Positions 1 through 64,000 are shown, counted from the first letter of the stretch. The stretch is DNA of 64,000 nucleotides from Octopus vulgaris (GCA_951406725.2 OX597830.1:25482001-25546000); one strand, 5' to 3'. The notes: generated by a model not told the origin, from the sequence alone. Made by a program: numbers and translations.

Positions 1-329
1 TTATCACTCGCTCTTAGCTTTGTATTTTACTTAATGAGTTTTGTTGGGTTCGTGTGTTATACTACTCCTTCGATATCTAGTATGGATAGCAGAGTGCATA
101 GGGTGGTGGAGAACCAGCCGAAAGGACAGTAGTTCATATTATAATCATTGACACCATACGGCTGTATCCATGTCCTGAGCATTGAATTGTCAAACGACTC
201 AGTCTCCCTAGATGTGAAAAGGTATCTACCACAATTTATGAGAACATTTATGAGATTTCAGTAGAAAATAAGGACCCCCGTCCAAATCTGAAAGACTGCT
301 GAATACCGTTACGTCAATTTACAAAGCTA

Positions 330-910
330 GGTGTAGTGCTCAATGTTTCGTCACTGCCGAATGGTTCGTCAGTTTACAATGTTGGTCGAGTATTTCATCA
401 GTGCTGTTTCATCAATGTTGAACATTTCGTTAGTTTATACTAATGAGTGTGTTGTCATACTCCAAAGACGAGTGTTTAGTCAGTGTTAAGTGTTTCCTCA
501 CTGTTGAGTACCTCTTCAGATTACAACGCTGTTTCGTCCCTACTATATAGTTCGTCAGTGCTGCATAGTTCGTCAGTGCTGCGTAGTTCATCAACACTGA
601 ATGTTTCTTCGGTGTGGAGTCTTTTGTCAGTGCTAAATATTTCGACAGTACGGGGTGCTTCATTAATACTGAGTGTTTCGTCATCACTAAGTGTTTCGTC
701 ACTTTAGAGTGCTGAGTATTTTGTCAGTTTATTGTGTTGAGTCTATCCCCAGCTTAGAGTGCCTAATGTTTCGTCATTAATGAGTGCTTCATCAGATAAG
801 AGCACTGAGTGCTTTGTCAGTGGGCAGTATTTCGTCAGTGCGTGCTGAGTGTTTTGTTATTGCTGAAAGTGTCGCCTATGCTAAGTTCTCTACAGATACT
901 GAGTATTTCC
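330..910. repeat. Degenerate ~18-bp minisatellite (consensus ~GTGTTTCGTCAGTGCTGA)
   Basis: Recurring tttcgtcagtg/ttcatcagtg/gctgagtg units at ~18 nt spacing; this explains the 6-aa periodicity of ORF 430-702. Confidence 0.7.
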
Positions 911-1334
911 TTAGTTTGCAGGGCCGTGTGCGTTTTTAAAACTTAATATTCTGAGGTTACCTCAATTAACGGTGCTGAGTTAATCTCTACATCCGTAGAT
1001 GTAGTTTGCAGAGAACTGAAGTCTGCTAAGATGGTTGTAGAGAGGTTGTCTTTTATTGCGGTGGGTCTTGGGGCTTATCGTCACACAGCATCCGTACATT
1101 CTTGATAAGATTTAAGCCTGAGTGACGAAAGAGGTAGGCCGGTTCGCTTCTTTAATATATTTTATTGACAAATAACAAACCAACGAGAATGCTTATTAAT
1201 GTGATTGATCATCTTGGTAGAAATAGAGCTGAAATTTCCCTCGGAGGGCACTTTACTGACATAAAAAAGGAGCGAACTATTGGGTTACGCTTGAAAAAAC
1301 CGAAGACCGGATGATAATAACTTGAATGTTTTTG

Positions 1335-1658
1335 CAGTTCTATATTTAAGAGATGAGGAATTCTGTGCATTATTTACGGATATTTGTCCTCATCTTGTTT
1401 GTTGTTAACACAACGTTTCGGGCATATGGCGTAGTGGCTGCTAACCCCAAGATTCCGAGTTCGATTCCAAGCAGTGATCTGAACAACAGCAACAACAACA
1501 ACAACAATAATAATAACATCGAAAAAAACCTTAGGAATGAGAACCCAAGTTCGAAATTTCCGCAAGACACCTGAAGAGGGCTGGAAGGTATATCAACCGA
1601 AAGTTGTGTTAACAACAAACAAGATGAGGACAAATATCCGTCGAATGTAAATAATGTA
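1335..1658 (+). mobile_element. tRNA-headed SINE-like element with 3' hammerhead motif and inverted Penelope-type tail
   Basis: A-box tggcgtagtgg, B-box gttcgattcc, (AAC/AAT)n linker, HHR at 1566-1610; 1376-1420 is the reverse complement of 1598-1641; 13-bp TSD ttgaatg(t/c)ttttg at 1322-1334 and 1659-1671. Confidence 0.8.
1566..1610 (+). ncRNA. Minimal type I hammerhead ribozyme motif (slightly decayed)
   Basis: gacac-CTGAAGA-g-ggctg..caacc-GAAA-gtt-gtgtt; stem I gacac/gtgtt; the inverted copy keeps the intact GAAACGTT palindrome. Confidence 0.7.
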
Positions 1659-2269
1659 TTGAATGCTTTTGATCATGGATTTACTGGATCAGACAACAAT
1701 AGCGTTAATAACGGGCTATCGCGAAAGTTTCTACATCAAAGTTTTTCAAAGTAGTCCGTATAGACGCCTGTGAGTGACTAAAATTTTGGAGAATATAAGC
1801 CCAGGAGTTCACAGTGGATGTATTGCGTTTATAAACCCTTTTATTACAGTTGAACAAAAATTGCTGGATTATGTATATTAGTTCCCGGTTATTGTACTTT
1901 TAATAGATAGCCTGATTGTGTGTGATGGCCTCTAGAGATGTGTCATTCAGGCACAACCAATTGGAAAAGATACAGATTATTTAAATCAACAATCTTGCTC
2001 TAAGAAGAACCAGAGCTCTTCAGTGCCGACTCAATATAAACCATATTTTTCACAGTATAAAACTTTTAAGAACAATCATATTTTAAACGAATTAAATTTT
2101 ATAAGAAAACATACTTTTATAAAAGGTGAATTAAAAAAATAAAAATGTAAATATAGATTTAAAAAGGAAAATTGATGAAAAATTCGACTAATTTTGTGTG
2201 TGTGTGTGAATGGAAATTAATTTTGTTAAAGGAGTGCATCAAGAAGAAAAATAAATCCTGAGAAGTCCT

Positions 2270-2790
2270 ACCCTACATAGTTGACTGGTTGATCTTCTAG
2301 AGACAGTTCTACATCAAACCACACCATATTTTCTTAAAGTAGGAAGAGACCGACTTACTAGAAATAACAGACAAATCTTCCCAGAATCTTAAATTTTTAT
2401 GTCGAAATACGGACAGATTAGACCAAAAGACAGAAGTAGTTGGTGGTGGTCATAAATGGAGTGCATTTAATAATAGGTCTGTTGGACGAGAATTAACCTG
2501 TGGCACAACCACAATATTGACAAAGAAATAATGCGGAGAACTTTTTACAATGCGAAGAGAGAAATAATGATTTATTAATTATTTATGTATTTCAGTTGAA
2601 GCAGTCATCATCACTGGGAAATACCAACGAATTATTACTTACCAGAGATAGCTAAAATAAGACACATTGGGAAAAGTAGCCTTAGATATACTAAGTATAA
2701 TAGAAAAATATAGGATAGCTGCAATCGGGAATGTCTTTGATCAAAGATCATTTCGACCAGGGCTCAACTAGAGATTAATAGCAATGACGA
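2270..2790 (+). mobile_element. Two old degenerate SINE-like repeat fragments (family also at ~1170-1715, 9560-9735, 42230-42470 and 43580-43745)
   Basis: Shared decayed motif ctagaaata.cag.caaatct...ggaatg.ctttgatca...ggct.aacaacaac. Confidence 0.45.
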
Positions 2791-2961
2791 CGATAACGAC
2801 GACAGTAAAAATAATGTTTTTCAGAAAATTGAAGTGTCTAAATATCCTTTGATTAATTAGTCATGCATGCACTAAATCGGATTTGGATAACCTAAAAAGC
2901 ATCAACATATAATCTGTCTATCTATATGAAATTAACACACACACACACATACACATAACAT

Positions 2962-3260
2962 GCGGTGGTGTAATGGCCCAATGGTTAGGGCTGCGGACTC
3001 GCGATTTCGATTCCCACACCGGGCATTGTGAGTGTTTATTGAGCGAAAACACGTAAAAGCTCAAGAGGTGGTTCCGGCAAGAGGTGTTGCCGAACCCTGC
3101 TGTACTCTTCCACCACAACTTTCTCTCACTCTTTCTTCCTGTTTTTGTTGTACCTGTATTTCAAAGGGCCAGCCTTGTCACAGTCTGTCACGCTGGATCT
3201 CCCCGAGAACTACGTTAAGGGTGCACGTATCTGTCGAGTGTTCAGTCACTTGCACGTTAA
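2962..3260 (+). mobile_element. tRNA-derived SINE (family D head, family C tail)
   Basis: ggcccaatggttagggctgcggactcgc head, tttcgattccc B-box, tail gggccagccttgtcaca...cttgcacgttaat. Confidence 0.8.
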
Positions 3261-3742
3261 TGAGGCGGTTAGCAAGACTTCTACCATAATAGATATAATA
3301 TTAAATATTTGAACAAAAGAAGGGTAAACATACCGCTTGCCAAAGATGAAAACGAAAGCTTCAAAAACCACCAATCCTACGATAAATACACACACGAGCA
3401 ACGCAATGAACACTTTAAAAAGTAGGCCTACCTTCAGGATGGAATTTGAAGATAGTTTACATATCCCAATATCAATTGATTTCATGCTATGCATGAGAAA
3501 ACATGCTTTGCAATCTTCAGTCGGAGTAACATCTATTTCCAAAATATTCACTACGCCAACTCCTGTGCGTTTCGAACTTTAAACGTACCCCTCCGTTTAA
3601 AGAGAAAACTATCGTAAACAATTAAAAAGTAACTATATGAAAGTATTTTTCTGTTAAAAACAATAATAATGAGGCGGTTAGCAAGACTTCTACCTTAATA
3701 GGTATAATATTAAATATTTGAATAAAACAAGGGTGAAAATAC

Positions 3743-3924
3743 CTATTTCTTTACTACACACAAGGGGCTAAACACAGAGAGGACAAACAAGGACAGACAA
3801 ATGGATTAACTCGATTATATCGACCCCAGTGCGTAACTGGTACTTATTTAATCGATCCCGAAAGGATGAAAGGCAAAGTCGACCTCGGCGGAATTTGAAC
3901 TCAGAACGTAGCGGCAGACGGAAT
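3743..3924 (-). mobile_element. SINE family A (Meta-domain-like), 5'-truncated
   Basis: Reverse complement of gttctgagttcaaattccgccgaggtcgactttgcctttcatcctttcggg...aaagaaatagg. Confidence 0.85.
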
Positions 3925-4660
3925 AGTGGTATTCCTAAATTGTGGAAGCTTAAAGTTCCAATACTTACCTTGATCTATTACAAAAATTTGTTGTATCGCA
4001 GTTGCACCACTTGCAATCAATATAAATATTTTGTACTCACTAAAGGTCAATCTACTTTCGTCCATAAGTCTCTGTATTCGTAGCAAGATCAGTAACCTTA
4101 GAAATCTTATATTGCATCTGGAAAAATCCTGATTAAATAGGGAAATAATCTTTTTTTGAAAGCGTCTCGAAGACAAAATATTGGCCAGTAATATATTTGG
4201 TCCATCTACTAAGAGTAATTTTCAATGAAAAATTTCCTGTCTTTTAGAAAGTAAACTACTTTCAGATGAGAAAGTCTTCGCTCATGCTATTAGCCATTCA
4301 TTATAATTTTTCGCGAGAAATAAACACCAATTGTAAATCTCAAACGAGAGCAATGTCCAACTAATGGTCCTTTTATGTGATCCATAAATGTGGTTGAAAG
4401 AACTCATTAGGAATCGATAAAGCGTTTATTAGAAATCGGAAACATTAGAAAATCGGGTTATGTGCCTTAAACAATATTTATTTTCATCATTCTGCGATCA
4501 GATCTCAAATTCCTTCACATTAAACGACGTTCTGTATTCTCACTGGATGGATAAACATTAATCTAATAAACTGTACCTCTCCTCAAACTCGGTTTAGATT
4601 AAGGTTTGAGAACAAACATTAAGCTAACAATCTACACAGATTCTAGTTTGATATTCATTA

Positions 4661-4770
<110 letters not shown>

Positions 4771-4771
4771 C

Positions 4772-5196
4772 CTTTTGTTCTTTTACTTGTTTCAGTCATT
4801 AGACTGCGGTCATGCTGGAGCACTGCCTCGAAGAATTTTATCCTAACGAATCGATCCCATTACTTACTTTCAATTTTTAAAGCCTGGTTCTTATCTACCT
4901 GGTTCTTATTCTATCGGACGCTTTTCCGAAACGCTACATTACGGGGACGTAAACACAGCAACACCGATTGTCAAGCGATAGGAGTGGGGAGAACAAACAC
5001 AGACACAAAGATACTCGCGCGTACACACACAGACACACGGACTTCTTTCACCTTCCGTCAACCAAATCCATTCACAAAGCTTTGGTCGACCCGAGGCTAC
5101 GGTAGAAGACCTTGCCCAACGCACCACGCAGTGAGACTGAACCCGGAGCCATGTGGTTAGGAAGCAAACTTCTTACCACAGTCACACCTGCGACTA
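4772..5196 (-). mobile_element. SINE family B (tRNA head, CORE-like accttgggcaagt, internal microsatellite)
   Basis: Tail ctccagcatg.ccgcagtc..atgactgaaacaagtaaaaga and head aaccacatgg.tccgggttcagtc on the minus strand. Confidence 0.85.
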
Positions 5197-6960
5197 TGTT
5201 TGTACTGAAAGCAATCACTTACAAAGTGGATGTAGCAAGGCTGAAGAGCAATTACAATTTAACCTTAGTTAAAAAAACCTATGACAATGAACTTGCTGGA
5301 ATCTCAGACAACACAGATATTGAATCAGCATGGCCTGTTTTTAAAAATGCTGTATTTGAATCATCTTGTAAAACACTCGGGTATGTTAAGAGGAAGCACC
5401 AAGACTGGTTCGCCTTAAATGATCCAAACATCTCTCCTCTTTTGGACTATATGCATAAGTGCCACTGACAATGGATGTCAAATAAAAGTAATGCCACAAA
5501 ATGCAACGAGTTTAAAAGGACCGGAAATACATGCCAATCTCAAATGAGGCAAATGAAACAGAGATGCCAAAGAACTGCAGGATGCTGCGGACATATGTGA
5601 CTCCAGTTCATTCTATCATAATTTAAAGGGTGTTTTGGACATGTGTCTGGTGACTGAACTCCTATACTTTCAATTGAGGATAATCTTTTAACAGACAAAA
5701 GGGAGATCACGAAGCGCTGGGCAGAGTATTTTTCAAATGTTTTGAATATGGACTCAATTGTTGACGAAGAACTAATCAACGGCCTATCACAGAGGGATGT
5801 TCTTGAAGAATTGTCAGTTGTTCCATCAAATGCTGAGATAAAAATGACCATAAAACAGCTCACGAATGGAAAGTCGTCTGGGAACGATGGCATACTAGCC
5901 GAGATATATAAATGTGGTAGCAGTCTCCTGCTGAGAAAGTTATGTGAACTCTTCTCCTTAATCTGGGAATTAGGATCAGTCCCACAGGAGTTCAAAGACG
6001 CTTCTATTGTCCATCTTTATAAGAACAAGAGTAACAAATGCGAATGTGACAACTATAGAGGTATCTCCCTTTTGTGTGTTGCTGGGAAGATCCTTAGAAT
6101 GGTTATCTTAAACAGACTAAATGATGCCCTTGACATTTTAGTGTTACTTGAATCTCAGTGTGGATTTCGAGCTGGTAGAGGCACAGTGAACATAATTTTT
6201 AGTCAAAGGCAGCTGCAGGAAAAGGGTCTTGAGCACAAACGAGACCTTTTTGTCACTTCTGTAGATCTAACCAAAATTTTCGACACCGTATCGCGGGGTG
6301 CTCTTTGGGTTGTCCCTGGAAAACTAGGTGTTCTTGAAAAGGTGCTCGATGTCATTATTTCTTTCCATCAGGGGATGATGGCTTCTACTAGATCTGGCGA
6401 GGAAGTGTCCGATTATTCACAGTTTCAAATGGGACAAAAAAAAGGCTGTGTTCTTGCACCACTTTTATTTGCTTTGTATTTCTCCGTCATATTGAGTATT
6501 AGAGAAGGAGCAAAATTTGCGTACAAAACCGGTGGCGGCTTGTTCAACCAACAGCGCTTCAAAGCAAAAACTAAGACTTTGGTGCAGACAGTGCGGGATT
6601 TGCTCCTCTCAGACGATTGTGCACTTGTAGCACACATTCTTGAGGACATGCAATGGATTCTAGACAACTTCTCGCGTGCATCGAAAGCTTTTCGTCTGAA
6701 CATCAGCATTAAAAAAACTGAGCTGGTCCATCAGCCCATTCGTGATCATCCTCCCGCTGTTCCCCCTACTGTATATGCTGATGGGAAAGCATTAAAAACT
6801 GTTTCCTCTTTCATTTATCTTGGTTCCATTGTGTCCAATGATATTAAGGTGAATAAAGAAATTGAGCCCAGAATGGGGAAGGCTAGCTCTGCTTTCGGTA
6901 AGCTTTATCACAGGCTTTTGGAACAGCCACAACGTATCGTTGAAAGTGAAAGTCTGTAAT
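5197..6960 (+). pseudogene. RTE-clade LINE ORF2 (reverse transcriptase) remnant
   Basis: ORF 5742-6959 carries GKSSGNDGI.AE, NYRGISLL, QCGFR..RGT, DL.K.FDTVSR, GCVLAPLLF, LSDDCAL (degenerate FADD) and FIYLGS; upstream stops and frameshifts (KRKHQDWF). Confidence 0.9.
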
Positions 6961-7098
6961 TTACAGCTGCTTAATAGGTATTTTTAAAAGTGTCTACATT
7001 TTTTAAATATATTTGATCTGATGTTTAAATAGGCATATTTATGAACACGCACAAACAGGCACAGCAAAATAGAAAAACAGAAAAAGCTACATTTATAT

Positions 7099-8360
7099 AC
7101 AGGGTGCGGTGAATAAATTGTCGTTTAAATTACGCAAAAATGAAAATAAAACTGACATTTCATTTTAACAGATATATTTACTAACATTACATTAAAATAT
7201 CTTGAAATATCAAAGACTAAATTTATTCATATAAAATCGACATTATCTTCAACGACGGCCTCCAGAGGACTTCAGAATCTTCTGCAACTCTGTTGGCCGG
7301 TCTCCTTGTTTAAGTTGATGAATGCTGCCATAATCCTTGCCATCAGTTCATTTTTGGTGTTACAAGAAGTTTTGTTGGTCTCTCGCTCAAATGTACCCCA
7401 CACATAATAATAAAAGGGGTTGCTGTCTGGGGAGTTAGGTGGCCAGATGTTAGGGGTGATGTGATCGTAGGAATTTTTTGACATCTATGACCGAGTTCTC
7501 CTACTTGTGAGGCATGGTGCAGAGTCCTGTTGCCAAACATAGGGTCTTCCAGCAGCTACCCTCTTGATCCAGGGCAGCACTACCTCCTCCAGGCACTCGA
7601 TGTAGGCTTCCGTGTTGAGTCTGAGGCCGTGTGGGAAGTTGAATGGAGGCATAATGTCGCCATCAATAGTGATCACTCCAAACGCCATGATGTTGACTGG
7701 ATGTTTGATTTTTATCATTCTTATTATGTGTTTTAGGGTTGTTCTTTGTGTTCACCATCTACTCCTGGCAGAAATTTTTCTCGTCTGAGAAAAACCAAAG
7801 CTTGTTCGGTTGGAGGGAATACTTGAGTTTGTTCAAAAGCTTCATAGCATGATCTTTCTTCTTGTCCTTGATGGCTTGGAATAAAAATTGGCCCTTTCTT
7901 AACTTGTATGAGGAAAGCCGAATGTCTTCATGCACTACCTGCCTGATAAGAAACTAAAACACTTTCATGACCCTGGCGATGGTCCTGATGGACTTGGAGG
8001 GGTCGTTGTAAATCATGGCCTGGATCTCACCAGCAAATACAGGAGTTCTTTTCTTATCGGAGCGATCAGAGTGAGTTTTCCGAGCTGCCTTACTTTTGTA
8101 TTTCTCATTAGACTAATCCAACTCTTTCTGAATCCTCTGCACTGTCCTCAGATTGACACCCAAACACTGAAATGTTCGTATTGGAACTTCGAGCGTGAAT
8201 GCCAAGCTGTACAGCATGTCGTTTCCAAAATTCTAGCGGAGTGAATTGCGTCATGGTGCTGTTTTTCTCACAGATAGTGCCCAACTGACCCTACTATACT
8301 GTGTAGTCGACAAAATCAAAAACAATGTGCATGCGAGAAATCAAAACTATAAGATGGACA
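7099..8360 (-). mobile_element. Decayed Tc1/mariner-superfamily transposon (maT-like motifs)
   Basis: Frameshifted transposase pieces FFSDEKNF, YVWQQDSAP and WPPNSPD.NP..YYVWG; TA-flanked end cagggtgcggtgaataaattgtcg at 7099. Confidence 0.85.
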
Positions 8361-8848
8361 CGTATGTATGTGCATATATAGATAGATAAATAAATACATA
8401 CATATATGTTTGCATATATACATGATGGTTGTCTACTCGTTAAGTGTGCATGACCATCATTGCGTTGACAGGTTAACTTATAACTGATTGTTCCTGTCGA
8501 CGTGAAATCAACAGTAATTTTTGAAACCGGCGAGAGGTACATTTTGACGCAAGCACTCCAAACTCAGTCGTGTTTACGGCCTGACGGTTAGGCCACTCAG
8601 GTGTAAGATCATTATGGGTACACACACACAAGCACGTGCATATATTTGCATTGCTGGTCAGTGAAGGCCTATCGAGTAGAAAAGAGAAAGTTATCGTTAG
8701 ATCAGTGACATGTCCCGAATTCTTGCGACAGAATGAACTCTGCTTAAAACACCCAATGAACAGATGGCAATAGTAAACCAATAGACGGATTAAGCAGGGA
8801 ATGTTTAATAAAATATTCCTCTAAAGCGAAACCAGAGACACAGTAAAA

Positions 8849-9451
8849 CAAGGTTCGGGGAACTTTTTTAACCAATTGCTCCAAAATATATTAATTTACG
8901 CCGACTTTACCCGCTTCATTTGAAAGGAAGAAAATCATAGATTCTTTGAATTCAAAATGTTTATTGAATCTGTTTTATTGAATCTATTTTAAAATAAAAA
9001 AAAAATAAATAAATGCGCCATTTAAAGCCTCCCGGTTTCTATGGAGTATGTGTTCCCCAGCTGGACGGAATGCCAGTCCATTGCAGTGTTATTCATTTTT
9101 GCCATCTGAGTGGACTGGAGCAACGTGAAATGAAGTGCTTTGCTCAAGAACACAACGCGTCGCCCGGTCCAAGAATCGAAACCACAATCTTACGATCAGG
9201 ATGTTGAAACCCTAACCACTAAGCCACACGCCTCCACATCGAATCTATTTTATTGAATCTATTTATACGAATCTGTTTACGCGTCCATTACGTTGGACTG
9301 ATGCGGTGATGCCAGAAGAAAAATGTCTGTCGTAACAAGGAACACGTTTTTTTTGTATGTAATTTCACTTATGTCAAATGAGTTCTCATTACCCCCAAGA
9401 ATTTCCTATTTAGCCCACTTGGGATAATTTACCCCTGTTCGTCGATCCCTG
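8849..9451. mobile_element. hAT-like MITE interrupted by a SINE
   Basis: Imperfect termini caaggttcggggaac / gttcgtcgatccctg. Confidence 0.4.
9005..9238 (-). mobile_element. SINE family C (tRNA head, V-domain-like)
   Basis: Reverse complement of ggcgtgtggcttagtggttaggg...gtttcgattc...tgtgttcttgagcaa..cacttcatttcacgttgctccagtccactcag; TSD gaatctatttt. Confidence 0.85.
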
Positions 9452-10049
9452 CTGTGAAAGAAATGGAAGCAACCAACACTCACAAGTTCCATGATCCACC
9501 AACATACATACATATCGCTGCTTCGGCGGCGCCTCAACATAGTCACACGATCTGAGGGAAATATCAGGCACATTTTCCACGCAAATCACTCGCTACCTCT
9601 TAAATAAAAGCAAAGATTCATTGTACAACGTACCTAGTTCCCATATAAATACGGACGCGATGGTTATGGGTGGAATAACTTGGATCATATGACTGCCCTA
9701 CCAGGCTTAATCCGGAGCTAAACAACAACAACAATAATGGCGACAAGCTGGGCGTGATAGTTATTAATCTGTACTCTTTCTCTTCTTATCTAATCCCTAC
9801 CTACTCACAAATAAGTTCAAAATCAGTTACCCACTCTTTCTCCTCACACTCATTCTCACTCATTCTCTTCTTTTAACCTCAACCGGTTTTCCCTATTGCC
9901 CCCCCTCACTTCCACATCTTCAGTTTTCGCTTCTACTTTTCTTATTTTCCTTCTAAAATGACCTTCACCTTCTACTCACCCTCCTTCAACTTCTTTATCT
10001 TATTTACCTTCTAATAATACGCTTCTCTCTTTGCCTCCCTGTTTCTCTT

Positions 10050-10470
10050 TAGCCGCCGCCACCGTCACCATAGTCACCACCACCACTACCACTACCCCTG
10101 CCACCACCACCACCACCACCACTGCCACCATCACCGCCGCCGCCACCACCACCACCACATCGCACCACCATTCTTCTTCTTCTTCTTCTTCTTCTTCTTA
10201 TTATTATTCTCCCCCTCTCCTCCTCCTCCTTCTTACTACTGTCGTTGTTGTCATTGTTGATTGTGATGTTCTTGTTGCAGTTTTTGCTCGAAGTGCTCAT
10301 GTAGCAGAGGTAGTAGTAGTGGTAGTGGTCGTTCTAGAAGCAGTTGTTGCAGAAGTAGTTGAAACGGTCATTTCTGTTGCATTTGTTCTTACTGTTGTGA
10401 GCAGATGTCGTTGCAGTTCTGTTTGTTTCTGCTGTTGTCGCTATTGTTGTTGTTGTGCTGTTGTTGTTGT
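10050..10470. repeat. Compound trinucleotide low-complexity tract (CAC/TTC/GTT)
   Basis: Direct read. Confidence 0.85.
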
Positions 10471-10554
10471 TTTGATTGTTTAACCCTTGTCCAACCTGTC
10501 CGAGCAGACAGATATATGACCAAAGGCGTTCCTGCTGTGACCACGGTTTCTTAA

Positions 10555-10743
10555 TACAACTCCCAAACAGTGATGACGGTGGGGAGCAAACACAAACAAA
10601 AATACACACACACACACATAGGTATATATACATAAATATATATACATACAACGGGCTTCTTTCAGTTTCCATTTCACTCACTAGGCTTTGGCCTGCCCAA
10701 GGCTATGACAGAAGACACTTGCCCATGGTGTCACGCAGTGGGA
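10555..10743 (-). mobile_element. SINE family B fragment
   Basis: acgggcttctttcagtttcc...agaagacacttgccca. Confidence 0.75.
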
Positions 10744-10744
10744 A

Positions 10745-11639
10745 TAGTAGTCCAGACGGTTGAAGACAAATGTCCTCCATAGAACCAGCATAGTTTCCTG
10801 GTCCCTTGTTCTGAAGGTTCCAAAAATCTATCCAGCCATTCGCCTGCACACTGCCACCATCTTGGTGGTATGCATGTGAAACGAGGCATCGTTGCTCATA
10901 TGAATCCCCAAATCACGCACTGTATTTGGCTCTAGGATTGCCGCTCCTTTTGGTCCAGAGTATCGTTGTTGCGACTTCTGAGCACCACTTAGCTGGTTGC
11001 GGAGGGCTTGGAATTTGCCTGCATTAGATTGCATGTTGTTGTCCTCAGCCCATTTATATATGACATCTAGTTCTTTCTGTAGAATATTAGCATTAGAAGG
11101 TTCCTTGACTGATTGTACTACTTTTGTGTCATCGGCATAGCTAGTAAGCGTGACTGTCTGTGCAACTGATGGCATGTCTGAAAGATTCACCATGAACAGC
11201 AGTGGCCCCAATACAGTTCCTTGAGGCGCTCCACTTTCTATTACTGCCTCCTTGGAGAGGGCTCTGTTGGCTGCTACAGCTTGGTTTCTGTCTTTTAAGA
11301 AGTCATGCAACCACCATCTCTGATTTTTCCAGTTATGCCGAGTTTCAGTAGTTTGTCATATATCATCCCACGATCAACCTTATCAAACGCCTTTGCAAAG
11401 TCGAGATATATCACATCCACGTTTGAGCGATTCATTAATTGTTTCAACAACCAGTTAGAGTGCTGCAAAAGCTGTGTAAGGCAGCTTCTTCCTGAGCGAA
11501 AGCCATGCTGGATGTCAGTAAGCAAGTCATTATCTTCAAGGAACGCAATTAATTTCTTCCTGACAATGCACTGTATGACTTTGCTGACATGGAAAGTTAG
11601 AAGAGACAGGTCTATGTTTAGCATCTGCTCTACTACCTC

Positions 11640-11640
<1 letters not shown>
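10745..11640 (-). pseudogene. CR1-group LINE reverse transcriptase fragment
   Basis: QHGFRSGRSCLTQLL, DVIYLDFAKAFDKV, SGAPQGTVLGPLLF, SYADDTK and VRDLGI across two frameshifted ORFs. Confidence 0.9.
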
Positions 11641-11684
<44 letters not shown>

Positions 11685-11797
11685 TGTGTGTGTGTGTGTG
11701 CATGTATATATATATATATGCATGTGTGTGTGTGTGTGCATGTATATATATATATACATATATATATATATAATATACATACATATATATTATATTA

Positions 11798-13081
11798 TCT
11801 CTATAAAATTCTTTGTCTGTCTGTTCTCTATGCATTCTCAAACGGCTCCACCAAATCAAATCAAATTTTATAAGATAATAGTATTACACGCCTTGAGTGT
11901 AATACATGAAATATTTTATTTTCCTTTGGATTAAAACAATATAAAATTTTCTCGAAAATCTGTTCTTTCTATAGTCAACTATAGTAAAGGACACTTTATA
12001 TCACGATAACGACGTCACATTTTGTTTATGAGTGTGTATGTGTCTGTGAGTGTGTGTGTGTGTATCTGCGTGCTCGTTACGTACGACATAATAAAGGATA
12101 TTTTATACTATGACGACGACGACGCCACATTTTGTATATGAGTGTGTATGTGTCTGTGAGTGTGTGTGTGTGCCCGTTCGTTACGTAAATGTATGACTGT
12201 TTGTGTCTCTTTTAGTATATGTATGTGAGTGTATTTGACAGTGTACGTGTGTGTCAGTGTGTGCGAGAGTGTATGTGTGTGTGGGTGTATATGTGATTAT
12301 CAATTACACTGATGTAAGCTGGCTAAGTGAAAGAGCCGTACTGTTTCCAACTCATGGAATGGTCGATAAACCCAATCACGAACTTCAAAAGTTAACAAAT
12401 ACATCAGAAATGACTTTTCCATCAACTTACACAGCAGTCGATCAAGATCAGGCTGTTCAATACCCTGTTTGATTTCTGAACACACTTAAATCCGCTGGGA
12501 TGCCGTCACATAACTTGACACTAAAGCTGGATGTTCCCATTATGTTACTTAGGAATCTTCACCCACCTCGCCTGTGTAATGGAACTCGCTTAATTATTAC
12601 TTCCATGAAGCCTCATGTCCTACAGGCAACAATCATAACAGGTAGTCACAAAGAAGAAAATGTCTTTATTCCAAAATTTTCTCTCATACGTACTGATGTT
12701 CTACTTGAATTTAAGAGGCTTCAGTTTAGGTATTTTAATCAACAAATCTCAGAGTCAATCCCTCAAGGTAGTTGGACTTTATCTCTTTGCTACATGCTTC
12801 TCCCACAGCCAACTCTATGTTCACGAGTTGAAAGCAGCAACAATTTGTTCATTTGGACACTAACAAAAAAAATTACACAATGAATAGTGTTTACTCTGAG
12901 GTGCTTCAAGATTGGCAGATTTTCAGTTCTAAATTCTATTATCAATACAATTTGGATATTTTAAAATAAAATATAGATATTTTGAAATAATTAGGAGTAA
13001 AAAGATGTATCTTCATATTTATGGTTTACTAATCTGAATAAGAACAGCAGTAATCCAGGCAACGCCGGGTAATTCATCTAG
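11798..13081 (+). mobile_element. Internally deleted Helitron with PIF1 helicase remnant
   Basis: 5' TC after A; 3' hairpin ccaggcaacgccgg then CTAG; helicase motifs GMPSHNL.LK..PIMLLRNL.PPRLCNGTRL, INKSQ.QSL and CFSH.QLYV at ~12300-12900. Confidence 0.88.
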
Positions 13082-13083
13082 CA

Positions 13084-13477
<394 letters not shown>

Positions 13478-13478
<1 letters not shown>

Positions 13479-13615
13479 CGAAGGGCTTCTTTCAGTTTCT
13501 ACTTACAAGGATTTGGTCAGTTCGAGACTATAGTAGAAGACACTTGCCCAAGACGTTACACAGTGGGACTGAACCCAACACCATGTGACTAGGAATCAAG
13601 CTTCTTACCACACGA
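13478..13615 (-). mobile_element. SINE family B 5' part
   Basis: gggcttctttcagtttc...agaagacacttgcccaag...cagtgggactgaaccc. Confidence 0.75.
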
Positions 13616-14044
13616 CCGGTTGCTATTTTTACCAGATCGGTCGACATACTCAGTAGCTTCATTATTACACTGGAGTATCCATTGTTGTTTTTCTTGTCGA
13701 TGCAACTTACCTGTTTATTAAAAGACACCATTTTAAGAACCACGAGTTTGGCGAAAGAACAATAAGGTTTCAAAAAAGTAAAACAAAACAATAAACAAAA
13801 ACAATGACAAGACAGGCCACACCTCTTAATCTGCTTTTCTTTCATTATATTTCGCTTCACCTTTCAACATAAAGCAACTCCTCACCTCTGAGCTTCACCC
13901 GTCACTATTTTCTTACTCTCTTCTCTTTTCTTCTCCTACTTTTCTTGAGGCTCCTTAATACGAGGTTTGTAGTTAATACTTTAATGGTGATAGGAGGACA
14001 TTAATCTGGAAATGGTGGGAAGGAGAACAACCATACGCGACTAC

Positions 14045-14115
14045 ACAAACACACGCACACACACATACACACACACACGTGCGCGCGTGCGTGTATGTAT
14101 ATATATACGCACACG

Positions 14116-14154
<39 letters not shown>

Positions 14155-14186
14155 GTATATATACACATATACATATATATGTACAC

Positions 14187-14217
<31 letters not shown>

Positions 14218-14230
14218 TATACATATATAT

Positions 14231-14313
<83 letters not shown>

Positions 14314-14510
14314 CGTATATATATATATATATACATATACACATATATGTATATTTATATATATTCTTATATATATATATATTCATATATATGTGCATAT
14401 ATATTTTCATACTTCTACTTGCACTTACATATTCATGTATTTATATATAGACGTATGTATATGTACACACACGCACACACAAACACACACACACACACAC
14501 ACACACACGT
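14045..14510. repeat. (CA)n/(TA)n compound microsatellite
   Basis: Direct read. Confidence 0.95.
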
Positions 14511-15039
14511 AAAAATGTGAAAATTCGTGACTCATGGATCAAGGAGAACAGAAATCAAGAAAGGTACTCTGTACCAGCTAAAATATATCTATATAACAAT
14601 TAGTTTATCTTAATAACGCTAAACCTCTAGGGATCTTTGCGTGTAATCGAAATAGTATATTTTATCTTAATTTATTTTCCATATTTATTTTCATACTTAC
14701 CTTCGGCAGTGGAGTACAAATTTTTGTGATATTTGGACCTCAATTTATTAATGAAAACGATTAAACACAATTTTTGTTTGTTATTTCTTGAAAAAAAACA
14801 TGGCTTCAGTTACATCAACACACATTCACACATACAGAATACACACACATATAATGAATGTCATGGCGTGTCAATCAACACAAACACACATCCGCTATCT
14901 GTGGCATATAAACATGCATAGTCTTCGCGATCTCTAAGAAAAAAAGCGTCGAGTCAATATTTTAATCATTTGGAAATATTTTTAACTGAATGTAATTTCA
15001 TCATCCGGAGTCCGTTAATTTCCATAAAATTCTATTTAT

Positions 15040-15676
15040 TTCTTTACTTTCGTTTTAAAGTGAGAGTGGAGAAAGTGAAAGATGTATATACGTGTATATG
15101 AAATGGAGTGTGTGTGTGAAAGTGAGAAAGAGAGAGAGAGAGAGAGAGAGAGGTAGAGAGAGAGAGAGAGAGGAAAGAGAAAGGAAAGAGAGAGAGAAAA
15201 AGCGAGAAAGAAAGAGTAAATGAAGGGGTGTGTTGTCCTGTATACGTACATGCATCAATATATGTGTATATCTTTTTTGTATGTACGTGTGCATATGTGT
15301 ATCAGAGAGAGGGAGAGAAAGAGAAAGAGAGACTGAGTGGGTGAATGTGTGTACTCTCATGTATGTGTAAGTGGCTCTCTCTTTCTCTCTCTTTCACTCA
15401 TACACGCCCATTTCATATACATATTCATACATCTTTTACTTTCTCCCCTCTTACACTTTAAAACAAAAGTAACGGACGATTTTCAGGATAAAAATTGCTA
15501 AAAAAAGCTTCCACTCGTATAAATTGATGACTATTGTTCGCATAGTTCCAATTAAATAAGTCTAGAAGTTAGATTAAATATATATACATGCATAAGTACC
15601 ATGAATTCCCATTCTACAAACTGGCACACAATTCCCTGAGTACTTTACCGGGCAACGCTGGGTAGTAAGTGTAGTA
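15040..15676 (+). mobile_element. Putative non-autonomous Helitron with internal foldback
   Basis: 3' hairpin ccgggcaacgctggg followed by gtag(t), like the other Helitron ends here; 15045-15135 is inverted at 15375-15471. Confidence 0.5.
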
Positions 15677-16344
15677 TTGAATAATTCTACTATTTTAGCA
15701 TAGAAACTGCACTTCCACTAGTTCATAGCACATCTGAAATAGAATAGTTTGAATCTGTAAACACGAAAGAATTATTTCAGAATATTTCTGAGACAATCCA
15801 ACATCTAGAACGAATTTGATTCATAACAATAAATATCATTTCTTCACTATATACGAGGTCAAACAATCTGAAAATGTAAAATCAAACGACGCCATTTAAT
15901 GTTAACTAAAACACATACAAACAAAAATATGCTTCGCAATCAATACTCGCTTATCGAGTGAAATGAATATGAAAATATATAAATATATACATAAATGAAT
16001 TATATCCAGTAAATAGATACCTAATTAAATTAATGATAATAGATTATAATAAATTGCAAAAGTTCATGAATAAATACAATCTGTAAATGATATATTTACA
16101 GTCGTATAAATCCTCATGTGAAATAATTTGATAGCAAATGTTTGTGTATATATGTGTATATAGCAATACTGAATACTATGATATACGCACGTTCACACAG
16201 TTTTATATACAGTTACTTGTACATATATGCACATACATATAATACGTATTTATATACACACGCGTGCATTTACCTGTACATATGCATATATTTTATATTT
16301 GTAAGTATATATGTATGTATGTACGTGTGTGTGTGTACTCATAG

Positions 16345-16391
<47 letters not shown>

Positions 16392-16488
16392 ACGTATAAA
16401 TACTCATATGATTACATACAAGGAAACGTTGACATACACAAAACGTAAACGTACACATACTAACATACACGTATATAATTATGCTTTC

Positions 16489-16696
16489 TTCTGTAGACAC
16501 AAGGCCTGAAATTTAGAGGAAGAGATTAAGTCGATTACGTCGACCCCAGTGCGCAACTGGTACTTAGTTTATCGTCCTCGAAAGGATGAAAGGCGAAGTC
16601 GACCTCGGCAGAATTTGAACTCAGAACGTAGCGACAGACGAAATACCGTTAAGCATTTCGTCCAGCGTGCTAACGATTCTGCCAACTCGCCGTCTT
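16489..16696 (-). mobile_element. SINE family A, full length
   Basis: ggcgagttggcagaatcgttagcacg head through aggccttgtg tail on the minus strand. Confidence 0.85.
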
Positions 16697-16726
16697 ATAC
16701 ATGTATATAATAATAACTACTAGAAC

Positions 16727-17175
16727 ACGATCCGATCAACGGAACATCTTGCTCGTAAAATTAACTTCTAAGTGGCTGATCACCAGTCCCACCACCAGAC
16801 TTTGGTATCTGGGGGTGCGTCAGAATATTCTAGGTGGGCACTAATTTGTAACAATGCTGAAGAAGAGTCACTAAAGAGGAGTAAACCTGAGGGTGCGCTA
16901 CTGAATAGTGAATGGGCAGTGCTGTCCAGTGCATCCCCTTAGCGAAAGGCACACTGAGCTCTCCACGGACATGCGTAACCATAAAGTAGTTCTCAGGGAG
17001 ATTCAGTGCGAAAGAGAATGCGACAAGACTGGTCCTTTGAATTACATTTTTGCCAGCTGAGTGGACTGGAGCAACGAAAAATAAAGTGCCTTGTTTAAGG
17101 AAACAACGCGCTGCCGGTTATCGAACTCACGACCAATCGCGAACCGATTACCCTAACGACGAAGCCACGCGACTT
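16727..17175 (-). mobile_element. SINE family C interrupted by a ~175-bp insertion (16780-16955)
   Basis: Tail gatccgatcaacggaac.. and body gccagctgagtggactggagcaacg. Confidence 0.7.
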
Positions 17176-17209
17176 GACATAACATAAATACCCATTCATA
17201 TACCTATAC

Positions 17210-17545
17210 AGAGACATACATATAAAATATTCCAGGCTAATATAATACATACACTCATTATAATACATAGATTCATATATAATACATAGACTCATAGACT
17301 CATAGACTTATATAACACATAGGCTCATAGACCGTTATATAGAGATTCATAAAGACATGTGTATGAAATATTCTAGGCTTATGTAATACATAGACTCATT
17401 ATAATACATAGACTCATATATAATGTTAGACTGACAGACTCATAGACTTAGATAATACATAGACTCATAGACTTATATAATATATAGACACATATAGACA
17501 TGTGTATAAAATATTCCAGGCTTATATAATACATAGACTCGTTCA
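17210..17545. repeat. Minisatellite, ~142-bp period, built from atacatagactc units
   Basis: aaatatt(c/t)(c/t)aggct recurs at ~17225, ~17367 and ~17510. Confidence 0.75.
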
Positions 17546-17842
17546 CACACATGCATACGCCCGTGCAAGCACACGCGTACATATGCATGCATATGTAAAT
17601 ATACATATACGCACATATATACATATACACACATATATACTTATATGACCTGATCTTCATTTATGTTCCGATCTACATGCGTTAATGCAGAAATATGTTC
17701 CAATTGAATACATATACATATATACATATGCTTGCATAAAGGTATATGCTGACTTTATTCATATAACCTTATACCTGAAACAGACACACAGGCACACATA
17801 CACACAAATATATATGTGTACATACATACATACATACATACA

Positions 17843-17873
<31 letters not shown>

Positions 17874-17884
17874 TTATATATATA

Positions 17885-18075
17885 TAGGGAGAATTCACAC
17901 AAAAAAGCCAAAGATGAAGACAAGTGGTGTAGACAACAAACAGATGTATTAGTTTAACGCTCGGGAAGTGAAAAAGTCTTCAACATTTCGCGCCTATGCT
18001 CTTCCACAGAAAGGAACACAGAAAGAAACAAGGAAAGAAAATAAAAAAATGTGTAGTGGCTAATATGAATGTTTT
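17885..18075 (-). mobile_element. PLE-type non-autonomous terminal module with variant HHR, ending in (TA)n
   Basis: Reverse complement ccttt-CTGTGGA-a-gagc atag gcgc-GAAA-tg-tt-gaaga at 17977-18014; second truncated copy at 18551-18662. Confidence 0.55.
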
Positions 18076-18119
<44 letters not shown>

Positions 18120-18497
18120 AAAATACACAGTAATGCACACACATATATAAACACGTTTATATATGTATATATATATGTATACACATACACACAAACACGC
18201 GCACACACATGTATATGTGCTTACTTGTATGTGCTTATGCATATATAAACATACGTCTACATACAGACACGTATAGACAATCACTCACATACACATACAT
18301 AGACATAATAGACGTACATATAAATACACAATATTACGTATACATATACATGCAAACATCTATATGTATACATACACACACACATATATATACACCTGCA
18401 TACATATTGCATATACATACATACATACATACATACATACATACATACATACATACATACATACATACATGCATACATACATGTATATATATATATT

Positions 18498-18550
<53 letters not shown>

Positions 18551-18556
<6 letters not shown>

Positions 18557-18662
18557 AGAATTCCCCCCCAAAAAAAAACAAAAGACGAAGACAACAAACA
18601 GATGTATTAGTTTAACGCACGGGAAGTGAAAAAGTCTTCAACGTTTCGCGCCTACGCTTTTC
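18551..18662 (-). mobile_element. Second truncated copy of the same module
   Basis: agggagaatt...cagatgtattagtttaacgc.cgggaagtgaaaaagtcttcaacgtttcg. Confidence 0.6.
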
Positions 18663-19425
18663 ATATTACATATACATGCATATACTATACATATACATAC
18701 ATATGTACATACATATACTATACATATGTACGCATGTTTACACAATTTCATATACCAACGCATGCGAGTTTATGCATTCTTATCGCCCATCTGTTCATTA
18801 ATGTCAATGTATTCGGATACACCTACGTACATTCATGTTGCTTCATATAATGACATAATTCGCAATTCTTGCATATCAGTTTATTCATCCACGCAAATAG
18901 AAGCATATATAAGTACATGCGTTCCAGTATCTGATTAGACGCTTTTATCTATATTACACTCACATATACTTTATGAACAACAGTATACAAAATTTTAGAC
19001 GTAACAGTGACTCAAGTTTAGACTTCATTGTGACATCTGAATGCTGTTTAAATATCATTCCAATACACAGTTGTACTATAATGTAGGCATGTCATGTAAA
19101 TCTTATACTTACATGTTGATACGTAATTTCAGAAATCCTACTCAAAATTTCCCTTTTGCTTCCTTCGTACGTAAATCTCCAGGACGTTTATTACTATTAT
19201 AAATTTGATCTCCGCTAAAATTAACCATTGGATGTTGTACTCAGTGCTTTATTATTATGTTCCAAATATACTCCATCAATATTGTCATAGTCCTTATTGC
19301 CAGGTGAGAATGAATGACATTATGTGTGATACCTAACCTTAAATTAATTGGCTGTTAAACTTATATAAGATATAGTATTGGTGTGGATATTAGTCGTACG
19401 TTTATAAACTTCGTTGTTAATTAGG

Positions 19426-19529
<104 letters not shown>

Positions 19530-20059
19530 CACAAAACCTCATAGAACTAGAAACTCTAATTAACTATTATACTAGTGTAATAAGATTATAAATGAAGACA
19601 ATTATGCAATATCGATATAATATAAACCAGACAACCACCATAAACCATGAATTCTTTAATAAGTTATATCTTTATAAACACAAACAAAAACATTGCAACA
19701 AAGAACCGAAGTTTCTTCGGAATTTTTATAATTTGGAAATGTAAAGGAAAATTTACAAGAAGTCTTCTACACTTTTGTGTGCAGGGTTTATGTTATTGTT
19801 TTTGAACGGCTTTTATTCTGGTCGGTGAACCCTTACCTGTGCCTTTTCCTCTCCACCGTAATAGTTTGTTTTCTTGTAGATCCATTCTATTTTATTACAG
19901 CCTTTGAATTGTAAAAATGAGTAGAAACAAAGAAAATTACTTTAAAATCTCTACAAATATATAATGCTTTAAAGAAATGATTCTTAGCCTATTTTTTAAA
20001 ACTCATGCCTTCCTTATTCGAATTTTCCTGTGACTCTCAAGACATTACTGATCCTTTCT

Positions 20060-20250
20060 TAATATAGGCACAAGGTCTGGAATTTTTGGGGAGGGTGATA
20101 ATCATTAACATCAATCCCAATGTTCCACAGGTAATTATTTCAGCGAACAAAGTTAATTTCGGTGGAATTTGAAATGTGAATGTAAAGAAGAACGAAATAC
20201 TGCTAAGCATTTTGTCCGGCGAGCTAACGATTCCGCCAGCTCGCCACTCT
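20060..20250 (-). mobile_element. SINE family A, degenerate
   Basis: ggcacaagg...ggaatttgaa...gctaacgattccgccagctcgcc. Confidence 0.7.
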
Positions 20251-20318
20251 GAAGTGAGATGCTTACAACCCCTGGACATTAATAAGGAAAAAAGTACATA
20301 GATTTTGTAATAAATATT

Positions 20319-20561
20319 TAATAGTAGAGACAGGTCACTTTTGAAAATATTAAAAATCCTTTAATAAAAATATAATTTGTAAAATTTATCAAACAATAAC
20401 AACGAAATTTTAGATATTATTATTATTATTATTATGAAATTTCTTTGTATGAATATTTAAAAATTGATAATGTGAAATGAAAAAATTTCTGAACAAAATT
20501 TTATCATAATATATAAATATCAAAAATTTTTTTTCAAAGGTGACCTGTTTTCTACTATTAA
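20319..20561. mobile_element. AT-rich MITE with ~30-bp TIRs
   Basis: ttaatagtagagacaggtcacttttgaaaa / ttttcaaaggtgacctgttttctactattaa. Confidence 0.7.
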
Positions 20562-20844
20562 CGTAATAAACTCCATAAAAATATCATTGTCTATTAATTG
20601 CACATTTACTCTTTATTATTACTCTATTCCACAAAAAGAAAAAATATTTTCTGGGTTCAATAAAACAACAATTTATAATCATACACTGTTATTTTTTTTT
20701 TGATATGGCCCACGTAATGAAAAGCTTTTGTTGATGCCCAGAAAATTAATAACTTCCAAGAAATGATAACTCCTTGTGCAGTAATAGAAAATATTTTAGC
20801 AAAATAAATAAAAAGAAATCATATTCCTTTTTTACTGTATTTAT

Positions 20845-21650
20845 TCAGTGAGATCCTTGCGACTGAATCAGTTTCAAAAGTTTTTCAATATCAGGGTCCG
20901 TGGTTGTTAGAGACAAGCGAAAATCACCTCTGCTTACAGTTTCTAAACGATTGCGAGCTTTTGATAGTAAGAAAGACACTCAATGAATGCCTAACAAGAC
21001 TCGACAAAGAAGTAGAAAGGGCCATGAAATATAGATTTACTTCCGGCCAAAGCAATGCAAATTTCATAGCAAGTTCACTACATGTCCATAAGTTATTGAG
21101 CCCATAATTAAATTTAGCTTGAGCAGTTTGAATAATATGCAACTCGTTAAGGTTTTCTTGTAGTCTCATATCAACATTAGTTACGTTTTTCTCAACTGAA
21201 TCTTGCTCCACCACACCAACATAGAATGTCTGTTTCCAGATCTTTGAACTTAAATTCCTTATCACCGTGCAATTTCTTGAAATGCTCCATGTCTGTACGC
21301 TAAGATAATCTTTTGTGGCTTCTTCTCAACAGTATTAAGAGTTGGAAAATGCCCCTACTCCGTACACTCAATATTTATTCTGAATAGATTAAGCTTTTCA
21401 AAGCAAACACTAGTAACCTCTTTGCAAATAAAAAGAATTGTATTTTGATCCGGTAGCTGTTTGTTCAGCAAAGTTAGCTTGTTAAATAAATCTGAAAAGA
21501 AGTTCTATATTTCACATTTGGTAGCTAAGAATTCTTTCCAAGATGTTTACCATTCATAAACATTACAACATTGTCCCAAAGTTCCAAGAATTGACGCAGG
21601 CAGTTACCTTAGAGATTGTTACCGGATGTGCAAACTTCAAAGCAATATCA
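20845..21650 (-). pseudogene. hAT (Charlie/Buster-type) transposase C-terminal remnant
   Basis: Minus-strand pieces SKGNCLRQFLELWD, SDLFNKLN, ALLWPEV, RGDFRLSLT..DPDIEK and SQGSH*. Confidence 0.75.
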
Positions 21651-21771
21651 TAATATTTAATTTGCCCAATGGCAATTCGATACTTTATTCATCAATAACC
21701 TATTATCGAAATGTCAGATGAATCAATTTTTCTCTGCATGTATATGTGTGTATATGTATATATATATATAT

Positions 21772-22690
<919 letters not shown>

Positions 22691-23519
22691 CATATACATC
22701 ACTAAATTCGAACAAATTGAGGTAAGAACTACACGTTCAAGAAGGGTAGAACCAATCATCGACAACTGGCAGCGTGTAATTAAAACGTCGCCCCTTTCGA
22801 CTTTCGACGGAGTGCGATTCCTTGGTTTACGACTAGGTACGATCCCGTCGACACTGAGTTGGCCATTAGGGAAATGAAACTGACTGGCAGGTACAAAGTG
22901 TACTTTATATTCTGCAGGATACTTCCGGAATCTGTGAATTCAGCTTTAGTGTGCCAGAAATAGAAGACGACCTAATGTAATGAATAACGATTAAAACCTC
23001 CAGCCTTATTTGGATGTACTGTTTAGATCATCTTAAGCTACTGTAAAAATGCTGAGATTATATCCCGTGTTGACGGCGCGTGCTAATTAAACACCGAATA
23101 TATCGGCTGACGAAATGATCGTCTTCACTACTGGACAACAATACTGTATTACATGATTTCATCGTTAGTTACGGATCATCAGCGATAGTCAACCTCGCAT
23201 CGAATATCAGAAAGAAAATCAGTCGAACCGATATAATATAATAATGGCCAAATAGTCAGTGATGTCGCGAAAAGCTGGCGGGCTGTGAATAAATTAGCTA
23301 TTAGTGACAGTAGAAGTGTTTGTAACGAATAATAAATAGTACAGCCAACCAAAATTGGATGCGTTGTTTAGATAACGTAACGCTATGTGGCCTAAATTAC
23401 ACGTGGTATCCCCTAGTAGACAGTTAATACAAGGGATATAATTTATTCATAATATTTAGTGGGATCAGAGATATGAAACTGAAATTAAGGAATGTGGTAA
23501 AAGACGTATAGTGTTCATT

Positions 23520-23726
23520 TACTCTTTTACTTTTTCATTTGTTTCAGTCATTTGACTGTAACCATGCTGGAGCACCGTCTTTAGTCGAGCAAATCGACCC
23601 CAGGACTTATTCTTTGTAAGTCTAGTACTTATTCTATCGGTCTCTTTTGCCGAACTGCTAAGTTACGGGGACGTAAACACATCAGCATCGGTTGTCAAGC
23701 GATGTTGGGGGTACAAACACAGACAC

Positions 23727-23778
<52 letters not shown>

Positions 23779-23878
23779 ATATACATATATACGACGGGCT
23801 TCTTTCAGTTTCCGTCGACCAAATCCACTCACAAGGCTTTGGTCGGCCCGAGGCTATAGTAGAAGACACTTGCCCGAA
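23520..23878 (-). mobile_element. SINE family B (head truncated)
   Basis: Near-consensus tail and core. Confidence 0.85.
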
Positions 23879-24821
23879 GTTCTTAGAATTTCTAGTCAAC
23901 CGTAATCATGTATAGGACTATTTCACTGTTTTCAGAATATTTTGTTCTCAATTACTTGGTGTACTTTACAATATCAATCATCCTAGTTGAGAACGGAAAT
24001 CTAATAGCAGACAGATTTTCAAAATGACTGCATTAGAAGGAAAAATATAGAAAAAAGATCTATTGAAAATTAACATTAAATCATATTAAATTTGAACACG
24101 TTTTGAGTTAGTGGATAAACGTGGAGATGCGGAATAAGACAAAGAAGACAAACAGACAAATATGAAGTGCCACAATGATTTACTGGTGATCTAATTTAGC
24201 AAACTAAAAAGATCTGATATCTTGGAAAATTGTATAATAAAAATCACTAAAAAGAATTTAAATATATCAAAAGAGTTATAAATGTATTTGATATAGTTGC
24301 CCTGAATAGAATACTGTATTAGCGTGGGATAAATTGAAAAGAAGAAAAAAAAAAAAAGAAACAGAAATTTTACATAGCAGACTTATTACCAGAATGACTT
24401 TTTAGTGGGAGATACAAAAGCAGGATTATGCGATCATAATGAAAAATACTGTCGATATGGGCGAAATAACCAGACAGACATTTTAAGAAATACATAGAGT
24501 AACTGAATAGAATTATGTTTTTCACCGGCAGCAAGAATGGTTTTAATTGTATTACTTATGAAGTTTTAGTTTTAGGAGAAGAAACACAGATTAGAGTTTG
24601 GAAATTTTAAAGTTTAGGAAATAAAATATAATGCTAAAAGGATATTGTGGGCGATTTATCTTGTCTTATTATGTCACGTGAGGCAAGAATACTAAAAAAA
24701 ATCAACCAGTGTACAGTAAGAAGAGGTCTTGGATACACACAAACACACACACACACACAGGAACACAGAAACGTGCGTGTGCGTTGTGTATCTGTGTGTA
24801 CATGTACATAAACACACATAT

Positions 24822-24855
<34 letters not shown>

Positions 24856-24889
24856 CTATATGTATATGTATTTGATATATGTGTGTGTG

Positions 24890-24928
<39 letters not shown>

Positions 24929-25149
24929 ATACATATATATGTACTGATATATATACATATATATGCACGGATATATTTACTAGTACCTCTACGTATATAT
25001 GTGTGCGTATATACATGTGCGCGTGTGTGTGTGTGTGTATGTATTTAAAATCTTTTGAAAAAATTGATCCAGTCTCAATAAAGATGTTTTTTAAAGGTTA
25101 TTAACTGCTTCAAAAAGGCTTAATTTAACAGAATGTCAGTAACCTTTGC

Positions 25150-26065
25150 GAAAGAAGTTTGTATACAGTGCGTATTTTATGTCTACTGAGAACTTTGTGT
25201 GTAAGCGATTTCGCTAATCAAATTTTCAAGCACGTTTTCTTGGCTAATGTGTATAGAAGTCGTTTTTTGTAATGATAGTCAATATTTCTGGTTTAGTTTC
25301 GGATATAGAATTCTCCTTTTATCTTTCGTAGTTGATCATTTTCATCTTTTATTTTGTAAAAGGGGAATACTTTACATTTTCCATTTGCACAAATGTCTAA
25401 ATGTTTACAACATGGACCATTTGTAATAAATGAATCTATAATTTGTTGTCTATGTACGTCCATACTGCTGGTTAGTTTTGTTCTTGTTTCCCCAATGTAA
25501 TTCTCGTTACATTGTGCATTGTGTTGCACTAGATGAAATTTTTTGTTCCCACAACGAAGGTCTTCACAACTTGTTACCAGCATTATTTCTGTCTCCGATG
25601 TGAATCTCGCCCTTGTAAGGAGTCTCTTGAGATTTGGTGGTTGTCTTCGGCTGTTGATGATTCGTAATTTTTTTTTTATTATTGCTCGGAGATTTGATAA
25701 CTGACATAGAATCGGGTTGTATCGTTTGGCTGAATGCAGGATGTTGTGGTTCCTAGTATTATGGGTTACTACAAACGGAATATTTCTATTTGATTTTCGT
25801 TTTCATTCTCGGTGTGAGTATTTCTTAATAAGACAGAGATCTGGATTTCTTTTTCTTCGGTTAAGCATGATTTATTATATTTTTTGGGTGGGGTGGGGGA
25901 GGCAGGGGGAGGAGGTTATTTCTGTTTTTGAAGGAACATATTTAGTTCTACCAGTGAATTGTTTTCTCTATCTGTGTCTGTAACTATTGAGCACATAAAT
26001 CTTACTATACTGAATGGTATGTTTCTTTTCATATATGTATATACACTTAAAAGATAGAATCAAAA
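25150..26065 (-). pseudogene. Penelope-like element remnant: RT thumb, linker and GIY-YIG endonuclease
   Basis: Minus-strand MKRNIPFSIVRFMCSIV, RNIPFVVTHN, IINSRRQPPNLKRLLTRARF and NYIGETRTKL..MDVHRQQI..CKHL. Confidence 0.85.
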
Positions 26066-26420
26066 TGATTATATCAGTGGCCTATCACATAAAAATGACC
26101 GTATAGGTAAAATTAATTTTTTAAGTATATAATTATAAAAATATAATTAAGGGCTACTGAAAGACCATCCCCCATGCGCTAGAAGTAGATGTCAAATACT
26201 TACAATCCACACTAAGATTTGTTCTCTATGTTCAACCACAAGTCGAATAATTTTGAATATTTTCTTGCTTATTTCCTCGCATCCGACCTGTGGTTGAATA
26301 TAGAGAATAAATCTTAGAGTGAATTGTAGGTATTTGACATCTACTTCAAGCCCAGGCGGCTGGTCTTTCCAGCAGGTCTTAATTATAATTATATTTTTAT
26401 AATTATATACTTGAAAAATA
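26066..26420. mobile_element. Inverted pair of PLE pseudo-LTR ends at the 5' side of the PLE remnant
   Basis: ~26118-26245 is the reverse complement of ~26284-26418; the same tail recurs at 27934-28000 next to A/TA tracts. Confidence 0.7.
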
Positions 26421-26575
26421 TGTATATATATATATATATGTATATCATACGTCTAATCTAATACTATACACACTCGCACACACACACACACATATATATA
26501 CATAAAAATATATATGTATATATGCATACATATATATTTATACATATACATACATATATATGTATGTATATATAA

Positions 26576-26614
<39 letters not shown>

Positions 26615-26716
26615 TAACAAATAAAAGAAGATGGAATATACGAGAATATATTATTAATCACAACTACCAGGTGTAAACCATTCGTTTTATTATCCATTAT
26701 ATCTACATACATGTAC

Positions 26717-26775
<59 letters not shown>

Positions 26776-26776
26776 C

Positions 26777-26807
<31 letters not shown>

Positions 26808-27249
26808 ATCTATTGGCTACACGTGTTCTGCCATCATTCGCACAAATGCATTCTCCTTATGCTTTAACACGCCTGCCTTTAATAGGCCCTTTTAGTTTTT
26901 AACATTTATTTCACTAACCGTGTTAATCGCAAGCTACACTCTAATCTGCCTACATTTCTTCCTCTGACGAAGGAAGTGTACCTTCGAACTCACTAATGTA
27001 TTTTTCATATGTCAACCAAATACAGATTATTTTATGCTTATTATGTATGATATTTAAGCCAGTTGTAGCTCCCTTACTCCTTGAAAAAATTCAGTTTGAT
27101 ACGACATTTTGTAGTTCACCGACCAGATACCTCTGTGACTCCCACTTCTGTCTTAGTATTGATTCAACTCTGCCTCCATTTATTTTTCTATCTCTCCATC
27201 TTTTTATACATCCGAAGCATTACTCCAAGCTGTAATGTAACCCTGTTCT

Positions 27250-27645
27250 TTTTCTTGTGCTTCTTTCAGTCATCGGATTGCTGCCATGCTGGAGCACCAC
27301 CCTGAAGAGTTTAGTCGAACAAATCGACGCCGGTATTTATGATTTTTTAAAGTCTCGTACTTACTCTCGCGGTATCTTTTGCTGAATCGCTAAGTTACAG
27401 AGACATAACCCCCCCTAACATCAATTGTCACTTGGTGGGAGTGAGGACAAAGAAACACACACACACATATATATAGGACAGGCTTACGTACAGTTTCCGT
27501 CAATGAAATTCAATAACAAGGCATCGGTCGACTCCGGAGCTATGGTAGAAGACACTTGCTCAAGGTGGAACGCAGTGGGACTGAACCCGGAACTACGTGG
27601 TTGTAAAGTGAGCTTTTTAACCACACTGCCACGTCTACGCCTATG
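27250..27645 (-). mobile_element. SINE family B, diverged
   Basis: ccatgctggagcacc...gtagaagacacttgc...cagtgggactgaaccc. Confidence 0.8.
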
Positions 27646-28099
27646 CAAAATATTTTCTTCAGTATATCTTAATACAATCTGAAAACTCGGAAGAAAAGAC
27701 AGCTATTGTTCTTTTATTAATTATTCATCCGAAAAACATTTATATTACTCTCCAAATTGTATTAGTTTGTCTAAGTTGTCCCTTCCCCAGTGCTATAATC
27801 CTTGTAGTAGACCGCTTTATATAACAACGAACTCATCATCTTAAGTATGATGAAACACCACCTACATCGTTCTACCAAAAGTATTGCCATTCCCTCTTAC
27901 GAATTAGTTGTGAAATTACTTTTATAGAAAACAGGCGGCTGGTCTTTCCAGTAGCCCTTAATTATAATTAGATTTATATTTTAATATTTATATACTTGAA
28001 AAAAAAAAAAAAAAAAAAATATATATATATCATAGTCTTATTATCTAATACTATACGTACATACACATATATACACATATATATACATAATACATATAT

Positions 28100-28152
<53 letters not shown>

Positions 28153-28182
28153 CATATATCATCTTTTGAAAAAGTCATTAAC

Positions 28183-28218
<36 letters not shown>

Positions 28219-28440
28219 GATGGAGCTGGGGTCATCCAAGGTTAGTAGTCTTAGAGGTACCATATGGCGTAGAGCCGACCAGGACTTCCAGTGCTCACGT
28301 CCATCGCTGGCGATCCCGTGCCAATCCCTCTGCATCCTCCGAGACGACGCTGAACCTCTACGGAGTTTCCTTAATCATGTCCAGCTAGCTGATGCGCGGC
28401 CTGTCACGGGGACACTTCCAGCCCACTGCTGTTTCGTCGA
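28183..28440 (-). mobile_element. RTE LINE 3' end with (TAG)n tail
   Basis: Minus-strand GWKCPRDRPRI..LDMI...LARDRQRW, then (tag)n. Confidence 0.7.
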
Positions 28441-28784
28441 ACGAAAGTAAAGTCCTGAACGAAAGTAAATTCCTGGAAAATAAGAGTCTCCAAACTGCTT
28501 CCATAGAGAATTAAAATCAAATTATATAAGCTTAAAACCAACACAAACATTTTTGTATAATTCAGCAAAACTAAAAGTCTGTACTAGATAAACCATAGAT
28601 TCCTAAAACAACATGCTTAAAAAAGAAAAAGAATAACTTTGAAAATTTGTCACCGATGTAGATATTGAAGCCAAGGGCCGAGTTTGGAACTACAAAATCT
28701 ATAGTTCACTTCTAAGGGCCACGAAGACAATTCACACAACCTTAGAAAAATTATTGGCGTCATTAGCAAATACATTCTAGTCAC

Positions 28785-28925
28785 GCGGTCCTCAACCATT
28801 TTAATATCCAGGGCCAAATCTAAACCTTGGAATTTTTAGAGGGCCGCGCCCACCACCAAAAATGCAAGTCAATTAAGGAAAAAGTTATTGTATTTATAGA
28901 GAGATGACCGTTGAGGGCTGCCGGA
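28785..28925. mobile_element. Small hAT-like MITE
   Basis: cacgcggtcctcaacc / cgttgagggctgccg imperfect termini. Confidence 0.4.
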
Positions 28926-29023
28926 AGGATGCTTGAGTACCGTATGTGACCCTGGGAGCTGCCGCTGTTCTAGACTGTGTAATTCTTAAACTCTTCAGTT
29001 TCCTTAAAGGGTTAAAGAGTAAA

Positions 29024-29345
29024 GACTCCCTTGGGTCATGAATGACTATTGGATTGCACCCTAAGAAGTTCCCCACCAAGGTTGTTTGTGGAAGACCAGC
29101 AGTCGCCCATGTATGTCAGCCTCCCCTATTCACGTTACCAATGTTATCCAAGGGAAAGTCAAAGGCTAATACAACTTGGCACCTGTGACGTCGCAACTTA
29201 TTTCTATAGATGAGTGAAGTGGAGCAACGTAAAATAAAGTGTGTTGCTCAAGAACACAACACACAGCCCGGTCCGGGAATCGAACTCGCTACCTCATGAT
29301 TGTGAGCCCAACGCTCTAACAAGTGAACCATGCGTCTTCACATAG
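29024..29345 (-). mobile_element. SINE family C variant (ggtcatgaatgacc tail)
   Basis: Same variant at 51665-51990 and 55508-55832. Confidence 0.85.
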
Positions 29346-29467
29346 TTTCCCACTTATTCCTCTGAAATAACACTAATTCTGTGACTGATTGGTTTAAATT
29401 GTTCCCTACCAAAAGCAATCCAATTCGATATTTAAGTCTATTATCTCGCCTCTAGTTTTGACCGCGT

Positions 29468-29790
29468 GAAAGCGCGTGACTTGTTAGTGAGTGTCTTCGG
29501 CTTACGATCGTAGCATCGCGAGTTCAATTCCCGGCGACGTCTTGTGCCCTTGAGCAAGACACTTTATTTCACCTTGCTCCAGTCCTCTCAACTGGCAAAA
29601 ATGAGTTGTACCTGTAGTTCAGAGGGCCAGCCTTGTCACACTCTGTGTCACGTTAAATTTCCCTGAGAACTACGTTGAGGATATACCTTTTGTGGAGTCC
29701 CCAGCCACTTGCATGTTAATTTCACGATCAAGCTGTTCCTTCGATTGGATCAACTGAAACCCCGATCGTCGCAACCGACGAAGTACCAAT
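29468..29790 (+). mobile_element. SINE family C
   Basis: gagttcaattcccggc B-box, ttgagcaagacactttatttcac, tail cgtcgcaaccgacg. Confidence 0.8.
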
Positions 29791-30014
29791 GGTAGTTTTG
29801 ACGGTATTCATCTTCGAAAAACGACTCTCACCTATCACAGACTCTGGTTTTCAACATGAAATTATACACCAGAAAATTTATACTATAATTTGTTAAAAAT
29901 ATTCTGATGTACCTTTCGACATTTAGTATGGGATCCAGAGTTCAAACTGAACGATACACGCATATCATAAAAAAAATCGCACCCTAATTTTTTTTTATTC
30001 ATTCCCAAAATATT

Positions 30015-30411
30015 CTTTTCTACTCTAAGCACAAGGCTCGAAATTTTTGGGGAGGGAACCAGTCGATTAGATCGACTCCAGTAGGCAACTGTACTTAATT
30101 TATCGACCTCGAAAGGATGAACGGTAAAGTCGACCTTGGCGGAATTTCAACTCAGTACGTAAAGACAGGCGAAATACCTATTTCTTTACTACCCACAAGG
30201 GGCTAAACACAGAGAGGACAAACAAGGACAGACAAACGGATTAAGTCGATTATATCGACCCCAGTGCGTAACTGGTACTTATTTAATCGACCTCGAAAGG
30301 ATGAAAGGCAACGTCGACCTCGGCGGAATTTGAACTCAGAACGTATCGGCAGACGAAATACCGCAAAACATTTCGCCCGGCGTGCTAACGTTTCTGCCAG
30401 CTCACCGCCTT
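30015..30411 (-). mobile_element. Dimeric SINE family A with TSD
   Basis: Full monomer joined to a 5'-truncated monomer; TSD ttcattccc(a/g)aaatatt. Confidence 0.85.
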
Positions 30412-30439
30412 CATTCCCGAAATATTGTATATAGATGCT

Positions 30440-30862
30440 GACCTATTTGTTTTATTTGGTAATCATACTATCTTTCTCTTTCGTCGAGCCACTAATTTAG
30501 GGGATGTAAACACACCAACATCGATCGTCTTGCAATAGTGGGGGGATAAACACAGATACACAAAAACACACACATATATACGACGGGCTTCTTTCAGTTT
30601 CCGTCTATCAAATCCAATCACAAGGCTTTTGTCGGCCCGAAGCTATAGCAGAAGACACTGTGAGACTGAACCCAGAACCATGTAGTTAAAAAGCAAGCTA
30701 CTTACCACACAGCCACGCCTGCACGTATATATAGGGCTTCTTTCAGTTTCTGTCAACTAAAGCCCGAGACTATTGTAGAAGACCGTTGCCCAAGATTCTA
30801 CGCTGTGGAATTGAACCTGGAACCATGTGGTTGGGAAGCAAACTTCTTAGCTCAGAGCCACA
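30440..30862 (-). mobile_element. Two SINE family B copies
   Basis: gggcttctttcagtttc..aaccatgtggttgggaagcaa occurs twice. Confidence 0.8.
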
Positions 30863-32057
30863 CTTATGTTAAAACAGCAAAAGGGGAAATTCCGAAAAAA
30901 TATTCACGAGTTTAAAAAATTTAGCATTAATCATCATAAATGAGCTTGATTCTAAAGTCGTTATCATCTTTTCACTGAATCTTAACAATCTCCTGTTCAT
31001 CTACACAGAAAACACGAAGCACTGCATTAGAGCCACAACCATCGAATAAATATATATAAAAAGAAAAAAATTTAAGTCGCAACAATATCTCTTAAAACGA
31101 ACAAGTTTTTATAAGCAAGTTTTAAGTATAATAATGCCCTCAAACTAAGATTATCTGCCGAGGTACACCATATTGACAACATCAATTTGAAAACATTTTC
31201 CGATATTTTTCGACTCACTAATTTCATGATTAATAGGTTTTTGTTGTGACTGTGATTAATCGAATATAAAATTCGTTTAACTTTATATACTTGTACAAAG
31301 GTTCATGTATTTAATATATTTACCCTGGTTTTCAATATTTTAAATTAAAACCGCCTTATCGGCGGATGAGTTAGCACTGTTTGTACAGATCTAGATAATT
31401 AGTAATTTATTGTTGCAAGCGCTAACATTAAAGAGAAGAAATGCAGAACGTGCGGACTATTAGCAAAACAGCCAACCTGTGTTGCTCAGATAATGTTTGT
31501 TGTTAAAGAATGGATTAAAGTTTCAAACCAAGGTAACTCCTTTGATCTTTAATTTTCTGAACATTTCTCTCTCTGATCTTTATAATAAACATTATATCCT
31601 TGTTATAGCGTCTCTCTTGTTGTTTCTTTTTTTTTTATTACAGAGGAAGCATTTCTATGTGAATGGGCAGTTTGTGAAAGATTCTTCCGATGTAAGACCT
31701 GCCACATTCATTACCAGTTATATGATAGACAACGTCGCGATCGTAACCACACTTCCATGTTGTCAATGGGGTGACTGACTGGCATGCAAGTATTGCTATC
31801 AAATAAATGAGTCAAATTTTCGACAAGTATCTTCTCAAGGAATTTCCTGTCTGTACTAGTAGTATATTCAATCCCATTTCATGGATCTTGACGGTTTGCA
31901 ACCATCTGTCATTAATGTATAATTAAAATACAATTGCAGCTATCGGAATTTGAGGGTTATATTACTACGTTGGTATTTAGTGAAGGATGCTGGGTAGTCA
32001 TTGTCAAATAACATCCATTTCATTGGAACTCCTTAGTGTATGTAGCTGTGTTTTCTA

Positions 32058-32433
32058 CTTACTCTTTTACTTGTTTCAGTCATTTGACTGCGGCCATGCT
32101 GGAGCACAGCCTTTATAGTCGAGCAAATCGACCCCAGAGCTTATTCTTTGTAAGCCTAGTACTTATTCTATCGGTCTCTTCTGCCGAACCGCTAAGTTAC
32201 GGGGACGTAAACACACCAGCATCAGTTGTCAAGCGATGCTGAAGGGACGAACAAACACACAAACATATACGACGGGCTTCTTTCAGTTTCTGTCTACCAA
32301 GTCCACTCACAAGGCTTTGGTCGGCCCGAGGTTATAGTAGAAGACACTTGCCCAAGGTGTCACACAGTGGGACTGAACCCGGGACCATGTGGTTAGGAAG
32401 CAAGCTACTTAAAACACAGCCACTCCTGCGCCA
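32058..32433 (-). mobile_element. SINE family B, full length
   Basis: ggcgcaggagtggctgtg head to gaaacaagtaaaagagta tail. Confidence 0.9.
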
Positions 32434-32659
32434 ATGAAGGAAAAGGAATATGAGACACAAAGCTATAAGATTGCTCTAAAGAAACAAGACAAGGATTTCC
32501 CCCCCCTAAAGACATTTTAAATATTAAAGACTAAACATTCACAAACAAATCTAGAAGTAAGTATGGACGGATTGAATGGGAAAAGCAATAAGATTACAAA
32601 AGATGAAGACATGAGGTAAAAACATCGTTGCATCAGTCATGTATATATAAAATTTTTTC

Positions 32660-32968
32660 AGAAGGCACGTGGTTTAATATCTAGGGTATTCGGCTCGCGA
32701 TCGCACGGTCGTGTCAGCGCGTTGTCTCTGAGGCAAGACACTTTATTTCACATCTCCCCAGTCCTCTCAGCTGGCAAAAATCAGTGGTACCCGTAGTTCG
32801 AAGGGCCAACACTGTCACATTCTGTGTGACGCTAAATCTCCTTAAGAACTACACGAAGCATGCTCGTGTTTGTGGAGTACTCAGCCACTTGCTCATTGAT
32901 TACACAATTAAGCTCTTCCGTTGATCGTGTCAATTGGAGCCCTCATCGTCGTAACCGACGGAGAGTCA
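32660..32968 (+). mobile_element. SINE family C
   Basis: gaaggcacgtgg head, gcaagacactttatttcac, cgtcgtaaccgacggag tail. Confidence 0.8.
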
Positions 32969-33336
32969 GGATATAATGTCTTATTTCGTATCTAAGCGAT
33001 CTTGGCTCTATTAGAGAGAGCTGATCAGCAAACCTCCAAAGACAACTTTTCTGTAGAAGCTGACAATATCGATTTCTGTAGATACAAGACCAGTAGTTTT
33101 GAGGGGGAGGGGATGGGGTAAATCGTTACCAGCGACCTCAGTATTTGACTCGTACTTCATCTTATCGCACCCGGAAGGATAAAAGGTAAAGTTTGATCTT
33201 GGTGGGATTCAAAATTAGAAGGTGAAAGAAGAGCCGGAAGTAATACCGAAAGGTATTTTGTCCTACGTTCTAACGATTCTGCAAGATCAATTAGAAATAA
33301 TGGAGCGTATCGTCTGTGACTTTGAGTTTGAATTCG

Positions 33337-33339
33337 AGA

Positions 33340-33371
<32 letters not shown>

Positions 33372-33963
33372 AAAGGGAGAACGAGAGAGAGGGAGGGAGG
33401 GATAGGGAGAACGAAAGAGAAAGAGCGACAGAGATAGAGAAAGGGGAGAGAGAGAGAGAAGAGGGAAAAGAGTGGGAAAAGGAGAGAGAGAGAAGGAGAG
33501 TGAGAAAGTGATTGAAAGAGAGAGAGAAAGAAAGACAGAAATAGAGAAAGGAAAGGGGAGAGAGAGAAGAGGGAAAAAGAGTGGGAAAAGGAGAGAGAGA
33601 GAAGGAGAGTGAGAAAGTGAGAGAAAGAGGGACAGAGATAGAGAAAGAAAAGGGAAGAGAGGGGAAGAAAGAAAAAAGAAGGAAAAGAAAGAGAGCGAGT
33701 AGGAAAGAAAGAGAAACAGAAACAGAAAGAGAGCGAAAGAGTGGGAGAGAGAGAGAAGAGGGAAAGAAAGAATGTAAAAGAAGGAAAGAAAGAAAGGGAA
33801 AAAGAAAGACAGAAGGAAAAGGAGAGACAGAGAGAGCCAAAGAGCGAGAGAAAGAGTGAGAAAAAAAGAAAGAGACAGAAAGAGACAGAAAGAGAGAGAG
33901 AGAGTGAGGGGGAGATACAGAAGGGGAGAGAGAAACGGAGAGAAAAGGAGGGGAAGGAAAGAA
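33337..33963. repeat. GA-rich polypurine tract
   Basis: Direct read. Confidence 0.95.
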
Positions 33964-34186
33964 ACGTTTTGTTGTCGAGACGCTTCATTTTAACGACTGT
34001 GTTTATCGAAGACATTATTGAGCAAATTCATATATGCTAATTACCTACTTAGAAGACGTCAAGCATGACAATGTCGTTTACGTATATGGAGAAAATAGCG
34101 CAAGAATACAAGCTGTTAAGCGTAGTTCGTTCTAAGCTGGTCTATAATACGCAATGCAAAATAAATCAGACTTGATTCTGTATTAT

Positions 34187-34980
34187 TTTACTCTTTTACT
34201 TGTTTCAGTCATTTGACTACGGCCATGCTGGAGTACCGCCTTTAGTCGAACAACTCGACCCCAGGACTTATTCTTTATAAGCCTAGCACTTATTCTATCG
34301 GTGTCTTTTGCCGAACTGCTAAGGTACGGGGACGTAAACACACCAACATCTGTTGTCAAGCGATGGTGGAGGGAAAACACAGACACCCAAATACATACAT
34401 ACGTATATATATACGTATGTATGTATGTATTTGGGTGTCTGTGTTTTCCCTCCACCATCGCTTGACAACCGATGTTGGTGTGTTTACGTCCCCGTAACTT
34501 ATATATATATATATATTTATATATATGAGTAATGTTAAGACAACAAAAGAATGAATGAGGTCACGATAATATGTAAATAGAGGAATTTATCTGTAATATA
34601 ATATGTGACAATTATTCGGTTGCCATAATAAGACTCCGAGTTTCGGATGTCGGGGCGGAAACCTGCTTCAGCATCTCGTCAGTTATCGAGGCAATAAAAA
34701 AATGGTATTTGATTGCCTCGATAACTGACGAGATGTTGGAGCAGGTTTCCGCCACGATATCCGAAATTCGGAGTCTTATTATGACAACCGAATTTTCACA
34801 GATTATATTACACACACACACATATATATATGACGGGCTGCTTTCAGTTTCCGTCTACCAAATCCATTCACAAGATTATGGTCGGCCCGAGGCTATAACA
34901 GGAGACACTTGCCCAAGGTGCTACGCAGTGGGACTGAACTCGGGACCATGTGGTTGGGAAGCAAGTTTCTTACCACACAG
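34187..34980 (-). mobile_element. SINE family B split by an HHR-hairpin insertion and an inverted duplication
   Basis: Tail at 34187-34400, head at 34830-34980. Confidence 0.8.
34527..34811. mobile_element. Foldback element made of two divergent hammerhead motifs
   Basis: HHR(+) 34720-34780 gataa-CTGACGA-gatgttg..cgatatc-c-GAAA-ttcggag-TC-ttatt, mirrored at 34627-34687(-). Confidence 0.8.
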
Positions 34981-35100
34981 TCAAGGCCAGTTTTTTCTCA
35001 AAAGTTTTTCACCTATAGATCCCTTTCATTCCTATTTTATTCAGATTGGCCTTCTTAGCCAGTCGATGCTTAAAGAATCTTATATTCTTTTATTATTAAA

Positions 35101-35486
35101 CTAGCAGTATCGCCCGGCGTTGCTCAGGTTTGTAAGGGAAATAACTATAAAGCATCTTTAGAGAGTTATAGCCAAAAAAATAGCAAAAAAATGGAAAAAA
35201 AATGATGGTAAATTTTTTTGAGAGTAAAAAAAGGTTGAGTTGCGTCCCCTAGACAGTCTGTGGTTTGTTTTTTTTTATTCTCGACCCCATGTCGAATTTA
35301 TCGATTTTTTTCAGAACTGGGGGAACTTTTCAAAATTTTCGCTGCGTTAGTTTTGAATTATGACATTGGGCTATGTGTGTGTCAAGTTTCATCAGAATCG
35401 GTTGAAAGCCGTGGTCAGGGTGAGGGTACGAGAAAACAGACACACAGAAACACGCACAGACAAACTGCCGTTTATATATAGAGAGA
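35101..35486 (-). mobile_element. Non-autonomous Helitron
   Basis: Reverse complement starts TC and ends gagcaacgccgggcgatactgCTAG, inserted between A and T; 3' part shared with 60411-60808. Confidence 0.85.
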
Positions 35487-35779
35487 TATTATTAGGATAA
35501 TAATATTTAAAAAAAAATTCTTAAAATATTTTGTCAATTTATTGCAGATTAATTTTAACAACAAAATCATATCTAGATTCCCAAGGAACATATAGATCCC
35601 AGTTGATAATCACTGGCATAGATATATCGATATAGTTATTATATCGATAATGGTCAGGAGTTGGAGCTAGATGTTTGAGAATGTGAAGTGGAAGCAGAGG
35701 TTTTAAGAAACGGTTTGGTCTGTAATTATTTTGACAGGTGAGAGAGCAGGTACAGACGTGTGTGAAAGCGCGAAAGCGT

Positions 35780-35781
<2 letters not shown>

Positions 35782-35851
<70 letters not shown>
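35782..35851. repeat. (GA)n microsatellite
   Basis: Direct read. Confidence 0.95.
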
Positions 35852-35857
<6 letters not shown>

Positions 35858-36218
35858 GTGTGATAAATGTGTGTCTTATATTTACGTGGAGTGGTGGGGT
35901 TAAAAATATTTACACTGCTAATAATGTTCTTGGAGCTTGTGTGTGTTTGCGATATCAGTCTCTCCGCTTTGCAGAACATTTTTCTCTGTATTACTGATAT
36001 ATTAAACCAAGGTTTAATATGTATGTACGTACGTATGAATGTAATTACCATATATATATATATATATATGACAACATAACGTGACAGTCCCGTAAGGGAA
36101 TTACACCACTGCTGTTTAACCCTTGGAAGCATCGACGCTTCCTGTCGGACTTGACACATTTCCTGTGTCCTTATATTTGCGAAGGGGAGGCAAGCACCCC
36201 CACCAGCTAGGATTCACA

Positions 36219-36265
36219 CCTGAGAACATGCATGTTTCTGGGTCTGTACCCGTCATCAGCCCAGG
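36219..36265 (-). ncRNA. Type I hammerhead ribozyme motif (left terminus)
   Basis: Reverse complement cctggg-CTGATGA-cgggt acag accca-GAAA-catgcatg-TT-ctcagg. Confidence 0.88.
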
Positions 36266-36467
36266 ATAGTGAACCTGCTAGTTAAAATCTTTATTATAGG
36301 CACAATGGCCCGAATGAAGAGGGGACATTAAAATACAATACAGGACATGGGGTACATATAACAAAAATACAGAAAGGATGATATGAAATGAAATATTAGT
36401 AATGAATTAAAGGAAATGGCTTACGAGCCCCCCAAAGCTCGCAGTTTCATTTACAATTACAATTGTA

Positions 36468-37150
36468 CTATCTGGGGTGTTCGTCAGTAATGTAAACGAG
36501 TAATTCATCCTGTTCTATAACGCCGGGCAAACTATCATATCGAACATAGTGCGCTATGCACACAGCTGTATTTGTAAACAAATTTATTAATTTATTTACC
36601 GTCTCTTCATCCACAATTGCAGCCTTTATTTGGTTATCGCATATCCTCGGGTTCAATTTCACTCTCCTTAGATTTTTCATTATCGCTAATGTTTTCTCAA
36701 TTTCTTTATCCTTTTTGTACAACATTACAGCTTTGAGATTTCTTTCTTTTGGTCTTCCTCCTTCCTTCCTTACATGTTTTCAGACATTCTTCCACTTTTG
36801 TTGACCATTCTTTCGTTTCATCCCACGTTGAACCTTCACTCACTTTAGTTGCTGTATCTCTCCCTTCGTACGTTCGATCCTCTGTCTCGTCGGCAGACTT
36901 CTTTTTAGCTTTTTTTGGTCTTTGGGTGGTGATTCCACCCGTGTTCGCTTTCTATCCTCTTTTTCTTCTGTTCTTTCCTTTTCTTTCTCCTTCACTAACT
37001 CGTCGCCACTTTCCACATTATCTGTTGTCACGATTTCCTCTTCCGCTTGCAATTCCACATTCTCCTTTTTTAACTCCTCTGTCAAAGCCTCCATTCCTTC
37101 CTCCAGTGTTATCGTCTTCTCTTGTATTTCTCTTTGAGGACACACATCCT
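36468..37150 (-). pseudogene. 3' half of the ORF1-like gene (acidic/basic linker plus C-terminal domain), frameshifted
   Basis: ORFs 36840-37145 and 36468-36725; starts in sequence identical to the + arm just after the zinc knuckle. Confidence 0.7.
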
Positions 37151-38047
37151 GGCTGCAAACGAATTACAGTTGGAAGAAATAATTGTCGAGAAGGAAAATT
37201 TGAGGAAATACTACGACAGCTTCAAGAAGGAAGGGGACTGTCTGAGAGTTACACTACCTGAAGACGAAGTGAAAGAAGCGGCGAAAAAAATCATAACATA
37301 CAGAACATGGAATGTGGTCTCAAAGAAAATAGAAGTAGCAGAGGTGGAAGAGATTGAGAAATGTCTACAAGAAATAAAAGGAACAACTACCTTCTACAAT
37401 AGAGGTAGAAAATACGCTACAGTAGACGTTCGTTTTGAAAATGAAGACGAAGCGAAGAAGAACGCAATGACAGTGTTGAGATCGGAAAAATGGGTTCTAC
37501 TTCCTAGTTATTGTTGAAAAAGAGCAGTGAGGATAAGAATAAGCAAGATCCCACCGGAACTTGATACCGAAAGAATAGTAGCTGCAATAATCTACAACTG
37601 CAAAGAGAGCGTGGACATTCTTAGGGTGGAGAAGTCGAAAGAAATAAACTGGTGGGGTTATGCGGTGCAAGCTTCAGTCCACATAACCATGCCAGATTTG
37701 TATAACATCCCGGAGGAGTTGGTGTTCACCGACGAGACACGACTGAGTGTCGTGGTGGAGGGGAGACCTCCAGTGTGTTATAAATGTAAGAGCAGAGGGC
37801 ACATGAAGGATGTGTGTCCTCAAAGAGAAATACAAGAGAAGACGATAACACTGGAGGAAGGAATGGAGGCTTTGACAGAGGAGTTAGAAAAGGAGAATGT
37901 GGAATTGCAAGCGGAAGAGGAAATCGTGACAACAGATAATGTGGAAAGTGGCGACGAGTTAGTGAAGGAGAAAGAAAAGGAAAGAACAGAAAAAAAGAGG
38001 ATAGAAAGCGAACACGGGTGGAATCACCACCCAAAGACCAAAAAAAG
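37151..38047 (+). pseudogene. LINE ORF1/Gag-like nucleic-acid-binding protein with CCHC zinc knuckle (one in-frame stop)
   Basis: ORFs 37122-37517 and 37527-38108 are in the same frame, split by TGA; GRPPVCYKCKSRGHMKDVC = CX2CX4HX4C; RRM-like stretches upstream (inferred). Confidence 0.8.
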
Positions 38048-38098
38048 AAAAAAAACTAAAAAAACTATAATAAAGATTTTAACTAGCAGGTTCACAAT

Positions 38099-38145
38099 CC
38101 TGGGCTGATGACGGGTAAAGACCCAGAAACATGCATGTTCTCAGG
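38099..38145 (+). ncRNA. Type I hammerhead ribozyme motif (right terminus)
   Basis: cctggg-CTGATGA-cgggt aaag accca-GAAA-catgcatg-TT-ctcagg; stem I extends by ttcaca/tgtgaa. Confidence 0.9.
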
Positions 38146-38388
38146 TGTGAATCCTAGCTGGTGGGGGTGCTTGACTCCCCTTCGCAAATATAAGGACACA
38201 GGAAATGTGTCAAGTCCGACAGGAAGCGTCGATGCTTCCAAGGGCTAAACAGCGGTGATGTAATTCCCTTACGGGACTGTCACGTTATGTTGACAGTATA
38301 CAACCACTCTATCGCGCTCCACCACCGCTCATGTCTCTTTGAGACATTTAGAAATTCAATATTTCTAATTATATATATGACCTTATCC

Positions 38389-38425
<37 letters not shown>

Positions 38426-38809
38426 CACTTACATACCACCGCCACCATCACCACTACCACCACCACCACCATCACCATCCTCATCTTCCTCCTCCTCCTC
38501 CTCCTCCTCCTCCTCCTCCTCCTCCTCATCATCACTACATCATTTTTTCTTCACTCACTAAAAGATTGTTTATACCTTCCAGACAGTAATAAAAGCAATA
38601 AATCTACTACCCCCTCCCTCACATTCTCCCACTCTCTCTCCTTTTCTTTCTTTCTTTCTTAGCAGACATTTTGAAGCTGATTAAATAATTATTGACGTGT
38701 TGAGTTATTTGTTTGTCAGTAAGGTGTGTAATGTATGAGGACAATATTGTGTGTGTGAAGGTGGGTGGGTGGATGCTTGAGGGGTACGGTATAGGGTGTG
38801 GTGAAGAAG

Positions 38810-39480
38810 GAGGGAGACGGACAAAAAGGGAGGGAGAGAGAGAGAGAGAAGTGAGACAAGAAATAGTGCACAAGAAAGCGAAGAGAGAGAATGAGAGACA
38901 GAAAGAGAGAAAGTGATAAAGAAAGTGAACAGAGAAAGAGAGAGAGAGAGGGAAAGAGAAGGAGAGAAAGTGAGAGAAAGAGAGAGGGAGGAGAATGTGA
39001 AAGAATTGTAGTCGGATAATGAAGTTTTAGGCGCGCTGAAAGCGAGAGGAGTGGGAGAGAGAGGGAGAGAGAGAGCGAGGGAGAGGGATGGAGGGAGGAG
39101 GTAGGTAGGGAGAAGGAGGAAAGGAGGGCAGGGCGGGAGAGGGAGAAAGTGTGGAAGGGAGAGTGAGAGAAAGAGAAGGAGCGAGAGGGAGGGAGAAGGA
39201 GGGAGAGGGAGGGAGAGGGAGAGAGAGAGTGGAAGGGAGAGGAAGAGAGAGTGAGAGAAAGAGAGGGAGGGAGAGGGAGGGAGAGGGAGAGAGTGGAAGG
39301 GAGAGGAAGAGGGAGTGAGAGAAAGAGAAGGAGGGAGATGAAGGGAGAGGGAGGGAGAGGGAGAGAGAGTGGAAGGGAGAGGAAGACAGAGTGAGAGAAA
39401 GAGAAGGGAGGAGAGGGAGGGAGAGGGAGATAGGAAGAAGGAGGGAGAGAGAGAGGGCAGGAGGAGAATGAGGCAGAGAA
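38810..39480. repeat. GA-rich polypurine tract
   Basis: Direct read. Confidence 0.9.
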
Positions 39481-39768
39481 GTGTGAAGGATGGGGGAAGA
39501 TGCCAACTTATTGATTATTAGTATTTGCCTTAAACCTCTGATTTTTTTTTTCTTAAAGCAATCATTAAGAATAATCTTCATTTGCTTGTTGATTTCTTGT
39601 TGTTGCTGTTGTTATTGCTGTTATCGTTGTTGTAGTTGTTCCTGCTGTTATTGCCATTGCTATTGTTGTTGTTGTTGTTTCTTGTTGCTTCCATTATAGT
39701 GCTTACTCTCAGAGTTATTGTTACCGTTGTTCTTGCCATTCTTAGTTATTATTATTATTATTATTATT

Positions 39769-40323
39769 GAGTGAGAGAGTAGTTCATGCCACCAAAGTGA
39801 CACTGGGGTAAAATATACGAAGCCCAATATACCCATCATGACTACCCGTCTGATAAGGGTACACCAGGCACATGCATCACAAGCATATGTGCGCGACATG
39901 GTGATCTCATATCAAGATAAACAGCACATGACCTTGCAGGTGGGGCCCAGTTAGAATTTTCTTCAGGTCGAGTAGCCCATCCTGCTCAAAAGGTCCCTGA
40001 ATAAGGGTTGTTTAAGGATGTTGAAAGAACCACCCATGTTTCCAGAGGTGAATTATTCAAACCCCAAAGAATCCCTCTCAACACATGGCTATGATGCTCC
40101 CCCACTACTTCTGCTCGTGATCAGAGATGCACATATCGTCAGCCACTAAGGGACATGCTCAACTGGTTAAGGTCAAACAACTGACAAGCAAATCTGTGGT
40201 ATTGAGCAGAATATTTGCTGTTAGCCCATCTTTTATACCAAGACAAAACAATGTACATGATAACACTTCCAATCAGTTAATATCAGAAGCCATGAGAGCC
40301 ACTGCCTGGTACTGCATCAGGGC

Positions 40324-40325
<2 letters not shown>
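39769..40325. mobile_element. ~555-bp non-coding element embedded in (TAA)n
   Basis: Complex sequence with sharp boundaries, flanked on both sides by (tta)n. Confidence 0.6.
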
Positions 40326-40381
<56 letters not shown>

Positions 40382-40384
<3 letters not shown>

Positions 40385-41308
40385 TAGTTTTATTTTTATA
40401 GCGTGCTTTCACTTCACTACCGAGCGCAGCTCTGTGTGCCTTGGGTATGTGCTGTGATTTGTTGTGATGCTCTGATGGTTATTGTATGGAAAGTGTTCTG
40501 CGTAGGATGTGTGCAGTGCCTAGTAGTGCAATTTTCTGTATGTTATATGTGTTTGTAAGTCCTGGTGTTTTTGTTATGTATTTGTCTGAATCTAATTTAT
40601 TAGGGTTCATTGCTGTATCCAAGTCTATATCTCTATTATTTTCCTTCCATATTTTATATGTATGTGTTGTTGTATTTTCATTTTTTGGGTAGAGCATTGC
40701 TGTGAAGTATGCGTGTAAGATAGAAATGTATTCCTCACGTGTCCATTTACGTCTTTTGGGTTTTATTTGCGGGACATGAGGTACAACGTCCGGCCCATTA
40801 TTTTGACGGTCGTCATTTTCGTAGGGTACCGGTCCGTTTATTTCTGTTGTCACATTATTTCGCACGTGTAGTTTTTCGTACATTTTTTGTTGTAAGTTTA
40901 ATGTACGTACCGCTCGATTGTTATTCTTGGGTTGAATAGTATCGGTGGCATTTAATTTCTTCGTAGTTCCTTTGTACATGGTGTTTGAGGTCGGGGATGA
41001 TCGTGATGTTCCACGCATGTTTACATGTGTTGTGTTAGAGGTGGAGATAATATCGAGTCAAAATACATCATTTCGTTTCGAAAATAGTAATAAATTTCAA
41101 TTAGTATTACTTACTCGGATACAGTCCAATTCTTTGTTAGTAAATCTTTGGCTCCATAGGATGTCCTTGTTTTCGATGTTTGTGGATAGATTTCGGAGCT
41201 CTGTATTTTCCTTCTTACATCTTAAACGTCCCCGGTGTTCTCTCTTAAACGTCCCCGGTGTTCTCCCTCTTAAACGTCCCCGGTGTTCTCCTCTTAAACG
41301 TCTCCGGT

Positions 41309-41309
<1 letters not shown>
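40382..41309 (-). mobile_element. Internally deleted R4/Dong-like non-LTR element in (TAA)n
   Basis: ORF 40479-41018 fuses an N-terminal KRRKWTREE segment to the C-terminal QKIALLGTAHILRRTL; four 23-25 bp 5' tandem repeats at 41221-41309; (TAA)n on both sides. Confidence 0.8.
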
Positions 41310-41363
<54 letters not shown>

Positions 41364-41373
41364 AGCTGCTATT

Positions 41374-41793
41374 AAGGTGGTGAAGTGGCAGTGTAGTTAG
41401 CACGCCGGGCAGAATGTGTAGCGGCATTTTGTTTGCTTTTTACATTCTGAGTTCAAATCTCTTCGAGGGCGACTTACCCTTTCGTCTTCTCGGATCGATA
41501 AAATAAGTACCAGTTGAACACTGGAGTCGATGTAATTGTCTCATCCCCTTCCCTCAAATTTCAGGCTTCCTGTCTTTAGTAAAAAGGATTATTATCGTTA
41601 GCACGCCGGACGAAACGCTTTCCTTAGCGGCATTTCGTCCGTCTTTACGTTCTGAGTTCAAATTCCGCCGGGGTCGACTTTGCCTTTCATCCTTTCGGGG
41701 TTGATAAATTAAGTACCTTTTGCCTACTGAGGTCGATCAAATCGACTGGCCCCCTCCCCCAAAATTTCAGGTCTTGTGCCTATAGCAGAAAGG

Positions 41794-41842
<49 letters not shown>

Positions 41843-42225
41843 CGTTCTGAGTTCAAATTCTGCCGAGGTCGACTTTGCCTTTCATCCCTTCGGAGTCAAT
41901 AAAATTAGTACCAGCTGCGCGCTTGGGTCGATGTAATCGATTTAATCCCGTCCTTCAAATTTTAGGCCTTGTGCTTCCGGTAAAAAAGATTATTATTATT
42001 ATTATTACTAAGGGGGCGAGCTGGCAGAATTGTTAGTAGGCCGGGTAAAACACTTATCGGCATTTTATCCGTCTTTACGTTCTGAGCTGAAATTCCGCCG
42101 AGGTCGACTTTGCCTTTCATATTTTCGAGGCCGATAAATTAAGTACCAGTTGAGCATTGGGGTGGGTTTATTCGGCTTAGCCCCTCTCCACAAAAGTGCT
42201 GGCCTAGAACAAAAATTTGAAACCA
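41374..42225 (+). mobile_element. Array of four head-to-tail SINE family A copies
   Basis: gttctgagttcaaattc..gtcgactttgcctttcat recurs four times, separated by (ATT)n/(ATC)n. Confidence 0.85.
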
Positions 42226-42624
42226 TTATCACTGTTGTTATTTAGTCCCAGGTTAACCCTGGCTGAGCAGACCTATAGTCAAAAGCGTTCCACCCATGGC
42301 TTTCCGATGCTTTTGCGGGCATTGAAGGTGTAGTTTTTCAATGCTTCTTTCCCTTCATCAGACACTAGGAGGAGGTCTATTTCGAGGGAAATACAGTTGC
42401 TCTTTCTAGTAGATCGACAGACCTTCTCGTTGGGTCATCTGACTGTTGTTGCTTTTGCTGCTGTCGAAGGTTTGATGAAAAGCTTACTACGATTGTACGC
42501 AACAGTTTTAAACGGAACCAAAAGGTTCGGTTTAAAGACATCAGGCAAAAGGACGAACGAAGGGCCAACAATGACCACTGCCAAATTAAAATCATCAAGC
42601 CGCAACGATACAGTCCTTTATCCG

Positions 42625-42925
42625 CATCATGAGTATTCGACTCATGATCGAAAGACCGTGAGTTCGATTCCCGGCGGCGTGCTGTGTCCTTGGTCAAGAC
42701 ACATTATTTTTCGTTACTTCAGTCTACTCAGCTGGCAAATATGAGTTGTACCTGTAATTCCAAGAGCCAGCCTTGTTACATTCTGTGAGTCACGCTGAAT
42801 ATCTCCAAGACCATGTTGAGGATACGCGTGTCTGTGGAGTACCCAGCTACTTGCACGCTAATTTCACGTGCAAGCTGTTCCAGTGATTGGAACAACTGGA
42901 ACACTCGTCGTATCCGACGGAGGGC
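42625..42925 (+). mobile_element. SINE family C
   Basis: gagttcgattcccggcgg, gccagccttgt.aca, cttgcacg.taatttcacg. Confidence 0.8.
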
Positions 42926-43222
42926 CAGGTCTTGCATCGTACCTGCGTACTCATTAAGTAAGCGGTGAAACTGAAGATGGAAAAGAAAAAAAGTTATTGT
43001 AGAATCGACGGACAGCCATAATAACAACTGTTTATTGCTTTCCTTAATGTTGTTGTTGTTGTTGTTGTTGCCGCTGTTGCTGTTATTGCTTAACCTTTGA
43101 TTAGGAACTGATCAAGCTCCTCTGCCACAGAGGTACTCACATCAAACAACTGCGTACGATCGAAGAAGCCATTGTCTCACATAAATTCCACCTGGTGGCG
43201 AATAGGAGTTTATCGCGTAGAT

Positions 43223-43473
43223 CAGTGGTTTCCAAACATTTTCAGGTCACATTCCTAGCACCCCCACCCCAATTAAAAATCACAAGCATAGACCCCTTTC
43301 TGAAGCCTAATTCAAAGAAACTGTATTTCACAAATAAAACTTAACCGAATGAACCCATTTTTCGTTGTTTTGACATGGATCGCTACCCCATTATCGTCCC
43401 ACTTTTCTTCAACACCTCTTGGAACTTTCTATCGCCCCCAGGGAAGCAGTATCGCCCATTTTGGGAACCACTG
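43223..43473. mobile_element. hAT/Charlie-type MITE
   Basis: TIRs cagtggtttccaaa / tttgggaaccactg; 8-bp TSD gcgtagat. Confidence 0.88.
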
Positions 43474-44011
43474 GCGTAGATCACAGTAGAGCTTTTGCCC
43501 GCCTCTATCGAAAGCTGTGCCTGTTTGTTTTGCATAATACTTGTTGATTAGGTCTAACTTATTCGTAAATTAAGAGAGTAGTCTATAACTAAAACTTTTC
43601 CAGATGTGACCATCCCGTCTTTTCTATTTTGCATATCATAAGTTTATCTCGGATTTCTTTGTCTAATATGACTTTACTCTTTAATTTTCGTTAAGACGCT
43701 GGAGTATGATTAGAGGGAAATTTGGCTACTATTTCTGGGAAATCTTTGCCGAGGTAACCTTGATGGAGGCGGGTGAGGTAGACACGGGGGAGTAGGATAC
43801 TTTCTGTTTCGTTGTATTTGTTGTGTTACAGGTGATGACCTCCCCTCCACAATATATGGATGGATATGAGATTATATATGTGAATATATATATGTATATA
43901 CATGCATATATATATCTACATGCATATACACACGCACACATAAACATACATACAGATAGATATACATACATACACACATGCATACACACACACACACTCA
44001 CACATACATAT

Positions 44012-44280
44012 ATGTAATGGACTCTCCGGTATGAAGGTTCGACAACCACACAAATTATTTGTCTATAGTGACCAAATGTTTGTGTAGACATAAGCTCACT
44101 CCCTCCATCAAATCGACATTACCTGTACAGCTGCAACTGGGTGCCACATGTCAGATGTTGAAATGATTGCAGAGCAACGTGAAATGAAGTGCTTTGCTGA
44201 AGAACACGATGCCCGGTCTGGGAATCGATCTCACGATCTCGCAATCGTGAGTGCAACAACTTTAACCAATAAGTCTTCAC
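44012..44280 (-). mobile_element. SINE family C variant
   Basis: gagcaacgtgaaatgaagtgctttgct..ggaatcga. Confidence 0.7.
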
Positions 44281-44560
<280 letters not shown>

Positions 44561-44864
44561 ACATATTTTTTTCTTCAGACAGAGAATAAAATACTTGATT
44601 CTAAGTCTGCAATATTTCTGATGGCAAATTTTTTACATATTTATCCGACACCTGCAATTTTGTAATTCCTATTAGCAAATGAAACATGTTTAATGGAGAA
44701 TGAATAACACCTACAAAAATTTTCCCAACTCCTCTGTTTTGATAATAAATTACTCTGCAAGCAATATTTCCAGAACTTTCAACTCTAATGCGTACCTCAC
44801 ATAAATATAACAACTACATACAGAAGCAGATGTGCTTCAGGGACACAGCTTGGATTTTAACATT

Positions 44865-45172
44865 ACAATGGCCCAGTGGTTAGGGCAGCGGACTCGCGGT
44901 CGGAGGATCGCGGTTTCGATTCCCAGACCGGGCGTTGTGTGTGTTTATTGAGCGAAAACACCTAAAGCTCCACGAGGCTCCGGAAGGAGGCGGTGGCGAC
45001 CCCTGTTGTACTCTTTCGCCCCAACTTTCTCTCATTCTTCCTTCCTGTTTCTTAAGTAACGCTGCGATGGACTGGCATCCCGTCCAGCTGGGAGGAACAC
45101 ATACGCCATAGAAACCGGGAAACCGGGCCCATGAGCCTGGATAGGCTTGAAAAGGGCGCATAAATAAAAAGA
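44865..45172 (+). mobile_element. tRNA-derived SINE family D, full length
   Basis: tggcccagtggttagggcagcggactcgcgg..gtttcgattcccagacc head; A-rich tail. Confidence 0.88.
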
Positions 45173-45992
45173 AATATATTAGGATACGTTACAAGGTGGT
45201 TGATATTTCTAGTCACATCGAAGTTTTCTCGCTGGCTGTTATTGACGTTGCTGGGGCTGTGAGAGTTGGTGCGTCAAGAGACGTGGGTATCGTCCTGTTA
45301 GAAACCTATTCCGGTATTTACAACCGAGTTTACTCAGCTAAAAGCGCCTATAGTCTAGAAGATGCTTTTTGCATCTCACAGCAAAAAATCAGAGCTGTCG
45401 TGTTTCATCTTACAAGTATTAGATATGCTGTCTTACAGGACTCAAAATGCCATTTATTTTATGAAGCCCGTTAAATGTTCGTAGAGACCATCACTCCAAG
45501 AGCAGTTGTATTCACTCTGGCTGAAAAATTCCTTCCTTCATGAGGTGATTTGTTGGTTGATTATTACTTCAGATACGATAGCAAATTGGTTTGGCTACTT
45601 TAGTTTAAGAAACGGAAGCGAAGGCTTAATGGCCTGAATAAAATAACAGGAAAAAGTTTTAATGAGAGGAAAAAGCGTGTAAGTGAAGGAATGGTTGGAC
45701 ATATATGATGCGAGAAAGGAAACTATATACCTCTGTGGAATGAGATTTCCATAATTGATAGAGAATCGCTGCAGAACCTTACAAACATCAAAGAAACAGT
45801 TCATACATATAACATTTGCTGATAACCCAGTCAATGAGGCTGACATTTGATCAATATGGCTCTTTTCACTGGAAAACAAATTTAAATAACCTAAAACTGT
45901 AAACATTAATTGTACGTAGCAGCAAACTGGTAGAATCGATCGTTGAAAGAAAAAAAATGCCTTGCGACATTTGTTCTCTTTACATAATGAAT

Positions 45993-46530
45993 TCAAATCC
46001 CGCCGAGTTCAACTTGGCCTTTCATCCCTCCAGGGTTGATAAAATGGAATACCAGTGACGGATTAGCGTTGACGGTATCAACTAATTTAGGCGGCGAGCT
46101 GGTAGAACCGTTAGCACCCCGGGCGAAATGCGTAGCAGTATTTCGTCTGCCGTTACGTTCTGAGTTCAAATTCCGCCAAGGTCGACTTTGCCTTTCATCC
46201 TTTCGGGGTCGATAAATTAAGTACCAGTTACGCACTGGGGTCGATGTAATCGACTTAATCCGTTTGTCTGTCCTTTGTTTGTCTCCTCTGTGTTTAGCCC
46301 CTTGTGGGTAGTAAAGAAATAGGTATCAACTAATCCCATCTCACGAAAATTGTTGATCTTGTGCTTGAATTAGAAACTGTGAATTGTACAGTCAGTGGCT
46401 GTGAGGTCGATTTTACCGTTCATCTTTTCGGGGTCGATAAAATAAATACCAGTCGAGCACGGGAGTCAATGTAATCGACTTCCGTCCCCACCCGCGAAAT
46501 TCCTGGCCTTGTGCCAAAATTTGAAATCAT
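45993..46530 (+). mobile_element. Nested SINE family A cluster
   Basis: Young copy 46089-46323 with TSD ggtatcaactaat inside an older copy; third fragment at 46403-46530. Confidence 0.85.
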
Positions 46531-46826
46531 TATTACGTATTAATCTACTGAAAAAACTTACTCTTCGCGACTATTTAGAACTTCGCTTAAATTCTTTATG
46601 CTCAGTCTTATCGGAATGTTAAATGGCGATGCAATTATCAGAATATTCAGAAAAAATAGATACGACTGCAGTAATACATTCGCATCACATCTATACCGGG
46701 AACATGGCATGAATAAGTAATGAAGAATAAGCGGGAAGCATTAATAAAGCAAATTATCAACAACAAATGCCTTTTACTAAGAGACAACGCGCAGAAATAT
46801 TTTCATAACAAAACCAAATATTTACT

Positions 46827-46827
<1 letters not shown>

Positions 46828-46866
<39 letters not shown>

Positions 46867-47160
46867 TGTGTGCGTGCGCGCGTGTGTGTTTGTGAGTGTT
46901 CGCGTGCGTGCATGTGTGTGTGTCTATGTATATATATACATATATACATGTACGTATATATATATATATATACATACATATATATGTATATATGTATACA
47001 TATATGCATACATACATACATATATATGCATATATGTATACATATATTCAAACATTTATCTATACATGTATATATATGTATATCTCTACATAGAGTTATA
47101 CGTATTTATATATGCACACACACACACACACTCACACACACATATATATATATATATATC
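46828..47160. repeat. (TG)n/(TA)n microsatellite
   Basis: Direct read. Confidence 0.95.
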
Positions 47161-47369
47161 AAAATAAGCAACAGGATATGAAGAGGTGATGCAGTACGAC
47201 CGTTTCAAGCGGATCTTTTTAATTGAACAATGCGATCATTACATCAATTTAAATGCAGGGCTATCCTCAGCTGCATAAATAAATAGAATATTTTAATTAG
47301 TTGGACACATTAATATAATTTTACTCAAATTCTCTAACGGAGCAATATAATCTAGCAGTATCATCTAGC

Positions 47370-47454
47370 ATAGGCGTAGGAGTGGCTGCGTGATAAGTAG
47401 CTTACTTACCAACCACATGGTTCTGGGTTCAGTCCCGCTACGTGACACCTTGGC
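47370..47454 (+). mobile_element. SINE family B head
   Basis: ggcgtaggagtggctg..aaccacatggttctgggttcagtccc..accttggc. Confidence 0.8.
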
Positions 47455-47859
47455 AAACTGCAGTTTGCCCTCAGGGAGTGAAATAATCATTACAGATATA
47501 GGGTAAAGAATTATTAATTTAATAATTAATAAATTTTACCAAGTAGTTTCGGTATGGAAAAAAACATTATCGGTAAAAACTTGTACAAAAAGCTACATGG
47601 TAAAATTTATTAATTATTAAGTTAATAATTCTTTACCCTATATCTGTAATGATTATTTCACTCCCTGATAGCAAACTGCAGTTTTTTCTGCGGTACTATC
47701 TTGTGACGCACATGGTAATCTTGGAGGGAAATATGAAATCATTCGTCTATATAAATTTGGAAGTGCTGACTACTTTGTGTTATGTTTCGATGGCGCTTGA
47801 TCGAAGATGCAAAGGGTAAGTTTTTTTAGCATTTTAAAATTTATAATTCTCGAAGTATT

Positions 47860-47911
47860 ATGCCGATGAAGGAAATGAATTTGTATAATTCTAATCCAGA
47901 AACGTGTCCAT
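47860..47911 (+). ncRNA. Degenerate minimal hammerhead motif
   Basis: atg-CCGATGA-agga..tcca-GAAA-cgtg-TC-cat. Confidence 0.6.
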
Positions 47912-48075
47912 TATTAATCGTAGACTGTTTGATTTCGTTATTTTTTCTTCTTTTTGCCTATGTGAGTTACAAATATTGTCTGCGGAGTCATATTTGTAGT
48001 AAAAAGGAATTAGCTGTCTTTTGGCTGCTATTTCTAAATTTTCGGTATGCGGTGAAGCAACTTGTTGTTAAACCC

Positions 48076-48133
<58 letters not shown>

Positions 48134-48198
48134 GTATGTATATATGTATATATAAATAAGGGTTTAGCAACAATATAATATTTTTAATATTGTGAAGT

Positions 48199-48281
48199 CC
48201 CAGGCTGATGAAGTAAATGTTCGGGTAAAGTATAAATTTCATATTCTTTATACCGATCTAATTCTGAAACGCGTACATGGG
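48199..48281 (+). ncRNA. Minimal type I hammerhead motif with long stem II
   Basis: cccagg-CTGATGA-ag...ct-GAAA-cgcg-TA-catggg. Confidence 0.8.
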
Positions 48282-48566
48282 TAATCTAATATCGATTGAT
48301 TTTCGTTATTTTTCCTCTCTGCCTTCGTGGATTGTTTACGATTAATTTGTTTTTTTTCCAGGAGTCTCTCTTTAAAGTAGAAGAAATAGCTAAGGTTCTT
48401 TGGCTGCTATTTCTAAACTTCGGTATGTGGTAAGGCAAATCTTTGCTGAACCCTATTATAAAGTATTACTTTAGTTTACGGTGAAATGGTCCTTTTTCAT
48501 GCCGAATTCTACTTGGTGAAATTATTGATTACTGGTTAATTAATTAATTTTACCCTTTGTTATTAT

Positions 48567-48622
<56 letters not shown>

Positions 48623-48732
48623 GGGTTTAGCAACAAGTTGCTTCACCGCATACCGATTATTTGCCAACCTAATGTGGCAGTCCCGTTTAGGGCGAATGGT
48701 ACTGTGTTGTTTAGCTTCAATGATATTTCTAG

Positions 48733-49094
48733 ATTACGGGGACGTAAATACACCAACACTAGTTGTGAAGCGGTGGTGAAGGACAAACACCCGCACCCAC
48801 CCACATATACATGTGTATATATATATATTGATAGAAATGGTAAGACAACAAACGAATGAAAGAGACCTCGATATTATGTAAATAGAGGAATTTATCTGTA
48901 AATATAATATGTGACAATTATTCGGTAGGCATGATAAAACTCGGAGTTTCGGATGTCGGGCGGAAATCCACGCCGGGATTTTTCATAGCATTTTTTCGAT
49001 GGCCAGATAACTGAAGAGATAGCGTCGTGGGTTTCCGCCCCAATCTCCGAAACTCCGAGTTTTTTCATGGCTACCGAATAATTGTCACATAGTA

Positions 49095-49158
<64 letters not shown>

Positions 49159-49167
49159 ATTATGTTT

Positions 49168-49207
<40 letters not shown>

Positions 49208-49340
49208 CGGACTTCACTCAGTTTCCAACTATCAAATCCACTCACTACTGCCCGAGGCAATAGTAGAAAACATTAATCCGAGGTGTCATACAGTTGGACT
49301 GATTCCAGAACCACGTGGTTGGGAAGCAAGCTTTTTACCA
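48733..49340 (-). mobile_element. SINE family B split by a second HHR-foldback element (48830-49100)
   Basis: HHR at 49006-49066 gataa-CTGAAGA-gat..atctcc-GAAA-ctccgag-TT-ttttc; homologous to 34527-34811. Confidence 0.75.
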
Positions 49341-49794
49341 CATCTGAGAAGTATGGTGGTGAAGAAGAAAGGAAATAACAACTGATCTATACAAGCGGGA
49401 AAATATCTTTAAAGACCGCGGACTTGCTCAAACTAAATCAGGCAATGAATGTTAAACAAGAACGAGGATAAAAGCTGAATATGAATATTTCAACAATTTT
49501 ATAAATTTCCTCAATCTCTACATCAAATGTCGGAGATCAGTCCATATTATTCTGTAAGGAACATGAGGACGTTTTCCCGGTTTCTCTGGCGTCGCCGAAT
49601 TACTCATTTTCCCCAGGTGAATGGATTGGAACAACATAAAATGAAGTGAGTTTTCTCGAACGAAATTCATTCGAGTTTTATGTTACCTGTACATTATGAT
49701 AATGATTTTTCTTGAGTCCTAGAACTCATAAGGCCGGTTACTTTGGTTTCGATGGCGTTCACCCCGTGAACGAGACGTCAGTCTGCTGTAGAGT

Positions 49795-50000
49795 TCAAGG
49801 CCAGCAATGTTGAGGGGATGGGACAAGCATGTTGATTATATGAACTCTAGTACTTGACTGGTCCTTTATTTTGTTAAGTCCGAAAGGATAAAAGGCAAAG
49901 TCGACTTCATTAGGATTTGAACTGAAAACGTATAGATCAAGAAAAAATGCCGCTATGCATTTTTGTCGGACGCGCTAACGGTTCTACCAGCTCGCCGCAT
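49795..50000 (-). mobile_element. SINE family A, degenerate
   Basis: cgaaaggat.aaaggcaaagtcgac...ccagctcgcc. Confidence 0.75.
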
Positions 50001-50657
50001 TGTAAAATTTTCTACATACGTGTAATGGTTGTTAAAAATTTAGCACGCGAAAACAATGGAAAAGAAATTGCTTTAAAATATTGTATAAGAGAGCAAGATG
50101 GGTATACCTGCATAGTTCAGTAAGAGAACAGTCAGTTAACAAATAGGAAACATAATCTTCGTTAAAAAAATTCAAATTTTGGCAAATGAGATAAAGATGA
50201 ATTAATGGTAGAAATAAGTCAAAAGCTAACTTTTGTAAGAACAACTAAGTTTACGTGAATGAATAAAAAGCAAAAAAAAAAAAAATTACTTTAATAAGAA
50301 TGTAACGTTCATTGTCTTTTCTGCTTCTGAAGAAAAGTTTGGTGTTGGTAAATGAGATGGCGAGAAATTTCCTGTTAGATTTAACAGCACCGTGTGTATT
50401 TTCATTTTTGCTATCAGAGAAAACTTTATTGTATGGAAAGATGAAAGAAAAAGACGAAAAGAGAAAGGAGAAAATGTGAGTTGCGAAATTTATCTTTCTG
50501 TTTTTGTGTGTAGGCAAGAAGGTTATATGTGTGAAAATTCATCTTACGATAGCAAAGGCAAGACAACTTCATTTGTTTTCGTTGAGTACTAGTCAGTATC
50601 TCTCTCTAAAATTTTGCCTTCCTGAGTTGAATTCAGGGCGGAGAAAAAGCTATTTTC

Positions 50658-51053
50658 TTTTCTACTATGGGCACAAGGCCCGAAATTTGGGGAAGGAAGA
50701 TAGTCGATGTCATCGACCCCAGTGCATAACTGGTACTTATTTCATCGACCCCGAAAGGATGAAAGGTAAAGTCGACCTCGGCGGAATTTGAACTCAGAAC
50801 GTAGTGACACGCGAAATACCTATTTCTTTACTACCCACAAAGGGCTAAACACAGAAGGGACAAACAAGGACAGACAAACGGATTAAGTCGATTATATCGA
50901 CCCCAGTGCGTAACTGGTACTCATTTAATCGACTCCAAAAGGATGAAAGGCAAAGTCGACCTCGGCGGAATTTGAACTCAGAACGTAGCGGCAGACGAAA
51001 TACCTATAAGCATTTCGCCCAGCGTGCTAAAGGTTCTGCCAGCTCGCCGCCTT
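50658..51053 (-). mobile_element. Dimeric SINE family A with TSD
   Basis: Same junction as 30015-30411; TSD gagaaa(a/g)agctatttt. Confidence 0.85.
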
Positions 51054-51329
51054 GAGAAAGAGCTATTTTATAGTTGACGGCAGGTTCAGATGAGCAAAGA
51101 CACAAATTTTGGTAGGCAAAGAAAAACTGATTACATGTGACTGTTTGTTATCTAACGTCAGACAGAAATTTTTTCCGTGACCCTCATTGTGAAAGGATAA
51201 ATAACCTTACTAAAGGTGAGATGGGTAATTTGACTTTTAAGAGAGATAAACATTGTTTGACTACAATCTAATAGCTCCCAGTTCAGTTCCATGACGATGT
51301 ACTGTTGCTTTCTTGATTACTAATCGATA

Positions 51330-51520
51330 AAGCGACGAACTGGGAAGAATCGTTAGCACGCCGGTCAAAATGTTTTGCAGATTTCGTTCGCCTTTACGTT
51401 CTGATTTCAAATTAAGGCGAGGTCGACCTTACCTATCATCCTTTTGGGATCGATGAAATATATATCAGTTGAACACTGGGGCCGATGAAATTGACTAGCC
51501 CTCTTTCCCCTAATTTCGGA
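51330..51520 (+). mobile_element. SINE family A
   Basis: gaatcgttagcacgccgg..gaggtcgacctt. Confidence 0.75.
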
Positions 51521-51664
51521 GATATTATAACTAGTCGAATTTTTTGTTGCTTGATTCACTTAGTTATAGAACGTATTTGAAGCGGAGGAATTAAAGCAAA
51601 GTCAGGTTGTATCTACATACGTATGTAAACAAACGTAAACACTACTTACACACACATACAAGAG

Positions 51665-51990
51665 GAGACCCCCTTCGGTCATGAATGACCATGTGACTGC
51701 ACCAAGAAAGTTACCCTCCGAGGCACAAGTCAGGGCATGATTGTTTGTGGAAGGCTAGCAGTCGCCCATGCATACCAGCCTAACCCCTCTCCACACCAAG
51801 GGAAAGGCAAAGGCCAATACAGCTTGGCACCGGTGATATCGCAACTCAATTCTACAGCTGAGTGAACTGGAGCAACGAGAAATAAAGTGTCTTGCCCAAG
51901 AACAAAATACACAGCCCGGTCCGGGAATCGAACTCACAACCTCACGATCGTAAACTCTACGCTCTAACCACTGAGACATGTGCCTTCATA
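51665..51990 (-). mobile_element. SINE family C variant
   Basis: Homologous to 29024-29345. Confidence 0.85.
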
Positions 51991-52204
51991 GCACAAACGT
52001 AGAGACAATATACATATAAATAAAAAATACAATCTTCACACACACACACACACATACATACAACATTGTGTATACGTATATTTATTTTACTTCGCGTTCC
52101 ACTGTTAAAAACGATTTATTTCACATATATTTATATTTTTCATACACGTGTATTTACATGCACATATATTTATTTGATTATTATTATTTTATCCACAGAA
52201 TAAT

Positions 52205-52621
52205 GATTTCAAATTTAGGCACAAGGCCAGCAGATTTTAAGATGAAAATGTTGTTCAATGCCATCGACTCAACTATTCGAAAGGATAAAAGCAAGGGTGG
52301 ACTCCGTGGAATTTGAGCTCAGAACGAAAAAAAACCCGTGCCCTAGCGCTTAAGCCAGCTCGCTGCTTTGCTTACCATTTATTTACATGTCTCCTAAAAA
52401 TTGGTTTCAAATTTTGGCTCAAGGACAGCATTTTTATTGGGGGGGAGGGGCTAAGTAGTTTACATTGACCCCAGGGTTCAAGTGGTACATATTTTATTGA
52501 TCCGGAAGGGAATGAAAAGCAAAGTCGACCCAGGCAGAATTTGAACTTGGAACGTAAAGAAGGACGAAATGCCGTTAAGCATTTTACCCAGCGTGCTAAC
52601 GATTCTATCAGCTCGCCGCTT
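52205..52621 (-). mobile_element. Two degenerate SINE family A copies
   Basis: ggcacaaggcc..ggaatttga.ct..cagctcgc occurs twice. Confidence 0.7.
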
Positions 52622-53649
52622 TACTTTCAGAGAATAACGTGTCTTTTAAAATTAACTCAGTATTCATTAAAAACCAACACCCCCACACCCACACATACAC
52701 ACACACACACACACATACTGTAACACATGAACGCAATATAACAATCCTCACGCTGTTACTGAACGTAAGTAGTTTTCATTCTGCTTCCATCAGACAGCAT
52801 TTTATGTCTTCTCTAGATGGAATCACAAGCAATGGGATTAATAGATTTTCGCATTACGTGTATTTATAATAAAATTAGGTGTATTTACATTAAAATTTAA
52901 AAAGCAGTTGAAACTGTGCGTGTCTAACACCAAAATGTTAACCATTTACTGAATTAGACACTAAATTCTATGCATTAAATTAGTTTTATTTTGGGTTCAA
53001 AATCACTTAATATTTGTATATTTAATAATTAATATCCATGATTTCATTCTGGTTAGACATTGCATATCTTACCTACACAGACAGCCTGTTCCTGACACCC
53101 TCCACCATACATACATATTTAAGTATATGTGGTTAAGCATAAATCAACAACTGAGACACGTATTAAAATAACTACATGTGATTCATCATCTTATACCTCG
53201 GTTGTTAATTTCTGCCTGTGTCACTCTTTGGATAATGAATTTTATATAATATTCTCCAAATGTATGAATAAAATACATCATTTATTTACATAACGCAGTA
53301 AGCACTGTTTTCATTAACATGGACTATGCGCTTTGTGAGATCTTCCCCAACTTTTCTCTCTATCTCCCTATAAGACCAGAATTCAATTCGATTCAAAAAG
53401 TAGTGTTATAAACCTTCAACTGAATACCAACGCCGGAAACCTGTTTGAATTGGTTCACTTTGAAAACGTCGTAAATGACGGGTCCTTGATGAAATTGCAG
53501 CGACTAGGATGCATAATTGCATACGGAACAATGTGCAGTTGCGGCAGTAGAAATATATGTTGGTTTTTATTATTATATATGCTGTAGAAAACATTTTAAT
53601 AAAAAAGTTTTGGATGAGAATAAATTTCCAATCTCTTCTTGATTTTCAA

Positions 53650-53650
<1 letters not shown>

Positions 53651-53744
<94 letters not shown>

Positions 53745-53828
53745 TATATATATATATACACATACATATATATATATATACACATATATATATACACATA
53801 TATACATACATATATACATATATATATA

Positions 53829-53878
<50 letters not shown>

Positions 53879-54009
53879 TATATATATACACACATATATA
53901 TAGAGATACATACACACATACAAATATACATATATACACACACATATATATAGATATATAAACACATACAAATATATATATATATACACACACACACATA
54001 TATATATAT

Positions 54010-54070
<61 letters not shown>

Positions 54071-54108
54071 CATATACATATACATACATACATACATATA
54101 TATATATA
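53651..54108. repeat. (CA)n/(TA)n compound microsatellite
   Basis: Direct read. Confidence 0.95.
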
Positions 54109-54249
54109 AACAAATTTAGTAGGGTATCAAGATACCACTTGCTGTAAATTGAGCTATCGCTCCAAAACACAAATTTCTCTCTATTGAAATACACTCAGTG
54201 AATGCAACGAATATAACAGAAATAGGCTTACCTTGTATGAACTACAGAA

Positions 54250-54410
54250 GCACCAGTGACTTCGTAACTCACTTCTACAGCCGTGTAAACTGGAGCAACA
54301 TGAAATAAAGTGTCCTGCTGAAGAATACCACACAGCCCGGTCTGAGAATCGAACTCATAACCTTACGATTGTAAGCCCAGCGCTCTAATCATTGAAGCAT
54401 GTGCATTCAC
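54250..54410 (-). mobile_element. SINE family C 5' part
   Basis: ctggagcaacatgaaataaagtgtc..gaatcgaactc. Confidence 0.75.
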
Positions 54411-54791
54411 TCTCTCTCTCTCCCTCTACACACACACACATACATACATGATATACACACACACACACATTAATACAAGCATACATACATGCATACACAC
54501 ACATGTATATACATATATGGGGGATTACCCAATACTTATTCGTAGAGTGCTGTTACATTAATTTTTTCAAAGGAAAAGTAGGCTGTGAATTCAAAGTCTC
54601 GACTTGACTACTGTCATGAAATTGTCAGATGATGGCAGGCTGGCCGAAACTTCGAAATCACTCTCAACCTTTTCCTTATAAAATTTGATACACACACACA
54701 TACACACCACAGACATCGTTTTCTTGGCGCCGAGAACACTCTAATCTCTGAAATACATTTACATTTCGGCAACAACATTTTGAAAAAATGC

Positions 54792-55102
54792 GAAGGCATA
54801 TGGCCTAGTGGTTAGAGCAGCGGACTCGCGGTCGAGGGATCGCGGGTTCGAATCTCAGCTCCACATCTAAGCTCCACCTGGCGCCAGCAGAAAGTAATGG
54901 CTTTCGCCACAACCTTCTTTCGCCACAACCTTCTTTCGCCACAACCTTCTTTCGCTACAACCTTCTCTCAGTCTTTCCTCCTGCATCAAGCAGCTCACCT
55001 GCAACAGACCGGCGTCCCGTCCAGGTGGGGAACCTATACGCCAATGAAGCCGGGAAACCAGCCCTTATGAGCCAGGTATGGCTCGAGAAGGAACAAACAA
55101 CA
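54792..55102 (+). mobile_element. SINE family D variant with internal 18-bp tandem repeat
   Basis: ggcctagtggttagagcagcggactcgcgg..gggttcgaatc; (ctttcgccacaaccttct) x~4. Confidence 0.85.
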
Positions 55103-55169
55103 TGTTGTTTCTAGACGTTCTGTAAGGGCCTTTGGGCCAATAAGATCTTGTTGGTCATCCAAGGTTTAG

Positions 55170-55423
55170 ATTTTGTTGGTGCATAATTATTGCGGCTTTT
55201 TTTCAACAAATTTTATTCAACAAAAGCAATAACATGTAACAAAAACATCTTTAAATGATTATTCCGGAGCAGATTCACCATCTACGTCAATTACTGCTTC
55301 CCATTTGCTTAGTAGACGGTCAGACCACCGTCATTTAAAGATGCTTTTCTTAAATATTGTTATTGTTTTTGTTGAATAAAATTTGTTGAAAAAAAGCCGC
55401 AATAATTATGCACCAAACCAATA
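55170..55423. mobile_element. Mariner-derived foldback MITE
   Basis: ~95-bp inverted arms starting ttggtgcataattattgcgg; spacer encodes DRLLSKWEAVIDVDGE on the minus strand. Confidence 0.85.
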
Positions 55424-55507
55424 TAAAAGTAAATAAGTGACTTCACTAGTAATGCGATAAATCTGAAAATTGATGTAGGTACATCTGGTAAAAAAACGGG
55501 TAAAAAC

Positions 55508-55832
55508 TCCCTTCGATGATCATGAAATTGCACCTAGAAAGTTCCTTTCCAAGGCACAAGTCCGGGAAAAGTTGTTTATGGAAGACCAGCACTCGCCCAT
55601 GCATACCAACCTTCCCTTTCCATGCCAGCAATGTTATCCAAGGAAAAAGGCAAAGGTCGATACAGCTTGATGCCAGTGACATCGCAACTCATTTCTACAG
55701 CTGAGTGAACTGGAGCAATGTGAAATAAAGAGTCTTGCTCAAGAACGCAACACACAACCCGGTCCGGGAATCGAACTCGCCACCACATGGTTGTGAGCCC
55801 GACGCTCTACCCACTGAGCAATGCGCCTTCAT
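55508..55832 (-). mobile_element. SINE family C variant
   Basis: Homologous to 29024-29345. Confidence 0.85.
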
Positions 55833-55879
55833 CTAAAACCTTGCATTAAAACTTACTATGAAATGTTATCAAAAGTTCA

Positions 55880-56690
55880 TTTCTCACCGTGGTTAGAAAA
55901 ATATAAGGATCATCTCGACTAATTTCGTCATTTTTTGAAGACTGAACTGAGAACAAACATCCAAAATTTCTCCCCACTGGAAAATTGAAAGCTTACCGCT
56001 ATTTATATCAAGCACAAACCTGAAACAGTAATTGTAATTGGCATAAAGGTGCATTCATTAGTAAATTAATTAATCAATTAATCAATTATGTACTTCACAA
56101 TATTTTTGGTTATCTGAAATTTATGGTAAGTCTAACTTCAATTTTTTTTTAATTAGCCTCGTTATATGTTGCTATCTCACCGTGGATAGAATCCTTTCAT
56201 GATTGTCTTGACCAGTTTAACTAATTTAATCACCATTTTCTTGACACCCAATCGAAAACAAATACGTTTATATAGGTCCCACGGTGGGTTTGATTACTTA
56301 CAACTTTTAATATCGGACACAAACCAGGATGTAACTTGCATAACGGTGCATTCATTTGCGAAAGAGTTAATAAATGAATTAATTAAAAACATCATAATTG
56401 ATTTTGCACTTCACAGCATTTTTGATTAATCTGAAATTTACTGTAACTCTACCATCGAATCGTTTTTCATTAGCCTCGCTACAAAATGTAAACGATTGCA
56501 AACAAATGCTGATATCTCTCAGTAGGGAGGACCATTCCAGAATCTTCTAATCTCATTTTAGAAACTTACTCGAGAATAAATACTTTCATATTCGGCCCAT
56601 GTTGAGATCGGCAACTTATAGCTATTTATATCAGCCATAAACCAGCTGAAATCGCCAGTCTAATTTGCATAACTGCGCATCTTTTGCAGA
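55880..56690. repeat. Diverged ~300-bp tandem repeat, about 2.5 units
   Basis: tctcaccgtgg, gcataa.ggtgcattcatt, acttcaca..atttttg.t.atctgaaattta and attagcctcg recur. Confidence 0.7.
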
Positions 56691-59382
56691 AATATAAACA
56701 TTTGTTTACACTCGTTTACTTTTCGCCGCGAGGCTAATAGCAAAGAAAAACAAAATTATAGGTATATCTGCATAAAGATGTAGATAATCAAATACGTAGA
56801 TAAGTAGGCAGTTAGCTAGTAGATGTATGATCGGTTAAATAGCTGCGTTTGTCACCTATTTACACGTTGAGTATTTTCAGTACAGGAAAATAAAAACAAA
56901 ACATGTTAAGTATGATAGTTTTATTCATATATTCATAGATTTCTCACCGGGATATAATCTGGCGACGAAACGAAACGAAATGAAAGGAAAAACCGAAATG
57001 TTCGGCTCACAACACCTATTTGAATAGCAATAGAAAGTTTGCTGGCCATTTTCTTTCCATAGATAATTCCAAAGAAGCTTTATTGTGCTAACTTCAGGAA
57101 ATGTGTCCGCATATTAGTGGCGTGTATTGTCTTGGCTTGTCTTTTTAAAATAAAAAAAAAGACACAAATATTTTGTATTTACAGAGCTAATGATGGCTGC
57201 ATGTCTCTCTCTCTCTCTCTCTCACTCTCTCTCTAGCTCTCTTTCAGCTGTGACGTCAATAGTTCAGAGAAATACAATAGTGATAGAAATAAAAGAATGA
57301 TGATGGAGATGATTACGATGATTATGGTATTAACAGTAACAAGAACAACGATAATAAAGATTTCTTCATCATACAGCAATGTTGGCTTTATCAGCCTCAA
57401 GGACATATCGTATAATACAAAACATGTCATGTAATAAAACGTGAGGGTGTATCTATAAAAATAAACGGGGGCTTGAGCGAAAATGTAATACAACACGAGA
57501 AACGAACGCTATCATAATGTAGACAAAAACAGCCACCCACAAAGGAGCAGAAAAGCGCCATCTTAGAACAGTGTTTTCAATGGCCTCTGGTGGGGGTTCA
57601 TATAAAATTTTTTGTGGTGGTGGTGGTGAGGTCCACACTAGCAAAATCGTAGAGGTAAATAATAAAAAAAAAACTTTGTTTTAGATTTATTGCAAAGAAC
57701 AGATTTTTTTTGTCAAACGTTTAATATTATTCAGCGTTTCCAGTCATTGAAACAGGTTCTTTCGTGAGAGCTATTGGAAACCTACACAAGTAAATGGGCC
57801 AAAAAACAAAATAGGAATTTTGTAAAGAAGCATCTACAAAACCACCTTGAGAACATGGAATGGTTAGGGGGTTCCACCAGAGTAAAATAGTAACCAAAGT
57901 GATTCCATAGGTAAAAAAAAAAGAAAAAAGTTACGAACGATTGCCCTAGAAGGCTCAAGGAATCCAGTATTTCGATCACTCCCTGACACTTTGTTTTCTT
58001 CTAACTGCAACTTACTGGCAGAATCATGAATTGCCCCTGTCAAGTACACCAGTTTCACAACTTGTACAAAAGGTGGCTATAGTAAAGGAATTTCTATGCT
58101 TGACTGATTCAAAGTTTTGAAGAACAAAGCATTTCATCTCCGGTATAAGTTGAAGTGGAAAGTGAGGATTAAAATAGGGAAGCGCTAACCTTAAAACAAA
58201 TTTGATGGAATTCTATGAGAGTTCAGTTACGAAATTGGCATTTTTGATCGAACCATTGTTCCAACGGACCAACGATCCTGTTCATAACTTTCACAGCTCC
58301 CTCTGTAGACAAGATTAGTTTCGCAAAACCATAAACGACACGGCTAATTAAGAAACAGCGATGTTAGTACAGTGAGACGATGAGGTGATGGCAGTGTGTG
58401 ATTTGAAGGCAGTTTGACTGCTATTTCTACAAATTCTTCCGACCACGTAGTGGCTTCCTCGTCGAATCGTTTAGTTTTATTGTTGACAACGAAGAGAGGG
58501 TGCAATGTTGGCGTGTTTCCTTGACTCGTAGAGTGACTGTGCTTTGGTGTCGATGAATGGCACTGGATTGGCGTGAGTTAATTATCATAAGGTGTTAATC
58601 AGTTCACCATTAGTAAAAAACAAATACATGCTCATACATGTATAGTTGCAACGGAGCACCCCTCCACACCCAAACATCACCGCACACCTACGCCCACACA
58701 CTCTCCTTTACTACACCCGGGCACACAGGACGTTTCCACGCACGCTACCCTTCTCTCTCTCATACACACACATCTATTCATACAAATGCACATAAACCCT
58801 ACAACCACACGTGTCTCATACACCCAGACACGCAAACATCCTATACACCCGGCCACACAAGCATCTCCACGCACGCTACCACCTCTCTCTCTCTCTCTCT
58901 CTTTCTCTCTTTCTCTCTATTTCCCTCTCTCACTTTTTCTCTCCCTCTCTTTCTCTTTCTCTCTCTCTTTCTCTCTATTCCCCCCTCTCTCTCTCTCTTT
59001 CTCTCTCTATTTCTCTCTCTCACTTTTTCTCTCTCTCTTTCTCTTTCTCTCTCTCTTTCACACACAAACATACACACACATTCATCTCTTCATACAGATA
59101 CACATAAACCCTAAAACCACACGTCCCACACGTCTACACACACAGCCAAACACACAAACATCCCATACGTACACACATTGACACCAATAAACACAAACAC
59201 AAGCACATGCACACATCCTCCGCCACACACAAACACACCACCACAAGTCCACGCCTACACTTACATCTTTCCCATACTTTTGCCCTCGTGCTAAAATACA
59301 TATACACATACATCGCCATCCTGCACAACCACCAATACAAAAAACACACATACATGTATAGACGCGCACGTGCACACACACA

Positions 59383-59877
59383 GTTACTCCGTCGATTACG
59401 ACGATGAGTGTACCAGTTGATCCGATCAACAGAACAGCCTGTGCTGGAGCAACGTGAAATAAAGTGGTTGGCACTCCACAAACACATGTGCCCTTCATCA
59501 TCATCATTGTTCGACCGTGGTCGAGACAATAGAATTTACCATGCTACGCCAGACTTCACGGTCCATCGTGGCATTACGGAGGTCCTGTTGCTGGATGCCT
59601 GTATCCCTGGAGATTACATAAGGATAGGAGAGTGTGCGCCCTCTGGTATTGCGAGTAGAAATGTGCCCTTAACGTAGTTATCAGGTGGGATTCAACGTGA
59701 CGCAGAATGTGACAAGGCTGGACCTTTCAATTACAGATGAAACTCACGTTTGACAGCTGAGTGGGCTGGAACAACGTGAAATAACGTGTCTTGCTCAAGG
59801 ACACAACGCGCCGTCGGGTATCGAACTTATGGCCGTACGATAGTGAGTCAAATGCCTTAACCACTAAGCCACGCGAT
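59383..59877 (-). mobile_element. SINE family C pieces interrupted by an RTE LINE 3' end (59495-59660)
   Basis: Insert reads RGRTLSYP.VISRDTG..DLRNA.MDREVWR then a (TGA)n tail on the minus strand. Confidence 0.75.
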
Positions 59878-60410
59878 TGTATTTTTAACTCGCTTAAACA
59901 GTAAATCATTTGTTTCATTTTGGTGCCCCTTTTTTTTTGGTGAAAGCTCTTTATTTGTTCAACCTTTTCAGTGACTAATAATAAAGGAGTTGAATTGAAC
60001 CAGTGCACGTGTTATCAATATTGACAGCCCCAGCATGGCCACAGTCAAATGACTGAAACAAGTAAAAGAATAAAAGAATAAAAGAATATGACTCTTCCTA
60101 GACATATAATATTTCAGCAATTTAGCATTTTTTTCTCCGAATCAGGTGTCTGTGGTAAGTGTCCGTAAGAAACATAGGGGAGGTTTTCGGTTTCTTTGGC
60201 GTATATATTCCTTCTGGGACGTAACGTGGTTTGGAAGGAAGAAAACTTATTACACAGCCACTTCAAGACAATACTCTTCTCAAAAGCGCAATGGATCAAT
60301 AAAAGCCCCTTCTCATAGAACACTGTATAGGAGAATATATTACTCAAAGAAATTCCAGCTCTGACTTTTACGTTTTATTTACAATATTATAAAGATATAA
60401 TATAAGATAA

Positions 60411-60808
60411 TCTTTATATATAAAAGTAAGGTTGTGTGTCTGTCTCCTACGATTTAGATTCCTAACTACTCCCACATTTTGCGGTGCAGTTTAACCAAAA
60501 CCGGGTATCTTATAGTCGTGATTCATATCGAGCCCTTCTGGGTATTAGCGCGCGTCTACGATGAGTCTACGATTTTAAAAATAATTTACCATCATTTTTT
60601 CCATTTTAATGCATTTTTCGCTATTATATAAGGGAAGTAACTCTCTAAAAATGTCTGCGACGAGTCAACGATTAAAAATTAAAAATTACCATCATTTTTT
60701 TTTCCATTTTTAATGCATTTTTTTGCTATTTTTTGGCTATAACTCTCTAAAAATGCTTATATAGTTATTTCCCTTACAAATCCGAGCAACGCCGGGCGAT
60801 ACTGCTAG
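60411..60808 (+). mobile_element. Non-autonomous Helitron
   Basis: A|TC start; ccgagcaacgccggg hairpin; CTAG|T end. Confidence 0.88.
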
Positions 60809-60921
60809 TATAATATAATGAAATGATAGAATATTAAATGTCCATTCTAATTGAACTAGTATTTTCATGCATTAAACTATGCAATCTTCAAGTTCATGTA
60901 GTAGTGGTGGCAGTTATGTTT

Positions 60922-60962
<41 letters not shown>

Positions 60963-61124
60963 TCTATATTATGGTTTTAGATTTTGGCACATGAAACTAT
61001 TAGTAGCGCTTTAATACATGTATTGTGACCTTTAAATAATAATATTCATCTGCCACCAGATGGAGTACTTTTTTTTTTGAATTTTCTATCACGGATCAGT
61101 ACATTATATATATATATATATTTT

Positions 61125-61459
61125 ATCTTTCATTTGATTCAGGCATCAGATTGCAGCCATGCTGGAGCACCGCCTTGAGGAATTTTATTTGAGCGAATCC
61201 ACCCTGGTACTTACATCTTTTAAAGACTTGTAGTTATTTTATCGTTGTCTTTTGCCGAACCATTAAATTTCGGGGTTGTAAACGCACCAACACCGTTAAG
61301 CGGGGACAAACACTGAAACAAAGACACACGCATATAAATAAATACATATATACACGACGGGCTTCTTTCAGTTTCCACTGACAAGGCTTTGGTCGGTCCA
61401 AGGCAATAGTTGAAGACACGCAGTGGAACTGAATCCATGACCATGCGCCTATTTATATA

Positions 61460-61496
<37 letters not shown>

Positions 61497-61690
61497 AAAT
61501 TGGTTTTAGATTTTGGCACAAGGTCAGCAATTTTTAGGGCAGGCGTAAGTCGAATACATCGCTTCCAGTGCTCAACTGGTACTTATTTTATGGAGTCCAA
61601 AAGGCTGAAAGGCAAAGTCAACTTCGGTGGTATTTGAAGTCAGAACGTAAATCAAAGAAGAAATACTGCTAAACATTTTGTCTGGCGCAT
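61125..61690 (-). mobile_element. SINE family B (61125-61445) and family A (61500-61690), diverged
   Basis: Family-diagnostic motifs as above. Confidence 0.75.
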
Positions 61691-61918
61691 TCCTTTATAT
61701 CATGTTACAGTACCTATTTCATGTTACATATGTTTCAGTAATCGGCAACACATGACATCACAGTATAAATGCAATTGTATTACATCATAGCACGCCTTTG
61801 ACTGTGGAGGATCAGTGTGTACCCGCGGTTATGGGAGCTGAACGCAAGAAAGACTAGAGCCGAAACCTGAATGGTGCATCGGATCATACGTATGTATGAA
61901 CAAATATATATAGATATA

Positions 61919-63205
61919 TCAGGTCATTAAGAATGAAATGTCCGATTTCCTTATGCATCCAGTTTGCAAGTCCTTAACTCTAATGTTCTATCTTGACAAT
62001 TCTTTGTTTCACAACATTGAAAAAGTACATCATCACTTTTCGAAATGCAATTAATGATGTCTGGTTATATTGTGAGTTTTCTCATGTAAATCAATTTTTG
62101 TGAACCCATGGACAGATAAAAAATTCGTGTTGTTTATAAATATGAGTTCCGTCATGGAATCAATGTATCCCAGACAGCTCGAAACATCAATGTGGTGTTT
62201 GGTGAAGATGTGGCGAATGAGCGCACTGTACGTCGATAGTTTGAGAAGTTCCGGCTTGGTGACTTTACTCTTGAAAATCAGACCCGTGCTAGATCTGAAA
62301 CCAAGGTGGATAATGATGAGCTGGAAACTGTAGTGGAAGCATATACATCACAAACTACGCGTGAGTTAACAACAAGGTTTGATGTTTCGATTCCGACTGT
62401 ATTGGACCAATTGAAAAAATCGGCAAGGTAAAGCAGCTGGATAAGTGGGTACCACACGAACTGAACGAGCATCAAATGACATGTTGTCTTGAACCTTACT
62501 GTCCTTTGCTGTTACGGCATAAAGGCGATCCATTTTTGCATCGTATTGTTATGTGTGATGAAAAATGGATTCTTTTCAACAATAGCAAGCATTCTGTACG
62601 GTGATTGGATAGAGACAAGGTGCCAAAACAACAATCCAAAAAATAATAATCACCAAAAAAAGCTAATGGTGTCTGTTTGGTGGTTTAGCGCTGGTATCAT
62701 CCACAACAGCTTCATGAGACCTGGTAAGTCAATTACAGCGGATATATATATTAATCAATTGGATGAAATGATGAGTGAACTTGCAGTTAAACAACTGAGA
62801 TTGGTCGATAGAGAAAGGCCAATTGTCTTGCAAGACAATGCTCGACTACATGTTGCACAAAGAACGCTACTCAAGTTACAGGAACTGAACTTGGAAGTAC
62901 TCTGTCATCCACCATATTCGTCATACCTTACACCAACTGGCTATTACATTTTCCAACCATTAGACAACATTTTGCAAGGAAAAAAATCTTCAAATATGAA
63001 GAAGATGCCAAAACAGTCTTTTGTGATTTTATCACCTCTTGCTTTCCAGTATTCTTCGGTGCCGGCGTATATAAGCTACCAATAAAATGGCAAAATTGTG
63101 TTGATAATTTAGGCGCATACTTTGATCAACTGTATTGCTTTTTGTTGAGATAAAGTAAAATAAACTTTCAGTTCAAAATCGGACATTTCATTCTTAATGG
63201 CCTGA
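61919..63205 (+). mobile_element. Full-length decayed mariner transposon (DD34D-type)
   Basis: 30-bp TIRs tcaggtcattaagaatgaaatgtccgattt / aaatcggacatttcattcttaatggcctga; WVPHEL, CDEKWI, KKLMVSVWW, LQDNAR and HPPYS motifs with stops and frameshifts. Confidence 0.92.
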
Positions 63206-63206
63206 T

Positions 63207-63274
<68 letters not shown>

Positions 63275-64000
63275 AAATATAAATCATTAAAGTGGCTTAT
63301 TCGCAATTTACAACCAAAACACACAAGTATAGACGTCACACTTAGTCACCTTAGGGATGTATTTACATGTCCCTTATATATATATATATATAAATACAAA
63401 CTCTCTCACGCTTATGTTTACGTAAATATAATCTAGATGTTCAGACAGGTGAAATAATACTCAGTTCTGAATACATGTCTGCATATCTACATATATCCAT
63501 GTTGTCGATTGCATTCATTCGTCCGACGCTATCGATGTATTGGTTTATTGATTCACTTCATTACCACCTTGTGTTTCTCTTGATATAAGTTCAGACTTTA
63601 AAAATGCAATGGACTGCCTCAGTGAGAGAGAAAAAAAAACAAAAAAACTTCTGCTTAAAATATAGCATAGTCTAACAAAATGATAGAAATCACGCCATAT
63701 AACCTTTACCTAGCTATAGGCAGAAGGTCTGAAATTTATAAGGAGGGAGCTAGTCAATTACATAGACCCCAGGCAATAAAAAAGAAAATCTTAATCGCTA
63801 TCTGACAATATCGTAAGATTCCGGCGCTGTGCGTTTTCAGTTCAGATCCTACAGAGGTCAACTTTGCCTTTCGTCTTTCCAAGATCGATTCATATAAAAT
63901 CTGTTATGTATTGGAATCTAATCATTTCTATGACTGTGTGTATCTCCTTCTTTAGAATAAGTTAAGTTAAGCACTAAGTAGGGTTCTAGAGGAACCGCAC

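Follow-up and report, generated by a model that had tools for sequence, protein, structure and literature searches.

An octopus locus read as two broken, inverted copies of an ORF1-only half-LINE within a separate hammerhead repeat, with likely copying in trans by an L1/Tx1-group LINE and likely insertion at a start site

What kind of mobile DNA encodes a single zinc-knuckle protein, has no reverse transcriptase (RT) of its own and lies between two outward-facing hammerhead ribozymes? Such an arrangement is present in the window, the 64,000-nucleotide stretch of Octopus vulgaris DNA analysed here (G000:C17:25482001-25546000, in a 2.8-Gb genome). A first-pass annotation had taken the hammerhead-bearing termini as the ends of the element itself and proposed that it is mobilised by Penelope-type elements. 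Our analysis leads with good, though not full, confidence to a different reading. Two copies of a half-LINE that encodes ORF1 alone lie here, broken and inverted, within a separate hammerhead repeat; the half-LINE was likely copied in trans by a LINE of the L1/Tx1 group and was likely inserted at a start site.

The features of the locus are listed in Table 1. The inverted arms (36069-36299 and 38065-38295) are 231 nt long and 97% complementary, close to the ~230 bp first described, and a second inverted pair, at 98%, is found at 36902-37150 and 37807-38054. The left end lies in (TA)n and the interior encodes only the CX2CX4HX4C protein, with no RT or endonuclease inside, as had been described. 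The right boundary had been drawn at 38295; it actually continues to ~38371, 76 nt further. Each arm includes the ORF unit's 3′ end together with downstream host sequence, the tail is present on one side only and TA runs are found at both ends. In the left arm, on the minus strand, the ORF stops near 36468, AATAAA is located at 36295-36290 and the unit ends 6 nt later; the reading frame of the right arm is interrupted by a stop codon at 37515-37517. The right host copy spans from the usual insertion site to the TA run, and breaks off immediately short of the promoter-like motif that the 352-nt monomer carries. Neither the upstream host nor a target-site duplication is present. The copy at this locus is dead, with its two arms, both 5′-truncated, placed back to back. 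The first-pass annotation had seen one copy plus a 5′-truncated inverted copy; the inverted Penelope-type layout stands, but neither arm is complete at its 5′ end. Twin-priming inversion was considered and rejected, because both arms include the 3′ end.

Table 1. Features of the locus, in window coordinates
Feature	Position	Strand	Remarks
(TA)n run, left junction	36050..36068	.	sequence
Host hammerhead repeat family A (retrozyme-like), left copy, without the 76-nt tail	36069..36283	-	
Type I hammerhead, extended stem I	36203..36282	-	cut predicted between 36225 and 36224, mirrored from right arm
ORF1-only unit, 3′ half	36284..37150	-	frameshifted C-terminal ORF and 3′ UTR
3-nt microhomology, inversion junction between arms	37148..37150	.	
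ORF1-only unit, 5′-truncated, start codon lost; ORF codons ~14-318	37151..38062	+	
Zinc knuckle CX2CX4HX4C	37776..37817	+	
Internal-deletion junction, ~600 nt gone (counterpart kept in left arm, 36901-36300)	38055..38065	+	
ORF1-only unit 3′ end: AATAAA 38069-38074 plus 6 nt	38065..38080	+	
Host hammerhead repeat family A, right copy with tail	38081..38371	+	
Type I hammerhead, extended stem I, GUU triplet	38082..38161	+	cut predicted after 38139

The hammerhead was identified manually and through covariation; Rfam searches of the whole window and of the local region yielded no hammerhead. In the right arm, CUGAUGA (38105-38111) and GAAA (38126-38129) accompany a GGGU/ACCC stem II and a palindromic stem III, and the fold of the arm has a z of -3.2. 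Stems I and II covary over 18 related motifs, with double changes in 11 of the 14 predicted pairs; these 18 are a subset of 55, spread over families and picked partly for pairing, and the counts lean high. Among the 55 motifs, taken from fetched loci, the core reads CUGANGA in 40, CCGANGA in 13 and UUGACGA in 2, and 45 carry a GUC triplet against 10 with GUU, which the window copy has. An intact core had been assigned to each arm. A type I hammerhead with a palindromic stem III is indeed there, but its core has a C.A at 10.1-11.1. This mismatch occurs in 32/55 motifs and is typical of the family; it caused a strict hammerhead finder to overlook most copies.

The sequence around the ribozyme is a repeat in its own right. 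Searches with the terminus gave 2,225 first-look genome candidates (candidates, not copy numbers), and the top matches are mostly a circularly permuted non-coding monomer without the ORF. The period of the repeat is 352 nt (L025). Twenty stand-alone host loci consist of monomers, partial dimers and inversions only, with an inverted partner in seven. A non-coding monomer of ~350 nt with a type I hammerhead fits a retrozyme-like repeat. Non-LTR retrozymes have been described as non-coding, Penelope-derived repeats with type I hammerheads (10.64898/2026.07.22.740005; PMC7229834), and the octopus host resembles them and the pseudo-LTRs of Penelope elements in its length of ~350 nt, lack of coding sequence, type I hammerhead and inverted insertions. 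In contrast to retrozymes as those sources describe them, the repeat here is a target, and an occasional carrier, of a protein-coding unit.

That unit has boundaries of its own. It is 1.6-1.9 kb long, with a short 5′ UTR, one ORF of ~460 aa (complete in the natural copy P0001) and a 3′ UTR that ends ~6 nt past AATAAA, mostly without poly(A); a few array copies have A runs. The termini do not belong to one element: the ORF unit contributes the innermost 16 nt of each, its 3′ end, and the remainder is the host repeat. The units are flanked by duplications, mostly of 11-22 bp, whose sequence varies with the host (49 copies). Among 148 units from three ORF1-only families, 107 have a duplication score of at least 9, compared with 2/148 after shuffling; 39 of the 107 are internal to arrays. 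Of 29 copies closely related to that in the window, 13 run at their 3′ end into repeat A, 3 into repeat B, 1 into another unit and 5 into other DNA (three of them without any hammerhead host), with 7 unresolved. One 5′-truncated copy (L073) retains the upstream host and the duplication, and there are arrays with no hammerhead between the units (L068/L079). The own 3′ end, the duplications, the several unrelated hosts and the hammerhead-free arrays argue that the hammerhead is not the tag of the unit, as it had been thought to be. We conclude with high confidence that the ORF is an ORF1-only LINE derivative within a separate hammerhead repeat.

The ORF is multicopy and conserved. Its pieces gave 238 and 267 first-look genome candidates (again not copy numbers), and 98 scored genome matches, many of them stop-free, have 44-69% identity; only the best 40-150 candidates of a search were scored. 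The only near-length database homologue is an Octopus bimaculoides protein (52% over half its length), and a profile search gave 488 representatives at E <= 1e-10. In an ORF1 tree of 26 rows, whose deep nodes are unsure (long branches), hosts change repeatedly and the protein from the other octopus nests inside the lineage. Pairwise dN/dS among 18 intact natural copies, with saturated or close pairs and two edited copies excluded, has a median of 0.115 over the first 238 codons (106 pairs) and is 0.31 for the C-terminus. The lack of an RT, noted in the first-pass annotation, is confirmed, and the unit is multicopy and under strong purifying selection. A second ORF1-only family forms an array of ~13 mostly stop-free units with a period of ~1.76 kb (G000:C2:138770720-138793249, L224-L231), and a third family is also present.

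The structure predicted for the P0001 ORF has a mean pLDDT of 72.8. It comprises an RRM-like domain at 50-135 (best Z 8.4, rmsd 2.6, 76 aligned), a second RRM-like domain at ~136-217 (Z <= 7.0) and the knuckle; its middle is disordered, and the C-terminal domain is folded. A PDB sequence search with the protein matched only the knuckle, and in the Atlas it neighbours CCHC and ZCCHC3-like clusters. The fold hits listed include no L1 ORF1p structure, which is not evidence for a different fold.

The first-pass annotation had also considered that full-length copies might turn out to be ordinary L1/Tx1 or DIRS elements with an ORF2. They are not ordinary L1/Tx1 elements: none of 84 ORF ends is followed by an endonuclease (EN) or RT within 1.4 kb, whereas 19/19 LINE ORF1s, used as a control, have EN/RT next. 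DIRS elements carry an RT and a tyrosine recombinase, and neither was found. In two copies, L149:4322-5683 and L150:4276-5625 (minus), nearly all differences from the nearest relatives are sense-strand A>G changes (165/173 and 160/202). These are favoured after A/U and before G and rare after G, an ADAR-like neighbour bias. The two copies are likely hyper-edited RNAs fixed in DNA through reverse transcription, which would point to an RNA intermediate.

A candidate source of the missing RT is found in arrays shared with the units. Head-to-tail arrays mix ORF1-only units with 5.5-kb LINEs that have a CCHC-containing ORF1 and an ORF2 with APE, RT and zf-RVT domains. The LINE ORF1 aligns with P0001 without gaps over 209 aa (29%, E 5e-36), and LINE and unit share a 3′ format: a short TGTCC-like motif, then AATAAA, then the end 6 nt later. 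A LINE with a 3′ UTR nearly identical to that of the window subfamily was not found among the candidates scored, and there is no named reference among the 120 hits listed for the LINE RT. Its domains and behaviour suggest that the LINE belongs to the Tx1 group. ORF1-only derivatives of LINEs are known, namely HAL1 (PMC5753468) and HeT-A (PMC5537684). The octopus unit and LINE likely form a partnership of this kind, in which the unit is likely copied in trans by the LINE. The probable partner is thus an APE-RT LINE of the L1/Tx1 group and not a Penelope element, for which the unit had been suggested as a possible helper.

These data bear on the proposal that the unit is moved by Penelope-type elements, with the hammerhead repeats as its own ends and a captured gag-like gene serving as the helper of a bipartite element. 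It would account for the 13/29 close copies with host A downstream, most of which also have host A upstream, and for the Penelope-type inversions that take in unit sequence; a Chlamys element that combines a hammerhead with a zf-CCHC ORF upstream is known (PMC8557442). However, the unit has its own duplications, occurs in hammerhead-free hosts and arrays and leaves truncated copies in intact hosts; its ORF is homologous to that of a LINE and shares arrays with it; and no Penelope partner emerged in the single family tested. As the primary mechanism this model is largely refuted, and we regard it as very improbable. Chlamys-2_cBra and Athena/Terminon are hammerhead-ended retroelements with an extra upstream ORF, which contains zf-CCHC in Chlamys-2_cBra (PMC8557442); these elements, as described there, have their own RT, unlike the octopus ORF, which is a separate insert with its own ends.

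A more limited role for Penelope-type machinery is somewhat favoured by the layout: at this locus it may have inserted a read-through composite RNA. The locus has an inverted 5′-truncated partner, a tail at one end and a TA-rich target, the layout described for Penelope insertions (PMC8557442). Among 30 loci, inverted arms containing unit sequence are found at the window locus, L063 and L082. Alternatively, the inversion could have arisen at the DNA level, by fold-back duplication and deletion once an ordinary insertion had taken place, without Penelope machinery. The 3-nt microhomology, the internal deletion and the 97-98% likeness of the arms are compatible with such an event, but the upstream host and duplication are missing and the tail is at one end only. 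The same layout, as drawn for Penelope insertions (PMC8557442), also recurs at L063, at L082 and in 7/20 stand-alone hosts. We therefore consider the fold-back origin unlikely.

No telomerase-related RT, with or without GIY-YIG, is encoded at the locus, nor does the locus sequence contain the Athena/Terminon features looked for (a telomeric repeat stretch beside the hammerhead, and RT). The hammerhead repeats do not act as pseudo-LTRs at the element's own ends, the unit having its own ends and other hosts. One abundant Penelope family was tested as partner and, among the matches listed, has only microsatellites in common with the hosts. This family (L241-L270), very young, with RT and GIY-YIG and presumably Neptune-like, has at least 150 scored matches at 94-100% identity among 11,613 candidates, and no hammerhead pattern occurs in the eight 3′ stretches examined. 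Penelope fragments near L125, L142 and L122 have no clear link to the unit.

Where do the unit and its partner insert? Of 30 LINE loci, 19 have hammerhead repeat B as their 3′ flank and 4 have U2 snRNA; 5 continue into the next member of an array, 1 into other DNA, and 1 is unresolved. The U2 insertions have a 17-bp duplication that begins at -3, in two types of U2 gene with unrelated upstream DNA. The U2 clusters with 5.5-kb LINEs at -3, one of them tandem, are L301-L305 (C3, C23). The motif HCAGTV is found at -56 to -58 in 15/15 U1 genes and at -58/-59 in 7/8 U2 genes. Measured from the edge of the duplication, it lies at -54/-55 in 12/12 host-anchored LINEs, although the duplication of L305 is not clean and two of the C3 copies may be duplicates. 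Among 25 ORF1 units in hammerhead hosts, the motif is at -54 to -59 in 13 and at -63 to -67 in 8 (shuffle chance 0.03). At the U1/U2 position it occurs in 0/15 U6 upstream regions, many of which may belong to pseudogenes. HCAGTV is probably a PSE-like element. An snRNA-type promoter is known in newt satellite 2 (cited in PMC2220036), which the octopus hammerhead repeat would resemble in having an snRNA-type upstream motif.

Hosts without HCAGTV mostly have a TATA-like motif ~30 nt upstream, and two have CCAAT further up. A loose TATA-like motif is located at -45 to -24 in 35/45 units and 6/9 host clusters (null mean 0.66), and a strict TATAWAW in 13/45 units and 3/9 clusters; both the loose motif and HCAGTV were picked after inspection of the data. 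The other 3/9 clusters have no TATA-like motif in this interval, and some copies lie in microsatellite or plain DNA (L059, L069, L078). One TATA host is, we assume, Helitron-like, and its TATA may therefore not be a promoter. The hosts are related and composites may have moved together, and the counts are therefore not of independent insertions. An LTR-like repeat also hosts ORF1 units, ~30 nt downstream of its TATA box (L130, L149, L150, L157), with a Gypsy-type pol next in L130. One host was considered as a Naiad end and rejected, as its sequence starts like an LTR and continues into a Gypsy-type pol.

Relatives of the unit thus lie at fixed short distances below promoter-like signals, suggesting that the unit likely borrows host promoters. 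Some copies carry relics of an earlier host at their 5′ end: U1 +1 to ~+20 on L059, and a relic of repeat B on U2-inserted LINEs. Relics of the first bases of a host are what transcription from the host start site would predict, with template switching as an alternative; U1/U2 heads on Tx1 elements can arise through template switching to snRNA (PMC4494074). When the genome was searched for the pattern of a 3′ end directly abutting U1 +1, a single match came up, as many as with the reversed-pattern control. This match is a 5′-truncated LINE ending at +1 of a variant U1 gene in a U1 cluster (L352:5296), with no upstream promoter or duplication. Four contig sets of presumed RNA cover both parts, and their joints skip ~1.7 kb, as empty hosts would; such contigs carry no information on starts, strand or expression.

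Start-site-directed insertion with promoter borrowing is the reading towards which we lean on these positional data. The same half-LINE and LINE could instead be guided by an ordinary endonuclease preference for short pyrimidine-A motifs, aided by pairing of read-through RNA with the target, and the match to start sites would then be a by-product of which copies are transcribed. The targets of one LINE family do have TY-ATC-like starts in common and subfamilies favour particular hosts, and in Tx1 the target choice is reported to be mainly determined by the endonuclease and can be strengthened by co-transcription (PMC4494074). On the other hand, U2 genes, hammerhead repeats, an LTR and other hosts share little more than 4-5 nt at the site, the distance to the upstream motif is constant to 1 nt in 12/12 LINE cases, and both U2 gene types, with unrelated upstream DNA, are entered at -3. 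Plain endonuclease preference is thus the less probable explanation, though a serious one.

Start-site-directed insertion can be extended, tentatively, to a wider picture that we hold at somewhat less than even odds. An L1/Tx1-group LINE, together with a number of ancient ORF1-only partners kept by selection, would constitute a promoter-homing system without a promoter of its own, which recognises Pol II initiation sites of snRNA and TATA type, nicks at ~+1, hops between U2 genes, hammerhead retrozymes and LTRs, and sometimes rides Penelope machinery as a third layer of parasitism. In the proposed mechanism, the promoter-less unit would be transcribed from the host promoter, and its RNA would carry the duplicated host bases at the 5′ end. 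The ORF1 protein would package its own RNA, which would use the LINE ORF2 for target-primed reverse transcription. The nick would be placed by something bound or open at the start site rather than by a single long DNA sequence, and arrays would grow by repeated insertion at the regenerated site. When the host is a hammerhead repeat, a host-unit-host read-through RNA could be taken up by Penelope-type machinery. At this locus the outcome would be two 5′-truncated arms back to back, with a one-ended tail, a TA-rich target and no duplication.

Like the octopus unit, HAL1 of mammals is non-autonomous, encodes ORF1 only and has LINE-type duplications (PMC5753468). The octopus unit differs in that it does not derive from mammalian L1 and forms several old lineages, ~26-32% alike mutually and to the partner ORF1. 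L1 carries a poly(A) tail. Unlike HAL1, the octopus unit usually lacks poly(A), uses fixed sites and builds arrays. HeT-A of Drosophila, with TART/TAHRE, is likewise a Gag-only element in head-to-tail arrays beside RT-bearing partners, and takes its promoter from upstream sequence (PMC5537684). The octopus unit, however, is non-telomeric and enters internal sites with duplications, and its promoter likely comes from unrelated hosts.

The Tx1 clade offers close parallels to the targeting. Its elements are known to target other repeats and to form tandems (PMC4494074), and Tx1L, Keno and Tx1-Mar with SINEU are, like the octopus partner, APE-RT LINEs that enter other repeats and U2 genes (PMC4494074; PMC4640811). 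There too, tandems arise by repeated insertion and non-autonomous partners are moved, and transcription from flanking DNA has been suggested for Tx1 (PMC4494074). The flanks of Keno and Utopia begin at U2 nt 39 (PMC4640811), while the octopus LINE is at U2 -3. The octopus system further differs from the Tx1 clade in that a single system enters unrelated hosts at one promoter-relative register and in that its partners encode a conserved ORF1.

Each part of the system has a precedent. The combination, and above all a promoter-relative register over unrelated hosts, was not found in the full-text literature searched (excluding Repbase, subscription journals and supplements). Nor did any paper listed there describe Tx1 partners with ORF1 alone in cephalopods, or Tx1 insertion directed to start sites. 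The terms hammerhead, ORF1 and HAL1 are absent from the main text of a paper on octopus repeats (PMC13282606), whose repeat library may contain the families under other labels. If correct, start-site-directed insertion would mean that the target of a non-LTR retrotransposon is set by transcription initiation, over unrelated Pol II promoters, and not by DNA sequence. It would also explain, in a form that can be tested, how Tx1 partners without a promoter come to be transcribed; for SINEU this has been named as an open question (PMC4494074). It would bear on why selection keeps ORF1-only elements, for targeting or for packaging as with HeT-A Gag. Furthermore, snRNA-type promoters would extend to animal retrozymes beyond newts, and insertions would mark repeat start sites genome-wide. 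Should the targeting prove to be plain sequence preference, this would still be a new invertebrate HAL1/HeT-A-like system nested in retrozymes.

Other features of the window lie on both sides of the locus. Near-perfect hairpins are found at 34320-34501 (91-nt arms) and 34614-34793 (86-nt arms). On the minus strand, 40479-41057 contains a 192-aa frame that has no Pfam hit and whose end presumably resembles the C-terminus of a restriction-like-endonuclease LINE.
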